The translations under genes and the position numbers were made by a program. Source: an uncultured Trueperaceae bacterium (lineage in GTDB: Bacteria > Deinococcota > Deinococci > Deinococcales > Trueperaceae). Taken from it: a stretch of 64,000 nt of DNA. The stretch is taken from contig CAVSGP010000015.1 in NCBI GenBank assembly GCA_963727505.1, positions 1 to 64,000 on the forward strand, written 5' to 3'. The notes beneath the pieces are model-generated. The model did not search any database. It was given only the letters and a program-made list of their open reading frames with translations, and had not been told where the DNA came from. Shown piece by piece: positions 1 to 64,000 of the stretch. Numbering within the stretch: position 1 is the first letter of the stretch; each line of letters begins with the position of its first letter.

Positions 1-71
1 GCGACCTGCGAGCAGGCCGCGAGCGCAGCAACGATAACCACGACGAATGCGAGTCGCAACGATTTCCTCAT
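1..71 (-). CDS. N-terminus of a lipoprotein (runs off the window)
   Basis: Manual translation from ATG 71: MRKSLRLAFVVVIVAALAAC-SQV, with lipobox LAAC; GGGAGAAG RBS upstream. Confidence 0.7.
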   Translation of the reverse strand, partial: MRKSLRLAFVVVIVAALAACSQV

Positions 72-326
72 GCTTCTCCCCATCTCTCCTCGTTCCTTCA
101 GGTGGCTTCCGACTCTCGCTCGGGCGCCGACCTCCCCCCTCCCCGTGGCGCTCCGAGAACGACGCGTCGCGGACCGCCTGGGACGGTCCGAACAACGCGG
201 GCACGGCGCTGCGCCGTGCCGACTCACGAATGGCCTTCCCGACTATCCTACCGGCCGGAAGAAATCGGCGGGTGAGCGGGGGTCACCACCCTTGGCGTGG
301 CGCCATTTTGGCGCTAGCATGGTGGC

Positions 327-557
327 ATGCCGAGCATCCAAGTGAAAGACGTGCCCCAGGACGTGCACGCCGTCCTTCGCCGGCGGGCGGCCGAGGCTGG
401 GATGTCGTTGCAGGAGTACCTGCTGGGCCGGTTGGTGGAGCAGGCGCGCCGCCCGACCCTGGACGAAGTCCTGCGTCGCGCCTCGGGCCGGTCCGGCGGC
501 TCCGTGCCGCTCGACTTCGCCGCCGACGCCGTGCGCCGCGACCGGGAGTCTCATTGA
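327..557 (+). CDS. vapB: FitA/VapB-like ribbon-helix-helix antitoxin
   Basis: MPSIQVKDVPQDVHAVLRRRAAEAGMSLQEYL RHH pattern; stop overlaps the PIN toxin start. Confidence 0.85.
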   Translation: MPSIQVKDVPQDVHAVLRRRAAEAGMSLQEYLLGRLVEQARRPTLDEVLRRASGRSGGSVPLDFAADAVRRDRESH

Positions 558-967
558 TCGTCGTCGACGCCTCGGTGCTGGCGCCGGGCCTGAGCGACGA
601 CGGGCCGGACGGCGAGCTGGCCCGCCAGCGCCTGCGGGGAGACGAGCTGGCCGCGCCCGCCCTGATCGACCTCGAGGTCGCGTCGGTGTTGCGGCGGGCG
701 GCGCGCGCCGGACGGTTGGACGACCTCCGCGTGCGGCAGGCGCTGGCCGACCTGGCTGCGCTCCCCATGCAACGGGCCCTTCACGGCTCCCTGATGGAGC
801 GGATCTGGGAGCTGCGCGACAACGTCACCGTCTACGACGCTGCGTACATCGCCCTTGCCGAAGCCTTGGACGCCGTGTTCCTCACAGCGGATGCCCGGTT
901 GGCGGGCGCGGCGGGGCCAGGGTGCGGTATTGGGTGCGTGATCGAGGTGTTGAGCCGCTCCTCCTGA
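554..967 (+). CDS. vapC: PIN-domain VapC toxin
   Basis: TTG start overlapping the antitoxin TGA; IVVDAS, LEVASVLRR and YDAAYIALAE..TAD motifs. Confidence 0.88.
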   Translation: MIVVDASVLAPGLSDDGPDGELARQRLRGDELAAPALIDLEVASVLRRAARAGRLDDLRVRQALADLAALPMQRALHGSLMERIWELRDNVTVYDAAYIALAEALDAVFLTADARLAGAAGPGCGIGCVIEVLSRSS

Positions 968-1047
968 CACGTCTTCCCGACATGCCTACTTGACCGGGCC
1001 CGAGCCCGCGAACGCCCTCTCACGAGCGCCGGGACTATGGTGGACGC

Positions 1048-2532
1048 ATGGCCGCGAACGACACGGATCGCCAGAGCCCTCCCACCCTCTTCGTCATCTT
1101 CGGCGCCACCGGTGACCTGGCGGGCCGCAAGCTCATCCCCGCGCTCTACAACGTGGTGCGGCGCGGCCGGCTCGACGGCTTCCACGTGCTGGGCGCCGCC
1201 CTCGACGAGCTCGACGACACCACCTTCCGGCAGCACGTCTTCGAGCGCTTGGACGAGCGCGACCTCGACTCGCAGAAACTCAAGAAGTGGTGCAACGAGC
1301 GGCTGCACTACCAGACCATGCCCGACAGCTCGCCGGACAGCTTCTCCAGGCTGGGCAAGCGCATCGAGGACCTGGAGGGCGAGCTCGACCTCCCCGGCAA
1401 CCGCGTCTTCTACCTGGCGCTGCCGCCCGGCGCCGTCCCCGACGTCATCGACGGGCTGGGCGAGCAGGGGCTCAACGAGGCGCCGGGGTCCGCGCACGGG
1501 CAGGGTTTCGCCCGCATCGTCATCGAGAAGCCCTTCGGCACCGACCTGGACAGCGCCCAGCAGCTCAACGCCCGCGTGCACCAGCACTTCGCCGAGGAGC
1601 AGGTCTACCGCATCGACCATTACCTCGGCAAGGACACGGTGCAGAACCTGCTGGCCTTCCGCTTCGCCAACCCCATCTTCGAGCACGTCTGGAACCGCGA
1701 CCGCGTCGAGCGCGTCGAGATCACCGTGGCCGAGACGCTGGGCGTCGAACACCGCGCCTCCTACTACGACCGCGCCGGCGCGCTGCGCGACATGGTGCAG
1801 AACCACATGACGCAGGTGCTGTGCTTCGCCGCCATGGAAGCGCCCGCCGCCTTCGACGCCGACAGCATCCGCCACGAGAAGGTCAAGGTGCTGCGCAGCA
1901 TGCAGCCGCACGGCGTCAAGAACGCCGTCTTCGGGCAGTACACGCGCGGCGACATCGATGACAGCGGGGTGCGCGGCTACCTCGAGGAGGACGGCGTCCC
2001 CTCGGACTCCGAGACCCCCACCTACGTCGCCATGGAGCTGGGCGTCGCCAACTGGCGCTGGCAGGGCGTGCCCTTCGTGCTGCGCACCGGCAAGCGCCTG
2101 CCCAAGAAGGTGACCGAGGTGGCGGTGGTGTTCCGCAGCCCGCCCACCGAGTTCTTCCACCCCCTGCACGGCGACGGCGACCCGCACGGCGACGTGCTGC
2201 GCATCACCGTGCAGCCGCACGAGGGCTTCCACCTCTCCTTCGACGTCAAGGAGCCCGGCCCCAGCTTCGAGCTCACCAAGCAGTCCCTCGAGTTCCGCTA
2301 CGCCGACGCCTTCGAGCCGCTGCCCGACGCCTACGAGACGCTGCTGGTCGACGTGGTCGAGGGCGACCAGACGCTGTTCGTGCGCGGCGACGAGGTCGAG
2401 GCCTCCTGGGCGCTGTACACGCCGCTGCTCGAGGACCCGCCCGAGGTCCACCCCTACCCCGCCGGCACCTGGGGGCCCAAGGAGGCCGGGAAGGTGCTCG
2501 ACGAGGAGCTGTGGCACGCGGGGCGGGGCTGA
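1048..2532 (+). CDS. zwf: Glucose-6-phosphate 1-dehydrogenase
   Basis: GATGDLA, EKPFG, RIDHYLGK, RDMVQNH motifs. Confidence 0.97.
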   Translation: MAANDTDRQSPPTLFVIFGATGDLAGRKLIPALYNVVRRGRLDGFHVLGAALDELDDTTFRQHVFERLDERDLDSQKLKKWCNERLHYQTMPDSSPDSFSRLGKRIEDLEGELDLPGNRVFYLALPPGAVPDVIDGLGEQGLNEAPGSAHGQGFARIVIEKPFGTDLDSAQQLNARVHQHFAEEQVYRIDHYLGKDTVQNLLAFRFANPIFEHVWNRDRVERVEITVAETLGVEHRASYYDRAGALRDMVQNHMTQVLCFAAMEAPAAFDADSIRHEKVKVLRSMQPHGVKNAVFGQYTRGDIDDSGVRGYLEEDGVPSDSETPTYVAMELGVANWRWQGVPFVLRTGKRLPKKVTEVAVVFRSPPTEFFHPLHGDGDPHGDVLRITVQPHEGFHLSFDVKEPGPSFELTKQSLEFRYADAFEPLPDAYETLLVDVVEGDQTLFVRGDEVEASWALYTPLLEDPPEVHPYPAGTWGPKEAGKVLDEELWHAGRG

Positions 2533-2840
2533 GGAGTCCAACAGCGGTCACTGCGTGGCGTTGAGTCGGCTCCTATACTTCAAGGCATCCCGAACCCGAA
2601 CAGGAGCCAGGCTCCACGTATCGAGGTGTCCTCATGAACGTTGTCCCAATCGCCGTGCTTTCGATGCCCGTTCCTCGTGGGGGCAACGCAACCCTGAGCT
2701 CTGCCCCAGTGTGGCGGAAGCGCTAGCTGGCGCTCGTTGCCGCGTGAGAGCCACCGCGACACACCGAGTCGCGAACACCACCCCGGGTCGATGCCAACCT
2801 GCCGGCGTTCCGGGGGCCGAAGGGGGGTTGGGGCACATCC

Positions 2841-4280
2841 ATGCTGGGTCCGCACTTGAATTCTGACGAGAACGCAGGGGTGGCGCCGAGGGGCTCTCGC
2901 GGCTCCGCGACCGCGCAACCCGATCCGTCTTCCGCGCCTGCCGGCTTCGCAGGGTCCCGGCCGCCCGAGGCATCTCCCTACCAGAACGGCTCATCCGGCC
3001 GTGCGCTTGCTCCAGATCCCGCCATCGAGGTCCCGGACGAGCGCGAGCCCGTCCTCGGCGTAGGGGTACAGGGCGCACTCCTGGACGGCCTTGGGCTCCT
3101 GCTTGCCGCGTCCGTAGCGACGCTACGGGTCCCGGCCGACCAGCGCCTGCTCTTCGCGAGCCTGCTGGCGGTCGTGGGCTGGGCGTCGTGGCTCGTGGCG
3201 GCGCAGCATCGCTCGGTCTTCACGGTGCTCACCAAGCGCAACCCGCGGCTGCTCCTCGCACCGGTGTTCGCGCCGATCGCCGTGTTGCTCCTGGAGGCGC
3301 TGGCGCGCGGCTACTACTCGATCAGTTCGCTGGGTATCTACGGCGTCATCTGGGGCGTCTGGATGGTGCTGGCTCGCGCCACCGGGGTGCGCGCCAAGCA
3401 GCGGACCACGGTTCTGGTGCCCGGCGCGCCCGCGTACCTGGCCGAGCTCGAACACCTGAACGACGTCACCGTCCTCCGTTCCGACACGCCGCCGGCGAGC
3501 TTCGCGGGGCTGGACGTGGTCATCACCGCCCCGATGGAGAGCTACTCCACGGAATGGCTCCACTGGCTCACGCACGCAGACCTCGCCGGTGTGCGGCTGA
3601 TGGCCGCTCCCCTGGCGTTGGAGCATCTGACCGGCTGCACACCGGTCGAGGCCCTGCAGGATCGGTGGGCCGAGGGGGTGCTCGCCGGACGATCCGGTTA
3701 CATGGACTGGAAGCGCTTCCTGGACGTCGTTGTGGTCATCGTCGCGTCTCCTATCCTGGTGCTGCTGTTCCTCGGCGTCACCGTCGCCGTGCTGATCTCC
3801 AGCGGCTGGCCGGTGATCTTCGTCCAGGAGCGGACGGGCAAGGGCGGCACGCCATTCCGGATGCTGAAGTTCCGCACCATGCGGCTGGACGCGGAAGAGA
3901 ACGGCCCCAGCTTCGCCTGCGAGGACGACCCTCGTGTCACGCGCGTAGGCCGGCTGCTGCGCAAGATGCGCCTCGACGAGGTCCCGCAGTTCTGGAACGT
4001 GCTCAAGGGCGACATGAGCATCATCGGCCCGCGACCGGAACAGACCGGCTTCACGACCCTGTTCGAGACGCGGGTCCCGCACTACGCGTTGCGGCACATG
4101 GTGCGGCCGGGCATCACCGGGTGGGCCCAGGTGATGCACGGCTACACCGCCGACGTCACAGAGACCTCGGAGAAGCTTCGCTATGACCTCTATTACGTTC
4201 GGCACTGCTCCTTCCTCCTCGACCTGGAGATCGTGGTACGAACGATCGGCATCGTCTTGACGGGATTCGGGTCGCGGTGA
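2841..4280 (+). CDS. Priming polyprenyl-phosphate glycosylphosphotransferase (true start probably downstream)
   Basis: N-terminal TM helices; C-terminal KFRTM, DDPRVT, RLDEVPQFWNVLKGDMSIIGPRPE, RPGITGWAQV. Confidence 0.92.
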   Translation: MLGPHLNSDENAGVAPRGSRGSATAQPDPSSAPAGFAGSRPPEASPYQNGSSGRALAPDPAIEVPDEREPVLGVGVQGALLDGLGLLLAASVATLRVPADQRLLFASLLAVVGWASWLVAAQHRSVFTVLTKRNPRLLLAPVFAPIAVLLLEALARGYYSISSLGIYGVIWGVWMVLARATGVRAKQRTTVLVPGAPAYLAELEHLNDVTVLRSDTPPASFAGLDVVITAPMESYSTEWLHWLTHADLAGVRLMAAPLALEHLTGCTPVEALQDRWAEGVLAGRSGYMDWKRFLDVVVVIVASPILVLLFLGVTVAVLISSGWPVIFVQERTGKGGTPFRMLKFRTMRLDAEENGPSFACEDDPRVTRVGRLLRKMRLDEVPQFWNVLKGDMSIIGPRPEQTGFTTLFETRVPHYALRHMVRPGITGWAQVMHGYTADVTETSEKLRYDLYYVRHCSFLLDLEIVVRTIGIVLTGFGSR

Positions 4281-4406
4281 GCGGCCGCGGGTGCCGCGGT
4301 TGGGGGCGGCTCGCGGCCGGCCCCGGACCGCGGGCGCCCGGCCCTGGCCCTGGCTCTGGCCCGAACCCCACGGCATCGTCCAAGGTTCTATGGGGAAGGT
4401 GATGGC

Positions 4407-5423
4407 ATGAAGGTTGCGGTTGTCGGCTGCGGCTACTGGGGCAAGAACCTCGTCCGGAACTTCGCGAGCCTAGGTGCGCTCGAGATGGTATGTGACGAGA
4501 CGGAGGCAGGTCGCGCCAGGGCCCGTGAGCTGGCGCCGGAGGCGAGCGTCGTCGACGACTTCGAGCGCGTCCTGGCCTCGGACGTCGACGGCGTCGTGCT
4601 GGCGACGCCTGCGGCGAGCCACTTCGCGCTCGCGCGCCGGGCGCTGAAGGCGTCGAAGGACGTGTTCGTCGAGAAGCCGCTGGCGCTGCATTACGCCGAA
4701 GGCGTCGAGCTCGTGCGCCTCGCCGCCACTACCGGGCGCATGTTGATGGTGGGCCACGTGCTGGAGTACCACCCGGCCGTCGTCGAGCTGACGCGCATGG
4801 TGCGCGCCGGCGAGCTGGGTCGGGTCCAGTACGTGTACTCCAACCGCCTCAGCCTGGGCAAGGTTCGGCGCGAAGAGAACATCCTGTGGAGCTTCGCGCC
4901 CCACGATGTCGCGGTGGTCCTCCGGCTGATGGGGGAGCTCCCCTTCCAGGTCGCTGCCACCGGTGGCTCCTACCTGCAACCCAACGTCGCCGACGTCACC
5001 GTCACCCATCTGCTGTTCAACAACGGCGTCCGGGCGCACATCCATGTGTCGTGGCTCCACCCCTTCAAGGAGCAGCGGCTGGTGGTCATCGGCGACCGCC
5101 GCATGGCGAGCTTCGACGACGTCCACAAGCAACTCATGGTGTACGACCAGCACGTCACCGTCGATGCCTCGGGCGGCGATCCCGTGGCCGTGCGGGGCGA
5201 CGGCGAGGCCGTCGCCTTCGGTGACACCGAACCGCTGCGCGCTGAATGCCAGGCGTTCCTCGACGCTATGGAGACGCGGCGGCCGCCCCTCACCGACGGA
5301 CGCAGCGGTGCACAGGTCCTGCGCGTGCTGCAGGCGGCGCAGCGCTCGCTGATCACCAACGGCGAGCCGATCGTGCTCTCCGAGTCGGGCGGCGTGACGC
5401 CGGGCGAAGAAGTCGCGCGATGA
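4407..5423 (+). CDS. Gfo/Idh/MocA oxidoreductase, WbpB/WlbA-like UDP-GlcNAcA 3-dehydrogenase
   Basis: GCGYWG, EKP motif; coupled to an acetyltransferase and an aminotransferase. Confidence 0.85.
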   Translation: MKVAVVGCGYWGKNLVRNFASLGALEMVCDETEAGRARARELAPEASVVDDFERVLASDVDGVVLATPAASHFALARRALKASKDVFVEKPLALHYAEGVELVRLAATTGRMLMVGHVLEYHPAVVELTRMVRAGELGRVQYVYSNRLSLGKVRREENILWSFAPHDVAVVLRLMGELPFQVAATGGSYLQPNVADVTVTHLLFNNGVRAHIHVSWLHPFKEQRLVVIGDRRMASFDDVHKQLMVYDQHVTVDASGGDPVAVRGDGEAVAFGDTEPLRAECQAFLDAMETRRPPLTDGRSGAQVLRVLQAAQRSLITNGEPIVLSESGGVTPGEEVAR

Positions 5424-6001
5424 GCGAGGCGGTCGTCCACGCCACCGCGGTGGTCGACGAGGGCGCGGTGGTGGGCCGGGGCACGCGCATCTGGCACTTC
5501 AGCCACGTCATGCCGGGCGCGGTCATCGGAGAGCGCTGCTCGCTGGGGCAGAACGTGTTCGTCGCGAACAACGTCCGCATCGGCGACAACGTGAAGATCC
5601 AGAACAACGTCAGCGTCTACGAGGGGGTCGTTCTCGAGGACGACGTCTTCTGCGGGCCCAGCATGGTCTTCACCAACGTCCGGACACCCCGAAGCGCCTT
5701 CCCTCGTAACACCTCCGAGGACTACGCGCCGACCCGGGTCGGTCGCGGCGCGAGCATCGGCGCCAACGCCACGATCGTGTGCGGCACGACCCTCGGAGAA
5801 GGAGCGTTCGTCGCGGCCGGCGCGGTCGTGACGAGAGACGTACCCGCCTACGCCATGGTGGCCGGCGTTCCCGCCCGTAGGATCGGCTGGATGAGCGCCT
5901 ACGGCGACCGGCTCGACTTCGATGAGCGCGGCAGGGCGGTCGATAGCCAGGGCCACATCTACCAGCAGGTGGACGGCGAGACCGTACGGAGGATCCAGTG
6001 A
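5420..6001 (+). CDS. wbpD: Hexapeptide N-acetyltransferase, WbpD/WlbB-like
   Basis: IWHFSHVM, KIQNNVSVYEGV..EDDVFCGPSMVFTNV, GVPARRIGWMS; ATG overlaps upstream TGA. Confidence 0.88.
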   Translation: MSEAVVHATAVVDEGAVVGRGTRIWHFSHVMPGAVIGERCSLGQNVFVANNVRIGDNVKIQNNVSVYEGVVLEDDVFCGPSMVFTNVRTPRSAFPRNTSEDYAPTRVGRGASIGANATIVCGTTLGEGAFVAAGAVVTRDVPAYAMVAGVPARRIGWMSAYGDRLDFDERGRAVDSQGHIYQQVDGETVRRIQ

Positions 6002-7112
6002 AGCCAAGCATCGAAACGCCAACCATCCCCGTCCTCGACCTCTCGCCGGAGATCGACGGGCTCTGGGACGAGGTGCAGGCCGCGCTACTCGCCGTCGTGC
6101 GCTCCGGCAAGTTCATCATGGGCCCGGACGTGCGGCGTTCGAGGACGAGGCCGCGGCGTTCCTCGGCGCCCGCCACGCCGTCGGGGTGAACTCGGGCACC
6201 GACGCCCTCGTGATCGCCCTGCGCGCCCTCGGCGTCGGGCCGGGCGACGAGGTGATCACGACGCCCTTCAGCTTCTTCGCCACCGCCGAGGCCGTCAGCG
6301 TGGTGGGCGCCACCCCGGTGTTCGTGGACATCGATCTCGAGAGCCTCGACCTCGACCCGACCCAGGTCGAGGCGGCGATCACGCCACGCACCAAGGTGCT
6401 CCTGCCCGTCCACCTGTTCGGCCGCGCCTGCGACATGGACGCTCTCACGGCCATCGCAGACGCCCACGGCCTGAAGATCCTCGAGGACTGCGCCCAGTCG
6501 TTCGGCGGCCGCGTCGGTGACCGGCGTACCGGGACGATCGGCGACGTCGGCGCCTACTCGTTCTTCCCCTCGAAGAACCTCGGCGCCTTCGGGGACGCCG
6601 GCCTCATCGCCACCGACGACGACGACCTCGCCGAGGCCGCCCGCATGCTCCGGGTCCACGGCGCGAAGAAGAAGTACCACAACGAGACGATCGGCTACAA
6701 CTCACGCCTCGACAGCCTGCAGGCGGCGGTGCTGCGCGTCAAGCTTCCCCACGTCGACCGCCGCAACGAGCTGCGCCGCGCTGCCGCAGGGCGCTACAAC
6801 GAGCTCCTGAGCGGCGTGCCGGGCGTGATCACGCCCGAGATCGTCGACGGTCACGTGTTCCACCAGTACACCGTGCGGCTGCTCGACGCCGACCGCGATG
6901 CGGTTCAGGCGGCGATGCGCGAGCAGGGCGTGGGCACCATGGTCTACTACCCCGTCCCCCAGGATCGGCTCCCGGCGTACGCCGGCCGCCACCACCGCAA
7001 CCCGATCAGCGACCTCGCCGCCACTCAGGTGCTGAGCCTCCCGATCTGGCCGGAGATGGCGCCGGACGTCCAAGCGCGTGTCGTTAGGGTTCTGGGCGAC
7101 GCGCTGGCGTGA
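5998..7112 (+). CDS. DegT/DnrJ/EryC1 aminotransferase, WbpE/WlbC-like; frameshift near 6132
   Basis: N-terminus in ORF 5998-6189, remainder in 5922-7112: NSGTDAL, EDCAQS, SFFPSKNLGAFGD, GYNSRLD. Confidence 0.88.
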
Positions 7113-8431
7113 GGCGGCTGACCGGCACGAATCTGCGCTCCCTGCTGCCGGGCGGCCGGACGCTCCGGAGCGTGGGCGTGCTGGTGGCCGGCACGGCGGG
7201 AGGGCAGGCGATCGTGCTCCTCGCCTCGCCGCTGCTCACGCGGCTGTACACGCCCGCCGAGTTCGGCTATCTCGGCGTGTTCGTCGCGCTGGTCGCCCTG
7301 GTGGTCGTCATCGGCTCGCTGCGCTACGAGGTTGCGGTATCGGTGGCCACCACCGACGCAGAGGCCAGGAACGTCCTTGCGTTGTGCCTCGCGATCGTCG
7401 CGGTGGTGGCCGCCGCCGTCGCGCTAGCCGTGGTGTGGCTGGCCGACCCATTGCTCGCGCTGCTGCGCGCCGAGGCGCTCGCACCCTACCTGTGGCTGCT
7501 TCCTGTCAGCATCGCCGGAGGCGCGAGCTACCAGGCGCTCAGCTATTGGGCCATCCGCACGGAGCGCTTCCGCCCGATCGCAGCCTCCACCGTTGCGCGA
7601 GGAGCGATCCAGGTGGCGGCCCAACTCGCCCTCGCCCTCTTGCACCCCGGCGCGGGGGGCCTGCTTGGAGGCGATGCGATGGGCCGGGTCGCCGCAACCG
7701 GACCGCTCGCTCGCCTGGCGGTCCGAGGCGCACACGGCGAGCAGCGCGTCGTGACGCTGCGGGGCATGGCAAGCGCCGCCGCCCGCTTCCGACGCTACCC
7801 CGCGTTCTCGGCTCCAGCCGCGCTTCTCAGCACTGCTTCCCTCCAGATCCCGGCGCTCCTGTTCGTCGCGCTGTACGACGCCCGCATCGCTGGCTTGATC
7901 GCTCTGGCGCAACGTGTCATCGGCGTGCCAGTCACGCTTCTCGGCAAGTCCGTCAGCCAGGTGTACGTGGGTCAGGCGGCACGGGTCGTGCGCGAGGACC
8001 CCGCACGCATGCGCATCGTGCTGATGGGAACGGTGCTGCGCTTGCTCGTGATCGCCACGCTGCCGGCGGCCGCATTGATGATCACTGGCCCCACCCTTTT
8101 CGCGCTGGCGTTCGGCGAATCGTGGCGGACTGCCGGCCAATTCGTGAGGCTCCTGGCGCCGATGTTCGTGGTGCAGTTCGCCGTCTTCCCGGTGTCGGAG
8201 ACGCTCAACCTGCTGGAGCGACAACGGCTCCGGCTGATATGGGACGTGGCGCGGTTGACGCTGGTGATCGCCGCGTTCTGGTCGGCCAGGACGCTGGACT
8301 GGTCGGCCTCGAACGCCGTTCTCGCCTACGCGGTCGTCATGTTCGTCTCCTACGCCCTGCTCTTCTTCCTCTCATGGCACGCCGCCGGGCGCGCGCGCGT
8401 CGCTGACGATCCGAGCGATGCCCAGGCCTGA
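7109..8431 (+). CDS. wzx: Wzx-type oligosaccharide flippase
   Basis: ~12 TM; PLLTRLYTPAEFG and LRYEVA motifs; polysaccharide locus. Confidence 0.85.
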   Translation: MRRLTGTNLRSLLPGGRTLRSVGVLVAGTAGGQAIVLLASPLLTRLYTPAEFGYLGVFVALVALVVVIGSLRYEVAVSVATTDAEARNVLALCLAIVAVVAAAVALAVVWLADPLLALLRAEALAPYLWLLPVSIAGGASYQALSYWAIRTERFRPIAASTVARGAIQVAAQLALALLHPGAGGLLGGDAMGRVAATGPLARLAVRGAHGEQRVVTLRGMASAAARFRRYPAFSAPAALLSTASLQIPALLFVALYDARIAGLIALAQRVIGVPVTLLGKSVSQVYVGQAARVVREDPARMRIVLMGTVLRLLVIATLPAAALMITGPTLFALAFGESWRTAGQFVRLLAPMFVVQFAVFPVSETLNLLERQRLRLIWDVARLTLVIAAFWSARTLDWSASNAVLAYAVVMFVSYALLFFLSWHAAGRARVADDPSDAQA

Positions 8432-8644
8432 TCTCGCGGTGCCACTCCCGCCGCAGCGAAGAACCGGCTCAGCCCGCGTTCGCGCGAAGGTCGGACCGGC
8501 TACGGGCGTTCCATGTACGGTAGAGAGGGTGGTCCAGAAACGCCAGGAAGCAAGCATGGGGTGCGGGGCCCGTGGTGCGCGCTGCGTCGCGCTGCGGCCC
8601 GGCGGGGCCCGGCTGTGGCGCGGCTGCGCCAAGGCGGCGCCAGC

Positions 8645-9907
8645 GTGACGGTCGACCGCGGTCGTACCCTGGCATCGGCGCTGCCGCCGGTCCTCATCCG
8701 CGGCATCGCGGCGCTGTTCTCCTTCGAAGCCGCATTCGCCGCATTCATGAACGCCGGCCACTTCAAGGGCTCTCCCGAGTTCGCCTGGGTTCCCGTCGAT
8801 CTCACTGCGCTGACCTTCGCGCTCAGCCTTCTCGCCGCCGTTGGCATCCTCGCTTTCCGAGGGCTGCGGGTGCGCCGTAGCGCCTTGCCCATCCTCGCGT
8901 TCGGGGCGGCGTTCGTGTTGTACGTCGCCGCAAGCCTGCTCTGGAGCCCTTCGCACGTGTACGGCCTGCAGAAGGCCGAGTTCGTCGGAACGCTCACGCT
9001 GTGGGCGCTCGTGGGTCCCGCGATCGTGATCGCCGGTGAGGTACGGAGGATGCGGCGGTTCCTGGTCTTCTTGCTGGCTCTCGCGCTCTGGATCGCCATC
9101 GCCGCAGCCCTGCGATCCGCGCAAGCGCCCGGCCCCACTTTCTTGGCGGTGCTCGGCGGCAGCTACCTGGGAGTGGGGCGGGCCATCGGGATCGGTGCGG
9201 CGATCGCACTCACCGCGCTGCTCACGCGTCGGCTCCATCCCGTGGTGCGGATCGCGGCCGGAGCTCTCTTCGGAGTGTCGTTGTACCTGCTGCTTCTCGT
9301 CGGCGGCCGCGGGCCCTTCTTGGCAACTCTCATCGCGTCGTCGTTGCCGCTCCTGCTGGGCATACGCGTGCTCGTCCCCGGCGTCGTGGCCGTCCGCCGC
9401 TACCTGCCGTGGTTACTGGTGATCGTCATCGTCGCCGCCGTCTCGATCACGGTGCTCGCGACCAGCCCCAACCCGCCTCAGACGCTGCGGCGACTGGAGT
9501 ACTCCACCTCCGCAACCATGGGCGGCTCCTCGGTGGCGACACGACTCTCCTGGTACGACGCCTCCCTTCGGCTGTGGACGGAGCGGCCGGTGTTCGGACA
9601 CGGGGTGGGGAGCTGGCCCATCCTCATGGGCTTCGCGGACGCCCGGGCCTACCCGCACGACATCGTCCTGGAGGTCCTGGTGGAGTACGGCGCTGTCGGC
9701 CTCGTTCTCATGATCGGGATGTTCGGAGCGGCCCTGCGCAACCTCGCGCCGTGGCGGACGCTTCGTTTCGACCCCTGGCGGATGGTCCTCCTCATGCTGT
9801 TCGTGAACGCCCTCGTCAACGCGCTGATCAGCGGCGACCTCTCCGACAATCGCTTCCTGTTCACGGTAGCCGGGATGATGGCGTTCGGCGCCAGGGGCTC
9901 TCGCTGA
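8645..9907 (+). CDS. O-antigen ligase/polymerase family membrane protein (Wzy-like)
   Basis: Multi-TM; GRGPF, PVFGHGVGSW, YPHDIVLEVLVEYG motifs; start uncertain. Confidence 0.8.
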   Translation: MTVDRGRTLASALPPVLIRGIAALFSFEAAFAAFMNAGHFKGSPEFAWVPVDLTALTFALSLLAAVGILAFRGLRVRRSALPILAFGAAFVLYVAASLLWSPSHVYGLQKAEFVGTLTLWALVGPAIVIAGEVRRMRRFLVFLLALALWIAIAAALRSAQAPGPTFLAVLGGSYLGVGRAIGIGAAIALTALLTRRLHPVVRIAAGALFGVSLYLLLLVGGRGPFLATLIASSLPLLLGIRVLVPGVVAVRRYLPWLLVIVIVAAVSITVLATSPNPPQTLRRLEYSTSATMGGSSVATRLSWYDASLRLWTERPVFGHGVGSWPILMGFADARAYPHDIVLEVLVEYGAVGLVLMIGMFGAALRNLAPWRTLRFDPWRMVLLMLFVNALVNALISGDLSDNRFLFTVAGMMAFGARGSR

Positions 9908-10867
9908 TGGAACCGGCCACGAGTCCCGTTCCGAAGCTCGCCTGGCCCGAGGGCAAGGCGTTCGCGTTCACGGTGTTCGACGACACCGACCGCCAGACCG
10001 TCGCCAACGTCAAGCCCGTCTACGACCTCCTGGCCGATCTCGGGTTCCGGACGACCAAGTCCGTGTGGCCAGTGGCAGGTACCCAGCCGGCCCGCTTCGC
10101 CGGCGCAACTTGCGACGACGCGGCGTACCTGGCCTGGACCCGGGAACTCCAGGCACAAGGGTTCGAAATCGCCCTGCACAACGCTACCTACCACACGTCG
10201 CCGCGCGAGGTGACGGCGCGGGCGCTGGCCACCTTCCAAGCGCTGTACGGACATCCGCCGCACGCCCACGCCAACCATTCTTCCAACCTCGAGGGCATCT
10301 ACTGGGGGGACGCACGCGTCACCGGCGTCAACCGCTGGCTCTACAACGTGATGACGCGCTTCCGTGCCGCCGGGACGTTCCAGGGCCATCGCGACGCGAG
10401 TCCTCTCTTCTGGGGCGATCTGTGCCGCGACACCCTCACCTACGTTCGCAACTTCGTCTTCGACGACATCAACACGTTACGCGCTTGTCCGCAGATGCCC
10501 TACGTCGACCCGGACCGCCCGTTCGTGCGTCGCTGGTTCGCCTCGTCCGACGGCCCTAACGCGGCCTCGTTCCTGCGCGCGCTGGCGGAGGAGAACCAGG
10601 ATCGCCTGGAGGAAGAAGGGGGAGCTTGCATCATGTACACGCACTTCGCCGAGGGATTCGTCGTGGACGGCAAGGTCGCTGCCTCGATTCGCGCGGTTGA
10701 TGGAACGCTTGAGCCTGAAGAACGGCTGGTTCGTACCGGTGACGACCCTGCTCGATCACATCGTGGTCCGTCGCGGCGAGCACGTACTCACACGCCGAGA
10801 GCGTGCCGAACTGGAGCGCCGCTGGCTCGCGAGTACGGTTCGGATCCGGCTGCGGTCGGTGGCCTGA
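9907..10867 (+). CDS. Polysaccharide deacetylase-like protein; frameshift near 10680
   Basis: FTVFDDTD, EIALHNA, CIMYTHF; C-terminus continues in ORF 10364-10867 (GWFVPVTTLLDH). Confidence 0.7.
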
Positions 10868-10963
10868 TGCCAACTCGGTCGTCGTACGCTCGCACAACGT
10901 CGCTCTCCAAGTGCGCCCTTCGCAGGCCACTCTTGGCCGAAGCGTGTGGGGGAGGATTCTTTC

Positions 10964-11785
10964 ATGAGACAGAACGAGCAGGACGAGATCATCATCTCCG
11001 GCGCTACCGCCGTGGCGTTCGTCCGGCGCATGTTCGTCGAGGCGATCCTTTTCGGCCTGATCCTTGGCATAGCCGCGTACGCCGCCAGCAACTGGGTCCT
11101 CCCGCCGCGCTATGTGGCGCAGTCCGTCCTCGTGATCGCGAGCCCGACGAGTCCGTCGGCGCAGTCCGTCGCGTCGTTGATGGACGTGGCGCAGCCGCTC
11201 TCCTTGAACGCCTACCGTGCGGCCGCCACCAGCGACGTCGTGCTCGCGTCCGCACTGAAGTTACTCGCCGTGGAGAAACCGACGTCCGCCCAGATCGGCG
11301 CGCTGCGCCGCCGCCTTCGGGTCCACCCCAGCATCCAAGAGAACGTGGCCACCGACGTACTGATCGTCGACGCCGCCGCCGCGAAGGCCGGCGAGGCGGC
11401 GACGACCGCGAACGCGGTGGCCGCGAGCGTGGTGGCATGGGACCGCGCCCGCTCGAACCAGGTCGTCATCGACACCGTGGCGTCGCTCACCAAGCAGGTG
11501 AAGTCCCTTACGGCCCAGCTCGCCGCCCTTCAAGGCAGCGGCGCGTCCGCGGCGCAGCGCAACGCGGTCGCGTCGGCGCGCGACGACCTGGACGGTAGGT
11601 TGGCTAGGGCCACTGCCCTCCAGGGAGCCGCCGGAAGCAGCCTGAGCGAGATCGGGAAGGCTTCGCCGCCCCCCCGGCCGGCCAGTCCGCGGCCGGTGCT
11701 CTACGCAGTGGTGGCCTTCATCATCGGGTTCTTCCTCACGTACATCGTCGGGCTGTTCCTGACACCCGCCGGCGAGCGCCGCTAG
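10964..11785 (+). CDS. Wzz-like chain-length determinant
   Basis: N- and C-terminal TM, PPRY after TM1, coiled coil, Pro-rich PASPRP before TM2. Confidence 0.7.
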   Translation: MRQNEQDEIIISGATAVAFVRRMFVEAILFGLILGIAAYAASNWVLPPRYVAQSVLVIASPTSPSAQSVASLMDVAQPLSLNAYRAAATSDVVLASALKLLAVEKPTSAQIGALRRRLRVHPSIQENVATDVLIVDAAAAKAGEAATTANAVAASVVAWDRARSNQVVIDTVASLTKQVKSLTAQLAALQGSGASAAQRNAVASARDDLDGRLARATALQGAAGSSLSEIGKASPPPRPASPRPVLYAVVAFIIGFFLTYIVGLFLTPAGERR

Positions 11786-12173
11786 CCGCCACGCGAAGCG
11801 ATGCGGCGCCGCCCGGGGCCGGTACGTCAGCGCCGCCGAGTGGCCTTCGCCACCCCACGCGAGGCGTGTAGGGCCGATACTGTGCTTGACGCCGTAGTGG
11901 TCGATGAGGGCCGAACAGAGCGGCGTCGAAGGTGGTCCGCAGGTCACCACGGCCAAGCCGTAGAGGCCCTCTAATTCAACTCATGACCCGCGGACATACT
12001 TTCGAAGCATCCTGAGGGGTGCACAACCCTTCGGGGGCTATGAAGCCCGTCCTTAACTTGGGCGCCTTGGACGGGCGGAGCCAGTGGCGCAACCGACCGA
12101 GGGTCATTTCTTCTCCCCCATCGTCTTGTCTTGACCCAGGTTCGTACCGTTAGTTTCGGCCTGGCGGCCTGCC

Positions 12174-13786
12174 GTGAGAACCGGTCCCGCCGACGGGTTC
12201 GACGGGAAGAGGCGGATCGTGGGACGAGCGGGATTCGAAGCGCCATCGTGGAGGCTGGGCCTCCGATTGGGCACATGGGTCTTGGTCCTCGCCGCGTTGC
12301 TCTTGATGAGCAGCTGCGGATCCTCGACGAACCCCAGCGGGATCACGTCACCGGCGACCGCATCACCCAGCTCCATCCTGTTCACCCCCACCTCGGCGGT
12401 CGACGCTTGTTCGTCGACATCCGAGACGATGCAGGTGCTCCACGGAAGCCAGGTCCGGGGCGACATCTCGATGGTCATCCCGGCCGGCTCATCGACCAGC
12501 GTTGCGCTCTCGCTCGATGGTTCTTCTACGACTGGAGCGCCGCTCGTCACTCTGAGCAGTGCGCCCTGGTGCGTCCGGCTCGCGACGAGCGGGCTCGCCG
12601 ACGGTGACCATACGGTGCGCGCGGTCATGTCCGGGGACTCTCAACCTGGGTCCGCTGTCCACCACGATCTCGGCCACGTTCGATGTCCAGAACGGGTCGG
12701 CGAGGCCGGTCCCACTCGAGCCGACGCCGCAGCCCGACCTCTATGTGTCGCCATCGGGCTCGGACGCCAACAGCGGCCTCTCGTGGTCGGAGGCGTTCGC
12801 CACCATCGGTAAGGCGGCGAGCGTCGCGCAGCCCGGGGACGCTATCGCGGTCGCCGCGGGGACCTACCACGGCGGCATCATGACCGCCGCGAGCGGCACC
12901 GCCGACAAGCGCATCGTGTTCTTCTCCGCCACGCCACTGGGCGCTCACATCGACGGCAGCGGCAACTACACCGCGTGGGAGAACGATGGCAGCTACGTCG
13001 ACATCGTCGGCTTCGATGTCTCGGGCTCGGACTACCTGGGCATCTTCAACATGGGCTCGTTCGTGCGCGTGATCGGCAACGAGGTGCATCGACCTGGCCG
13101 TGCCGACCTGCAACGCGCCCAACGGCGGCGCCGGCATCGACCAGGCGAACTACCAGGGCCAGGGCAACGAGACGATCGGGAACATCGTTCACGACATCGT
13201 GCCGCCCGGTGCGTTCTGCAACCTGATCCACGGCATCTACCACTCCAACAAGGGTGGGGTGATCTCCAACAACATCGTCTACCACGTCTCCGCCAAGGGC
13301 ATCCAGACGTGGCACGCCGCCACCGGCGTCACCATCACCAACAACCTCGTGTTCGGCAACGACGTGGGCATCAACGTCGCAGGCGACACCGTCCTCGGCG
13401 ACAACTACCTGGTCGCGAACAACATCGTCATGGACAACAACTACGGCATCGTGGAGTTCGGCGCCCAGGTGGGGACGCACAACCGCTACCTCGACAACCT
13501 GATGTGGAACAACACCACCGACTTCCGCCTCATCCACGGCACGCCCGTGGGGACGATCCAGGCCGACCCGCGCCTCATCGACTTCCAACTCGACGGCAGC
13601 GGCTCCTACCGTCCGAGCGCCTCCAGCCCCGTGATCGACGCCGGTACCAGCATCGGGGCGCCGCTCGACGACCTCGAGAACGTCTCTCGGCCACAACTCG
13701 CCAGCATGGATGTCGGCCCCTACGAGTACCAGCAGCCGCTCGTGGCCGTCAACGGCACACAGACCACCACCACAGCCCTTCGCTGA
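12174..13786 (+). CDS. Lipoprotein with a right-handed parallel beta-helix (pectin-lyase-like); frameshifts near 12640 and 13090
   Basis: Lipobox LMSSC; YVSPSGSDANSG..AFATI; Asn-rich NNIV repeats; SPVIDAG and DVGPYE tail; assembled from three ORFs. Confidence 0.75.
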
Positions 13787-13872
13787 CCGTGGCCCCGATA
13801 GGCGCCACGAGCGCATGCGACAGGTCAACCGTGCCGGTGCCAGCGCGAGTAGTCTGATATGTTTGTGAGCCA

Positions 13873-15750
13873 ATGTGTGGGATCGCTGGCATCGTGGACG
13901 GGCGTCAGCCCATGGACCGGATCGCAAGAGCGTTGGCGCGGGCTGACACAGCGCAACGCCATCGCGGTCCGGACGACCACGACGCGCTCGTCGAGCGCAT
14001 GGGCTCCTGGGCGGTCGGGCTCGGCCATCAGCGTCTGTCGATCCTCGACCTGACGGCGGCCGGGCACCAGCCCCTCACCGCGCCTCCGCACGGCAGCGTG
14101 ATCATCTACAACGGCGAGGTGTACAACTACCTCGAGTTGCGAAGCGAACTCGAGGCCGAGGGCGTCGTCTTCGCCAGCGACACCGACACGGAGGTCGTGG
14201 CGGCCGCCGTGGGCGTCTGGGGAATCCGCGACGCGCTGACACGCTTCAACGGCATGTGGGCGTTCGCGCTGCTCGACAGACGCAACGCCAGGCTGACCCT
14301 GGCGCGGGACAGGCTGGGCATCAAGCCGCTCTACTGGTCGTCCACGCCCTCGCGCCTGCTCTTCTCCTCCGAGATCAAGGCGCTGCTCGCCATGAGCGAC
14401 ACCCGGCATCGTCTCGATCCCGGTACGCTGCGCGCCTTCCTCAACCAGTCGCTCATCGACTTCAGCCCTGACACGCTCTTCGGCGACATCGAGCAGCTCC
14501 CGGCGGGGTGCTTCGCCGAGCTCGACCTGTCGGGAGACACCCTCGAGCCCCGCGTCCAACGCTACTGGGAGCCGCCGGTCCTGGCCGGGAGCCCCGAGTC
14601 GGAGGAGGAGCTGGCCGAGGACGTGGCGGCCATCTTCCGCGACGCCGTGCGCCTCCGGCTCAGGAGCGACGTTCCCGTCGGTGTCCTGCTGTCCGGCGGG
14701 CTGGACTCCTCGGCGATCGCGTCGATGGCGTTGCGTTCCGAGGAGGGAGCCCCGCTGACGCTGCTCGCGGCCGTCAGCAGCGACCCGCGTTTCGATGAAT
14801 CCGAGCATGTGCGACGCGTGGCCGACTACCTGGGCCGGCCCGCCCACGAGGTGCCCATCGACCTCACGCCGGAGTCCGCCTTCGAGCTGGTCGAGACCGC
14901 CACCTGGCACAACGACGTCCCGCTGAACAGCCTCTCGAACATCGCCCACTACAAGCTCATGGAAGCGGCCCGCGACCTCGGCGTGACCGTGATCCTCAGC
15001 GGCCAGGGCGCCGACGAGCTGCTCTGCGGCTACAAGAAGTACTTCGCCTTCTACCTCCAGGACCTGATCCGCAAGGGGAAGCCCCTCGCCGCCGGCATGG
15101 CGGCGCTCTCCTCGGCCGTCCAGGGAACCGTCATCCGCCAGTTCAACGTCCGCGAGGCCCGCCGCTACCTGCCCTCGTGGACCGACCGTCGGCAGAGTCT
15201 GGCGGGCCCGGCGCTGGCGACGCTGCCCGACGTCGACCTGGGCTTCGCCCGCGGCATGACCATGCAGGACCGCCAGGCGAGAGACCTGACCGCGCTGTCG
15301 GTGCCCCACCTCAATCACACCGAGGACCGCATGTCGATGGCGTTCAGCCGTGAGATCCGGTTGCCGTTCCTCGACGTGCGCCTCGTCGAGCGCCTCCTCC
15401 CGCTGGACGCCCGCTGGAAGATCCGTAACGGCTGGACCAAGTACATCTTCCGGAAGGCGACCGAGGGCGTGCTACCGCGTGGCACCGCGTGGCGCAAGGA
15501 CAAGCGTGGGTTCACCGTTCCGCAGAGCGTCTGGCTCAGGGGCCGCCTGCGCGATCGCGTCTTGGAGACCTTCGACGCGTCAGCACTGATCTTCCAGTAC
15601 GGTCTGGTCGACCGGCCGGCGCTGCTCGCCACGTACCGCCGCTACCTGGCGGAGACCGAGGCACGGGGCACGGTAGCGTTCCGCGATGTCTTCGCGCCCC
15701 TCGCCCTGGAGATCTGGCTTCAGACGTTCGAGCGCTTCATCGAGTCCTGA
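13873..15750 (+). CDS. asnB: Asparagine synthase-like glutamine amidotransferase (likely sugar amidation)
   Basis: MCGIAG, HRGPD, NGEVYNY, LSGGLDSS, SGQGADE, RLPFLD. Confidence 0.92.
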   Translation: MCGIAGIVDGRQPMDRIARALARADTAQRHRGPDDHDALVERMGSWAVGLGHQRLSILDLTAAGHQPLTAPPHGSVIIYNGEVYNYLELRSELEAEGVVFASDTDTEVVAAAVGVWGIRDALTRFNGMWAFALLDRRNARLTLARDRLGIKPLYWSSTPSRLLFSSEIKALLAMSDTRHRLDPGTLRAFLNQSLIDFSPDTLFGDIEQLPAGCFAELDLSGDTLEPRVQRYWEPPVLAGSPESEEELAEDVAAIFRDAVRLRLRSDVPVGVLLSGGLDSSAIASMALRSEEGAPLTLLAAVSSDPRFDESEHVRRVADYLGRPAHEVPIDLTPESAFELVETATWHNDVPLNSLSNIAHYKLMEAARDLGVTVILSGQGADELLCGYKKYFAFYLQDLIRKGKPLAAGMAALSSAVQGTVIRQFNVREARRYLPSWTDRRQSLAGPALATLPDVDLGFARGMTMQDRQARDLTALSVPHLNHTEDRMSMAFSREIRLPFLDVRLVERLLPLDARWKIRNGWTKYIFRKATEGVLPRGTAWRKDKRGFTVPQSVWLRGRLRDRVLETFDASALIFQYGLVDRPALLATYRRYLAETEARGTVAFRDVFAPLALEIWLQTFERFIES

Positions 15751-15801
15751 CGGGCGCTCCTGGCGGCGCTCCGCAGGCCCCCAGGCAGGTCAGTGACGCG
15801 A

Positions 15802-17128
15802 TCAGGCCGAGCGCCGTTCGGGACCTTGCCGCCGGCGCGCCGTGCGGCGGTCCCGGCGCACCGGGAGGCTGGCATACCTGGGGTCGGTCAGTCCCTGGTA
15901 CCAAGCGTCGACCGTGAGCGTGCGAAGGCCGCGGGCACCGATGTAGGCCATCAGCGCCGCGAAGTCTCGGGTCGGCCAGTCCACGCGCGTCGACGGCTCG
16001 TCCACGATGTTGTGGAAGACCAGGAAGCAGGTGGCGTCACGCCGCACGCAGGCATCGACGTAGCCCTGGCTCTGCGCCAGGGTCACGCCGTCGCCCACCG
16101 GGAACCCCATGAGCTGACGCGCCTCCTGGCGACCGGCCGGAGGCGCGTACTGCGGCCCCCCGCGGGTGGTTCGGCCGGTCTCCATACCGAGTGCGGTCAT
16201 GACGCTCAGCACGCTGGCGTCATAGCTGCCGAAGGGATAGGCCGCGTGGTAGGCGGAGCGCTCGTAGCCGCGTTCCACGAGCCACTCGAGGCAGCCGCGA
16301 AGCTCCGCTTCGACCTCTGCGGGCGTGGCGAGGGCCTTCAAGTCCGCGTGGTGGACGGTGTGGTTGCCGACCGCCCAACCGTCGGCGTAGAGGGCGTCGA
16401 GCTGCGCCGAGGTGACCCGGTCCGGGCGCCGATCTGTCGCGGATGACGTAGGTGGTGGCGACGATCCCGTGGCTCGCGAGGATCGGGCGGGCGGTGGTGA
16501 ACTGCGAGAGATGGCCGTCGTCGAAGGTGACCACCACCGACGGGCGATGCGCCTCGTTCATGACGAGGCTATCGAAGGTGGCGCTGCCGACCTGTCCGGG
16601 CTGGCTGAAGACCCGGACCATGATCGCCGTCATGGCCTGCCAGGCATCGCCGTGCACCGAGGCGAAGTCGTCCCGAACCACGTCCACCAGGTTCCATCCC
16701 TCGACGACGTCGTCCGGGCTGTACCACAGCCACCGCTTCCACGGCTGCGAGCTGAGGTCCAGCTCGATGCCCTTGACCCCCGCATCGACGTGGACCCACA
16801 GCCGCAGCCGCCGGCACGAGCTCATGTCCATGTCGAGCCTCCGCCAGACCTTGGCGACGCCCCCCTTCGATCCGGCCGTGACCTTCGTCGAGCGCGCCCC
16901 CCGAACATGGGACACGTCGGGCTCGATGACGGCCCCGCTGCCGTAGTCGATGAAGCCGCCCTCGAAGGCGGCCACCAGGGCCCCTTGCTCTGCCGGTAGT
17001 TCCTGGGTAGCGGCGTCCTGGGCGTCACAGATGAATGGGTTGGACCGGGCAGGCGAGCGCGCCGTCCTGGGCCCGCGCGCCACAATCCGCACGTAGTCGG
17101 GGATGCCCTTGAAGACGTAGAGCGCCAC
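15802..17128 (-). CDS. Polysaccharide deacetylase with an N-terminal carbohydrate-binding-like region; frameshift near 16430
   Basis: VTFDDG; HAAYPFG and LVFHNIV in the following frame; start uncertain. Confidence 0.72.
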
Positions 17129-17611
17129 GCCGTCGTGGTGACCGCCCCGCGGCTCCGGGAGGGGTTACCCGACCGGACGTGGAAGCAAGGCGCGCACTCC
17201 ACTCGTCAGCGTGCCCAGCCCACCTCCCAGCTCCCGACGCTGATGGCGGAGGTCGCTACCTCCACCAGGAGGGCGTTGAAGCCGTGGCAGTCGACCCCCC
17301 GCTTGCGGCCGTGGCGGTGATGGCTTCGTGCGCCACCGTGACGCCCCCCTTGCTTGCCTGGCGACGTCGATGCTGTCGAGGTCGCTGGACAGGTCGTTCC
17401 GAGCGTCACGTCCAGGTTGCCGTGCGCGTGGGTGTCGCCTCGACGCCCGACGGGCTGCCCATGGCGCGAACGGCCGAGTCGGCCTGCGTGAACTGCGGCA
17501 CGGGTTCGCGTCCGCTCCGTAGAGACCGCGGGCTGCCCTCCCGGCACGCGCGCCGCGCGAGCGCCGAGCTCCGCGCCGACTCCCTGCACCGCCCGCACGC
17601 GAGCAGCGCAC

Positions 17612-18950
17612 CTACCGTGCGGCACAGAGCATGCGGATCAGCGCGCCGGTCCCGTCCCTCAGGGATGTCGAACATCGAACCACCTCCCCAGCGGGGCATC
17701 GCGCGGGCCACTCACGCCGCCCTCGTTGCCCGTCGCGGATGACGTCGCTCAGGACCCCCTCGACCCGTCGCGCGAGGTCGGCCACGTCGTGATGCCGCTC
17801 CACGTACGCCCGACCGCGGAGGCCCATCGAGCGCCGCTCCTCAGGCGTCATCGCCATCACGTTCCGGATGGCATCGGCCATCGCCCGTGGGTCCTTCGGG
17901 GGAACCGTGATCCCGGCACCGGCGGCCCGCACCGGATCGCTCGATGCCTCGAGCCCCGCGATGATCGGTCGCGCCATCGCCATGTAGTCGAAGAATTTGT
18001 TGAAGCTCACCCCGTGGCGGTAGAGCGGCGTGGGCAGGGAGCTCACCACGAACGCATCGGCCCGCGCGAGCTCGCCGAAGATCTGCGCCTTGGGCACGGC
18101 ATCGAGGAAGCGGACGATGCCGATCCCCTCGTCACGAGCACGTTGCGCGAGCCGGGCCTTCTCGACGCCGTCGCCCAGCAGCTCGAACCGCGGAGCGCCG
18201 CCGCCCAGCTCCTCCTCCAGCAACTTCGCGGCGTCCAGGACGGTGTCGAGGGCGTTGGCGATGCCGTGGCTGCCGGCGTACATGACGGTGAACCCGTCGT
18301 GCGCCGGCGCCGGCGCCGGCGTGGGCGCGGCGCGCAGGTCGATGCCGTTGGGGATGTAATGGACGTGCTCGCGGCGCGCACCGCCGGCGACGATGTGATC
18401 GATCGCGTCCGGCAGGAGCGAGATCACGGCCGCTGCGCGCCGGTAGAGGTGGCGCTCCACGGACGTCAGCGCCCGCACGACCGGGTGATCCGGCGCATAG
18501 CCTCCGAGGTCCACGAGCGACTGCGGCCACACGTCGCGTACCTCGAGGACGAACGGCACGCGCAGCCGCCGGGCCAGTCGCTGCGCGCCCCAGGCGCCGA
18601 AGAGATGCGGGCTCGAGCCGATGACGACGTCGGGCCTCGGCAGGTCCTTCGTGCCGACGCCGGTACGCACGCGATCTCCGAAACGCAGCATGCTCCACAC
18701 CCGGGCCCGCGAGTTGCCCTCGTAGGCGGGCACGCGCAGCCACAGGAAGTCCACGCCGTCGCGGCGGCCCGTGCGCCAGCGCTCCCCCGGTCGCAGGATG
18801 CTGTCGGTGCGTGCGCCGTGGTGGTCGAAGCTCGATGCGATCAGGACGACCTCGTGCCCGACGGCTCAGCTCGCGCGCCAGCTGGTGATGCCGTGGAGGA
18901 CCCGCCATGCTCGGGGGCACGGCGTACTGGTTCACCAGCCACACCTTCAC
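17612..18950 (-). CDS. GT4 glycosyltransferase (WbuB-like); frameshifted near 18770-18870
   Basis: VKVWLVNQYAVPP N-terminus; SSPHLF, EVRDVWP, IPNGID, NKFFDYMA. Confidence 0.85.
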
Positions 18951-20068
18951 GCCGGAGCCCCCAGCAGCCGGTGGTACAGAGCCACCAGAGTGCGCCCCTC
19001 GGCCTCCCAGTTGTAGTCCGTCAGGACCGCCTCCTTGCCGCGACGGCCCATCGCCTCCGCCTCGTCCGGATGGGCGAAGACCCACTCGATCGCCTCCGCG
19101 ATCGCCGCCGGGTCCATGGGATCGACCAGCAGCCCGCACCCGGCTCCCTCGACGACGCGGCGCCAGACCGGGAAATCGGAGGCCACGACGGGAAGGCCGG
19201 CCGCCATGTACTCGAAGAGCTTCACGGGATAGGCTCAATGTATGCGGGCGTAGGATGCAGCGTCACCATACCGACACGAGCCTGCGAGCACGCTCGCAAC
19301 ACCTGCGCGGTCCAGCCATCCGACCGCCTTTACGCGCTCCCATCCCGTCAGGCCCGCGAGCCGCGCGGCGCTTTCGGGGCTCGAACTCACCCGCCAGCAC
19401 CAGCGCGGCGTTCTCGCCCGGGGGCAGCTCGATAGCGCGACCATCTCCCGCGCGCCGCGAGAAGCGGTGATGCCACCGACGTAAATGGCGTCGTACGGCC
19501 GCGCGCGTAGGGACGGGCCCCATCCAGCGAGAGCTCGCCCAGAATCGGGAAGTTCCGTACGAGGACCGTGCTTCGCGCTGGGAAGCGAGCGCGATATCTC
19601 GGGGTCGCCCAGACGACGGCGTTGAGACACGCACGGCAACGGCCTCGACGCCGCCGGCTGCGGCGCGACCAGCCAACGGAGCCACGCAGGGATCCAGGCC
19701 TTGTCGAGCACGTCACGCGGCAGGTCCTCATGCACGTCGTAGATGACACGCTTCCCGCGCAGCCGCAGCACCAGGCCCACCGGGATCAGCTCCGGATCGT
19801 GGAAGTGGTACACGTCGCCGTCGAGCTCGGTCGCGCGGCGCAGCACGTCCCGGCCGCTCCTCCAGAAGCGCGCGAGGCGACGCCCCGCCTTCGCAATGGG
19901 AACCACGCGGACGCCGTCCACCGTCTCCTCACGGTCGTGCGGCGCCACGAGCACGACGTCGAATCCGGCGGCAAGGAGCGTCCGGCACTCCTTGTGGAAG
20001 ATCCGCGAGTCGAACGGTCGGTGGACGCTCGTCAGGTGAACGGCTCTCGGCCGCGCACGGTCAGGCAT
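18947..20068 (-). CDS. GT4 glycosyltransferase; several frameshifts
   Basis: HLTSVHRPFDSRIFHKE, YHFHDPEL, YDVHED; C-terminal KLFEYMAAGLPVVASDF. Confidence 0.85.
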
Positions 20069-20073
20069 GGCGC

Positions 20074-21308
20074 TTACCGTTGGACCGCTTCGTACGGTCC
20101 GATGTCGATGCCCTTGCCCTGCGGTCGCGGCGTGCCGAGGATGTCGAGGGGCGGGGCTCCCTGGCTGGTTCCCGCGTCGATCGCCGGGCTGGAAGCGCTC
20201 GGCCGGAGGTCGAGGCCCTCGCCGAGCCGGAGGTCGATGAGGCGCGGGTCGGCGTGGATCGTCCCGACCGGCTTGCCGTGGATGAGGTCGAAGTCCGTGC
20301 CGTTGCGCCACAGGAGGTTGTTCAGGTAGCGGTTGTGCGTCCCCACTGCGCGCCGTACTCGATGATGCCGTAGGTGTTGTCCATGACGATGTTGTTGGCG
20401 ACCAGGTAGTGGTCTCCCATCACCCGGTCCCCCGCCACGTTGATGCCGACGTGGCTGTCGAACACGAGGTTGTTGGTGATGGTGACGCCGGTGGCGTAGT
20501 GCCACGTCTGGATCGCCTTGGCAGAGACGTGGTAGACGATGTTGTTGGCGATCAACCCGCCCTTGTTGGAGTGGTAGATGCCGTGGATCAGGTTGCAGTA
20601 CGGACCGGGCGGCACGATGTCGTGAACGATGTTCCCGATGGTCTCGTTGCCCTGGCCCTGGTAGTTCCCCTGGTCGATGCCGGCGCCGCCGATCGGGGAA
20701 TCGCACGACGGCACGGCCAGGTCGTGCACGTCGTTGCCGATCACGCGCACGAACGAGCCCATGTTGAAGATGCCCAGGTAGTCCGAATGCCTGACGTCGA
20801 AACCGACGATGTCGACGTAGCTGCCATTGTTCTTCCAGGCGGTGTCGTGGCCGCTGCCGTCGATGTGAGCGCCCAGTGGCGTGGCGGAGAAGAACACGAT
20901 GCGCTTGTCGGCCGTGCCGCTCGCGGTGGTCACGATGCCGCCGGGGTAGGTCCCCGGCGCGACGACGATGGCGTCCCCGGGCTGCGCGACGCTCGCCGCC
21001 TTGCCGATGGTGGCGAACGCCTCCGACCACGAGGTGCCGCGGTGCGCATCGGATCCCGAGGGCGATACGAAAAGGGTGGCCTTCGCGGGCACCCACGGTC
21101 CCCACACGTCGTACATCTGCCCTGGTCCGGACACGCCGGCCATGGACGAGCCCATGACCAGCGCGACACCGATGGCGAGGAGTACGAAGCGCAGGAGACG
21201 GGGGCCGCCACCGGGGCGACGCAGGACCACCGAACCGGCAACGGCGCGGCGCGGCGGACGGGTCGCAACACTCGCGTGCGCTCCCCTCTCCGCCCCTGGC
21301 TCAGGCAC
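20074..21308 (-). CDS. Secreted right-handed beta-helix protein, paralog of 12174-13786; frameshift near 20345
   Basis: Hydrophobic N-terminal segment; FVSPSGSD..AFATI; NNIV repeats; SPAIDAG..DIGPYE. Confidence 0.8.
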
Positions 21309-22617
21309 CGCGGACGGCAACACCGGCTGGCGTGGCCCGCGTGACGTTCCGCGTATCCAGAAGCTTCGCCGCGTGGCGGTTGAGGATATCCATGTCGAAG
21401 GCGCTGTGCGCCGTCAACACGACCACCGCGTCGGCACGCTCGACTTCCTCGTCCGACAGCGTCGCGACCCCTTGCAGCTCACGGCCCGCGATGTTCAGCG
21501 TCGGAACGTACGGGTCAACGAAGCGCACATCGGCGCCGCGCTCCAGCAGGCCCTCCATCACCAGCAGCGCCGGGCTCTCACGCAGGTCCGGCACGTCCGG
21601 CTTGTAGGTCACGCCGACCGCGAGGATCCGCGCTCCACGCATCGACAGGCCGCGCTCGTTGAGGAGCTCCATCACCTGGTAGGTCGTGTAGCGCGGCATC
21701 TCCATGTTGATCTGATCGGCCAGGGCCACCAGCCTCGGCTCGAAGCCGGAGAGCCTGGCCTTGAACACCAGGTACTGGGGATCGAGCGGGATGCAATGAC
21801 CTCCGATGCCCGGGCCCGGGTAGAACGGCATGAAGCCGAACGGCTTCGTGCTGGCCGCCTCGATCACTTCCCAGACGCTGACGCCCAGCGCGTCGCAGAT
21901 CTGCTTGAACTCGTTGGCGAGCGCGATGTTCACGTTGCGGAACGTGTTCTCGAGCAGCTTGGACAACTCCGCCACGCGCGCCGAGGACACCCGGAACACC
22001 TGATCGAACACGCCGGCGTAGAGCGCCTCCGCAAGGTCTCCGCTGACCTCGCTCACGCCTCCGACCACCTTCGGGATGTTGTGGAGGCGGTATTGGCGGT
22101 TGCCCGGGTCCACACGCTCGCTGCTGAAGGCCAGGAAGAAGTCCGTGCCCTCCTCGAGGCCCTTCTCCTGCAGCCGGCTCAGCAGATACTCGTCGGTCGT
22201 GCCTGGGTAGGTCGTCGACTCCAGGACGACGAGCTTGCCCCGGCCCAGCCTCGGCAGGAGGGACGTCAGGGCACTCTCGATGTACGAGAGGTCGGGCTGC
22301 CGCGTCTTGGAGAGCGGAGTCGGCACGCAGATCAGCACGACGTCCGCCGCCTCGAGCGCGTCGGCGTCCGCGGACACGCTCAGGGCGCCCGTCGACAGGG
22401 CCCCGGACAGGTCCTCGTTCGTGACGTCGATGATCGGCGACGTTCCGGCGCGGAGCAGGGCGACGTGACGCGCGTCGACGTCGAACCCGATGACGGGGAA
22501 CCCGGCCCGGATGAAAGCCAGGGCCAACGGTAGGCCCACGTACCCCATGCCGATGACGCCAACCGTACTTTGGCGCGCCTGGATCCGCTGCATAAGGCTT
22601 GAAGCTGTCGTGACCAC
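21301..22617 (-). CDS. Nucleotide-sugar 6-dehydrogenase, WbpA-like
   Basis: GMGYVGLP, CVPTPL, ESTTYPGTT, KLLENTFR, GIGGHCIPLDP; start 22617 or 22593. Confidence 0.92.
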   Translation of the reverse strand: MVTTASSLMQRIQARQSTVGVIGMGYVGLPLALAFIRAGFPVIGFDVDARHVALLRAGTSPIIDVTNEDLSGALSTGALSVSADADALEAADVVLICVPTPLSKTRQPDLSYIESALTSLLPRLGRGKLVVLESTTYPGTTDEYLLSRLQEKGLEEGTDFFLAFSSERVDPGNRQYRLHNIPKVVGGVSEVSGDLAEALYAGVFDQVFRVSSARVAELSKLLENTFRNVNIALANEFKQICDALGVSVWEVIEAASTKPFGFMPFYPGPGIGGHCIPLDPQYLVFKARLSGFEPRLVALADQINMEMPRYTTYQVMELLNERGLSMRGARILAVGVTYKPDVPDLRESPALLVMEGLLERGADVRFVDPYVPTLNIAGRELQGVATLSDEEVERADAVVVLTAHSAFDMDILNRHAAKLLDTRNVTRATPAGVAVRGA

Positions 22618-23100
22618 GTTCGGACCCCCATCTGGGTTCTGGTATGCCTGGCACGCCGTGACCGCACGTTCGCTCCGCCGTCCCGACTTCCTTGCTGGCC
22701 GACTTCCTTCGCTAGCCGGGTTGTGCCGTGGCGCAGTGTACCTGGGCACGTGGCCGACCGTACCCCACGTATCACACGGCGCGCCCGTCGTCTCCGTCAA
22801 GCCGAGTCGACTACGCGCCTTCGCACGACGCACTCGGGAACCGTGCATCACCGTGGTCGGAAGAAGGGACCGAGGCATCGGTCCCTATGAGACGAGGCGC
22901 ACCTCGGTCCCTATGGGACGAGGTGCACAGGGACTATGCTTGAGGATCGGATGAGCGGCGGGGTCGGATAGGGTTCCGGCTTCGGCTGCCGCCTCCGTCG
23001 GGGATGGAGGGCGATCCTGGAGACTCGAGTCGCGAGTCTCGCGAGGGGCGCCCGGAGTTGGGGGGATCCGGAGTGGCGCTTCCGCGCATGGCTGACGCTG

Positions 23101-24978
23101 TTGATGCTGGTGGCGTCGGTCGGTGGTTGTGCTCTGGGTAGCCTCTACGTGGTGCGCGAGGTCCGCACCATCATCCTCGACAACGCCCTGGTCGAAACCG
23201 AGACCGCGTTGGCGATGCATCTGGACGCGTCGGCCGACGGCGGGTTGGTGGGTCCGCCGCTGAACCGCGCGGGAGCCTGGCTGGCGCTGATGGAGCACTA
23301 CGCCCAGGCTCCCGACACGATCGACGTGCGAGCGCTCGATGCCGCCGGCGTGGTGCGCCGGTCGCTGTCCAGTCCGTTGGGGGTCGCCCCGGTGACGCCC
23401 GGCGCCTGGCAGCGGGTGCGGGCCGGCCAGCCCCAGCGCACCTTGCGTGCAGGGGCCGCCGGGCCGGTGTTGGACGTGGTGGTCCCGGTGACGTTCGGGG
23501 AGGGGCCGGAGGGCACGGAGCGCGGCGCCGTCGAGATCGTGCGGAGCGGCCAGCCGGTGGCCGCCGCCCTGCGGCACGTCTCCCTCGAGATCGGGGTAGC
23601 CGGCGCGGTGCTCAGCGTGACGCTGGCGGCCCTGATCGTCTTCCTCAGCTACCTGGTTGCCTCACGCTCGTTCCGCGACCGGCTGACGGGCCTGCACAAC
23701 CTGCAACACTTCGAGTCCTCGGCCGTGGGCGAGCTGGCGCGGTTGGCCCGCCACGGTCGCAGCGCGGCGGTGTTGAGCATCGACGTGCGGCGTCTGCGCC
23801 ACGTCAACGATGCGCTGGGGCACCGCGCCGGCGACGCTCTGCTGCGGCTGGCCGCGGCGGCGCTGAAGAGCGAGGTGCGCCCCGGCGACTACCTGTCGCG
23901 CGTGGGCAGCCAGTTCCTGGTCCTGCTCGACGAGGTCGACACGCGTGGCGCCGAGGCGTTCGCGCGCCGCATCGCGGAGGCGCTGGGGCGCACCGTGCGC
24001 GTCAGCGGCGACATGCTGTGGCTCAGCGCCTCGATCGGCATCGCGATGTTCCCGGAGGACGGCAAGAACCTCGACGAGCTGCTGGCGAATGCCGACAGCG
24101 CCCTGAGAGAGTCGAAATCCCACGGCGTGTCCTACTGCACCTTCCGGGCCGGCCTCGCCCGCAGCACCCGCGAGTCGCTGGCGCTGGAGAGCGATCTCGC
24201 CTCCGCGCTGGCCATGGGCGAGCTGCTGCTGTTCGGGCAGCCCATCGTCCGCCTGGCGAGCGGGCAGGTCGCCGGCCTGGAGGCGCTGGTGCGCTGGCAA
24301 CACCCCGACCACGGCCTGCTCCCGCCCTCCGCCTTCATCCCTCAGGCCGAGGAGACGGGCTTGATCCGCGAGCTGGACCGCTGGGTGCTCGACGCCGCGG
24401 CGGCCGCCGTGGCCGCCTGGAGACGCAACGGCTTCCAGGGCTTCATCAGCGTCAACCTGTCGGGCCGGTCGCTCGGCGATAGCGGCCTTCCCGCGGCGGC
24501 GAGCCGCGTGCTGCAGCGGTACGGCGTGACCGCCGGATCGATCGTGCTGGAGGTCACCGAGACCGCCGCCATCCGCGATCTGGAGGGCTCCGGGAACGTC
24601 CTCGAAGCCCTCAAGGCGCTGGGCTTCCTCCTCGCGCTCGACGACTTCGGGACCGGCTACTCCTCGCTCGCCTACCTGCGCCGCCTGCCGGTCGACTTCA
24701 TCAAGATCGACCGCCAGTTCACCAAGCACCTGGTGCATCAGCCCAGCGATCAGCACCTGATCCGCGCGTTGATGATGTATGCGAGCGGTCTGGGGCTCGA
24801 CATCGTGGCCGAAGGGATCGAGGGGCCCGAGCAGCACGCCTGGCTGGAACGCGCCGGCATCCTGTACGGCCAGGGCTACCTGTACGGCCGGCCGCAGCCC
24901 CTGTCGGAACCCCCGGAGATGCTGCCCGTCCCCCCGCCGAGCGCTCCCGGCGACGGGTTCGGCGCCGTCGGAGACTGA
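23101..24978 (+). CDS. Membrane GGDEF(degenerate)-EAL protein, probable c-di-GMP phosphodiesterase
   Basis: 2 TM; A-site reads RVGSQF; EAL domain intact (EALVRW, EVTE, DDFGTGYSSL, IKID, AEGIE). Confidence 0.9.
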   Translation: MMLVASVGGCALGSLYVVREVRTIILDNALVETETALAMHLDASADGGLVGPPLNRAGAWLALMEHYAQAPDTIDVRALDAAGVVRRSLSSPLGVAPVTPGAWQRVRAGQPQRTLRAGAAGPVLDVVVPVTFGEGPEGTERGAVEIVRSGQPVAAALRHVSLEIGVAGAVLSVTLAALIVFLSYLVASRSFRDRLTGLHNLQHFESSAVGELARLARHGRSAAVLSIDVRRLRHVNDALGHRAGDALLRLAAAALKSEVRPGDYLSRVGSQFLVLLDEVDTRGAEAFARRIAEALGRTVRVSGDMLWLSASIGIAMFPEDGKNLDELLANADSALRESKSHGVSYCTFRAGLARSTRESLALESDLASALAMGELLLFGQPIVRLASGQVAGLEALVRWQHPDHGLLPPSAFIPQAEETGLIRELDRWVLDAAAAAVAAWRRNGFQGFISVNLSGRSLGDSGLPAAASRVLQRYGVTAGSIVLEVTETAAIRDLEGSGNVLEALKALGFLLALDDFGTGYSSLAYLRRLPVDFIKIDRQFTKHLVHQPSDQHLIRALMMYASGLGLDIVAEGIEGPEQHAWLERAGILYGQGYLYGRPQPLSEPPEMLPVPPPSAPGDGFGAVGD

Positions 24979-25243
24979 GAGCTTGCTGCGGCCGCCGTTC
25001 CGGCCGCGGTTGTGGCCGTCGCGAGCGGCGTCACGAACCTCACGAAGACTAAGAGAGACGTAAGCCACGCCCTGCCACAGTGGGGGCGTGGCAGGGGTGC
25101 GCCTGCGGGGGATCTGCAGGCGCATGCGGAGGGAACCGCATCCTGGGAGGCCCGAACCTCAGGGGAGCTTGCCCGGCCCCGCGCGGACACCGCGAGCCGC
25201 TGCGGAACGTCCGCAGCCTCTCGACGAGGAAGCGGCCACGAGC

Positions 25244-26425
25244 ATGAACTACATCGATTCGCGATCTGGACTCGCCGCGCTCAGACGGCTGAACGCCGGC
25301 CTCAGGGCCTGGCTGCGCGGTGTCTTCGAGCGTCCCAGCGGCAGCCACACCTCCATCCGGGCGGTGGTGGCGGACGTGCAGGGTGTCGAGCGCTTCCGCT
25401 GGATCCTGCGCAACATGCTGTGGTTCGGGCTGCTCGCGCACGTGCTGTTCACGGCGGTGTTCTTCGGGCTCGAGGTGTGGAGCCTGGCCGTCCTGAACGT
25501 CGCCAGTGTGCTGAGCTACCTGTTAGCGCTGCGCCTGCTGCACCGCGGACACGCCGACGCGCCCTTCGGCATCGGCGGGATCGAGGTGGCCGTACACGCG
25601 ACCCTGGTCACCCTGGCGTTGGGCGTGCGCCCCGGGTTCTTCATCTACCTCCCCCTCCTGACCGTCCTGACCTTCCTCAACCCGAAGTCGAGCCTGCGGA
25701 CCAAGATCCTGTTGGGGATCGCCCAGGCGCTGATGTTCATGGCGGTGGTGGCGGCAGCCGAGACCTTCCAGCCGATCCTCGCGCTCGACGTCGGAGCGCT
25801 GCGCCTGCTGATGGTCTTCAACGCGGCGCTGTTCGTCGGCTCCCTGTCGTTCCTGGCACACGTGGTGAGCGAGGCCGCCCGCAGCGCCGAGCGCGACCTG
25901 CGCGCCGCGCTGACCCGCGTCGACGAGCTGGCGCGCACCGACAGCCTGACCGGGCTGCTCAACCGCCGCGCCATGAGCGAGCTGCTCGACGCCGAGGCGG
26001 CGCGGGTCGAACGCCGCGGCCGGCCGTTCGCGGTGCTGGTGGCCGACCTCGACGACTTCAAGGGCATCAACGACGCCTACGGCCACCCGGTCGGCGACCA
26101 CGCCCTGCGCAGCGTCGCCTCGCGCCTGCTGGGGGCGGTGCGGGCGCAAGACCTGGTGGCGCGCTGGGGCGGCGAGGAGTTCCTGCTGCTGCTGCCCGAG
26201 ACCGACCAGGAGACCGCCCTGCACGTGGCCGAGCGGCTGCGCGCCGCCGTCTCCGAGCCTGCGCTGCAGCTCGACGGCGTTGAGTTCGGCGTCACCGCCA
26301 CGTTCGGGGTGGCCGTCCACAGCAAGGGTGGCACGGTCCTCGATTCGATCCGGCAGGCCGACCGCGCGCTCTACGCGGGCAAGACGCTCGGCAAGGACCG
26401 GGTGGTGAAGGGGACGGTGTGGTGA
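25244..26425 (+). CDS. Membrane-bound diguanylate cyclase
   Basis: ~6 TM; DSLTGLLNRR, DLDDFKGIND, RAQD I-site, RWGGEEF. Confidence 0.92.
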   Translation: MNYIDSRSGLAALRRLNAGLRAWLRGVFERPSGSHTSIRAVVADVQGVERFRWILRNMLWFGLLAHVLFTAVFFGLEVWSLAVLNVASVLSYLLALRLLHRGHADAPFGIGGIEVAVHATLVTLALGVRPGFFIYLPLLTVLTFLNPKSSLRTKILLGIAQALMFMAVVAAAETFQPILALDVGALRLLMVFNAALFVGSLSFLAHVVSEAARSAERDLRAALTRVDELARTDSLTGLLNRRAMSELLDAEAARVERRGRPFAVLVADLDDFKGINDAYGHPVGDHALRSVASRLLGAVRAQDLVARWGGEEFLLLLPETDQETALHVAERLRAAVSEPALQLDGVEFGVTATFGVAVHSKGGTVLDSIRQADRALYAGKTLGKDRVVKGTVW

Positions 26426-26570
26426 AGGGGACGGTGTGAGCGGGTTCGGCGGCGCCGTGATTCACGCCAGCGTGCGCGGGATCGGCGGCGCCTTGATGCA
26501 CGCCGGCGCGCGCGGGGCCTAGCATTGGGGAAGCCCGGCTTTCGGCTTCGCCGCGATCGAGGGGAAGCAA

Positions 26571-26773
26571 GGGGGGGGTCGCCAGCACCCTCGTTCGAAG
26601 GTAAAGACTGGCTTTCGCTCCATCGAAGGACGTCAGAGACGGACGTCATGGCCCGCGGGGGGCCGCCAGGGGCCGGAGGCGCCGGCGCCCGAAGCGACCG
26701 ACCCCACGGGCTGACGACCCGCCAACGTTCAACCAGCCTTTACGTTCGAACCAGGGGTTCGGGCAACCCCCCC
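26571..26773. repeat. Inverted pair of the dispersed ~45-bp element (26571-26616 and 26731-26773)
   Basis: GGGGGGGGTCGCCAGCACCCTCGTTCGAAGGTAAAGACTGG ... CCAGCCTTTACGTTCGAACCAGGGGTTCGGGCAACCCCCCC. Confidence 0.75.
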
Positions 26774-26777
26774 TGCC

Positions 26778-27899
26778 CTACCGCCGCGGCGCCTCCAGCG
26801 CCTTCCGGAACGCCCGCGCGCTCGCCGGGCACGCGCCGCGCAGCTCGTCGGACGCCCCCAGCTCGGCGGGGAGCGCCTCCCGGCCGACCTCCTCGAAGCC
26901 CCACCGCAAGAGCAGGTCGGGGATGGTCGTGCTCAGGCCGTAGGCGACGCGCGCGCCGGCCCGCTCGGACTCGCGCAGGGCGTGGCGCAGCAGCGCCTCG
27001 CCGTAACCACGGCCGCGCAACGCGGGCCGCACGGCGAGGGAGCGGAGCAGGGCGTGCTCGCCGTAGCCCTCGAAGCCGACGACCCCGTCGATCGCTCCGG
27101 GCGCGCCGTCCAGCACGAACAACCGCGCCGCACCCGACTCCAGCCCGGCATCCAGCCCCGCCTGCGGCAGCCCCTCGCCGCCGAGCAGCGCGGCCACGGC
27201 CGGCAGGTCCGCAGCCGTCGCGGGGCGCAGCGCGGGCCGGTGGGCACGGACCGAGGCGCTGTAGGTCTCGCCGGCCGGGACACCCTCGGGCGGCGCCTCG
27301 ACGGCGATGTCGGCGAACCCGGCAGCGCGTAGGAGGGCGCGGTAGCGCTCCGGGGGCTCGGCGCCGTCGACGCAGGCGCACCAGCCCTCCTCGCTGGCCA
27401 CCGTGAGGCGCGGGCCGTTCCTCAGCACGTCGCTGATCGCCAGCCGGCCGCCCGGACGCAGCACCCGGAACGCCTCGCCGAACACCGCCGCCTTGTCCTG
27501 CGACAGGTTCACCACGCAGTTCGAGAGCACCACGTCGACCGAGGCGTCCTCGACCGGCAGCGCTTCGATGAGCCCCTCGCGGAACTCCACGTGCGTCAGG
27601 CCCAGCTTCGCCGCGCCGTCACGGGCGCGCTCCAGCATGGCCGGCGTCATGTCCACGCCGATCGCGCGGCCCGCGGGGCCGACCGCCTGCGCGGCCCGGA
27701 AGACGTCGAGGCCGGCGCCACTGCCCAGGTCGAGCACGGTTTCCCCCTCGCGCAGCTCCGCGAACAGGGTGGGCTGGCCGCAGCCGAAGCTGGGCGTGGC
27801 CGCGAGCGCGGCGTCGGCACCATCCCCGCAGCAGCCGCCCGCCTCGAGCTGCGCCGTGTAGTACGAGCGCACGCTCTCCCGGAGCGCCCCGCCGCTCAC
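26778..27899 (-). CDS. arsM: Arsenite S-adenosylmethyltransferase fused to an ArsN2-like GNAT acetyltransferase
   Basis: GGCCG, SFGCG, DLGSGAGLD, GVDMT, SNCVVNL, WCACV; then LLRSLAV..RGRGYG and ACPASA; GTG overlaps the upstream stop. Confidence 0.85.
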   Translation of the reverse strand: MSGGALRESVRSYYTAQLEAGGCCGDGADAALAATPSFGCGQPTLFAELREGETVLDLGSGAGLDVFRAAQAVGPAGRAIGVDMTPAMLERARDGAAKLGLTHVEFREGLIEALPVEDASVDVVLSNCVVNLSQDKAAVFGEAFRVLRPGGRLAISDVLRNGPRLTVASEEGWCACVDGAEPPERYRALLRAAGFADIAVEAPPEGVPAGETYSASVRAHRPALRPATAADLPAVAALLGGEGLPQAGLDAGLESGAARLFVLDGAPGAIDGVVGFEGYGEHALLRSLAVRPALRGRGYGEALLRHALRESERAGARVAYGLSTTIPDLLLRWGFEEVGREALPAELGASDELRGACPASARAFRKALEAPRR

Positions 27900-28159
27900 G
27901 CGCCCACCGTGCAGCAAGTGGCCGCAGGCGCCGCGCCGCGACCGGAACCCGCGCACGCCGTCGATACGACGGCCGGCGTCGGTACGGCGACCGGCCGCGG
28001 CCCGTTGTGGCCGGCTCGTGCGCGCCGCGCAGCGCGTAGCGCCATCGCGTCCGCCCGGCGTTCGCGTAGCGCACGGCGCACCGCGGTATTGGCTTCGCCG
28101 CTGCGGCGCAGATCGTCGAGATGCGCGTGGAGCAGGTGGGTGATGAAGAGGTCGGACAT
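27896..28159 (-). CDS. Small hypothetical protein ending in a Cys-Cys motif, in the ars cassette
   Basis: GGAGAG RBS; TGA overlaps the arsM GTG. Confidence 0.55.
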   Translation of the reverse strand: MSDLFITHLLHAHLDDLRRSGEANTAVRRALRERRADAMALRAARRARAGHNGPRPVAVPTPAVVSTACAGSGRGAAPAATCCTVGA

Positions 28160-28261
28160 GGTGGTCTCTCCTTAACTCGCGGGCGGCAGGAGCCGCACTT
28201 GCTCGTGGACAGGCGCGCGCGGGCAGGGGCGCGCGGGCAGGGGCGCGCGAGGCGCCGGCGT

Positions 28262-28570
28262 TCAGGCCAGGGCGGGGGGCGCGAGGCGCAGGCGGTCCAG
28301 CTCGTCGACGACGCCGCCAAGCGCTTCGGCGTCGAGCTCGTAGTACACCCAGCGCCCTCGCTTCTCGGCGCGCACGAAGCCGGCGGCCACCAGCACCTTC
28401 ATGTGGTGGCTCACGGTCGGTTGCGACAGCTCGAGCACGCCCTCCAGGTCGCAGGCGCACACGCCGTCGCCGCGGCTGCAGCAGTCGGCCTGCGGCGCGC
28501 GCAGGAACTCGACGATGGCGAGGCGTGCGGGATCGGCCAGGGCCTTGAGGCGGTCGGCGAGCATCTGCAT
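28262..28570 (-). CDS. arsR: ArsR/SmtB family repressor
   Basis: LKALADPARL, DCC..GVCACDL, SQPTVSHHMKVL, RGRWVYY. Confidence 0.93.
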   Translation of the reverse strand: MQMLADRLKALADPARLAIVEFLRAPQADCCSRGDGVCACDLEGVLELSQPTVSHHMKVLVAAGFVRAEKRGRWVYYELDAEALGGVVDELDRLRLAPPALA

Positions 28571-28572
28571 GG

Positions 28573-28606
28573 ATTGATGTTAGTCGATGTATTGATGCTT
28601 GTCAAT
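28573..28606 (-). promoter_or_regulatory. Leaderless sigma70 promoter of arsR overlapped by two ATTGA-N6-TC(A/G)AT dyads
   Basis: Minus strand TTGACA-17nt-TAACAT-6nt-ATG; dyads at 28573-28588 and 28591-28606. Confidence 0.8.
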
Positions 28607-28637
28607 CTCATCGCAGGCCCGCCCCGGCCCGAGACGT

Positions 28638-28685
28638 GAAACCACCCTTTACGTTCGGAAGAGGGGGTCCGGAACACCCCCCTGG
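28638..28685. repeat. Single copy of the dispersed ~45-bp element
   Basis: GAAACCACCCTTTACGTTCGGAAGAGGGGGTCCGGAACACCCCCCTGG. Confidence 0.75.
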
Positions 28686-28906
28686 TAGCCGCCAGCCGCC
28701 GGTCCGCAGCGACGCCGGCAAGCCCTGGGCATCGATCCCTTGGCAGGCAGCCCCGCTCGGGTTTACGCTGGAGCTCCGTTCCGAGTCCTGGGTCGCGTGA
28801 AGGGCCGCCGGGGGGCCGTACCGACACGCGGAGCGTGCACTGGGGGGTGACGAGCATGGCTCGCACGACACGCTTGAGGGTACCGGCCGACCTACGTCCG
28901 GCGCCC

Positions 28907-28982
28907 GTCACGGTTCCGAGCGTCACGGTTGAGCGCATCACGGTTGAGCGCATCACGGTTCCGCACGTCCACGGTTCCACGC
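28907..28982. repeat. ~15-bp tandem repeat (TCACGGTT core), about 5 copies
   Basis: tcacggttccgagcg tcacggttgagcgca tcacggttgagcgca tcacggttccgcacg. Confidence 0.8.
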
Positions 28983-29019
28983 GTCGGCCGGTCGCGCCGC
29001 GTGGCGCGGGGGGCGCCCC

Positions 29020-29958
29020 ATGAGCGACATGACCGACGCCATGCTGGGAGAGCTCTTCGAGCAGCTCCCGGACGGTAGCTTCTTCGTTCTCCTCGACGCC
29101 GCGACGACGCATCCGCCCGACTCGGAGGCGCTCGTCGCTCACGTCCTCAAGCAGGGCCGGGTGGTCCGCGCCAACGCGGCGCTGGCGCGGCAGCACGGCG
29201 TGGCGCGCGGCCGGCTGATCGGCCGCTACGCCGCCGAGCTGCCCGGTTTCGCGGGCGCCGACGGGCGCGCGCAGCTCCGCATCCTGCTGGCGCGCGGGAG
29301 CATGCACCTCGTGAAGCCGGTCCGCTCGCTCGGCGGCCGCGAGCTGTGGATCGACGGGCGCTACCGCACCCTCTACGACGACACGGGGCGGGTGCTCGGG
29401 TTCCTTGGCGTCCAGCGCGACATCACCCACGTGCGCAAGCTGCAGGACGAGCTGGAGGCCCGGGCCTCCACCGACCCGCTGACCGGCGCGGGCAACCGCC
29501 GCCTGCTCGGGGACCGCTTCGCGACCTACACCGCCGACGGCGTGCAGCGCGTCACGCTGCTCTACGTCGACCTCGACGGCTTCAAGCGCGTCAACGACCG
29601 GTTCGGTCACGCCATCGGCGACCTCGTGCTGGAGCACTACGCGGCGCACCTCCAATCGGTCCTGCGCGACGGCGACACGCTCGTCCGCGTCGGCGGCGAC
29701 GAGTTCGTCATCCTCGCGCCGCACGCCGCGCCCGAGGACGAACGCTCGCTGGTCGAGCGGGTGGCCGCGCCTGCGGCGATCGACGTGCCGGGGGAGGACC
29801 CCGTACGGCTGTCGTGCAGCGTGGGCGCCGTGCACTTCCCCGGCGATGGCACGGAGCTGCCGGAGCTGCTCGACCTTGCCGACCGGCGCATGTACATCGC
29901 CAAGGGGCGGACTCCCGGGGAGGATCGCGGGCGCGGCACCCGGGCGCGGCCGAGCTAG
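29020..29958 (+). CDS. PAS/PAC-GGDEF diguanylate cyclase
   Basis: PAC-like GVQRDIT; DPLTG, DLDGFKRVND, RDGD I-site, RVGGDEF. Confidence 0.9.
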   Translation: MSDMTDAMLGELFEQLPDGSFFVLLDAATTHPPDSEALVAHVLKQGRVVRANAALARQHGVARGRLIGRYAAELPGFAGADGRAQLRILLARGSMHLVKPVRSLGGRELWIDGRYRTLYDDTGRVLGFLGVQRDITHVRKLQDELEARASTDPLTGAGNRRLLGDRFATYTADGVQRVTLLYVDLDGFKRVNDRFGHAIGDLVLEHYAAHLQSVLRDGDTLVRVGGDEFVILAPHAAPEDERSLVERVAAPAAIDVPGEDPVRLSCSVGAVHFPGDGTELPELLDLADRRMYIAKGRTPGEDRGRGTRARPS

Positions 29959-30140
29959 CGAGCGGGACCCCTGTCCCCCCCGCGGCGGTGCATACTGGGG
30001 GCGCGGAGACTGTCCAGGAGGGAAGAAAGCCGAGTCCCGCGGTCGGACATGCAGTCGGACAAGGCGAGCCGTCGGGGTGAGCCGTCCGCAGGCTGCCCGG
30101 GCCGCCGCCGCAATCCAGAGTCTCCCCCTTGGATTTGAAA

Positions 30141-30163
30141 TCGGAATGATTCCGAGATAATAT
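30141..30163 (+). promoter_or_regulatory. Perfect 7-1-7 palindrome beside the leaderless -10 box of the metal ATPase
   Basis: TCGGAAT-G-ATTCCGA (30141-30155); TAATAT-6nt-ATG. Confidence 0.65.
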
Positions 30164-30169
30164 GCCACC

Positions 30170-32194
30170 ATGACCCCGTCCGCCCAACGCCTGATGGAGG
30201 AGATGCGCGCCGAGCGCGCCGAACTCCGCGTCAACATCGTCCTCACGGCACTGACGGCCGGGGGCCTGCTGGCCGGCGTCATCGCGGCCTTCACCCACGC
30301 GCCCACGCCGCTGGCGTACGGTCTGTTCGCGGTCGCCTACCTGGCCGGCGGCGTGCCCGCGGGCTGGGAGGCACTGAAAGCGCTGCGGCGCGGACACCTC
30401 GACATCGACCTGCTGATGGTGCTGGCCGCCCTGGCAGCGGCCGCCGTCGGCGCGGTGCGTGACGGCGCCATCCTGCTGTTCCTGTTCAGCCTCGCTGGCA
30501 CCCTCGAGGACTACGCCATGGGCAACACCAAGCGCGCCGTGGTGTCGCTCATGAAACTCCGCCCCGACACCGCCAACGTGCTCCGCGACGACGGCAGCGT
30601 GGAGAAGGTCGAGGTGACCGCGGTACGCGTGGGCGAACGCGTGGTCGTGAAGCCGGGCGAGCGCATGCCGGTGGACGGCCGCGTGCTGCAGGGCGGCAGC
30701 GCCGTCGACCAGTCCCCCATCACCGGCGAGTCGGTACCCGTCGACAAGGTCGTGGGCGACGACGTCTTCGCCGGCTCCATGAACGGCCACGGCGCCCTCG
30801 AGATCACCGTGACCAGGGAAGCGAGCCAGTCCACCCTGACCCGCATGATCGAGCTGGTCACCGAGGCGCAGTCGCAGCGCTCCCCCAGCGAGCGCTTCAG
30901 CACCTGGTTCGGGCAGCGCTACACCATCTTCGTGCTGCTCGGCTCCGCCGCGGCGCTGGGCGTCTTCCTGCTCATCGGGCTACCCCGCTGGGAGGCCTTC
31001 TACAAGGCGGCCACCCTGCTGGTCGTGGCGAGCCCCTGCGCCATCGTGATCAGTGTGCCGGCGGCGGTGCTGTCGGCGCTGGCCGCGGCGGCGCGCATGG
31101 GGGTGCTGTTCAAGGGGGGCGGGGCGCTGGAGGACTTCGGGTCGACCGGCGTCATCGCCTTCGACAAGACGGGCACCCTCACCGAAGGCAAGATGCACGT
31201 CACCGACGTGGTCGGACTGTCCGCCGACGAGCGCGAGGTGCTCGCCGCGGCGGCCGCCGTCGAGCAGACCTCCGAGCACCCGCTGGCGCGCAGCATCCTC
31301 GAGGAAGCACAAGAGGAGAACCTGACGGTACGCCCGGTGAGCGACACCCTGGCGCTGCCCGGCAAGGGGATCCGCGTGACGCTGGCAGGCGAGCGCTACT
31401 GGGCGGGCAACCGCAAGATGGCCGCCGAGGTGGGCGCCGACATCACCGGCGCCATCGAGGAGGCGGTCGGAATCCTCGAGAGCGAGGGCAAGACGACCAT
31501 CCTGGTGGGGAAGGGCGGCGACCACGCTGGCGTGGCCGGCGGCTCGGCGGAAGCGCCCGCGGTCGTGCTCGGCGTGATCGGCATCGGCGATACCGTCCGC
31601 GCCAGCGCCCGCGAAACCCTGCAGGCCCTCACGGCCGGCGGCGTGGGCCGCATGGCGATGCTCACCGGCGACCACGCCGCGGTGGCGCGCAACGTCGGCG
31701 CGCAGCTCGGGCTGCCCGAGGACGCCATCTACGCCGACCTGCTGCCCGAGCAGAAGGTCGAGAAGATACGCGAGCTCGACCGGCACGGCCGCGTCACCTT
31801 CGTCGGCGACGGCGTCAACGACGCCGCCGCGCTCGCTACCGCTTCGGTGGGCGTGGCGATGGGAACCGCCGGCTCGGACGTGGCGCTGGAGGCCGCGGAC
31901 GTCGCGCTGCTGTCCGACGACCTGCGCAAGCTGCCGCAGGCCTACACCCTGGCGCGCAAGGCGAACCGCATCATCAAGCAGAATCTGGTGTTCGCGCTCT
32001 CGATCATGCTGGTGATGGTCATCATCACGATCTTCTTCTTCCTGCCACTGCCGCTGGGCGTGCTCGGCCACGAGGGCGGCACCATCCTGGTGGTCGCCAA
32101 CGGCCTCAGGCTGCTGGCCTTCCGGCCCAAGGCGGCGCCGGCGGGACGCGAGGTCGCGCCCGAGCCGGCGCGTGGGCTGGCCACCGAAGGCTGA
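30170..32194 (+). CDS. Heavy-metal P-type ATPase, P1B-4 type (Co/Fe/Zn)
   Basis: TGES, SPC, DKTGT, SEHPL, GDGVNDA, HEGGT; no N-terminal CxxC domain. Confidence 0.93.
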   Translation: MTPSAQRLMEEMRAERAELRVNIVLTALTAGGLLAGVIAAFTHAPTPLAYGLFAVAYLAGGVPAGWEALKALRRGHLDIDLLMVLAALAAAAVGAVRDGAILLFLFSLAGTLEDYAMGNTKRAVVSLMKLRPDTANVLRDDGSVEKVEVTAVRVGERVVVKPGERMPVDGRVLQGGSAVDQSPITGESVPVDKVVGDDVFAGSMNGHGALEITVTREASQSTLTRMIELVTEAQSQRSPSERFSTWFGQRYTIFVLLGSAAALGVFLLIGLPRWEAFYKAATLLVVASPCAIVISVPAAVLSALAAAARMGVLFKGGGALEDFGSTGVIAFDKTGTLTEGKMHVTDVVGLSADEREVLAAAAAVEQTSEHPLARSILEEAQEENLTVRPVSDTLALPGKGIRVTLAGERYWAGNRKMAAEVGADITGAIEEAVGILESEGKTTILVGKGGDHAGVAGGSAEAPAVVLGVIGIGDTVRASARETLQALTAGGVGRMAMLTGDHAAVARNVGAQLGLPEDAIYADLLPEQKVEKIRELDRHGRVTFVGDGVNDAAALATASVGVAMGTAGSDVALEAADVALLSDDLRKLPQAYTLARKANRIIKQNLVFALSIMLVMVIITIFFFLPLPLGVLGHEGGTILVVANGLRLLAFRPKAAPAGREVAPEPARGLATEG

Positions 32195-32291
32195 GCAGCG
32201 TGTGCTGAGCAGCGTGGGCTGAGCAGCCAGGGCTGAGCCACGCCGGAGGGCGTCGCTGCGAGCCGTCCTGCTTGCGGAGGGCGCAGACGCC

Positions 32292-33476
32292 CTAGCCCAG
32301 CGAGGGCCCGGCCAGGTCCACCTGCTCCCCCTTGCGCAGCAGCTCTGTCGCCGCCTCGACCTTGCCGAAGGTGTTCCACAGCAGCACCCCGCGCAGCCGC
32401 TTGCCGTCGTGGTAGTAGACGATCCCCTTGCGCTCGGGTCCGTCGGCGGGGTCCGTCCAGTCCTCCACCATCTGCAGGTCGCCGCCCAGGTCGCCGACCG
32501 CCTCGTAGCCGTTGTCGAACAGGTCGCTGAAGAAGAACGGGACGTGGTCGTAGGGCTCCTCGACGCCCGCCATGACGCGGCCGGCGTGGTGACCGCTGGC
32601 GGTGGCGTTGTCCTCGTGCTCGACGCGCACGCGCCGCCCCAGCGCGGCGTGGGGGAACGCCATGGCGTCGCCGCAGGCGTAGACGTCGGGCTTGGCAGTA
32701 CGCAGGAAGCGGTCGACATGGATCCCGCCCCCGACCTCGAGGCCGAGCTCGCGTGCGAGCGCGACGTTGGGCTCGGTGCCGATGCCCACGATCATCAGAT
32801 CGGCCGTGAGCTCGGTGCCGTCGTCGAGCGCCAGCTCCACGAGGTCGGCTCGGCTGCGCGCCTGGCTCACCGTGCGACCCCCCAGGACGCGCACCCCGCG
32901 GCGCTGGTAGTCGCGGTCGAGGGCGCTGGCCAGGCTCTCCGGGAAGCGGCCGGCGCCGAGGTTCGACTCGGGGAACACCATGGTCACCTCGGCCCCGGCG
33001 GTCCTCAGGCCCGCCGCCATCTCCGAGCCGATGAAGCCGCCGCCGACGACCACAGCACGCCCTCCGTCCGAGACCAGCGCGCGCGCCTGGCGGTAGTCGT
33101 CCAGGGTGCGGTAGGCCAGCACCCGCTCGCTGAGGGCCAGGCCCGGCAGCGACCGCGGCTTGGCGCCGGTGGCGAGCAGCAGCTTGCCGTAGCCGGCCAC
33201 GCCTCCCTGCGAATCCGTGACCGTCCGGGCGTCGGCGTCGACAGCGGTGACCCGCCGGCCGAGCCGCAGCTCGACGCCCTCGTCGCGGGTGCCGAGGTCG
33301 ACGTCGTCCTCGTCCCCCATCCACAACCCCTTGGAGAGCGGCGGGCGCTCGTAGGGCTCGTGCGGCTCCTCCCCGATGAGCAGGATGGAACCCTCTTCGT
33401 CGACGCTGCGGATGCCCTTCACCGCGGCATCGGCGCCCTGGCCGCCGCCGACGATGACGTAATCGAATCGCTGCAT
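32292..33476 (-). CDS. FAD/NAD(P)-dependent oxidoreductase (ferredoxin reductase-like)
   Basis: IVGGGQG, PYERPPLSK, LLLATG, GGGFIGSE, YACGD, PFFFSD; GAGGAGG RBS. Confidence 0.9.
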   Translation of the reverse strand: MQRFDYVIVGGGQGADAAVKGIRSVDEEGSILLIGEEPHEPYERPPLSKGLWMGDEDDVDLGTRDEGVELRLGRRVTAVDADARTVTDSQGGVAGYGKLLLATGAKPRSLPGLALSERVLAYRTLDDYRQARALVSDGGRAVVVGGGFIGSEMAAGLRTAGAEVTMVFPESNLGAGRFPESLASALDRDYQRRGVRVLGGRTVSQARSRADLVELALDDGTELTADLMIVGIGTEPNVALARELGLEVGGGIHVDRFLRTAKPDVYACGDAMAFPHAALGRRVRVEHEDNATASGHHAGRVMAGVEEPYDHVPFFFSDLFDNGYEAVGDLGGDLQMVEDWTDPADGPERKGIVYYHDGKRLRGVLLWNTFGKVEAATELLRKGEQVDLAGPSLG

Positions 33477-33740
33477 GAGGACCTCCTCTTGAACCCAAGT
33501 ACGCACGGAGCGCTCTAACGGACGCACCCGGACGGACGCGCCCGGCGCTCCGGCTTCGCAGGCGCTCGCACCGGAGCCCGGCCCTCGCGGCCGGGCAGCA
33601 GCGTGGCGCCGCACCTCCTTCATAAGGCGGGGGGCCGGGGTGGACACGTTGCCCACGCACCGAGCTCGCCTCGCAACGCGGCGGCGCCCGACTCATCGCA
33701 CACTCCGGGACGCTCATCGGGCAGCGCCTATACTCGCGTC

Positions 33741-35680
<1,940 letters not shown>

Positions 35681-35754
35681 GCGCGACCTATAGGCGCGAC
35701 CTGAAGGCGCGGCGGCCGGGACGGCGGCGGGCGGCGGGGTCCTAGGGGGTCCTA

Positions 35755-35970
35755 GGGGGGGTCCGCAAGGCCCTAGGGTCGAACGTACAACCTCGCTTTC
35801 GGCGGTGGGCCCCGCGAGCCACGGGGCCGCGCTCGCTAGTGGGCTACGAATCGGCGCCCACGCGAACTCGCGGCCCTGGCGAGCGGCGCGCAGGCGCAGA
35901 CCCGCCCCCGGGATCGAAGCATGTTCCATCAGCCTTTACGTTCACCCCAGGGTCCCGGGAACACCCCCTG
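35755..35970. repeat. Inverted pair of the dispersed ~45-bp element (35755-35800 and 35926-35970)
   Basis: GGGGGGGTCCGCAAGGCCCTAGGGTCGAACGTACAACCTCGCTTTC ... CAGCCTTTACGTTCACCCCAGGGTCCCGGGAACACCCCCTG. Confidence 0.7.
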
Positions 35971-36035
35971 GCAACCGGGCTGGCAACCGGCTGGCAACCG
36001 GGCTCGCAACCGGGCTCGCAACCGGACCCGCGCCG

Positions 36036-37937
36036 TCACAGCTCCACCTGGATGCCCAGCTCCACCACGCGATCGGGCGGGATGTGGAAGAACGCCGTGG
36101 CGCTGCGGGCGTTGCGTGACATCAGCGCGAACAGGCGCTCGCGCCACAGCGCCATGCCCGGCAGCTCGGTGGCCAGAAGCGTCTCGCGCCCGAGGAAGTA
36201 GCTGGTGTCCTCGGCCTCGATGCCGCGCCCGCCGACCTCCAGCACCGACAGGTCGCGCGGCACCCTCGCGCTCTGCATGAAGCCGTATCGCAGGACGATC
36301 TGGTAGAAGCCCCGTCCCAGGTCGGTGATGGTCGGGCGCTCGTCCGAGTCGATGCGCGGTACGTCCTCGGTGCGCACCGACACGAACAGCACGCGGTCGT
36401 GCAGCACCTTGTTGTGCCGCAGGTTGTGGGAGAACGCCGGCGGGGTGGTGTCCGGGTCGCCCGTCATGTACACGGCGGTGCCCGCCACGCGGGCGTAGAC
36501 GGAGGTGTCGATCTCCTGCAACAGCCGCTCCAGAGGGCGCGCAACGCTCCTGAGGCGCTCGCGGACGATCTGGCGGCCGCGCCGCCAGGTGGTCATCAGC
36601 GTGAACACGCCCGCCGCCATCACCAGCGGGAACCAGCCGCCGTCCGGCACCTTGAACAGGTTGGCGCCGAAGAACGACAGGTCGACCACGAAGAACGCTC
36701 CCGTCAGCAGCGCCGCCTTCCACACCGCCCAGCCCCAGCGCCGCGTCGCCACCACGTAGAGCAGCGCCGTGGTGATGACCATGGTCATCGTGACCGCCAC
36801 GCCGTAGGCGGCGGCCAGGTGGCTCGAGCTCCGGAACCCCAGCACCAGCCCCACGCAGGCCACCATCAGGATCCAGTTGATCGAGCCCACGTACACCTGC
36901 CCTATCTGGGTCTCCGAGGTGTGGCGGATGTGGAGCCTCGGCAGGTACCCGAGCTGCACGCTCTGCATCGCCAGCGAGAAGGCGCCCGAGATGAGCGCCT
37001 GCGAGGCGATGACGGTCGCGGCGGTGGCGATCAGCACCAGCGGGTACAGCGCCCAGCCGGGGGCCATGCGGTAGAAGGGGTCGGCCACGGCCGAGGGGTC
37101 GCGCAGCACCAGCGCGCCCTGCCCGAAGTAGTTGAGAAGCAGCCCGGGCAGCACCACCGTGAACCAGGCGAGCCGGATGGGGCGGCGCCCGAAGTGACCC
37201 ATGTCGGCGTACAGCGCCTCCCCGCCGGTGACCACCAGGAACACCGACCCCAGCACCAGGAAGCCTTGAGCGCCGTTGCGCAGGAAGAAGCCCACCGCCT
37301 GCAGCGGGTCGAGCGCCCAGAGCACGCCCGGCTGCCGCACGATCTGGCTCACCCCGAGCACCGCCAGGGTGGCGAACCACAGCAGCGTGACGGGTCCGAA
37401 CACCCGCCCCACGCCGCCCGTGCCGCGCCGCTGGAACAGGAACAGGCCGACCAGGATGGCGACGGTGATGGGCAGGACGAAGGGGGTCAGGGCGGGGGTG
37501 GCCACGTTCAGCCCCTCGACTGCCGAGAGCACCGAGATGGCCGGGGTGATCATGCCGTCGCCGTAGAGCAGCGCCGTCCCGAACAGGCCCAGCAGGAGCA
37601 GCAGCCACAACCCGCTGCGGCGCTTGGCGTGCGTCGGCGCCACCAGCGAGGTCAGCGCCAGGATGCCGCCCTCGCCGTTGTTGTCCGCGCGCATGACGAA
37701 CACCAGGTACTTGACGGTGATGACCACCACCAGCGACCAGAAGATGAGCGACAGCACCCCCAGCACGTTGTCGGGCGTGGGCCCGACCTGGTGCCGGAAG
37801 GACTCGCGCAGCGCGTAGAGCGGGCTGGTGCCGATGTCGCCGTAGACCACGCCCAGCGCCGCCAGCGACAGCGTGGCGAGTCGCCGGCCGGTAGGCGGTC
37901 CGCCGGGGGCGCCGTTCGTCTCGTCGGGAGCGGACAC
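36036..37937 (-). CDS. kup: KUP/HAK/KT potassium transporter
   Basis: GVVYGDIGTSPLY, ADNNGEGG, GDGMITPAISV, GGEALYADMGHF; TATAAT-6nt-GTG. Confidence 0.96.
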   Translation of the reverse strand: MSAPDETNGAPGGPPTGRRLATLSLAALGVVYGDIGTSPLYALRESFRHQVGPTPDNVLGVLSLIFWSLVVVITVKYLVFVMRADNNGEGGILALTSLVAPTHAKRRSGLWLLLLLGLFGTALLYGDGMITPAISVLSAVEGLNVATPALTPFVLPITVAILVGLFLFQRRGTGGVGRVFGPVTLLWFATLAVLGVSQIVRQPGVLWALDPLQAVGFFLRNGAQGFLVLGSVFLVVTGGEALYADMGHFGRRPIRLAWFTVVLPGLLLNYFGQGALVLRDPSAVADPFYRMAPGWALYPLVLIATAATVIASQALISGAFSLAMQSVQLGYLPRLHIRHTSETQIGQVYVGSINWILMVACVGLVLGFRSSSHLAAAYGVAVTMTMVITTALLYVVATRRWGWAVWKAALLTGAFFVVDLSFFGANLFKVPDGGWFPLVMAAGVFTLMTTWRRGRQIVRERLRSVARPLERLLQEIDTSVYARVAGTAVYMTGDPDTTPPAFSHNLRHNKVLHDRVLFVSVRTEDVPRIDSDERPTITDLGRGFYQIVLRYGFMQSARVPRDLSVLEVGGRGIEAEDTSYFLGRETLLATELPGMALWRERLFALMSRNARSATAFFHIPPDRVVELGIQVEL

Positions 37938-38094
37938 CCGCCGATTATAGGTGCGCGGGGGGCCGGCCCACGTGCGCCACGAGCGCCACGAAAAGTCCGA
38001 AATGTGCCATAAGACTCGACCAAACGGCCCGTTCGGAGCTAATATGATCGGACGTCTTCGCGCGGGCCCCGCGTCCGCGCAGGTGGAGGAAGCC

Positions 38095-38382
38095 ATGCGT
38101 GTGCACGGCGTGTGGAACGTGGATCGGGCGCAAGCTGCGCTCAACGTCTTCGGTGGTGCGGCCTTCGCCGTCGGCAGCCTGTTCTTCCTGAACAGCGCGC
38201 TTCAGCGCTTGGGCATCGCCTTGTTCGTGGTGGGCAGCTTCGGGATGTTGTTCGGCGCCCTGGCGGTGTGGAACGAGCGCTACGCGCCCCGCCGCGAACG
38301 CCGCGCAGCGCTGGCGGTGCCCGACGTCGTCACTTCACCAGCAGCACCGGGCAGTCGGCCAGCAACCCCACCCGGTGACTGA
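38095..38382 (+). CDS. Small 2-TM YrhK-like membrane protein
   Basis: FAVGSLFF..LFVVGS pattern; GGAGGA RBS; 3' end overlaps the USP gene. Confidence 0.6.
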   Translation: MRVHGVWNVDRAQAALNVFGGAAFAVGSLFFLNSALQRLGIALFVVGSFGMLFGALAVWNERYAPRRERRAALAVPDVVTSPAAPGSRPATPPGD

Positions 38383-38752
38383 TCGTGCCCCAGCCCCTGG
38401 TGGGCTCTTCCCGATCGATCCGGTGCGACTGCAGCACGATCAGCTCGACGGTGCGCTCCTCGGCCACACGCAGGATCTCGCTGACGCGGCGCCCGAAGAC
38501 CACCGTCGTCTCGACCTGCACGTCGTCGACGTCGAAGGGAGCGAGCATATCGTCCATCTCGCTCTTCGCCTGCGCCGCCAGTGAGTCGTAGAAGTCGCGG
38601 TAGTCGTCGTAGGTGGTGTCCTTGATGATCTCCACCACGTGCAGTAGCGTCACGCGCGCGCCGCCCTGCATGGCCGCCAGGCGGAAGGCCGCCTCCACCG
38701 CACTTGCCGCCCGCTGCGAGCGATCGACCGGAACCAGGATCGTAGCGAACAT
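38330..38752 (-). CDS. Universal stress protein
   Basis: ILVPVDRS, LLHVV, ELIVL, WGTISHRV..CPVLLVK. Confidence 0.88.
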   Translation of the reverse strand: MFATILVPVDRSQRAASAVEAAFRLAAMQGGARVTLLHVVEIIKDTTYDDYRDFYDSLAAQAKSEMDDMLAPFDVDDVQVETTVVFGRRVSEILRVAEERTVELIVLQSHRIDREEPTRGWGTISHRVGLLADCPVLLVK

Positions 38753-38772
38753 GGTGCTTCCAGTATGGGCCC

Positions 38773-40656
38773 TCAGGCCCGCTGGGGGGTCTTGTCCACC
38801 AGCTCCAGGAACACCTCGGTCAACTCGGGGTCGAAGTGCGAGCCGGCCATGCCGCGGATCTCCTCGACGGCGGCGTCGTGCGTCCACGCCTGCTTGTACG
38901 GGCGCTGGCTCATGAGCGCGTCGTAGACATCGACGAGGGAGAACATGCGCGCGACCAGCGGGATGGCGTCGCGCACCAGCCCGTCGGGGTAGCCGTCACC
39001 CTGCCAGCGCTCGTGGTGGTTGCGGACCAGCGCGCGCGTGGCGTCCGGCAGGAAGGGGATGCCGCGCGTCATCTCGTAGCCGTAGACGGTGTGCTTCTTG
39101 ATGACCTCGAACTCGTCGTGCGTCAGCTTCCCCGGCTTGAGCAGGATGTCGTCGGGGATGGCGATCTTGCCGAGATCGTGGAGGTAGGCCCCCCACTGCA
39201 GCGCCTGCAGCTCGCCGTCGTGCATGTCGAGCGCGCGGCCGAACGCCAGCGCACGCTCCACCACGCGGTCGGTGTGCCCCTTGGTCTCGTAGTCGCGGTA
39301 TTCCAGCGCCACCCCCAGCGCCCGGAAGGTCTGCTCGCGGGTGGTGGTGAGCTCGCGGATGTACTCGACGCGCTCGAGCGCGTTCTCCAGGCGCTTCACG
39401 AAGCTCTCCGCCACCAGCCGGTCCTCGTCGTCGAGCTCGACCTTGCGGCCGAACGCCGCCAGGCTGATCACCCCGACGGTGGTGCCGTCGCGCTGGACCG
39501 GCAGGGTGAGCTGCGTCTGCAACCCCAGCCGCACGTAGCCGGGTAGCGCCCCCTCCCAGGCCGGGTAGTCGGTCATCAGGCGCCCCTCGCCCGTGGCCGC
39601 CACCGTGCCGACCAGTCCGGCGCCGACCGGCATCGGCTCCTCGTGCAGCGCGCTCAGTCCCTCCGGCCCCGGACCCCACTGCCGGGCGACGCGACAGGCG
39701 CCGCCTTCGATGAGGTAGTACACGCCCAGGTCGAGCCGGAGCTGACGCGCCAGGTCCTCGAGCCCGGCGTCGAGCAGGGCGTCGATGTCGTGGAGCTGTT
39801 CGATGCGCGCGCCGAAGTTGGCGAGCTGCCGGTAGGCGGCCGCCGTCTCCTGCAACGCGGCGTTGAGCCGGCGCACGCGGTCCAGGGCGTTCCTGCGCTC
39901 GGTGACGTCGGCGATGGCGCCGATGGTGCCGACGAGGGCGCCGCTGCCGTCGCGAGAGGGCGCGGCGCTCACGTGCACCCAGCGACGCTCGCCGTCGGCA
40001 CGCACGATCTCGGTCTCGTACTCCTCGGCCACTCCCTGCAGGCGGCGCCGGTTGCGGTCCTCCTGTACGGGCCACAGCTCTTCGGGCACCAGCAGGTGGT
40101 AGGCCACCGCTCCCTCGAGCTCCGCCACGCTCCACCCCGTCAGCTCCGCCATACGCGGGTTGGCGTAGACGATGTGCTCGTCGAGATCGGTGAGGATGAG
40201 CCCCTCCCGCATGCTCTCCACCACCGCTCGGAAGCGCAATTCGGAGCTCTCCAGGCTGGCGCGCTCCACCCGGCGTCGCCGCGCCTCGGCGAGCTCGCGC
40301 TCCACCGCCGGCCCCAGCCGGGCCCAGTTCCCCTTCACCAGGAAGTCCTGCGCGCCCGCCTTCAGCGCGCCCACCGCCGCTTCCTCGTCGATCTCGCCCG
40401 AAACCACGATGCAGGGGATGTCCGGCGCCGCCTCCTGCAGGATCGCAAGGCTGTCCAGCGCGCTCAGGCTGGGGACCTGATAGTCGGCGAAGACGATGTC
40501 CCAGGCCCCTTCGGCCAGCGCCTCGCGGAGCGCCCCGGCGCCGTCGACACGGCGACCCTCGACCACGTAACCCTCGCGCTCGAGCCGCAGGACCAGCAGA
40601 TCGGCGTCGTCGGGGTTGTCCTCGACGAACAGGGCGCGCAGCGGATGCGGTTCCAT
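38773..40656 (-). CDS. REC-PAS-GAF-HD-GYP c-di-GMP phosphodiesterase
   Basis: VEDNPDD receiver; PAS; GAF; ETKGHTDRV, HDLGK, HHERWQGDGYP. Confidence 0.92.
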   Translation of the reverse strand: MEPHPLRALFVEDNPDDADLLVLRLEREGYVVEGRRVDGAGALREALAEGAWDIVFADYQVPSLSALDSLAILQEAAPDIPCIVVSGEIDEEAAVGALKAGAQDFLVKGNWARLGPAVERELAEARRRRVERASLESSELRFRAVVESMREGLILTDLDEHIVYANPRMAELTGWSVAELEGAVAYHLLVPEELWPVQEDRNRRRLQGVAEEYETEIVRADGERRWVHVSAAPSRDGSGALVGTIGAIADVTERRNALDRVRRLNAALQETAAAYRQLANFGARIEQLHDIDALLDAGLEDLARQLRLDLGVYYLIEGGACRVARQWGPGPEGLSALHEEPMPVGAGLVGTVAATGEGRLMTDYPAWEGALPGYVRLGLQTQLTLPVQRDGTTVGVISLAAFGRKVELDDEDRLVAESFVKRLENALERVEYIRELTTTREQTFRALGVALEYRDYETKGHTDRVVERALAFGRALDMHDGELQALQWGAYLHDLGKIAIPDDILLKPGKLTHDEFEVIKKHTVYGYEMTRGIPFLPDATRALVRNHHERWQGDGYPDGLVRDAIPLVARMFSLVDVYDALMSQRPYKQAWTHDAAVEEIRGMAGSHFDPELTEVFLELVDKTPQRA

Positions 40657-40659
40657 GCG

Positions 40660-41112
40660 CTAGCGGCCCGGCACGCCGATGTTGAGCACCAGCCAGTAGA
40701 GGCCGAGCTGCCGGGTGGCCTCCGCGAACTCCGCGAAGTCGACGGGCTTGCGCACGTAGCTGTTCGCGCCCAGCCGGTAGCTCTCCACCACGTCGCGCTC
40801 CTCCTGCGAGGAGGTGAGCACCACTACCGGCAGCAGCTCCGTGCGCTCGTTGGCGCGCAGCTCGCGCAGCACCTCGAGGCCGCCCAGCTTTGGCAGTTTC
40901 AGATCGAGCAGCACCAGGTGCGGATCGTCGGCACGCTCCCGTCCTTCGTGCGCACCGCGCGCCAGCAGCAGATCGAGCGCCTCGGCGCCGTCGCGCACCA
41001 CCTGCACCTCGTTGGCGATGTTGGCCTTCTCGAAAGCGCGCAGCGTGAGCTCGACGTCATCGGGATTGTCCTCGACCAGCACGATGGTCCTGCTCGCGTC
41101 CCCTGGGATCAT
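40660..41112 (-). CDS. Single-domain response regulator (Rcp-like)
   Basis: LVEDNPDD, LLDLKLPK, LTSS, GANSYVRKP. Confidence 0.93.
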   Translation of the reverse strand: MIPGDASRTIVLVEDNPDDVELTLRAFEKANIANEVQVVRDGAEALDLLLARGAHEGRERADDPHLVLLDLKLPKLGGLEVLRELRANERTELLPVVVLTSSQEERDVVESYRLGANSYVRKPVDFAEFAEATRQLGLYWLVLNIGVPGR

Positions 41113-42824
41113 GCCGTCCCCTCTCCCAACGTGAAGTGGAAGGCGGCCCCCCGTCCGATCTCACCTTCCGCCCATACCCGCCCGCCGTGGCGTTGCACGA
41201 TGCGCCGCACGGTGGCGAGCCCGACCCCGGTGCCGGGGAACTCGTCGACGGTGTGGAGGCGCTGGAACGGAGTGAAGAGCTGCTCCGCGTAGCGCATATC
41301 GAAGCCGGCACCGTTGTCCCTGACAGTGTAGGCCATCTCGCCATCGACCCTCGCGGCGCTCAGCTCGATGCGAGCGCCCTCGGTCCTGGAAGTGAACTTC
41401 CAGGCATTGGCGAGCAGGTTGTGCAGCAGCACGGCCATCAGGTTGCGGTCGGCGGCGACCGGCAAAGTCGGCGGCACGACCACCTCCACACTGCGGCCGG
41501 GCCCGGTCTCCTGCAGCTCCGCCAGGATGCCGCGCGCCACCTCGGCGAGGTCGACCGCGCGCCGCTCCAGCGCCGCGCGCCCCACGCGCGAGAGCGCCAG
41601 CAGGTCGTCGATCAACCGGCCCATGTGCTGGGTGGCGGTGCGCACCCGGTTCAGGTAGTGTCTGCCGCGCTCGTCGAGGCCGTCGCCGTGGTCCTCGAGC
41701 AGCGCCAGGCTGAAGCCGTCGATGGCGCGAAGCGGCGCCCGCAGGTCGTGCGACACGCTGTAGCTGAAGCCCTCGAGCTCGCGATTGACGGCGCTGAGCT
41801 GGCGGGTGCGCTCGACCACGCGGCGTTCGAGTTCCTCGGCCTGGCGCGCGAGCTGCTCGCGCTGGCTCTCCCGCTCGCGCTCGAGCTCCCGCTCCGCGCG
41901 GAGCTGCTCCCCGATGTCGCGCGCCACCACCAGGCGCGCCTCGCGCCCCTCGAAGGTGGTGGCGTGGGAGGTCACGTCCACGTCGAGCAGACGGCCGTCG
42001 GCGGTGAGGTGGCGCCAGTGACCGGCGTGGTTGATCGGAGAGGGTTCGTCGCGCAGCATGGCGAGCAACGGCTCACGGTCCTCGGGCGGGCGGACGTCGA
42101 GGATGGTGCGGTCGAGGAACTCCTCGCGGCTGAAGCCGTAGAGGTCGATGGCCGCCTCGTTGACCTCCAAGAACGCGAAGGTGGTGGTGTCGAAGACCCA
42201 CATGGGGAGGGGGTTCTCCGCGAACAGCGTACGGAAGCTTCCCTCGCTGATCGCCAGCAGCGCCTGGTCGCGGTGACGGGCGTCGGTCTGGACGCGGCGC
42301 TCGAGCAGCCACGCCACCTGTGCCGCGGCCGTGCGCATGAGCCGCAACGCCTGCTCGTCGCGCTCCCGCGGCTCGGTGGCGAAGAACACCAGTACGGCCA
42401 GCGTGCGATCGCCCGCGTTGATCGGCACCAGCGCGCTGGCGCGCAGTCCGTGGCGTTCCGCGGCCTGCCAGCGCAGGAAGTCCTTGCGGTCGACGGCCAT
42501 GAGGTCCTCGTACCAGGCGACGCGCTGGCCCTCCCATACCCTGCGGACGATGCCGCGGTCCGGCCAGTAGCCGTGTCCTGCGGCGTCGCGCACGAAGGGC
42601 GCCAGCGCCTCGTCGCGGAGCCAGGAGGCGCCCATCTCGATGGTCCTGCCGTCGCTGTCGATCACCCAGGCTTCGCCCACGTCCCAGCCCTGCAGGCGCG
42701 CCAGCCCCTCCACCAGTTCCCGCAGCGCGGGCTCGAGCTCCTCGCGGGTCTGCACGCGTTGCGCGATGTCGAGCAGGAACTGCAGAGGATCGGCCACGGA
42801 GCTGCCGCGCCCAGGCGCCGTCAC
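41109..42824 (-). CDS. GAF-PAS sensor histidine kinase
   Basis: SVSHDLRAPL H-box, NLLANAWKF, DNGAGFDM, GTGVGL; start approximate. Confidence 0.92.
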   Translation of the reverse strand: MTAPGRGSSVADPLQFLLDIAQRVQTREELEPALRELVEGLARLQGWDVGEAWVIDSDGRTIEMGASWLRDEALAPFVRDAAGHGYWPDRGIVRRVWEGQRVAWYEDLMAVDRKDFLRWQAAERHGLRASALVPINAGDRTLAVLVFFATEPRERDEQALRLMRTAAAQVAWLLERRVQTDARHRDQALLAISEGSFRTLFAENPLPMWVFDTTTFAFLEVNEAAIDLYGFSREEFLDRTILDVRPPEDREPLLAMLRDEPSPINHAGHWRHLTADGRLLDVDVTSHATTFEGREARLVVARDIGEQLRAERELERERESQREQLARQAEELERRVVERTRQLSAVNRELEGFSYSVSHDLRAPLRAIDGFSLALLEDHGDGLDERGRHYLNRVRTATQHMGRLIDDLLALSRVGRAALERRAVDLAEVARGILAELQETGPGRSVEVVVPPTLPVAADRNLMAVLLHNLLANAWKFTSRTEGARIELSAARVDGEMAYTVRDNGAGFDMRYAEQLFTPFQRLHTVDEFPGTGVGLATVRRIVQRHGGRVWAEGEIGRGAAFHFTLGEGTA

Positions 42825-43175
42825 GGAGCGCGCCTCGGGCGCGGGTGGAAAGCGCCGGCCGCCACCCCCGACAGCAACTTCCGGTGGGCGCACACGCCCC
42901 GCGAGCCACTTCGACGCATCTACCCCACAGTCTAGGGTTCCGGATGCACGGGAGAGTCACTCCGGAACGCCGGCGGACGGCCCGGACCGCGGAAGCCGCG
43001 TCCCCGGCGTGCTTCCGGCGTGCTTCCGGCGCGGTGCCGGCGAGCGCTCGGCGCGTGGCCGGCCTGTGGTCGGCGCGGGGCCGGCACGAGGCCAGCGCCA
43101 TTCCAGCGCGACCCCGACGCGCTTCCGGCGTATCATGGGACGATCCGACGCACGCCACCGACGGAAGGGGGAACC

Positions 43176-43856
43176 ATGTACGCTCCCACCGGATTCGACC
43201 CATGGCAGTGGTGGACGGCGCTGCAACCGCAGGGCCGTCTGCTGGCCGGCCTGCTGCAGCTCGCCGTCGGCCTCGCCGTCACCTTCTTCGGGTTCCGCCT
43301 GTTCCGGGCGCTGCTCGCCCTGGCGGGCTTCGTGACCGGCGCCTCGTTCGGGTTGTCGCTGGGCTCGGGCGCGACCGTGCCGGCGACCGCCTGGCTGCTG
43401 GCGCTGGCGCTGGGCCTCGCCGGCGCGCTGCTGCTGTGGGCGCTGTTCCGCGTCGGCGCGCTGCTGGCGGGGGCGGCGCTGGGCGTGGCGGTGGCGGGCG
43501 GCGTGGCCGCCTCGCTCCCGGCCACCGCCAACGCGCAGTGGGGCTGGCTCCTGCTGCTGGTGGGCCTGGTGCTCGGCGCGGTGCTGGCCTGGCGTCTGCA
43601 GCGCCCGCTGATCGTGATCGCGACCGCGCTCATCGGCGCCTGGGGGGCGATGGTCGGGCTGGCCATGCTGCTCGGCCGCACCACGCCGACGGAGGCGGTC
43701 CCGGCCGCGCTCGGCGCCGACGTCTGGACGCTGGGGCTGCCCCATGCCTGGCAGGGCGTGGGCGGGTTGTGGCTGCTGGGGACGCTGGCGTTGTGGGTAC
43801 TGGGGACGGCCTTCCAGATACGCGACACGCTACGCCTGCGCAACCGGCGGTTCTGA
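43176..43856 (+). CDS. Multi-TM membrane protein (DUF4203/TMEM198-like)
   Basis: FFGFRLFR..LAGFVTG pattern, ~7 TM; GGAAGGGGGA RBS. Confidence 0.7.
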   Translation: MYAPTGFDPWQWWTALQPQGRLLAGLLQLAVGLAVTFFGFRLFRALLALAGFVTGASFGLSLGSGATVPATAWLLALALGLAGALLLWALFRVGALLAGAALGVAVAGGVAASLPATANAQWGWLLLLVGLVLGAVLAWRLQRPLIVIATALIGAWGAMVGLAMLLGRTTPTEAVPAALGADVWTLGLPHAWQGVGGLWLLGTLALWVLGTAFQIRDTLRLRNRRF

Positions 43857-44010
43857 GGGCGGCCGGGGCGCGCGGCGTGAGCCCGTGGCGGAGGCGCGCG
43901 CCTCCGAACCCGGCGCGGGCCTCCGGACCCGGCGCGGGCCTCCGGACCCGGCGTCGACCCCGGGCCGCGATGCGAGCCGGGGTTCCGGGCACTTGCCGAG
44001 GGCCTCGACG

Positions 44011-44946
44011 CTAGCCCAGAGCCTCGGCGCGCCGCAGCGGCGCCAGCTCCGCCTCCTCCAGGCCTAGAAGGCCCAGGCTGATGTCCCACAACCGCGCCGC
44101 CGCGGCCGGGTCGCGCGCTCGGCGGGGCATCGGCAGCGCTCGGCCGTCCTTCCAGAAGCCTCCCGTGGTGCCCTCGACGCTTCCGTCGGCGGCGAGGAAG
44201 ACCGCTGTCTCCGCGGCCTCCGCGACCTCCCGGCCGAACCCCGCCTGGGCGACCCGGATGCAGAAGTTGAGGAACCCCGGCCCCGATCCCAGCGCCGTGC
44301 GGACCACGCCGGGATCGAACGCGTGAACGGCAAGGGCGTCGGCCGGCACCCGACGGGCCAGCTCGGTCGTGAACAGCACGTTGGCGAGCCGGGCCTGCGC
44401 GTAGGCGACCGCTCCGTTGTAGCCGCGGCGCCACTGGACGTCCCGGTGGAGCCACCCCCAGTGCGCGACGAGCGACGCCGTCGTCACGACCCGGCCGCCG
44501 GCCGCGGTGAGGGGGTCGAGCAGCAACAGCGTCAGCGCCATGGACGCGAGGTGGTCGAGTGCGAAGGTCATCTCGATGCCGTCTGCGGACACCCGGCGCT
44601 GCGGGAAGAAGCCGCCGGCGTTGTTCACCAGCACGTCGAGGCGCGGCGTCTCGCGGCGCACGCGGGCCGCCAGCGCGCGCACCTCGGCCTGGACCGACAG
44701 GTCTGCGGGCAGGAAGCGGTGACCGGCGTTGTCCGTGCGCCGCCGCAGGTCCGCCACTACCTCGGCGCCGGCGCCGCCAGCCCGCGACACCAGCAGCACG
44801 GTCGCGCCACGCTCCGCCAGTCCGGTCGCCACGGCGCGCCCTATTCCGGCGCTTCCGCCGGTGACCAGCGCCACCCGGCCCGCAAGGTCGCGGCCCGGGC
44901 GGTCGCGTCCGGGAACGTCCTGACCCGCCCGCGTCGTCATCGGCAT
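44011..44946 (-). CDS. Short-chain dehydrogenase/reductase
   Basis: TGGSAGIG, ADLS, LVNNAG; catalytic YxxxK reads YAQAR. Confidence 0.9.
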   Translation of the reverse strand: MPMTTRAGQDVPGRDRPGRDLAGRVALVTGGSAGIGRAVATGLAERGATVLLVSRAGGAGAEVVADLRRRTDNAGHRFLPADLSVQAEVRALAARVRRETPRLDVLVNNAGGFFPQRRVSADGIEMTFALDHLASMALTLLLLDPLTAAGGRVVTTASLVAHWGWLHRDVQWRRGYNGAVAYAQARLANVLFTTELARRVPADALAVHAFDPGVVRTALGSGPGFLNFCIRVAQAGFGREVAEAAETAVFLAADGSVEGTTGGFWKDGRALPMPRRARDPAAAARLWDISLGLLGLEEAELAPLRRAEALG

Positions 44947-45009
44947 GCTTCACTCTAGCGCCGCCGGCCTGGCTGTCAGATTCGCTTCAGGGCACCATGG
45001 GTAACCTGA

Positions 45010-45675
45010 GTGGAGGGGAGGTTCTCCTTGCACTCGTTCGCCGACGCCACCCCCGCGGAGCCCGTCTGGCGCGCGCATGTCGCCGCGCTGCAGGACACCG
45101 CGCTGCAGGACACCGCGCCACAGGACACCGCGCCACAGGACACCGACGCCACCGTCCTTCTCCTCGTCTCCCGCGACACCGGTCTGGCCTCGGCCCTCCT
45201 GGACGGGACCTTTCCCGGCGCCCTCCGACTCCACATGGTGCGCACGCCCGCGGCGGCCCTCGCATTCCTCGCCCGGCACTCTCCCGACGCGGTCGTCCTC
45301 GATGCCGCCACTTGCCTCCCGGAGGAGCCGCGGCTCTCGGGCGACCTGGCCTTCGTGCTGCGCCGCCGCAACGTGCCGCTGGTCGTCGCGACCCCGGCGG
45401 GGCGAGCAGCTCAGGCCTTCCTGCGGACGTGCGCCGGGCGGGCTGGGTCGGGCGGCAGGTTGGGGGAGCACGCTTTGGGGTCTCCGGGGGGTCTTCGGGG
45501 CCCCTGGGTCGAAGGTAAAGCCTGGCTTCCAGACCGGGCCCTGGCAGGCGACCGCCCCGGGCCCGGCACGCCGTCCCGCGCCACCACCACGCCCGGGTCT
45601 CGAGCGATCGCGGGGCCGGACGGAGCGTTCATCGCCCTCCCCCACGCGCGATCATCCTGCGAAAGCCCCCCTTGA
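45010..45675 (+). CDS. Possible degenerate receiver-domain protein or remnant
   Basis: ALAFLARHSPDAVVLD..VPLVVAT resembles REC; in-frame 15-bp repeats; 3' part runs through a repeat element. Confidence 0.35.
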   Translation: MEGRFSLHSFADATPAEPVWRAHVAALQDTALQDTAPQDTAPQDTDATVLLLVSRDTGLASALLDGTFPGALRLHMVRTPAAALAFLARHSPDAVVLDAATCLPEEPRLSGDLAFVLRRRNVPLVVATPAGRAAQAFLRTCAGRAGSGGRLGEHALGSPGGLRGPWVEGKAWLPDRALAGDRPGPGTPSRATTTPGSRAIAGPDGAFIALPHARSSCESPP

Positions 45676-45818
45676 CGTTGCACCCCGACACCCCGGAGCA
45701 CCCCCTCCAAGCCCCCGCAGCGCCGAACGCAACGTCCAACGCAACGCCGAAGAAGGCGTCGAACGCAACTTCGAAAGTCCAGCTTTACGTTGCACCCCAG
45801 CCCCGCGGAACACCCCCC
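45486..45818. repeat. Three copies of the dispersed ~45-bp element (45486-45530 reverse; 45661-45705 and 45773-45818 forward)
   Basis: GGGGGGTCTTCGGGGCCCCTGGGTCGAAGGTAAAGCCTGG; GAAAG..CTTGACGTTGCACCCC..GGAGCACCCCC; GAAAG..CTTTACGTTGCACCCC..GGAACACCCCCC. Confidence 0.72.
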
Positions 45819-45908
45819 GCACCCTCCGGTGCGCCACCCAATGCGCCACCCGCGGCGCCACCCGCGGCGCCATCCGCGGCCCCACCCGCGGCGCCCGAGC
45901 GCCCCGCC

Positions 45909-46268
45909 CTACTGTGCCGGCTGGTAGCGCAACACCCGCACGTTCTCGACAGTGATGAGCCCGCCGCCCTTCAGCAGGCGCTCGAGCCGCTCGACCAGGG
46001 CGTCGACGCGCTCGGCGCTGTCCACCACCTCGATCACCACCGGAAGGTCGCCCGACAGCCTCCAGGGCTCGGGGCGGTGGATGACGCTGTCCGCGCCGTA
46101 GCCGATCGAGCCGTGCAGGACGGTCGCGCCGGCCAGACCCAGCTCGCGGGCGGCCTCGACCACGGCCCGGAACGCCGGGATCCCTCCCGCCCGGTCGCGC
46201 TCACCCAGGAACACGCGCAGGAGCCGGCCGGTGGGAGCCTCGTCGCCCAGCTTCACGGTGGCTGTCAT
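45909..46268 (-). CDS. DUF190 (PII-like) protein
   Basis: LRVFLGE, GLAGATV..GYG, LSGDLPVVIEVVD, GLITVE. Confidence 0.9.
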   Translation of the reverse strand: MTATVKLGDEAPTGRLLRVFLGERDRAGGIPAFRAVVEAARELGLAGATVLHGSIGYGADSVIHRPEPWRLSGDLPVVIEVVDSAERVDALVERLERLLKGGGLITVENVRVLRYQPAQ

Positions 46269-46384
46269 GGTGGGCTCAGCCTAGCACCGGCCCCACGGAA
46301 TCCGGCCCCACAGAATCCGGCCCCACAGAATCCGGCCCACAGGATCCGGCCCCCCCAGAACCCTTTCCCTCAGCACCCGTTCCC

Positions 46385-46864
46385 TCAGAACGACGACGGC
46401 CGCGTCCCCAGGGCTCGCCCCGAGAAGCTGACCGCCCACGCGCCGGCGCGGCGCAGCTCGCCGTGAAGGATGGCCCCGGGCCCCTCGGACGCCATGAAGC
46501 TCGTCGGCGGGCTGATGACGTGCGCCCCCTTGCGGCTCAGGCGCTGCGCCAGCCCGCTGGCAGTCGACCCCATCATCCACTTCGCCCCGGGCCGCCAGGT
46601 GTCGAACGCCACGGCCAGCTTGCCCTTCAGGGCGTCGGCCGGCAACCGCTCGATGAAGTGCTGCAGATGGTGGATCTCCTCCAGGTGGCCGTGCGTGGGT
46701 GCGCCGATGACGATCAGGTCGGCCTCCAGCAGGGCGTCGCGCTGCGCCTGGAAGGGGCCTGCGATCACCCGCACCGGGCCGAACGGCTCCAGCGTTCGCG
46801 CCACGGCCCGTGCGACGTGCCCCGACGTGTCGCAGGTCGGGTCGTACAGAACCACCGTCTGCAT
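46385..46864 (-). CDS. Flavodoxin-like protein
   Basis: DLIVIGAPTH, AFDT, GELRRAGAWA; AGGAGGAG RBS. Confidence 0.8.
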   Translation of the reverse strand: MQTVVLYDPTCDTSGHVARAVARTLEPFGPVRVIAGPFQAQRDALLEADLIVIGAPTHGHLEEIHHLQHFIERLPADALKGKLAVAFDTWRPGAKWMMGSTASGLAQRLSRKGAHVISPPTSFMASEGPGAILHGELRRAGAWAVSFSGRALGTRPSSF

Positions 46865-47099
46865 GTGCTCCTCCTAGGACCCGAACGCTGGAGCGACGGC
46901 TGCATCGCCCGCGCGCGGAGAGCGGCGACCCCCTTCGAGACAACGCGAGATTTGGGGGAGTGTAGGGACGCGGGAGGGGCCCGAACAAGGGCGCTTTGTC
47001 CCGCACGGGCTTCATGAGCCGAGGCCCGGTCGGCGCTGTGCGGTATGACTCTCGGCATGAGGGCCGAAGCCGGGGACGCGCCGTGACGGCAGGCCGTCC

Positions 47100-48008
47100 G
47101 TGACCGACGCCCTGCTGCAGGTCGGGCTGCTCATCGGGCTCGGTTTCCTGCTGCGGCGCTCGAACTTCCTAGAGCCCACCTTCTGGCGCAACTTCGAGCG
47201 CATGGTCTACTTCGTGCTCCTGCCGGTGCTGGTGTTCCAGGTGCTGGCCGACGCCTCCGTCGACAGCTCGGTGGCCGCGCGCCTCTCCGGTGCGGTAGCG
47301 CTCTCCATCCTGCTGCTGGCGCTGCTCCTGGTGCTGGTGAGGCGCCGCGTCGGTCTCTCCGGTCCGGCCTTCACCTCGGTGTTCCAGGGCAGCGTGCGCT
47401 TCAACAGCTACGTGGCGCTGGCCGTCATCCCGGCGGTGTTCGGCAAGGGCGGGCTCGAGCTGCTGGCCATCCTCATCGCCGTGGTCGTGCCGCTGGTGAA
47501 CGTCCTCAGCGTGTTGATGCTGTCCGTCTTCGCCGGGGGCCCCTCCCCCACCCCCTGGCGGGTGGTGCGCTCGATCGCCACGAACCCGCTGATCGTGGCC
47601 AGCGTGCTCGGCATCCTCGCCAACCTCTCCCTCCACGGCCTGCCCGGCACGCTGGACGGCGCGCTGTCGGTGCTCGCCCGCGCCGCCCTGCCATCGGGGC
47701 TGATGGCGGTGGGCGCGGCCCTCGTGCCGGGCGCGTTCCGCTCACACGCCCGCGGCCTGAGCGTGTCGCTGGCCGCGCGCTTCGCGCTGCTGCCCGTCCT
47801 GTCCTTCGGCGTCGGCACGCTGTTCCACCTGCCGGCCGAGGCACTGGGCGTGCTGGTCCTGTTCCAGGCGCAGCCCACCGCCACCTCGGCCTACCTGCTC
47901 GCCCGCCAGCTCGGCGGCGACGCCGAGCTGATGGCCAGCATCATCACCGGCCAGACGCTGCTGGCGTTCGGCGTGCTGCCGGTGGTGGTGGCCCTGGTGC
48001 CGGGCTGA
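47100..48008 (+). CDS. AEC (auxin efflux carrier) family transporter
   Basis: VYFVLLP, FQGSVRFNSY, NPLI, PTATSAYLLARQLGGD. Confidence 0.9.
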   Translation: MTDALLQVGLLIGLGFLLRRSNFLEPTFWRNFERMVYFVLLPVLVFQVLADASVDSSVAARLSGAVALSILLLALLLVLVRRRVGLSGPAFTSVFQGSVRFNSYVALAVIPAVFGKGGLELLAILIAVVVPLVNVLSVLMLSVFAGGPSPTPWRVVRSIATNPLIVASVLGILANLSLHGLPGTLDGALSVLARAALPSGLMAVGAALVPGAFRSHARGLSVSLAARFALLPVLSFGVGTLFHLPAEALGVLVLFQAQPTATSAYLLARQLGGDAELMASIITGQTLLAFGVLPVVVALVPG

Positions 48009-48205
48009 GCTACCGGGTCGAGCTGCCGGCGTGAACCATCAGCGTGAACCATCAGCACCAACCGTCAACGCCAACCGTCAACGTGAGCCCCGAAGCCACC
48101 GCGCCGGCAGGAGGCCGGGACTCGACCCTCCGCGCGACCGGCGCGACATTCAGCCCGCGGACCTCAGGCGGCGGACCTCAGCCCGCGTACCTCAGACCGC
48201 GTACC

Positions 48206-48715
48206 TCAGCGCCACTCCCCGGCGTACTCGAGACGCAGCGGCTGCACCTCGCGCGCCCAGAAGTCGTAGTGCAGCTTGGCGATCTGCCGCACGTGCAGCA
48301 GGTCGTGGGCCACCCAGGCCGCGAGCAGCTCGCCGGCGCTGCGGCCGGTGGGCGAGACGACCCGCAGATCGGGGGACTCCAGAGTGCCGAGCCACGCCAG
48401 CGAGGCTCGGCGCTCGACCACGAAGCTCTCCAGCGAGGGCTCCAGCTCGCGCTCGTTGTAGCGGCGCTCGACGACCCAGCGAGGCGGGTCGATCGGAGCC
48501 ACGGGCTCGTCCGGCCGTTCCAGCAGGTGCCGGAAGCGGTCGCGGAAGTCCTCGCGTTCCTCGTCGTACAGGTGGTTGACGACCTCCACGATCGACCACC
48601 GCTCCGGGCCCGGCTTCCAGCGCGCCTGCGCGTCGCTCACGCCCTTGACGAGATCCTGGATCACCTGCACGGTGGCGGCCAGGCGGGCCGCGGCGCTCTC
48701 AACGGTCACGGACAT
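48206..48715 (-). CDS. DinB family protein
   Basis: WSIVEVVNHLYDEE, WVAHDLLHVRQI His motifs. Confidence 0.88.
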   Translation of the reverse strand: MSVTVESAAARLAATVQVIQDLVKGVSDAQARWKPGPERWSIVEVVNHLYDEEREDFRDRFRHLLERPDEPVAPIDPPRWVVERRYNERELEPSLESFVVERRASLAWLGTLESPDLRVVSPTGRSAGELLAAWVAHDLLHVRQIAKLHYDFWAREVQPLRLEYAGEWR

Positions 48716-48952
48716 CGTGGACGCAGTCTAGCCCGGCGGACCGCCGGTGCCGCGCCGCCAACGCTGCATTCCTGCCATGCCGGCGCCGTGCCGGACCGGG
48801 CGCGTCCTCACCGCGATCGCACCGGCACCCGCAGTACGCACCCGGAGTACCATGACCCCAACGCGACCCGCGCGCCCAGTACGCCACCGATCTTGGCCGA
48901 GAGGGCGCCGGCATCGCGGACCACCACACCTGGGAGGGGGTCGACCCTGGCC

Positions 48953-50473
48953 ATGACACAACCAGACCGTTCGCGACCGGCGGGAGGACGCTGCCGGCTC
49001 GTCCTGCTGGCGTTCATCTGCCTGGCAGCAGCCCTGCTGCCGTCCGCGTTGGCGCAAGACCTCGCGTCGCGCGTGCACACCGCCACCCTCGACAACGGCC
49101 TGCGCATCCTCCTGGTCGAGCAGCACGCCGCACCGGTGGCGAGCTTCGACCTGATGTTCGACGTCGGCGGCATCGACGAGCCGCCGGGCCTGGGCGGCAT
49201 CGCCCACATGGTCGAGCACATGGCCTTCAAGGGCACCGAGACCATCGGGACGGATCACCCGCAGCAGGAGCAGCAGGCGCTCACCGACGTCGAGATCCTC
49301 GCCTACGCCCTGAAGAACGCGCAGGACTCGGGCGACGCGGCGCTCACCGAGCGGCTCCAGCAGGCGTTCCTGGCGGCCCGCAAGCACGCCCAGTCGCTCG
49401 CCTCGCAGGCCCCGCTCGACAGCATCCTGTCGGTCAACGGCGCCGTCGGGCTGAACGCCTCCACCGGCTACGACTACACCCACTACGTGGTGTCGCTGCC
49501 GGCCAACCGCGTGGAGCTCTACGCCCGCATCTATGCCGACGAGATGGCGAACGCGGTGTTCCGCTCCTTCTACGAGGAACGCGACGTGGTGCGCGAGGAG
49601 CGGCGGCAGCGCAGCGAGGACGACCCTCAGGGAGTCCTGTTCGAGGCGTTCCTGGGCGAGGCCTTCAAGGGCACGCCCTACGCGCGCCCGTTGATCGGCT
49701 CCGCCTCGGCCATCGAGGGCTACACGGCCACCCAGGCGCACGCCTTCTACCAGTCCTTCTACGCCCCCGACCGCGCGGTGCTGGTGGCGGTCGGTGACCT
49801 CGACCCGGTCAAGGACATGGCCACGCTCGAGAAGTACTTCGGCGCGGTGCCCGCCCACCCCACCCTGAACACGAAGTTCCCGACGCCGCCTGCCCAGACC
49901 GCCGAGCGGCGCGTGTCGGTGACCTTCGATGCGCAGCCGCAGCTCGTCATCGGCTACCACAAGCCCACCTACCCGTCGCGTGAAGCCTACGTGCTCGACC
50001 TGGTCGACGCGCTGCTCGGCAACGGGCGCACGTCGCGGCTGTACAAGCGCCTGGTGGTGCAGGACCAGGTGGCGGCCGGCGTCAGCACCGCCAGCAGCTT
50101 CCCCGGCACGCGCCTGCCCGACGTCTTCATCGTCTACGCCCTGCCGCGCGCCCCGCACACCACCGCGGACGTGGAGGCGGCGGTCTACGACGAGTTGAGC
50201 AAGCTGGCCAGCCAGCCGGTCGGGGAGCGTGAGCTGCAGAAGGTCAAGAACCTGGTGCGGGCCGACACCCTGCGCACCTGGTCGTCGAACGCCGGCCTGG
50301 CGCAGAACCTCGCCTACAACGAGCTCTTCGCCGGCGGCTGGCAGCACCTGATGAGCGATCTCGACACCTACGACTCGGTCACGGCCGCGGAGATCCAGGC
50401 GGTGGCCCGGAAGGTGTTCGCGGCCCGGAACCGCACCGTGGCGGTGCTCGAGCCGCCGAAGGGAGGCAACTGA
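48953..50473 (+). CDS. M16 family zinc peptidase, active subunit, with signal peptide
   Basis: LDNGL, HMVEH (HxxEH), NAST, ERDVVREE. Confidence 0.92.
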   Translation: MTQPDRSRPAGGRCRLVLLAFICLAAALLPSALAQDLASRVHTATLDNGLRILLVEQHAAPVASFDLMFDVGGIDEPPGLGGIAHMVEHMAFKGTETIGTDHPQQEQQALTDVEILAYALKNAQDSGDAALTERLQQAFLAARKHAQSLASQAPLDSILSVNGAVGLNASTGYDYTHYVVSLPANRVELYARIYADEMANAVFRSFYEERDVVREERRQRSEDDPQGVLFEAFLGEAFKGTPYARPLIGSASAIEGYTATQAHAFYQSFYAPDRAVLVAVGDLDPVKDMATLEKYFGAVPAHPTLNTKFPTPPAQTAERRVSVTFDAQPQLVIGYHKPTYPSREAYVLDLVDALLGNGRTSRLYKRLVVQDQVAAGVSTASSFPGTRLPDVFIVYALPRAPHTTADVEAAVYDELSKLASQPVGERELQKVKNLVRADTLRTWSSNAGLAQNLAYNELFAGGWQHLMSDLDTYDSVTAAEIQAVARKVFAARNRTVAVLEPPKGGN

Positions 50474-51909
50474 TGCGCCGCGCCCTGGCGCTGGCACGGA
50501 CCGCGCTCGCCCTGGCGGCACTGGCGGCCCTGGCGCCGGCACGGACCGCGCAAGCGCAACCCGCGAGCTGGCCGGATCCGACCGCCATGACCTTCCCGCC
50601 CATCCAGTTCCAGGCCCCCGCCCCCCAGAAGGCCGTGCTCTCCAACGGCATCACCGTCTACCTGGCCGAGGATCACGCGCTGCCGCTGGTGCGCGGCGTG
50701 GCCTACGTGGAGGCGCCCAGCGTCTACGACCCGCCCGGCAAGACCGGGCTGGCGAGCTTCACCGCCCAGCTGCTGCGTGACGGCGGTGCCGGCGGGCGCA
50801 CGCCCGACGCCATCGACGAGCAGCTGGCGTACCTGGGCGCGTCGGTCGAGGCGAGCTCGTCCGATGTCTACGCCGCCGTGTCGTTCTCCGCCCTGGCCAG
50901 CAACGTCGATCAGGTGCTGCCCCTGTGGCAGGACGTGCTCACCAGGCCCGACTTCGCACAGGGGCGCATCGACATCGAGCGCCAGCGCCAGCTCGAGGCG
51001 ATCCGGCGGGTGGTGGACAACCCGGTGCAGCTCGCGGTGCGCGAGTTCTCCTACCGCGTCGCCGAGGGGCACCCGTCGGGCGCCTATCCCACCGCCGACA
51101 CCATCGACGCCATCCAGCGCAGCGACCTCGTCGCCTTCCACGACGCCTACTACGCGCCGGCCTCGACGGTGGTGGCCATCACCGGCGACTTCGACGCCGC
51201 GCAGATGCTCGGGACGCTCGAGGCCACGCTGGGGACCTGGCGGCACCCGCTGAAGAGCGCGCCGCAGCTCCCCGCGTTCAACCAGCACCCCACGCCGAAG
51301 GTCTACTTCGTGCAGAAGGACGTGCAGCAATCGATCATCCTGGTCGGCCAGCCGGCCATGAAGGCCTACACCCCGAGCTACAACGCCTTCACCGTCGCCA
51401 ACCAGATCCTCGGCGCCGGCGGCTTCACCAGCCGGCTGTTCACCGACATCCGCACCAAGCGCGGCCTGGCCTACAGCACCGGCTCGCAGCTCACCCAGGG
51501 CTTCGACTACCCGGGCACCTTCCTGACCTACGCCTTCACCCGCGCCGACGCCACCGGCCAGGTGCTGCACCTGCTCCTGGACGAGATCGGCCGCCTGGGC
51601 ACGGACGGCGTGACACCCGCCGAGGTGGCGCAGGCGCGCGAGCAGATCGTCAACCAGGCGCTGTTCCGTGACACCTCGGTGGCGGCCACCACCGAGCGCA
51701 CCGCCCGGGTCCAGCTCCTCGGTCTACCCGACGGCTACTTCCAGACCTTCCTGAACACGGTCCAGGGCATCACCCCGGCCGAGGTGCAGGCCGCGGCGAA
51801 GCAGGTCCTCGACCCCAGCGGCCTGGTGATCATGGTGGTGGGCAACGCCAGCGCCTTCGACGAACCGCTGAGCGACTTCGGGGTCGTGGAGAGCATCCCG
51901 CTGCAGTAG
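50473..51909 (+). CDS. M16 family peptidase, non-catalytic partner subunit
   Basis: LSNGI; no HxxEH; SRLFTDIRTKRGLAYS; signal peptide; coupled to the upstream gene. Confidence 0.9.
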   Translation: MRRALALARTALALAALAALAPARTAQAQPASWPDPTAMTFPPIQFQAPAPQKAVLSNGITVYLAEDHALPLVRGVAYVEAPSVYDPPGKTGLASFTAQLLRDGGAGGRTPDAIDEQLAYLGASVEASSSDVYAAVSFSALASNVDQVLPLWQDVLTRPDFAQGRIDIERQRQLEAIRRVVDNPVQLAVREFSYRVAEGHPSGAYPTADTIDAIQRSDLVAFHDAYYAPASTVVAITGDFDAAQMLGTLEATLGTWRHPLKSAPQLPAFNQHPTPKVYFVQKDVQQSIILVGQPAMKAYTPSYNAFTVANQILGAGGFTSRLFTDIRTKRGLAYSTGSQLTQGFDYPGTFLTYAFTRADATGQVLHLLLDEIGRLGTDGVTPAEVAQAREQIVNQALFRDTSVAATTERTARVQLLGLPDGYFQTFLNTVQGITPAEVQAAAKQVLDPSGLVIMVVGNASAFDEPLSDFGVVESIPLQ

Positions 51910-51924
51910 AACGTCCGCCCGCGT

Positions 51925-51966
51925 GGGAACGGCCCGGCGCGCCAGGTGGTGCGCCGGGCCGTTCCC
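51925..51966 (+). terminator. GC hairpin after the M16 operon
   Basis: GGGAACGGCCCGGCGCGCCA-GG-TGGTGCGCCGGGCCGTTCCC; no U-tract. Confidence 0.55.
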
Positions 51967-52252
51967 TGGGGCAGGTAGGCGGGCTCGTTCCCGGCGGCGG
52001 CGGCGGCCGAGCTGCCGATCTGTGAGCCGTGGCGGCGGTTCGCGCGCGACCCGCAGCGGCGGCCGAAACGCTCCCCTCTGGCACGGACGGTATGTCTGAT
52101 TCCCGCCATACCAGGGTGGGAATCAGATGGTGGTATGCGCCTGAGTACCCATAACGAGGCGAACAACCTTGCATCCGGGGCATTTGTCCCACTATGGTTG
52201 GGGGGTATTTGAAACCTTAAGGCTTGATGAAGCCGCGAACGGGAGGCAATCG

Positions 52253-54277
52253 ATGGCTGACAAGCGGACCCCCGATCAGACCGGTCTCGACGTGCTGTGG
52301 CGAGAGGAGGACTACTTCCACCCCTCTGCCAAGTTCATCGGGCAGGCGAACCTCACCGACCCGTCGATCTTCGACCGCTTCGCGCTCGAGAACATCCCCG
52401 AGGCGTTCCGCGAGTACGCCGACCTCCTCAGCTGGGACAAGTACTGGACCCAGACCATCGATACCAGCGATCCGCCCTTCTGGAAGTGGTTCGTCGGAGG
52501 GCGTCTGAACGCGGCGTACAACTGCGTCGACCGCCATCTCGAGAGCAGCCGCAACAAGACGGCCATCCATTTCGTGGCCGAGCCCGAAGAAGAAGCCATC
52601 CAGCACATCACCTACCAGGAGCTGTGGGTGCGCGTCAACGAGTTCGCAGCCCTGCTCAAGGACATGGGGCTGAAGGCCGGCGACCGCGTCACCATCCACA
52701 TGCCGATGGTCCCCGAGCTGCCCATCACCATGCTGGCGTGCGCACGACTGGGCGTCATCCACTCGGTGGTGTTCGGCGGCTTCAGCGGCAAGGCCGCGGC
52801 CGAGCGCGCCGAGGACTCGCAGAGCCGGCTCCTCATCAGCATGGACAGCTACTGGCGCGCCGGCAAGCTCCTCGACCACAAGGAGAAGGCCGACATCGCC
52901 TACGACGAGGCCGAGAAGCTGGGGCACAAGCTCGAGGCGGTGCTGGTCTGGCAGCGCTACCCGGGCAAGTACTCGAGCCCCACGGCCCTGGTGAAGGGCC
53001 GCGACGTGGTCGTCAACGAGCGCCTGGAGGCGCTGAAGGGCAAGCGCGTCAAGGCGGTCTCCATGCCGGCCGAAGCGCCGCTGTTCCTGATGTACACCAG
53101 CGGCACCACCGGGCGCCCCAAGGGCATGCAGCACTCCATCGGCGGCTACCTCTCCTACGTCACCGGCACCTCCAAGTTCATCCAGGACATCCAGCCCGAA
53201 GACGTCTACTGGTGCATGGCCGACATCGGCTGGATCACCGGTCACTCCTACATCGTCTACGGGCCGCTGTCCCTGGGCGCCTCCTCGGTGATGTACGAGG
53301 GCGCGCCGACCTTCCCCGACCCCGGCCGCCCCTGGCGCATCGCTCAGGAGCTCGGCGTCACCATCTTCCACACCTCCCCCACCGCGGTGCGCTCGCTGCG
53401 CAAGGTGGGGCCCGACGAGCCCGCCAAGTACGAGTTCCACTTCAAGCACATGACCACCGTGGGCGAACCGATCGAGCCCGAGGTGTGGCGCTGGTACTAC
53501 GACACCGTCGGCAAGAAGGAAGCCGTCATCGTCGACACCTGGTGGCAGACCGAGACGGGCGGATTCCTGTGCAGCACCACGCCCGCGCTGCACAAGATGA
53601 AGCCCGGCAGCGCCGGCCCGGCCGTCGCCGGCATCCACCCGATCGTCTACGACGACGACGGCAACGTGGTGCCGATGGGCTCCGGCCGCGCCGGGAACAT
53701 CTGCATCCAGAACCCCTGGCCGGGCCTGGCGCAGACCATCTGGGGACAGCCCGAGCGCTTCGTGGAGACCTACTTCGCGCGCTACTGCAAGGACCGCAGC
53801 AGCACCGACTGGCGCGACTGGCCGTACATGGCCGGCGACGCCGCCATGCAGTCCGCGGACGGCTACTACCGCATCCTGGGCCGCATCGACGACGTCATCA
53901 ACGTGGCCGGGCACCGCCTCGGCACCAAGGAGATCGAGTCCGCTGCGCTGACCGTCAAGGAGGTCGCCGAAGCCGCCGTGGTGGCGGCCAAGGACGAGAT
54001 CAAGGGCGTGGTGCCCGAGCTCTACGTCTCGCTCCAGCCCGGCTACGAGCCCTCGAAGGCGTTGCAGGACAAGATCATCCAGGCGGTCGCGACCGAGCTC
54101 GGCCCGATCGCCAAGCCCCGGAAGGTCTGGATCGTGTCCGATATGCCGAAGACCCGTTCGGGCAAGATCATGCGCCGCGTGCTGCGTTCGCTGAGCGATC
54201 ACGGCGAAGCGGGCGACGTCACTACTCTGGCCAATCCCGAGGTCGTCGAGGCGATCCGCACCCAGGTGAAAGAGTGA
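52253..54277 (+). CDS. acs: Acetate--CoA ligase
   Basis: NCVDRH, YTSGTTGRPKG, DTWWQTETG, PKTRSGKIMRR; GGGAGG RBS. Confidence 0.96.
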   Translation: MADKRTPDQTGLDVLWREEDYFHPSAKFIGQANLTDPSIFDRFALENIPEAFREYADLLSWDKYWTQTIDTSDPPFWKWFVGGRLNAAYNCVDRHLESSRNKTAIHFVAEPEEEAIQHITYQELWVRVNEFAALLKDMGLKAGDRVTIHMPMVPELPITMLACARLGVIHSVVFGGFSGKAAAERAEDSQSRLLISMDSYWRAGKLLDHKEKADIAYDEAEKLGHKLEAVLVWQRYPGKYSSPTALVKGRDVVVNERLEALKGKRVKAVSMPAEAPLFLMYTSGTTGRPKGMQHSIGGYLSYVTGTSKFIQDIQPEDVYWCMADIGWITGHSYIVYGPLSLGASSVMYEGAPTFPDPGRPWRIAQELGVTIFHTSPTAVRSLRKVGPDEPAKYEFHFKHMTTVGEPIEPEVWRWYYDTVGKKEAVIVDTWWQTETGGFLCSTTPALHKMKPGSAGPAVAGIHPIVYDDDGNVVPMGSGRAGNICIQNPWPGLAQTIWGQPERFVETYFARYCKDRSSTDWRDWPYMAGDAAMQSADGYYRILGRIDDVINVAGHRLGTKEIESAALTVKEVAEAAVVAAKDEIKGVVPELYVSLQPGYEPSKALQDKIIQAVATELGPIAKPRKVWIVSDMPKTRSGKIMRRVLRSLSDHGEAGDVTTLANPEVVEAIRTQVKE

Positions 54278-54364
54278 CCGGTGCAACCGTGACGCTAGAG
54301 CGAAGGCCTCGGTGATGGGGGCGACCGCCGTGCCCAGCGGAGGCGCCGTAAGGAGGCGGATCGG

Positions 54365-54946
54365 ATGAACGCAAAGCTCGCCAACCCTGCACCGCTAGGC
54401 CTTGCAGGCTTCGCATTCACCACCTGGATGCTCAGCATGATCAACGTCGGCTGGTTCGACGCCAAGAGCATGGGACTGGTGATCGCCCTGGCGCTGGCCT
54501 ACGGCGGCACGGCACAGATGGTCGCCGGCGTCCTGGAATTCCCGCGCGGCAACACCTTCGGCACCGTGGCGTTCTTCTCCTACGGCTCGTTCTGGTGGTC
54601 GTTCGCCCTGTTCGTGTTCTTCTTCGGGACCGGCGTTTCGGGAGCCTTCGTCGGCTGGTACCTCTTCGTGTGGGGCGTCTTCACCTTCTACATGTGGATC
54701 GCGAGCATGAAGGCCAATACCGCGCTGATGCTGGTGTTCCTGGCGCTGTGGATCACCTTCCTGTTCCTGGCGCTGGGCGAGTGGGGCCTCACCGCCTTCC
54801 ACACCATCGGCGGCTACGTGGGCCTGATCACCGCCGTGCTGGCGTTCTACCTGTCCGCGGCAGAAGTCATCAACGAGTCCTACGGCCGCACCGTGCTGCC
54901 CATCTCGGGCGGCGCGTCCGCGCAGAAGGCGGCGGCCGGGGACTGA
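54365..54946 (+). CDS. satP: Acetate uptake transporter (GPR1/FUN34/YaaH)
   Basis: ANPAPLGLAGF, GNTFG..FFSYGSFW; follows acs. Confidence 0.93.
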   Translation: MNAKLANPAPLGLAGFAFTTWMLSMINVGWFDAKSMGLVIALALAYGGTAQMVAGVLEFPRGNTFGTVAFFSYGSFWWSFALFVFFFGTGVSGAFVGWYLFVWGVFTFYMWIASMKANTALMLVFLALWITFLFLALGEWGLTAFHTIGGYVGLITAVLAFYLSAAEVINESYGRTVLPISGGASAQKAAAGD

Positions 54947-54963
54947 ACCTTCGGGACGACCCG

Positions 54964-55034
54964 CGTTGCGCGCCGCCGGTCGGCGGCGCGCAACGGTGAG
55001 CCGACCGGGAGCGCGCGGGGGCGCGCTCCCGGTC
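54964..55034. terminator. Two tandem hairpins between convergent satP and GH36 genes
   Basis: CGTTGCGCGCCGCC..GGCGGCGCGCAACG and GACCGGGAGCGCGC..GCGCGCTCCCGGTC. Confidence 0.55.
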
Positions 55035-55117
55035 TGGTGTTGTCGGCCCTCGGCGGCGGGCGTCATCACGCGAGCGCCACCACGCAGGCGCCACCACGCG
55101 GGCACGAGAGCCGGCGT

Positions 55118-56596
55118 CTAGCGCTCGCCGACCTCCTCGAAGGCAACGCGCCGACCGTCCACCCGGAAGACGTTCCCCTCGATGCGCTCGATCCGTGGCT
55201 CGCCGACGAGCCACGCCGCCAACGCCTTGCGCTCGTCGGGGTCCAGCCAGGCCGGCGGGTCGGAGCAACCCTTGAAGCCCGCCACCAGGCCCAGATCCTG
55301 GAGGGCGCCTCGCTGCTCCGGCGTGAGCAGGTCGTAGCGCGAGCGGAAGAACGCCACGTCGGGGTCGGTATGCACCAGCGGACGCAGCCACAGCCGCGCG
55401 ACGCTGGTACGGATCGCGCCGCGCGCCGCAGGCCCCGTCGGGTCGTGGAGCAGCAGCCGGCGGTCCTCGTTGTCCCAGTACGGCGCCGTGTCCGGGCCGA
55501 CGCGAAGTCCGTCGGCCAGGCCGAGCGAGGCCAGCACCGGAGCCCCGCAGGCCAGCAGGTAGGCGTCCTCGCCGCAGGCCGCGCGCACCAGCGCCAGCGC
55601 CTCGCGGTAGGCCCGCTCGCGCCCCATCGGCCGGTGGCGCACGCCGGGCAGGGCGGCGGCGTACAGGAAGTCCAGCTTGAGCAGATCGAAGCCCCAGCCG
55701 CGGGCCCGCCGCACGGTCGCCTCGAGCCACACCCGCACCTCGGGATGCGTGGTGTCGAGGGCGTGGAAGGGCCCACCCCAGTTCACGCCCGCCGGCACCG
55801 GCTCGCCGGAAGCGTCGCGCAGCAACCAAGACGGATGGTCGCGGTGGAGGCGGCTGCCCGGGCGCGCGATGAACGGCGCCAGCCACAGCCCGGGCGTGAC
55901 ACCGGCGGCGCGGATGCGCGTCGCCAGGCTCTCCATGCCGGAGCCGAAGGCGTCGTTGGGCTCCCAGTCGCCGATGGCCCGCTGCCAGCCGTCGTCGATC
56001 TGGAAGGCGTCGAAGGCCAGCTCCCCCAGTCCGTCGAGGACCTCGAGCAGGGCGTCTTCAGAGATGTCGCGGTAGAAGCCGTACCAGCTCGACCACAGGC
56101 GCGGCGCGGCGGAGGCGCCGCGGCGCCCGAAGCGCTCGGCGAGCCGCTCGGCGTAGGCGCCGAACACCTCCGCCTCCGTTCCGAAGGCCACGAACCAGTC
56201 CCCCGGGCCCTGCTCGTAGCCACCCTCGATCCCGCGTGCGTCGGCCTCGACGCGAGCTTCCAGCTCGAGCGCGCCGAGCAGCAGCACGCCGTCGGCCGTG
56301 GCGAGGGCGCCCACCCCGCTGCCGCCGTGGCGGATGGCCTCGGCGTAGCGCGGGTCCTCCCCTTGCGGGCGGCGCGAGGGAGGCTCGATGGCGCGTACCG
56401 GCTCGGTGAGCTCGAGCCAGCGCGCCTCGCTCCAGCTCTGCCAGCCGTGCCGGTAGAAGCGCGTGGCGCCGCCGCCGGCCAGGGCGATCCGCTCGGCGCG
56501 GACCCGGAAGCCTCCCGTCACCGGCTCGGCGCCGGACGGCAGCTCGGCCGGGCCGAGCCTCACGGGCGCTTCCTCATCGGGGTCGCTCACCGGCAT
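55118..56596 (-). CDS. GH36 alpha-galactosidase
   Basis: GWQSWS, WSSWY, FQIDDGWQ, GLWLAPF, LKLDFLY, RVGPDTAP, DPDV. Confidence 0.9.
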   Translation of the reverse strand: MPVSDPDEEAPVRLGPAELPSGAEPVTGGFRVRAERIALAGGGATRFYRHGWQSWSEARWLELTEPVRAIEPPSRRPQGEDPRYAEAIRHGGSGVGALATADGVLLLGALELEARVEADARGIEGGYEQGPGDWFVAFGTEAEVFGAYAERLAERFGRRGASAAPRLWSSWYGFYRDISEDALLEVLDGLGELAFDAFQIDDGWQRAIGDWEPNDAFGSGMESLATRIRAAGVTPGLWLAPFIARPGSRLHRDHPSWLLRDASGEPVPAGVNWGGPFHALDTTHPEVRVWLEATVRRARGWGFDLLKLDFLYAAALPGVRHRPMGRERAYREALALVRAACGEDAYLLACGAPVLASLGLADGLRVGPDTAPYWDNEDRRLLLHDPTGPAARGAIRTSVARLWLRPLVHTDPDVAFFRSRYDLLTPEQRGALQDLGLVAGFKGCSDPPAWLDPDERKALAAWLVGEPRIERIEGNVFRVDGRRVAFEEVGER

Positions 56597-56634
56597 CGCT
56601 CACCGGCATCGCTCACCGGCATCGCTCATCGGCA
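56583..56634. repeat. 13-bp tandem repeat x4 at the GH36 5' end
   Basis: TCGCTCACCGGCA x3 plus TCGCTCATCGGCA. Confidence 0.9.
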
Positions 56635-57130
56635 TCGGGGTGTGCACGACCCCAGTCTACGGAGTGCCGCAGCAGGAACACAGCAGGGGCGCAGCAGGAA
56701 CACAGCAGGGCCGCAGCAGGGCCGACCAAACAGGGCCGAAGGAACAGGACCGAACGAACAGGACCGCGAGAACAAGGGGCACCGCGGCCCCGCCCTGCGA
56801 ACCCGCCCCGCGAACCCGCCCCGCGAACCCGCCCTGCGAACCGGGCCGCCGAAGCCTTGTTAAGGACCTAACCGCACCCCCTGTCTCGATGGGGTACCTT
56901 GCTCGCTGCCTCCCTCTGCGGAGGCCCCCAATCGATGGCCGCGGCGGCAAGAGAGCCCCGCACCATCACCCACGCCCCCTTCCGAGGGGTCTGGAGCGCG
57001 CAGCGGCCCCCCACGCTGCGCGCTCCGTTTTCGGGTCCCTCGGGCCCGGGGCCTGCCCGGGGCCTGCCCGGGGCGGCGAACGCCGGCGCCGCGGCCGCCT
57101 GGGCCCCGCGCCGCGCGATAGACTGGCTCC

Positions 57131-59209
57131 ATGGAAGCTGGGGCGGAGAAGCGGGAGGCGGACGCCGCCGACCGTACCCAAGCGTCCCCTTCACCTCCGA
57201 GCGCAGGCGCACCCGCCATCATCAACCTCAAGCGACAGTTGTACCTGTTCCTGCTGCCGGCGCTCGCGGTCGTGACGCTGGTCACCGGGCTGCTCGGCGC
57301 GCCTGGCTCCTACGATCGCCTCGTCCTGCCCATGCTCAGCGTCGTCCTTCTGGTGACGTTGCTGTTGGTGTCGTTCCGATGGGTCCAGCCGCGTCACTTG
57401 GAAGCAGCCCTCTTCAGCGTGTTCGCGGTGACCTACCTGAGCAAGCTGGGGGCCAGCCTCGCCGCCGGCACCACCGACCAGATCTTCGTGTGGACGCCCC
57501 TGCTGTACGCGCTGGCGTTCCTGCTGTTCGAGCCGTTGCCGGCGCTGCTCACCTCGGCGGGCGTGCTCACCGCATCGCTCGTTGTGACGGTGGCCGTGGC
57601 ACATCTCGCGCCGATCCCGGTGCGCAGCTTGTTCGAGTTCTACCTCGCGAACGTCCTACTCGTCCAGATCATCTACGGCATGGCCCGGCTGCGGAGCAAC
57701 GTCGCGTCCCTGCAGCGCGAGCTCCTGGACATGCAGCTGCTCGCCCATCAGGACATCCTGACGCGGCTCCCCAACCGCCGCGCGCTGCAGGACACCCTCG
57801 CCCAGGCGATCGCGTTGGCCGAACGCCGAATGCAGGGCGTGGCCGTCATCCTCTTCGACCTCGACGACTTCAAACGCGTCAACGACGAGCACGGCCACGA
57901 CGCCGGAGACCGCATCCTTCGCGATGTGGCGACCCGGGGCGAGAGCGTCCTGCGGCGCCCCGACACCCTGGGGCGCTGGGGCGGAGAGGAGTTCCTGGTC
58001 ATCGCGCCGGGGATCGACCTGCCCGGGGCCATGCGGGTGGCGGAGCGCCTGCGGGCGGCCCTCGGCTCCCACCCGTTCGGCGGCGTCGGAGCGGTGACGG
58101 CGAGCTACGGGGTGACGACCTACCACCCGGGCGACACCGCAGAGACGCTCCTGAAGCGCGCCGACGACGCGCTCTACCTCGCCAAGCAGAGCGGCAAGGA
58201 CCGGGTCGAGGCGCTGGTGCGCGAGAGGGTCCAGCACGTGGTGCTGCCCGTCCTCGCCCGTCCCTTCCCGCCATTGGAGCGCGACACCGACCAGCTCCAG
58301 CGCGACACCCTGACGTGGCTGAAGGACTTCGAGGTGGCCCCCTCCGAGACGCTCTACCGCTGGGTGGCGGCGGTGCAGCCCGGTTGGCTCGCCGGTCACA
58401 TGCAGCGCAGCAACGACGCCACCCGGCTGCAGATCGTGTCGGACTGGACGTTCTGGATGTTCCTGCACGACGACCACTGCGACACCAGCGCCGCCGGACG
58501 CCATCCCCGCTACCTGATCGACCTGCACCAACGCCTGCTCGGGGTTCTGGCCGGCGACGCGGCCGAGCCGCAGGACGGCGCCCTGGCGACGCTGCTGGCG
58601 GACCTGCGCGATCGCCTGGCGGTCGCCGGCGGCGACGACGCCGTCCCGCGCTTCGCCGACGCCACCGATCGCTACTTCGCGGCCACCCGCTGGGAGGCGG
58701 CCAACCGCGCGAGCAACACCACGCCCGACCTGGAGACCTACGAGCGCATGCGCCTGCTGACCAGCGGCCTGCCCGTGCACACGGTCCTGCTGGAGACCCT
58801 CGACGACGTGCCGGTGTCCGACCAACCGCTGGCGAAGGCTCTCTATGCAGCGGCCGATCGCGCCGTGTGCTGGGCGAACGACATCTACTCGCTGAACAAG
58901 GAGGTCCAGGAGGAGGACGTCCACAACCTGGTGGTCGCCCTGCAGGCGAGCCACCACCTGGGCCTCGACGACGCCCTCGAGCGCGCCGCCCGCATGCACG
59001 ACGAGCAGGTCGCGCGCTACCAGCAGCTCCGCGCCACGGTCGACGAGCAGGAAGGCCCGGAGCGCGAGGCCCTGGAAACCATCGCGCAGGCGCTGGAGGC
59101 GCGCATGGGCGCCAACGTGGCCTGGTCCGAGCGCTGCAGCCGCTACCGGGCCGCCGTCACCGTGCGGGTGGAGCCGGAGACCGAGGCGGTTCCCAAGGCT
59201 TCCGACTGA
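57131..59209 (+). CDS. Membrane diguanylate cyclase fused to a class I terpene synthase
   Basis: ~5-6 TM; DLDDFKRVND, RRPD, RWGGEEF; then DDHCD, NDIYSLNKE, WSERCSRY; TAGACT-6nt-ATG. Confidence 0.88.
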   Translation: MEAGAEKREADAADRTQASPSPPSAGAPAIINLKRQLYLFLLPALAVVTLVTGLLGAPGSYDRLVLPMLSVVLLVTLLLVSFRWVQPRHLEAALFSVFAVTYLSKLGASLAAGTTDQIFVWTPLLYALAFLLFEPLPALLTSAGVLTASLVVTVAVAHLAPIPVRSLFEFYLANVLLVQIIYGMARLRSNVASLQRELLDMQLLAHQDILTRLPNRRALQDTLAQAIALAERRMQGVAVILFDLDDFKRVNDEHGHDAGDRILRDVATRGESVLRRPDTLGRWGGEEFLVIAPGIDLPGAMRVAERLRAALGSHPFGGVGAVTASYGVTTYHPGDTAETLLKRADDALYLAKQSGKDRVEALVRERVQHVVLPVLARPFPPLERDTDQLQRDTLTWLKDFEVAPSETLYRWVAAVQPGWLAGHMQRSNDATRLQIVSDWTFWMFLHDDHCDTSAAGRHPRYLIDLHQRLLGVLAGDAAEPQDGALATLLADLRDRLAVAGGDDAVPRFADATDRYFAATRWEAANRASNTTPDLETYERMRLLTSGLPVHTVLLETLDDVPVSDQPLAKALYAAADRAVCWANDIYSLNKEVQEEDVHNLVVALQASHHLGLDDALERAARMHDEQVARYQQLRATVDEQEGPEREALETIAQALEARMGANVAWSERCSRYRAAVTVRVEPETEAVPKASD

Positions 59210-59378
59210 GCAACCCCGCCGGAGCAACACGGCGCGACGGCCACTGCCCCGGGGACCCCTGCCCGATCCTGCCCGAGTCCCTCCCGCCGAGCCTCACCCG
59301 CCCCGAGCCTCACCCGCCTGAGCGCCCCGCGCGGGTCGCCCCCCGATCCAGACGAGGCACGCAACCGAACGAAGGCAA

Positions 59379-59413
59379 CGGAAGGGGGGCGCCCATCGGG
59401 CGCCCCCCTTCCG
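59379..59413. terminator. Perfect 16-bp hairpin between convergent genes
   Basis: CGGAAGGGGGGCGCCC-ATC-GGGCGCCCCCCTTCCG. Confidence 0.7.
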
Positions 59414-59459
59414 CCCCCCGTAGCTTCCGGGGGCCGATCTGACGTTGCTCAGGCGTTCG

Positions 59460-60959
59460 CTACTGCGTCACCTTGAAGGCGAAGCGGAAGTGGAACTTGT
59501 GGGGGTGATCCTGCCAGGTGAGCACGGCCTGGCGGTACAGGAAGGGCTGCTCCTCGACCGCGCTGTAGTCCTTGTTTCGGTAGAACGACGGGTACAGGTC
59601 GATGTAGTGCCAGCCGGGCGCCCAGCTCGCAGTGACGGGCACGACCACATCGCCGTTGGTACTGAAACCGCAGCCATATCCCAGGTAAGTGTTGTCGATG
59701 ACGACGGCGAAGATGTTGGTGGTCTGGGTCCATCCCAGGCCCTTGACGTGGATCGTGATCTTGGTGCCGACCGGCCCTTCGGACGGCTGCAGCGGGAGCG
59801 CGACGACGCCGATGTCGAAGTGCGTGCTGGCCACGACCTTGTCACCGACCATGGCCTGGAGCCGGTGCTCGCCGCCGAGGGCGTCGGGGTACTGGAAGGG
59901 GAGGTCGAAGGCGCCGCTGGCGTCCGTCTTCACCGTCTTCACGGGCACGGTGGCCGCCGAGTAGAGCGACTCCGTCACGCGCGACCCACTCATGGTGGAG
60001 AAGGCGAGCGCTACGTCGCTGTTGGCAGGGAGGTCGCGACCGTGGATCTGCGCGTCGGCGAAGACACCGGCATGCTTGGGGTCGACCCACAGCTTCGGCC
60101 CGCTCGTGCTGGGCTCAGCACCGGCGATCGGCGCCTGGCTCTGCTGCTCGATCGGCTTGGGCATCACGGGCGCGCCGTCGGTGACCGTGAACATGAACTG
60201 CGGCTCGGGCAGGAAGCCGTACGGCGAGGAGGCGAGCGCCAGGTAGGGCGCGTCGAAGGGCGAGTTGCGAAGCTCGACGAGGTGCTTGCCGACCCTTCCC
60301 GTGGCCGGGATCACGAAGTTGGCCGTGCCGTGCGTCTCGACGGCGGTGATGAAACCCGTGATGGCGTTGTCGTAGGTGAGGGCGTACCAGCCAGCGATGT
60401 TGTTGATCGAGTCGATGCCGGTAACGGTCATGTGGATGTCCGTACCGACGGGTCCACTGTCCGGCGACATGGTGGTGTGCATCTGCACGTAGTAGCCGGC
60501 CTTGTTGACGTTGTCGCCGTTCTCCTGCACGTAGATGTCGTGGTTGCCCCCGAAGCCCTCGGGAACGGTGAAGGGAGCTGAGAAGCTACCGTCGGAGCCG
60601 ACCGTCACCGTCGCGAGCGGGACGCTCCGCTGCTCGAACTGGCGTCCCAGGAAGTTGCCGGTGTAGTCGCCGTCCTTCATCTCGAGCTTCCACTGGCCAT
60701 CGAAGGCAGCCCATACGACGTTCAGGCTGGCGCCGGACTCGAAGCCCGAGCCCGTCAGCGTCGCCTGCGATCCGACGATGCCCTTGGCGGGGGTCACCTG
60801 GACCTCACCCTTGAGGCCGTTGGGGAAGGTGGCCTGGCTGGTGGCCGCGTTGCCCTGGGCGAAGGCTGCCGCCAGGATCGTCGCGATGGCCAGTAGCAAT
60901 ACCGCACGTCCGGCCGTATCGAGGGCGTTTCTCAGGGGCTTGCGAAGGTTCCGTACCAT
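59460..60959 (-). CDS. Secreted protein with four Ig/IPT-like modules
   Basis: Signal peptide ending AFA-Q; repeated P..GPVGT.I-like module starts; YGCGFSTNG near the C-terminus. Confidence 0.75.
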   Translation of the reverse strand: MVRNLRKPLRNALDTAGRAVLLLAIATILAAAFAQGNAATSQATFPNGLKGEVQVTPAKGIVGSQATLTGSGFESGASLNVVWAAFDGQWKLEMKDGDYTGNFLGRQFEQRSVPLATVTVGSDGSFSAPFTVPEGFGGNHDIYVQENGDNVNKAGYYVQMHTTMSPDSGPVGTDIHMTVTGIDSINNIAGWYALTYDNAITGFITAVETHGTANFVIPATGRVGKHLVELRNSPFDAPYLALASSPYGFLPEPQFMFTVTDGAPVMPKPIEQQSQAPIAGAEPSTSGPKLWVDPKHAGVFADAQIHGRDLPANSDVALAFSTMSGSRVTESLYSAATVPVKTVKTDASGAFDLPFQYPDALGGEHRLQAMVGDKVVASTHFDIGVVALPLQPSEGPVGTKITIHVKGLGWTQTTNIFAVVIDNTYLGYGCGFSTNGDVVVPVTASWAPGWHYIDLYPSFYRNKDYSAVEEQPFLYRQAVLTWQDHPHKFHFRFAFKVTQ

Positions 60960-61002
60960 ACTGCGCTCCATTCTTTCAGTCGGGCCAGCGGCCCGCAGGG
61001 CG

Positions 61003-62528
61003 TCACTCCGTGACCGTGAAGACGTAGCGGAAGTGGAAGGGTGTTGGGGTGGTCGTGCCAGGTGAGCGTGGCCTGGCGGTAGAGGAAGGGCTGCTCGTCG
61101 GCCGCCCCGTAGTCGTTGTTGCGGTAGAAGGACGGGTAGAGGTCGATGAAGTGCGGGCCCGGCGCCCAGCTGGCAGCGATCGGGCACGATCACATCGCCG
61201 TTGGTGCTGAAGCCGCAGGCGTAGCCGTAGAAGGTGTTGTCGATCACCACGCGCGAAGATGTTGTTGGTCTGGGTCCAGCCGATACCCTTGACGTGGAGC
61301 GTGGATGGCGGTACCGACCGGCCCCTCGGCCGGCTCGAGCGGCAGCCCGACCGCCTGGATGGTGAAGTGCGCGGTCGCAACGACTGGTCGCTGTTCACCT
61401 TGGCCTCGAGCCGGTGCTGGCCACCGAGCGCGTCGGGGATCGGGAAGGGCGTGTCGAAGGCGCCCTCGGCGTCGGTGGTGACCGTCTTGAACGGCACCGT
61501 GGTCGCCTGAGTAAACCGGCCGCCGTGACCCGCGAACCGCTCATCTCGGTGTAGGCGAGCGTCCACGCTCGGCGTCGGCGGGCAGGCCGCGGCCGTGTAC
61601 CTGGGCGTCGCCGAAGACGCCGGCCGCCTCGGGATCGACCCACAGCTGGGGGCCGTCACGCGCTGGGCTCGGCGCCGGGCGACCGCCGGCGGCTCCTGCT
61701 GGGCGATGGGCGCGGGCATCACCGGCGCACCGTCGGTCACGGTGAAGATGAACTGTGGCGAGGGCAGCTTGGCGTAGGGGGATGAGGTGAGCGCGAGATA
61801 GGGCTGTCCGAAGGGCGACCTGAGCAGCTCGATGACGTGCTTTCCCACGCGGCCGGTGGCGGGGATGACGACGTCGGCGGTGCCGTGCGTGGTGACGGCG
61901 GTGATGAAGCCGGTGTTGGTGCTGTCGTAGAGTGACGCCATACCAGCCGGAGATGTTGTTGAGGTCGGTCGAGGCCGGTGACGTGTGAGGGTGATGTCGG
62001 AACCGAGCGGGACCGCTCTGGGGCGTCATTGTGGCGTGCATGCGGACGCTAGAAGCCGGACTTGTTGATGTTGGTCGCCGTTCTCGCGCACGTAGATGTC
62101 GTGCGTCCCGCCGAAGCCCTCGGGCACGAGAATGGGTAGCTGAGAAGCTTCCGTCCGAGCCGACCGTCACCGTGGCGAGCGGGACCGAGCGGCTGATGGA
62201 ACTGACGGCCGAGGAAGTTGCCGGTCGTACTCGCCGTCCTTCATCTCCAGCTTCCAGCTGCCGTCGAAGGCGCCCCATACGACGTTCGAAGCTGGCCCCG
62301 GCGTCGAAGCCGGAGCCCTGCAACGTCGCCTGCGATCCGACGAAGCCCTTGGCTGGGGGCCACCTGGAGTTCGCCCTTGAGGCCGTTCGGGAAGGTCAAT
62401 TGGCTGGTGGCAGCACTGCCCTGCGCCGAGGCGCTGGCGAACAACATGCCGACGGCCAGGAAGAGTACCGCTAGCAGGGTGCGGGCACCCATACGGGTTC
62501 CACGAATGCTTGTGTTCACGAGTTCCAT
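61003..62528 (-). pseudogene. Paralog of 59460-60959 with many frameshifts (pseudogene or sequencing errors)
   Basis: Fragments TFPNGLKGE, GFITAVTTHGTA..PATGRVGKH, KGIGWTQTNNIF, YACGFSTNGD, FHFRYVF in different frames; AAGGAG RBS. Confidence 0.7.
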
Positions 62529-62680
62529 CTCCTTGTCGGGGGTGTGCCGGTCATATTCGTACGTTCTCATCCAGATTGGGAACATAGGACGGGCGCCCTC
62601 GCTGCCGCTCGTTGAGCAACATGCATTGATTCGCGGTAGGGGGCGCCCGGGAGCTACGGGTCTCGCGGCTCGGCGGAAAC

Positions 62681-63253
62681 CTATCCGAGCATCCAGTACC
62701 ACCAGCGGTGCTTCTCGTAGCGCCGCAGGAGGGAGTCGATCCCCCAGATGTGGCCTGCACCCATCGACGCCAGCGTGAAGAAGGCGAAGATGGCGATGAG
62801 TTGGACGTCGAACCAGCCGCTGGTCGGCGGCAGGCAGGCGGTGTAGAAGCTGAGCATGATCAGCGTGCCGGCCAGGGCCGCGAGGCGGGTGAGGAAGCCC
62901 GTGACCATGGCGAGGCCGATGGCTCCCGTTCCCAGGATCAGCAGCCAGAGCACGAGCTGGTTTCCCCACAGTGCCGTGTAGACCTGTCCGATGGGGCCCT
63001 GAACGACCCCTGGCAACAGCGCGCTGGCGCTGGTCCAGCCGTCCCAGCCGCCGCGCATGAGCTTGTACGCGACCTGCAGCATGCTCAGGCCGAGCGCCAT
63101 GCGAAGCGCGAAGAGCGCGAACTCACCGACCGAGAGCCTGGCGCTCTGGCCGAGCTGCTCCTCGGGCCGGTCGAAGCGGGAGCCGCCCCGGACGCGAGCG
63201 GCCGGCTCCTCGGCAGCGAGGCCGGACATCCGTTGACGATCCGGAGCGGCCAT
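62681..63253 (-). CDS. DoxX/DoxD-family membrane protein
   Basis: LRMALG, GLAMVTGFLTRLAALAG, GAGHIWGID motifs; ~4 TM. Confidence 0.8.
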   Translation of the reverse strand: MAAPDRQRMSGLAAEEPAARVRGGSRFDRPEEQLGQSARLSVGEFALFALRMALGLSMLQVAYKLMRGGWDGWTSASALLPGVVQGPIGQVYTALWGNQLVLWLLILGTGAIGLAMVTGFLTRLAALAGTLIMLSFYTACLPPTSGWFDVQLIAIFAFFTLASMGAGHIWGIDSLLRRYEKHRWWYWMLG

Positions 63254-63257
63254 CTCG

Positions 63258-63755
63258 TTACCTCTTCTCGACCGTGATCAGGGTCGGGTAGCCTTCGGCG
63301 GCGGGGAAGTCCTGGTTCATGGGCGTCCACGTCACCGTGTTGCCGGCGCTGTCCTTGATGATGAGGTCGTACTTGAGCACGCCCGTGGGGTACACCGGAG
63401 GAATGGTCCAGCCGGCGGCCCACATCCAGACCTTGTTGGCGCCGTCCTTGGGGTGCTCGCCGAGCGCCAGGTCCACCGTCGAGCCGCTCTCGAGCTTGGC
63501 CTGCACGGTCATGCCGAGCTGCTTGGCCTGGTCGGGCGTGACCACTTCGCCGGTCGTGGTGCTGTACACCTTGGCCAGCCACACGACCTGCTCGCCGGTC
63601 TTGAACGTCGACACCAGCACGCAACTCGGGCCGCTAGCGTTCTTGCTGCCGCGCACGACCTCGGCCTGGACGTAGTAGGCCGGGCCGGCAGCGAACGCCG
63701 CTCCGACGGTAGCCGCGAGCACCAGCGCAATGACGAGGAATTTGATCTTACGCAT
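63258..63755 (-). CDS. Secreted hypothetical protein
   Basis: GGAGG RBS; MRKIKFLVIALVLAATVGAAFA signal; SCVLVSTFKTGEQVVW. Confidence 0.75.
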   Translation of the reverse strand: MRKIKFLVIALVLAATVGAAFAAGPAYYVQAEVVRGSKNASGPSCVLVSTFKTGEQVVWLAKVYSTTTGEVVTPDQAKQLGMTVQAKLESGSTVDLALGEHPKDGANKVWMWAAGWTIPPVYPTGVLKYDLIIKDSAGNTVTWTPMNQDFPAAEGYPTLITVEKR

Positions 63756-63882
63756 CACTGATTCGCCTCCTAATGAACTTCCTAGAGAACTGAACGATCC
63801 CGCTCCACGGAAATCATCCGGGTCGATCATCCTCCCGCGGGCCCTCGGGAAAAAAGGGACAAACATACCCTTCGGGACGCCA

Positions 63883-63901
63883 GACACCCCTATGGGGTAT
63901 C
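63883..63901. promoter_or_regulatory. CsoR/RcnR-like C-tract/G-tract palindrome upstream of the secreted-protein/DoxX operon
   Basis: GACACCCC-TAT-GGGGTATC. Confidence 0.45.
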
Positions 63902-64000
63902 CGACCTGCACGGCACACATAGCGTCGTGAAGGCCTTCACGAGCATGCCTCGCCGAGCGAGAAGCTCGATGATGAGCGGGGTTCGCGTGGTCGTTCGGGA

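Follow-up and report, generated by a model that had tools for sequence, protein, structure and literature searches.

A conserved fusion of a membrane diguanylate cyclase with a class I terpene synthase in Deinococcales-type genomes

A single coding sequence of the window (the whole 64,000-nucleotide stretch of DNA that was analysed) joins an integral-membrane domain, a GGDEF diguanylate cyclase domain, and a class I terpene synthase domain in one uninterrupted open reading frame of 692 residues (57131..59209, + strand). Both catalytic domains carry all of their signature residues within this one gene and both folds were confirmed. We infer that the protein is probably one bifunctional membrane-anchored enzyme with c-di-GMP and a sesquiterpene as its products. 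Judging from the sequence, both halves would be catalytically active.

The gene is the intact single ORF that the original prediction took it to be. GC at the three codon positions of the called frame is 0.74/0.45/0.92 and no internal stop was found. Third-position GC remains constant at 0.92-0.97 from 57250 to 58900, a uniformity that indicates that one reading frame continues through the junction between the GGDEF and terpene synthase domains. The junction had been named as the place where a stop or indel might come to light, and neither was seen. The contigs of other metagenome runs (two studies) contain no indel anywhere in the coding sequence and cross the junction unchanged: record 18 of run X3 covers 58047-58592 without a single differing letter or gap, and records 3 and 4 of run X1 span 58108-58260 and 58231-58399 with no difference or indel. 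Two ORFs that overlap the gene, 56899-59442 (+) and 57656-59230 (-), were rejected as real genes, having no Pfam match and the wrong GC by codon position. Long spurious ORFs do arise in high-GC genomes, as these two illustrate, and two separate genes could in principle have been merged by a frameshift, a mis-assembly, or a chimeric contig. However, the uniform third-position GC in one frame, the unchanged junction in runs from two studies, and the recurrence of this architecture in 30 other protein clusters and, within the phylum scan, in 20 further genomes leave such an artefact next to no probability, and for this fusion the assembly-artefact reading is refuted.

The N-terminal integral-membrane domain (residues 28-206, 57212..57748, + strand) was delimited on the AF2 model. 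The model has six helices between these residues (DSSP assignments 28-54, 61-81, 87-112, 116-132, 135-159, and 164-206), in line with the five to six transmembrane helices originally proposed, and the sixth of these is long and extends into the GGDEF domain. The N-terminus of the window protein (P0001) gives no Pfam match even at an E value of 10. Among 29 family members, MASE6 (PF20966) matches two at an E value of 0.01 or better; P0010 scores 29.8 bits against this model, which has a gathering cut-off of 27.4. The Atlas neighbours are mixed MASE2/6/7/8-type proteins (0.87-0.92). The domain looks like a MASE-type sensor.

The GGDEF diguanylate cyclase domain (residues 205-361, 57743..58213, + strand) was identified by PF00990, TIGR00254, and Foldseek. 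PF00990 matches residues 205-358 with an E value of 5.2e-42 (143.8 bits versus a Pfam cut-off of 23.8) and TIGR00254 gives 143.4 bits versus an NCBIfam cut-off of 37.4; the other NCBIfam matches of the fusion protein include SiaD, PleD, AdrA, and DgcN. In Foldseek the GGDEF half matched the coiled coil plus GGDEF of DgcB (6ttr, TMt 0.84); 5llw and 7e6g were further matches. All of the motifs quoted in the original prediction are present in the translation where it had placed them, and its claim of a GGDEF domain with every catalytic element and a canonical RRPD is borne out. The translation contains DLDDFKRVND, the active-site GGEEF (residues 284-288, 57980..57994, + strand) within RWGGEEF, and, 5 residues ahead of GGEEF, the I-site RxxD in the form RRPD (residues 275-278, 57953..57964, + strand). 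GG[DE]EF is found in 31/31 clusters and 18/18 genome ORFs and is invariant in an alignment of 29 sequences (alignment A1), as are D243, D245, N251, D252, D260, R282, and K352, with R358 nearly so. These GGDEF residues we take to be metal- and GTP-binding, by reference to PleD. The RxxD is kept in 29 of the 31 clusters and in all 18 genome ORFs. The two exceptions, P0019 and P0020, are without the I-site Asp, yet retain GGEEF, suggesting that feedback at the I-site is not universal in the family. Diguanylate cyclases work as dimers and by analogy the fusion protein would do the same, as diguanylate cyclases must. A homodimer prediction with two copies of residues 195-692 and alignment A1 gave a score of 0.00 versus a mark of 0.42, which is evidence neither way.

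The class I terpene synthase domain (residues 365-674, 58223..59152, + strand) was assigned by PF19086, phmmer, and Foldseek. Terpene_syn_C_2 (PF19086) matches residues 438-628 with an E value of 6.6e-41 (140.7 bits versus a Pfam cut-off of 23.7) and matches 29/29 family members. A phmmer search of the PDB gave (+)-T-muurolol synthase (9hqd, E 6e-47) as the best solved relative of residues 384-673. The AF2 model, with pLDDT mostly above 90 over residues 387-672, superposes in Foldseek on 9hqd, 9hr0, and 9hqi with TMt values of 0.89-0.90, an rmsd of 2.0-2.2 A, and 33% identity. The C-terminal half is thus the class I terpene synthase, complete in its motifs, that had been read from the letters. 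The Asp-rich motif DDHCD (residues 447-451, 58469..58483, + strand) lies in WMFLHDDHCD (residues 442-451, nucleotides 58454-58483). The candidate pyrophosphate-sensor Arg is R541 (58751..58753, + strand) of YERMR, 42 residues ahead of N583, the first residue of the NSE triad NDIYSLNKE (residues 583-591, 58877..58903, + strand). The RY pair (residues 671-672, 59141..59146, + strand) closes WSERCSRY (residues 665-672, nucleotides 59123-59146). DDxCD, NDxxSxxKE, and WxxxxxRY are each present in 31/31 clusters and 18/18 genome ORFs. R541 shows no variation in A1, and 31/31 clusters and 17/18 genome ORFs have its R..T.G context. The counterpart of R541 in the alignment to T-muurolol synthase is the Arg of ..AARLFSG.., which the paper on this Roseiflexus enzyme names R-175 (PMC5082573). 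The fusion reaches none of the product-specific NCBIfam equivalog cut-offs and falls far below all of them (selinadiene synthase, 108 versus 450 bits; 4-epi-cubebol synthase, 108 versus 500; isoafricanol synthase, 102 versus 500; delta-cadinene synthase, 83 versus 400; epi-isozizaene synthase, 65 versus 675), and a sesquiterpene-synthase-like class I enzyme is accordingly the most specific label that it receives.

The original prediction placed a short linker between the two halves, and this claim must be withdrawn. The stretch in question (residues 362-386, 58214..58288, + strand) is the N-terminal segment of the terpene synthase itself (VLPVLARPF..), so that the halves adjoin directly and no free linker separates them. 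The same IPxxxxPF-type segment opens stand-alone relatives (P0122), and the PDB alignment begins at residue 19 of T-muurolol synthase, which corresponds to residue 384 of the fusion. P373, L375, and P378 are invariant in A1, and the spacing from V359 to P373 is 12-14 residues in 29/29 members. In class I synthases, active-site closure moves the N-terminal segment, and here this mobile segment is welded to the GGDEF domain. The synthase domain might hence be a sensor that binds FPP or another prenyl diphosphate and tunes the cyclase via the junction, its turnover being slow or incidental. The conserved DDxCD, NSE, Arg, and RY elements are Mg3-diphosphate-binding residues, and such metal- and diphosphate-binding motifs would persist also in a domain that merely binds a prenyl diphosphate. 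We nevertheless regard a pure sensor as improbable: the sensors of GGDEF proteins are normally N-terminal and a membrane sensor is already found there, the synthase half has 33% identity to a proven cyclase and superposes closely on it, a P450 of the terpene-tailoring kind adjoins the fusion in three genomes, and the fusion is the only terpene synthase of its genome.

The fusion is no isolated case, and the gene belongs to a conserved family. The 30 other protein clusters share 36-91% identity with the window protein at a coverage of at least 85%, and all contain both PF19086 and PF00990. In the phylum, 22 of 364 genomes carry a terpene synthase domain above the cut-off and in 21 of these it is part of the fusion (19 full-length ORFs plus 2 cut by contig ends); the remaining genome has a distant stand-alone terpene synthase. 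With both domains together in 30/30 other clusters and 21/22 of the genomes that have the synthase, the homologues do not occur as two separate genes, an outcome that favours the original prediction. As far as seen, the family is confined to Deinococcales-type genomes; D. metalli is among the species known by name to carry it. Within the genus of the window, the fusion gene is present in 5 of 10 genomes, a patchiness that points to an accessory function.

The three modules diverge together (r 0.93-0.96 for pairwise identities, 406 pairs), and in a tree of 51 terpene synthase domains (LG+G4) a branch with an SH-aLRT of 84 separates the 32 fusion rows from all others. The architecture is conserved and this is consistent with one origin; the sequences also point to purifying selection on both sets of catalytic motifs. 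A search with the terpene synthase domain for longer proteins found 13, all of the same fusion family, although a blank of this kind is weak evidence. Stand-alone relatives of the synthase half are about 330 residues long and are ordinary soluble enzymes, and the terpene synthase matches also include a protein with two terpene synthase domains (P0144) and an SRPBCC-terpene synthase protein (P0247). In a search of genome contigs with A1, the best 80 of at least 603 relatives match only the membrane/GGDEF part, and related genomes hold paralogues composed of membrane and GGDEF parts only (L008-L010). The window contains a membrane-plus-GGDEF paralogue at 25088-26422 and also a GGDEF-EAL protein at 23101-24975. 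In the open literature, searched at the level of titles and abstracts, we found no description of a GGDEF-terpene synthase fusion, and nothing specific on MASE6 or on Deinococcus diguanylate cyclases; the original prediction likewise knew of no such fusion. A protein that combines membrane sensor, GGDEF domain, and terpene synthase has, it seems, been neither described nor tested before.

In the window the fusion gene is flanked by an alpha-galactosidase-like gene and a gene of no known function. The compared loci have no neighbour common to all, and likewise no common effector or pathway gene. In 3/3 genomes of one genus (G274, G275, and G276) the divergent neighbour encodes a cytochrome P450, and a PAS-GGDEF-EAL gene adjoins the fusion in 6 genomes, lying upstream on the same strand in five (G112, G081, G102, G149, and G126) and convergent in G019. 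These P450 and PAS-GGDEF-EAL neighbours tie the fusion to terpene and c-di-GMP metabolism. The source genome encodes two polyprenyl synthases, and the fusion provides its only terpene synthase domain. This genome (97% complete) gave 0 matches to the PilZ domain and 10 to EAL, together with 21 matches to the fusion protein that, among the matches listed, fall on the GGDEF part. Given EAL and GGDEF matches and no PilZ, non-PilZ receptors of c-di-GMP must exist.

The fusion protein could itself be such a receptor. Its GGDEF domain would then act mainly by binding c-di-GMP at the RxxD, switching the terpene synthase on or off, with its own cyclase activity secondary. The I-site, kept in nearly all clusters and in every genome ORF, and the adjoining PAS-GGDEF-EAL genes argue in this direction, as does the lack of PilZ matches beside those to EAL. 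However, degenerate receptor-type GGDEF domains usually lose their catalytic residues, whereas here GGEEF and every listed catalytic residue are invariant, and the two clusters that lost the I-site Asp are ones in which GGEEF was retained. A gating role to which c-di-GMP synthesis is secondary is thus quite improbable, and we retain the reading in which both domains are enzymes.

The sequence at the 5' end of the gene is as originally described. A -10-like hexamer, TAGACT (57119..57124, + strand), the candidate promoter of a leaderless mRNA, is followed by 6 nt and then ATG 57131, and no Shine-Dalgarno-like run precedes the ATG. The TAG of the hexamer is an in-frame stop that closes the frame upstream, and ATG 57131 is therefore the only start that retains the conserved N-terminus. 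A TANNNT hexamer lies 6-8 nt before the start in 6/14 loci (the window, L039, L047, L049, L050, and L051); in the other 8 the start is not placeable or no such hexamer was seen. A scan for consensus sigma-70 promoters and terminators near the fusion gene gave no match, and an Rfam scan of 56400-59600 gave 0 matches at E values up to 1, indicating that there is no riboswitch. Of the hairpin said to lie behind the gene, the existence stands and the assignment needs qualifying. Folding places a G+C-rich hairpin between two convergent genes (59379..59413) with a stem of 15-16 bp, a free energy of -43 kcal/mol, and a z score of -4.5, and 0/200 shuffles folded as well. However, it sits 170 nt past the fusion stop and nearer, at about 47 nt, to the stop of the convergent gene 59460-61250 (-). 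It is without a T-run and was not called by the terminator scan. The hairpin may be a shared terminator, one that is probably of no less service to the convergent gene than to the fusion gene.

How the two activities relate is a separate matter from their presence in one protein. The AF2 model has a mean pLDDT of 85.9 and a pTM of only 0.59, too low to place the domains confidently relative to one another or to show a fixed interface between them. Together with the lack of an effector or pathway gene common to all loci and the ordinary soluble character of the stand-alone synthases, this would fit domains that are tethered but uncoupled, both being active and the fusion serving only to co-express and membrane-localise a terpene synthase with an unrelated diguanylate cyclase. 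An accidental tether would, however, be expected to vary or break, whereas members at only 36% identity are still fused, no split form was found, and the junction is held at 12-14 residues without a flexible linker. We consider a tether of this kind rather unlikely.

The bifunctional enzyme that we favor would operate as follows. The six-helix MASE-like membrane domain would act through its long helix on the GGDEF diguanylate cyclase, which would convert 2 GTP to c-di-GMP plus 2 PPi and would have a feedback site at the RxxD. From the last GGDEF strand, the fixed-length stretch of 12-14 residues would lead into a class I sesquiterpene synthase most like the (+)-T-muurolol and cubebol/cadinene-type cyclases, for which FPP is the likely substrate. 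One membrane input would in this manner give rise to an intracellular second messenger and to a hydrophobic diffusible terpene, produced or gated at the membrane. Output of two products from the same input is suggested by the way the halves are joined, behind a single membrane sensor and through a junction of fixed length. The activities may also be coupled or cross-regulated, either by I-site control or by the synthase acting as a sensor. The most elaborate form of this scheme is a two-output device with one membrane sensor and a rigid junction that makes c-di-GMP and a membrane-permeant sesquiterpene signal, each activity regulating the other. Binding of c-di-GMP to the RxxD, for instance, might act as a gate on terpene synthesis, or the synthase, in closing on FPP, might gate the cyclase. 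We put forward such mutual regulation tentatively and think it doubtful. A bolder idea, in which a guanine nucleotide would serve the synthase domain as its prenyl acceptor, we hold to be extremely improbable.

Were the two-output reading true, the terpene synthase would be a direct c-di-GMP effector in a lineage in which no PilZ was found, and the first link of c-di-GMP signalling to a volatile or terpenoid output. The conserved fusion suggests that some bacteria tie a terpene, possibly volatile or membrane-active, directly to second-messenger signalling. This could amount to a new type of c-di-GMP output or to a new post-translational control of terpene synthesis. The finding further draws attention to the one terpene synthase that these Deinococcus-type genomes have.

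Class I terpene synthases of bacteria are known as soluble enzymes whose control is mainly transcriptional, and the fusion partners known for diguanylate cyclases are sensors and c-di-GMP phosphodiesterases. Multi-domain terpene synthases such as geosmin synthase, which has two terpene synthase domains, and the fungal prenyltransferase-cyclase fusions resemble the present protein in that a class I synthase is fused to another domain. Their partners, however, act in the same pathway, by substrate supply or a second cyclisation, whereas a terpene synthase having a signalling enzyme and a membrane anchor as its partner was not found in the literature searched. Seen from the other half, a second catalytic domain behind a GGDEF domain is commonly met in the GGDEF-EAL tandem proteins, although their second domain degrades the same messenger and that of the fusion belongs to isoprenoid metabolism. 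The MASE-type membrane diguanylate cyclases (AdrA/DgcC type), DgcB, and SiaD have, like the fusion, a multi-helix membrane domain, a long helix, and a GGDEF domain with GGEEF and RxxD. These proteins stop after the GGDEF domain or go on into EAL, whereas the fusion goes on into a terpene synthase; we know of no membrane diguanylate cyclase that continues into a biosynthetic enzyme. The closest counterpart of the synthase half, (+)-T-muurolol synthase (9hqd, 9hqi, 9hr0, and others), shares DDxCD, NDxxSxxKE, the sensor Arg, and RY with the fusion. The enzyme of Roseiflexus castenholzii converts FPP to T-muurolol and has the same set of elements as the fusion, namely DDQCD, NSE, Arg, and RY (PMC5082573). 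T-muurolol synthase is a soluble, stand-alone protein of about 330 residues, whereas the terpene synthase of the fusion follows a membrane domain and a GGDEF domain.

The fusion gene at 57131-59209 (+) is a single open reading frame of 692 codons, in which Pfam places GGDEF on residues 205-358 (E 5.2e-42) and Terpene_syn_C_2 on residues 438-628 (E 6.6e-41), and NCBIfam calls concur for both halves. The HMM scan proposed with the original prediction hence matched both families in one ORF, and upon translation every motif quoted there was found in its place. As the genome is ~70% G+C, long spurious ORFs overlap the gene; those at 56899-59442 (+) and 57656-59230 (-) lack a Pfam match, have the wrong G+C by codon position and were rejected. 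G+C by codon position in the fusion frame is 0.74/0.45/0.92, and between 57250 and 58900 the third-position value keeps a single phase within 0.92-0.97, indicating that there is no frame change at the domain junction. Logan contigs from four metagenome runs of two studies were placed on 56900-59450; one of these runs may come from the source sample. A contig of run X3 (record 18) spans 58047-58592 and two of run X1 (records 3 and 4) span 58108-58260 and 58231-58399, all with zero differences to the window. A stop or indel at the junction had been named as one outcome that would undo the reading; contigs from other runs cross it unchanged, and indels were listed only outside the coding sequence (56952-57046 and 59360). 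The joined gene is thus real and no artefact.

Among 5.8 billion proteins, a word-indexed search gave 30 other clusters with both PF19086 and PF00990 (identity 36-91%, query coverage 71-100%), and the matches ranking after these covered the GGDEF part only. Few of the clusters carry names; those such as 'diguanylate cyclase (GGDEF)-like protein [Deinococcus metalli]', 'terpene synthase family protein [Deinococcus sp.]' and 'diguanylate cyclase, partial [Deinococcales bacterium]' indicate that fusion proteins were already in public databases under automatic names. The terpene synthase (TS) profile scored above cut-off in 22 of the 364 genomes of the window's phylum, the content of which was resolved with a profile made from the family alignment. 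A full-length fusion ORF is present in 19, one (G103) has the ORF cut by a contig end, one (G045) has the halves on two contig ends and only G329 has a synthase that stands alone, a distant one (315 aa, 96 bits). Two families of the order carry the fusion, as do 5 of the 10 genomes in the window's own genus, a patchy presence that marks it as an accessory gene. Genome G003 has two copies with equal scores, one on each of two contigs (C1:31854-33893 and C9:103-2142); either the gene is truly duplicated or the assembly has doubled it.

Conservation across the family points to selection on both catalytic sets. In an alignment of 29 full-length members (partial clusters P0008 and P0012 were left out) the invariant residues of the GGDEF half include D243, D245, F247, K248, N251, D252, G255, H256, G259, D260, R275, R282-F288 (RWGGEEF) and K352, and those of the TS half include D447, D448, C450, D451, R541, N583, D584, S587, K590, E591, W665, S666, R671 and Y672. 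GG[DE]EF, DDxCD, NDxxSxxKE and WxxxxxRY are found in 31/31 clusters and 18/18 genome ORFs, and the RxxD I-site at its canonical distance in 29/31 clusters (absent from P0019 and P0020) and again 18/18 ORFs. A role of the synthase domain as a prenyl-diphosphate sensor, which the original prediction had also raised, seems improbable, and with the catalytic residues of the GGDEF set retained we give still less weight to the GGDEF domain being a c-di-GMP receptor that gates the synthase. The membrane, GGDEF and TS parts covary in pairwise identity (r 0.93-0.96, 406 pairs); relatedness alone could account for this, but it does show that domains have not been swapped.

An AF2 model built from the 29-row alignment (mean pLDDT 85.9) has six membrane helices at residues 28-206, the last of which is long and continues without a break into an alpha/beta GGDEF domain ending at residue 361, and an all-helical TS domain at 387-672; its pTM of 0.59 is modest, so the inter-domain geometry lacks a confident prediction. 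Foldseek matched the GGDEF part to DgcB, SiaD and a phytochrome-linked cyclase. The membrane domain of the window protein reached no Pfam family, MASE6 was matched by 2/29 family members and the language-model neighbours were MASE2/6/7/8-type proteins with modest scores; we call the domain MASE-like, a label for a putative membrane sensor. The supposed short linker between the halves is instead the N-terminal segment of the synthase itself: its Pro-rich IPxxxxPF stretch also opens stand-alone TS relatives, and the PDB alignment begins at residue 19 of the solved T-muurolol synthase. From V359 in the last GGDEF strand to P373 there are 12-14 residues in 29/29 members, with variable intervening sequence.

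A single polypeptide thus combines a membrane anchor with two sets of active-site residues, both intact and conserved. By analogy with coiled-coil GGDEF enzymes, it would dimerize through the membrane domain and long helix, and as in known families c-di-GMP would be made under control of membrane-domain input with product feedback at RxxD, while at the membrane surface the C-terminal domain would ionize FPP and yield a sesquiterpene of the cadinane type or a related one. Conformational coupling between the halves is plausible because they abut at a fixed-length junction, formed by the segment that covers the active site of class I synthases when it closes. Tethering of the synthase to the cyclase without coupling is a less favored reading, although we hold it likelier than a sensor role of the synthase or a receptor role of the GGDEF domain.

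The fusion gene stands alone in the window. Its divergent upstream neighbor (55118-56596, -) is alpha-galactosidase-like, and genes for a SatP-type transporter, an acetyl-CoA synthetase and two M16 peptidases follow farther out. Downstream and convergent is a 596-aa gene (59460-61250, -; GC3 0.86) with no Pfam family beyond a sub-threshold IPT/TIG match (E 0.0013); it is also kept beside the fusion in G003. TAGACT, 6 nt and then ATG, previously read as a leaderless -10, is present upstream of the fusion gene. The hairpin assigned to its 3' side is real (59379-59413, -43 kcal/mol, z -4.5), but lies nearer the end of the convergent gene and has no T-run. No Rfam family matched the flanks. The 535-bp upstream intergenic region is dense in short tandem repeats (56583-56853 and 57044-57074: a 13-mer x4.2, a 22-mer x2.5, a 14-mer x3.6, another 13-mer x4.2 and an 11-mer x2.8), and as an X1 contig is 11 bases shorter at 57046, the length of a single repeat of the 11-mer array, copy number differs between strains. 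A 16-mer x2 repeat (59287-59318) lies 3' of the stop codon, and X1 and X3 contigs have a 14-base insertion (repeat of local GCAACCGAACGAAG) after 59360, just before the hairpin.

When ~6 kb on each side was compared at 14 loci, no neighbor was common to all. A PAS-(GAF)-GGDEF-EAL gene lies immediately upstream on the same strand in five genomes (G112, G081, G102, G149 and G126) and converges on the fusion in G019; an EAL neighbor is expected beside a working cyclase. In 3/3 genomes of one genus (G274, G275 and G276) the divergent neighbor is a cytochrome P450 (locus L042, 4586-5980, -; L043, 8120-9484, +; its start at the edge of L019 in G276; 464 aa, PF00067 E 1.6e-85), with an intergenic gap to the fusion of 64 bp (G274) or 94 bp (G275). 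The pair resembles a minimal cluster of terpene synthase and P450, and a P450 is the neighbor expected beside a working terpene synthase. The window's genome encodes two polyprenyl synthases, and the fusion's TS domain is its sole one. The genome has 10 EAL matches and 21 matches to the fusion protein, which among the matches listed fall on the membrane/GGDEF part. Despite these 10 EAL and ~20 GGDEF-type matches, PilZ gave 0 matches in this genome (97% complete); the control genomes with a PilZ match did not include Deinococcus radiodurans.

The TS domain alone, searched against 1.84 billion representatives, gave 2013 matches, and among the best 150 six were of fusion length and nearly all others were stand-alone proteins of ~330 aa. 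One TS relative (P0247, 478 aa) joins an N-terminal SRPBCC/polyketide-cyclase-like domain (PF10604) to a TS domain, an uncommon fusion. A first tree of 107 rows held 31 fusion TS domains, 75 stand-alone proteins (from P0122-P0200, length filter 290-420 aa, with P0135, P0144 and P0159 left out) and the G329 protein. Every fusion fell in two strongly supported groups within one weakly resolved cluster, and the sole 'stand-alone' row among them, P0153, still has the final GGDEF helix at its start and is therefore a truncated fusion. In a 51-row subset, one branch (SH-aLRT 84) separates the 32 fusion rows from all others. These trees are consistent with a single origin of the fusion, but do not prove it. 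Membrane-plus-GGDEF-only homologues occur in related genomes (loci L008-L010, 250-268 bits, profile positions 8-367), and a 445-aa paralogue of the N-terminal two thirds is encoded in the window at 25088-26422 (+), with 38% identity over residues 109-359. On the simplest account, a membrane diguanylate cyclase that was already present gained a terpene synthase gene behind it. The paralogue follows a GGDEF-EAL gene (23101-24975, +, 625 aa), the two making a second c-di-GMP gene pair.

The best solved sequence relative of the fusion's synthase is the Roseiflexus castenholzii T-muurolol synthase (E 6e-47), which Foldseek superposed on the modeled helical domain with TMt 0.89-0.90, rmsd ~2.1 A and 33% identity. 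Its description (PMC5082573) gives conversion of FPP to (+)-T-muurolol and the motifs DDQCD, NDVLSYPKE, R-175 and RY. The next solved relatives are the 10-epi-cubebol, selinadiene, epi-cubenol and avermitilol synthases, so that every one of these solved enzymes is a sesquiterpene cyclase; the fusion's synthase fits none of NCBIfam's product-specific equivalogs. Searches of open full-text literature found no description of a GGDEF-terpene synthase protein. Both halves have the features of their superfamilies, and each is an ordinary member. It is their combination that is unusual, would surprise specialists in c-di-GMP and in terpenes and is directly testable, and we rate the fusion as a new, conserved domain architecture rather than a categorically new system.
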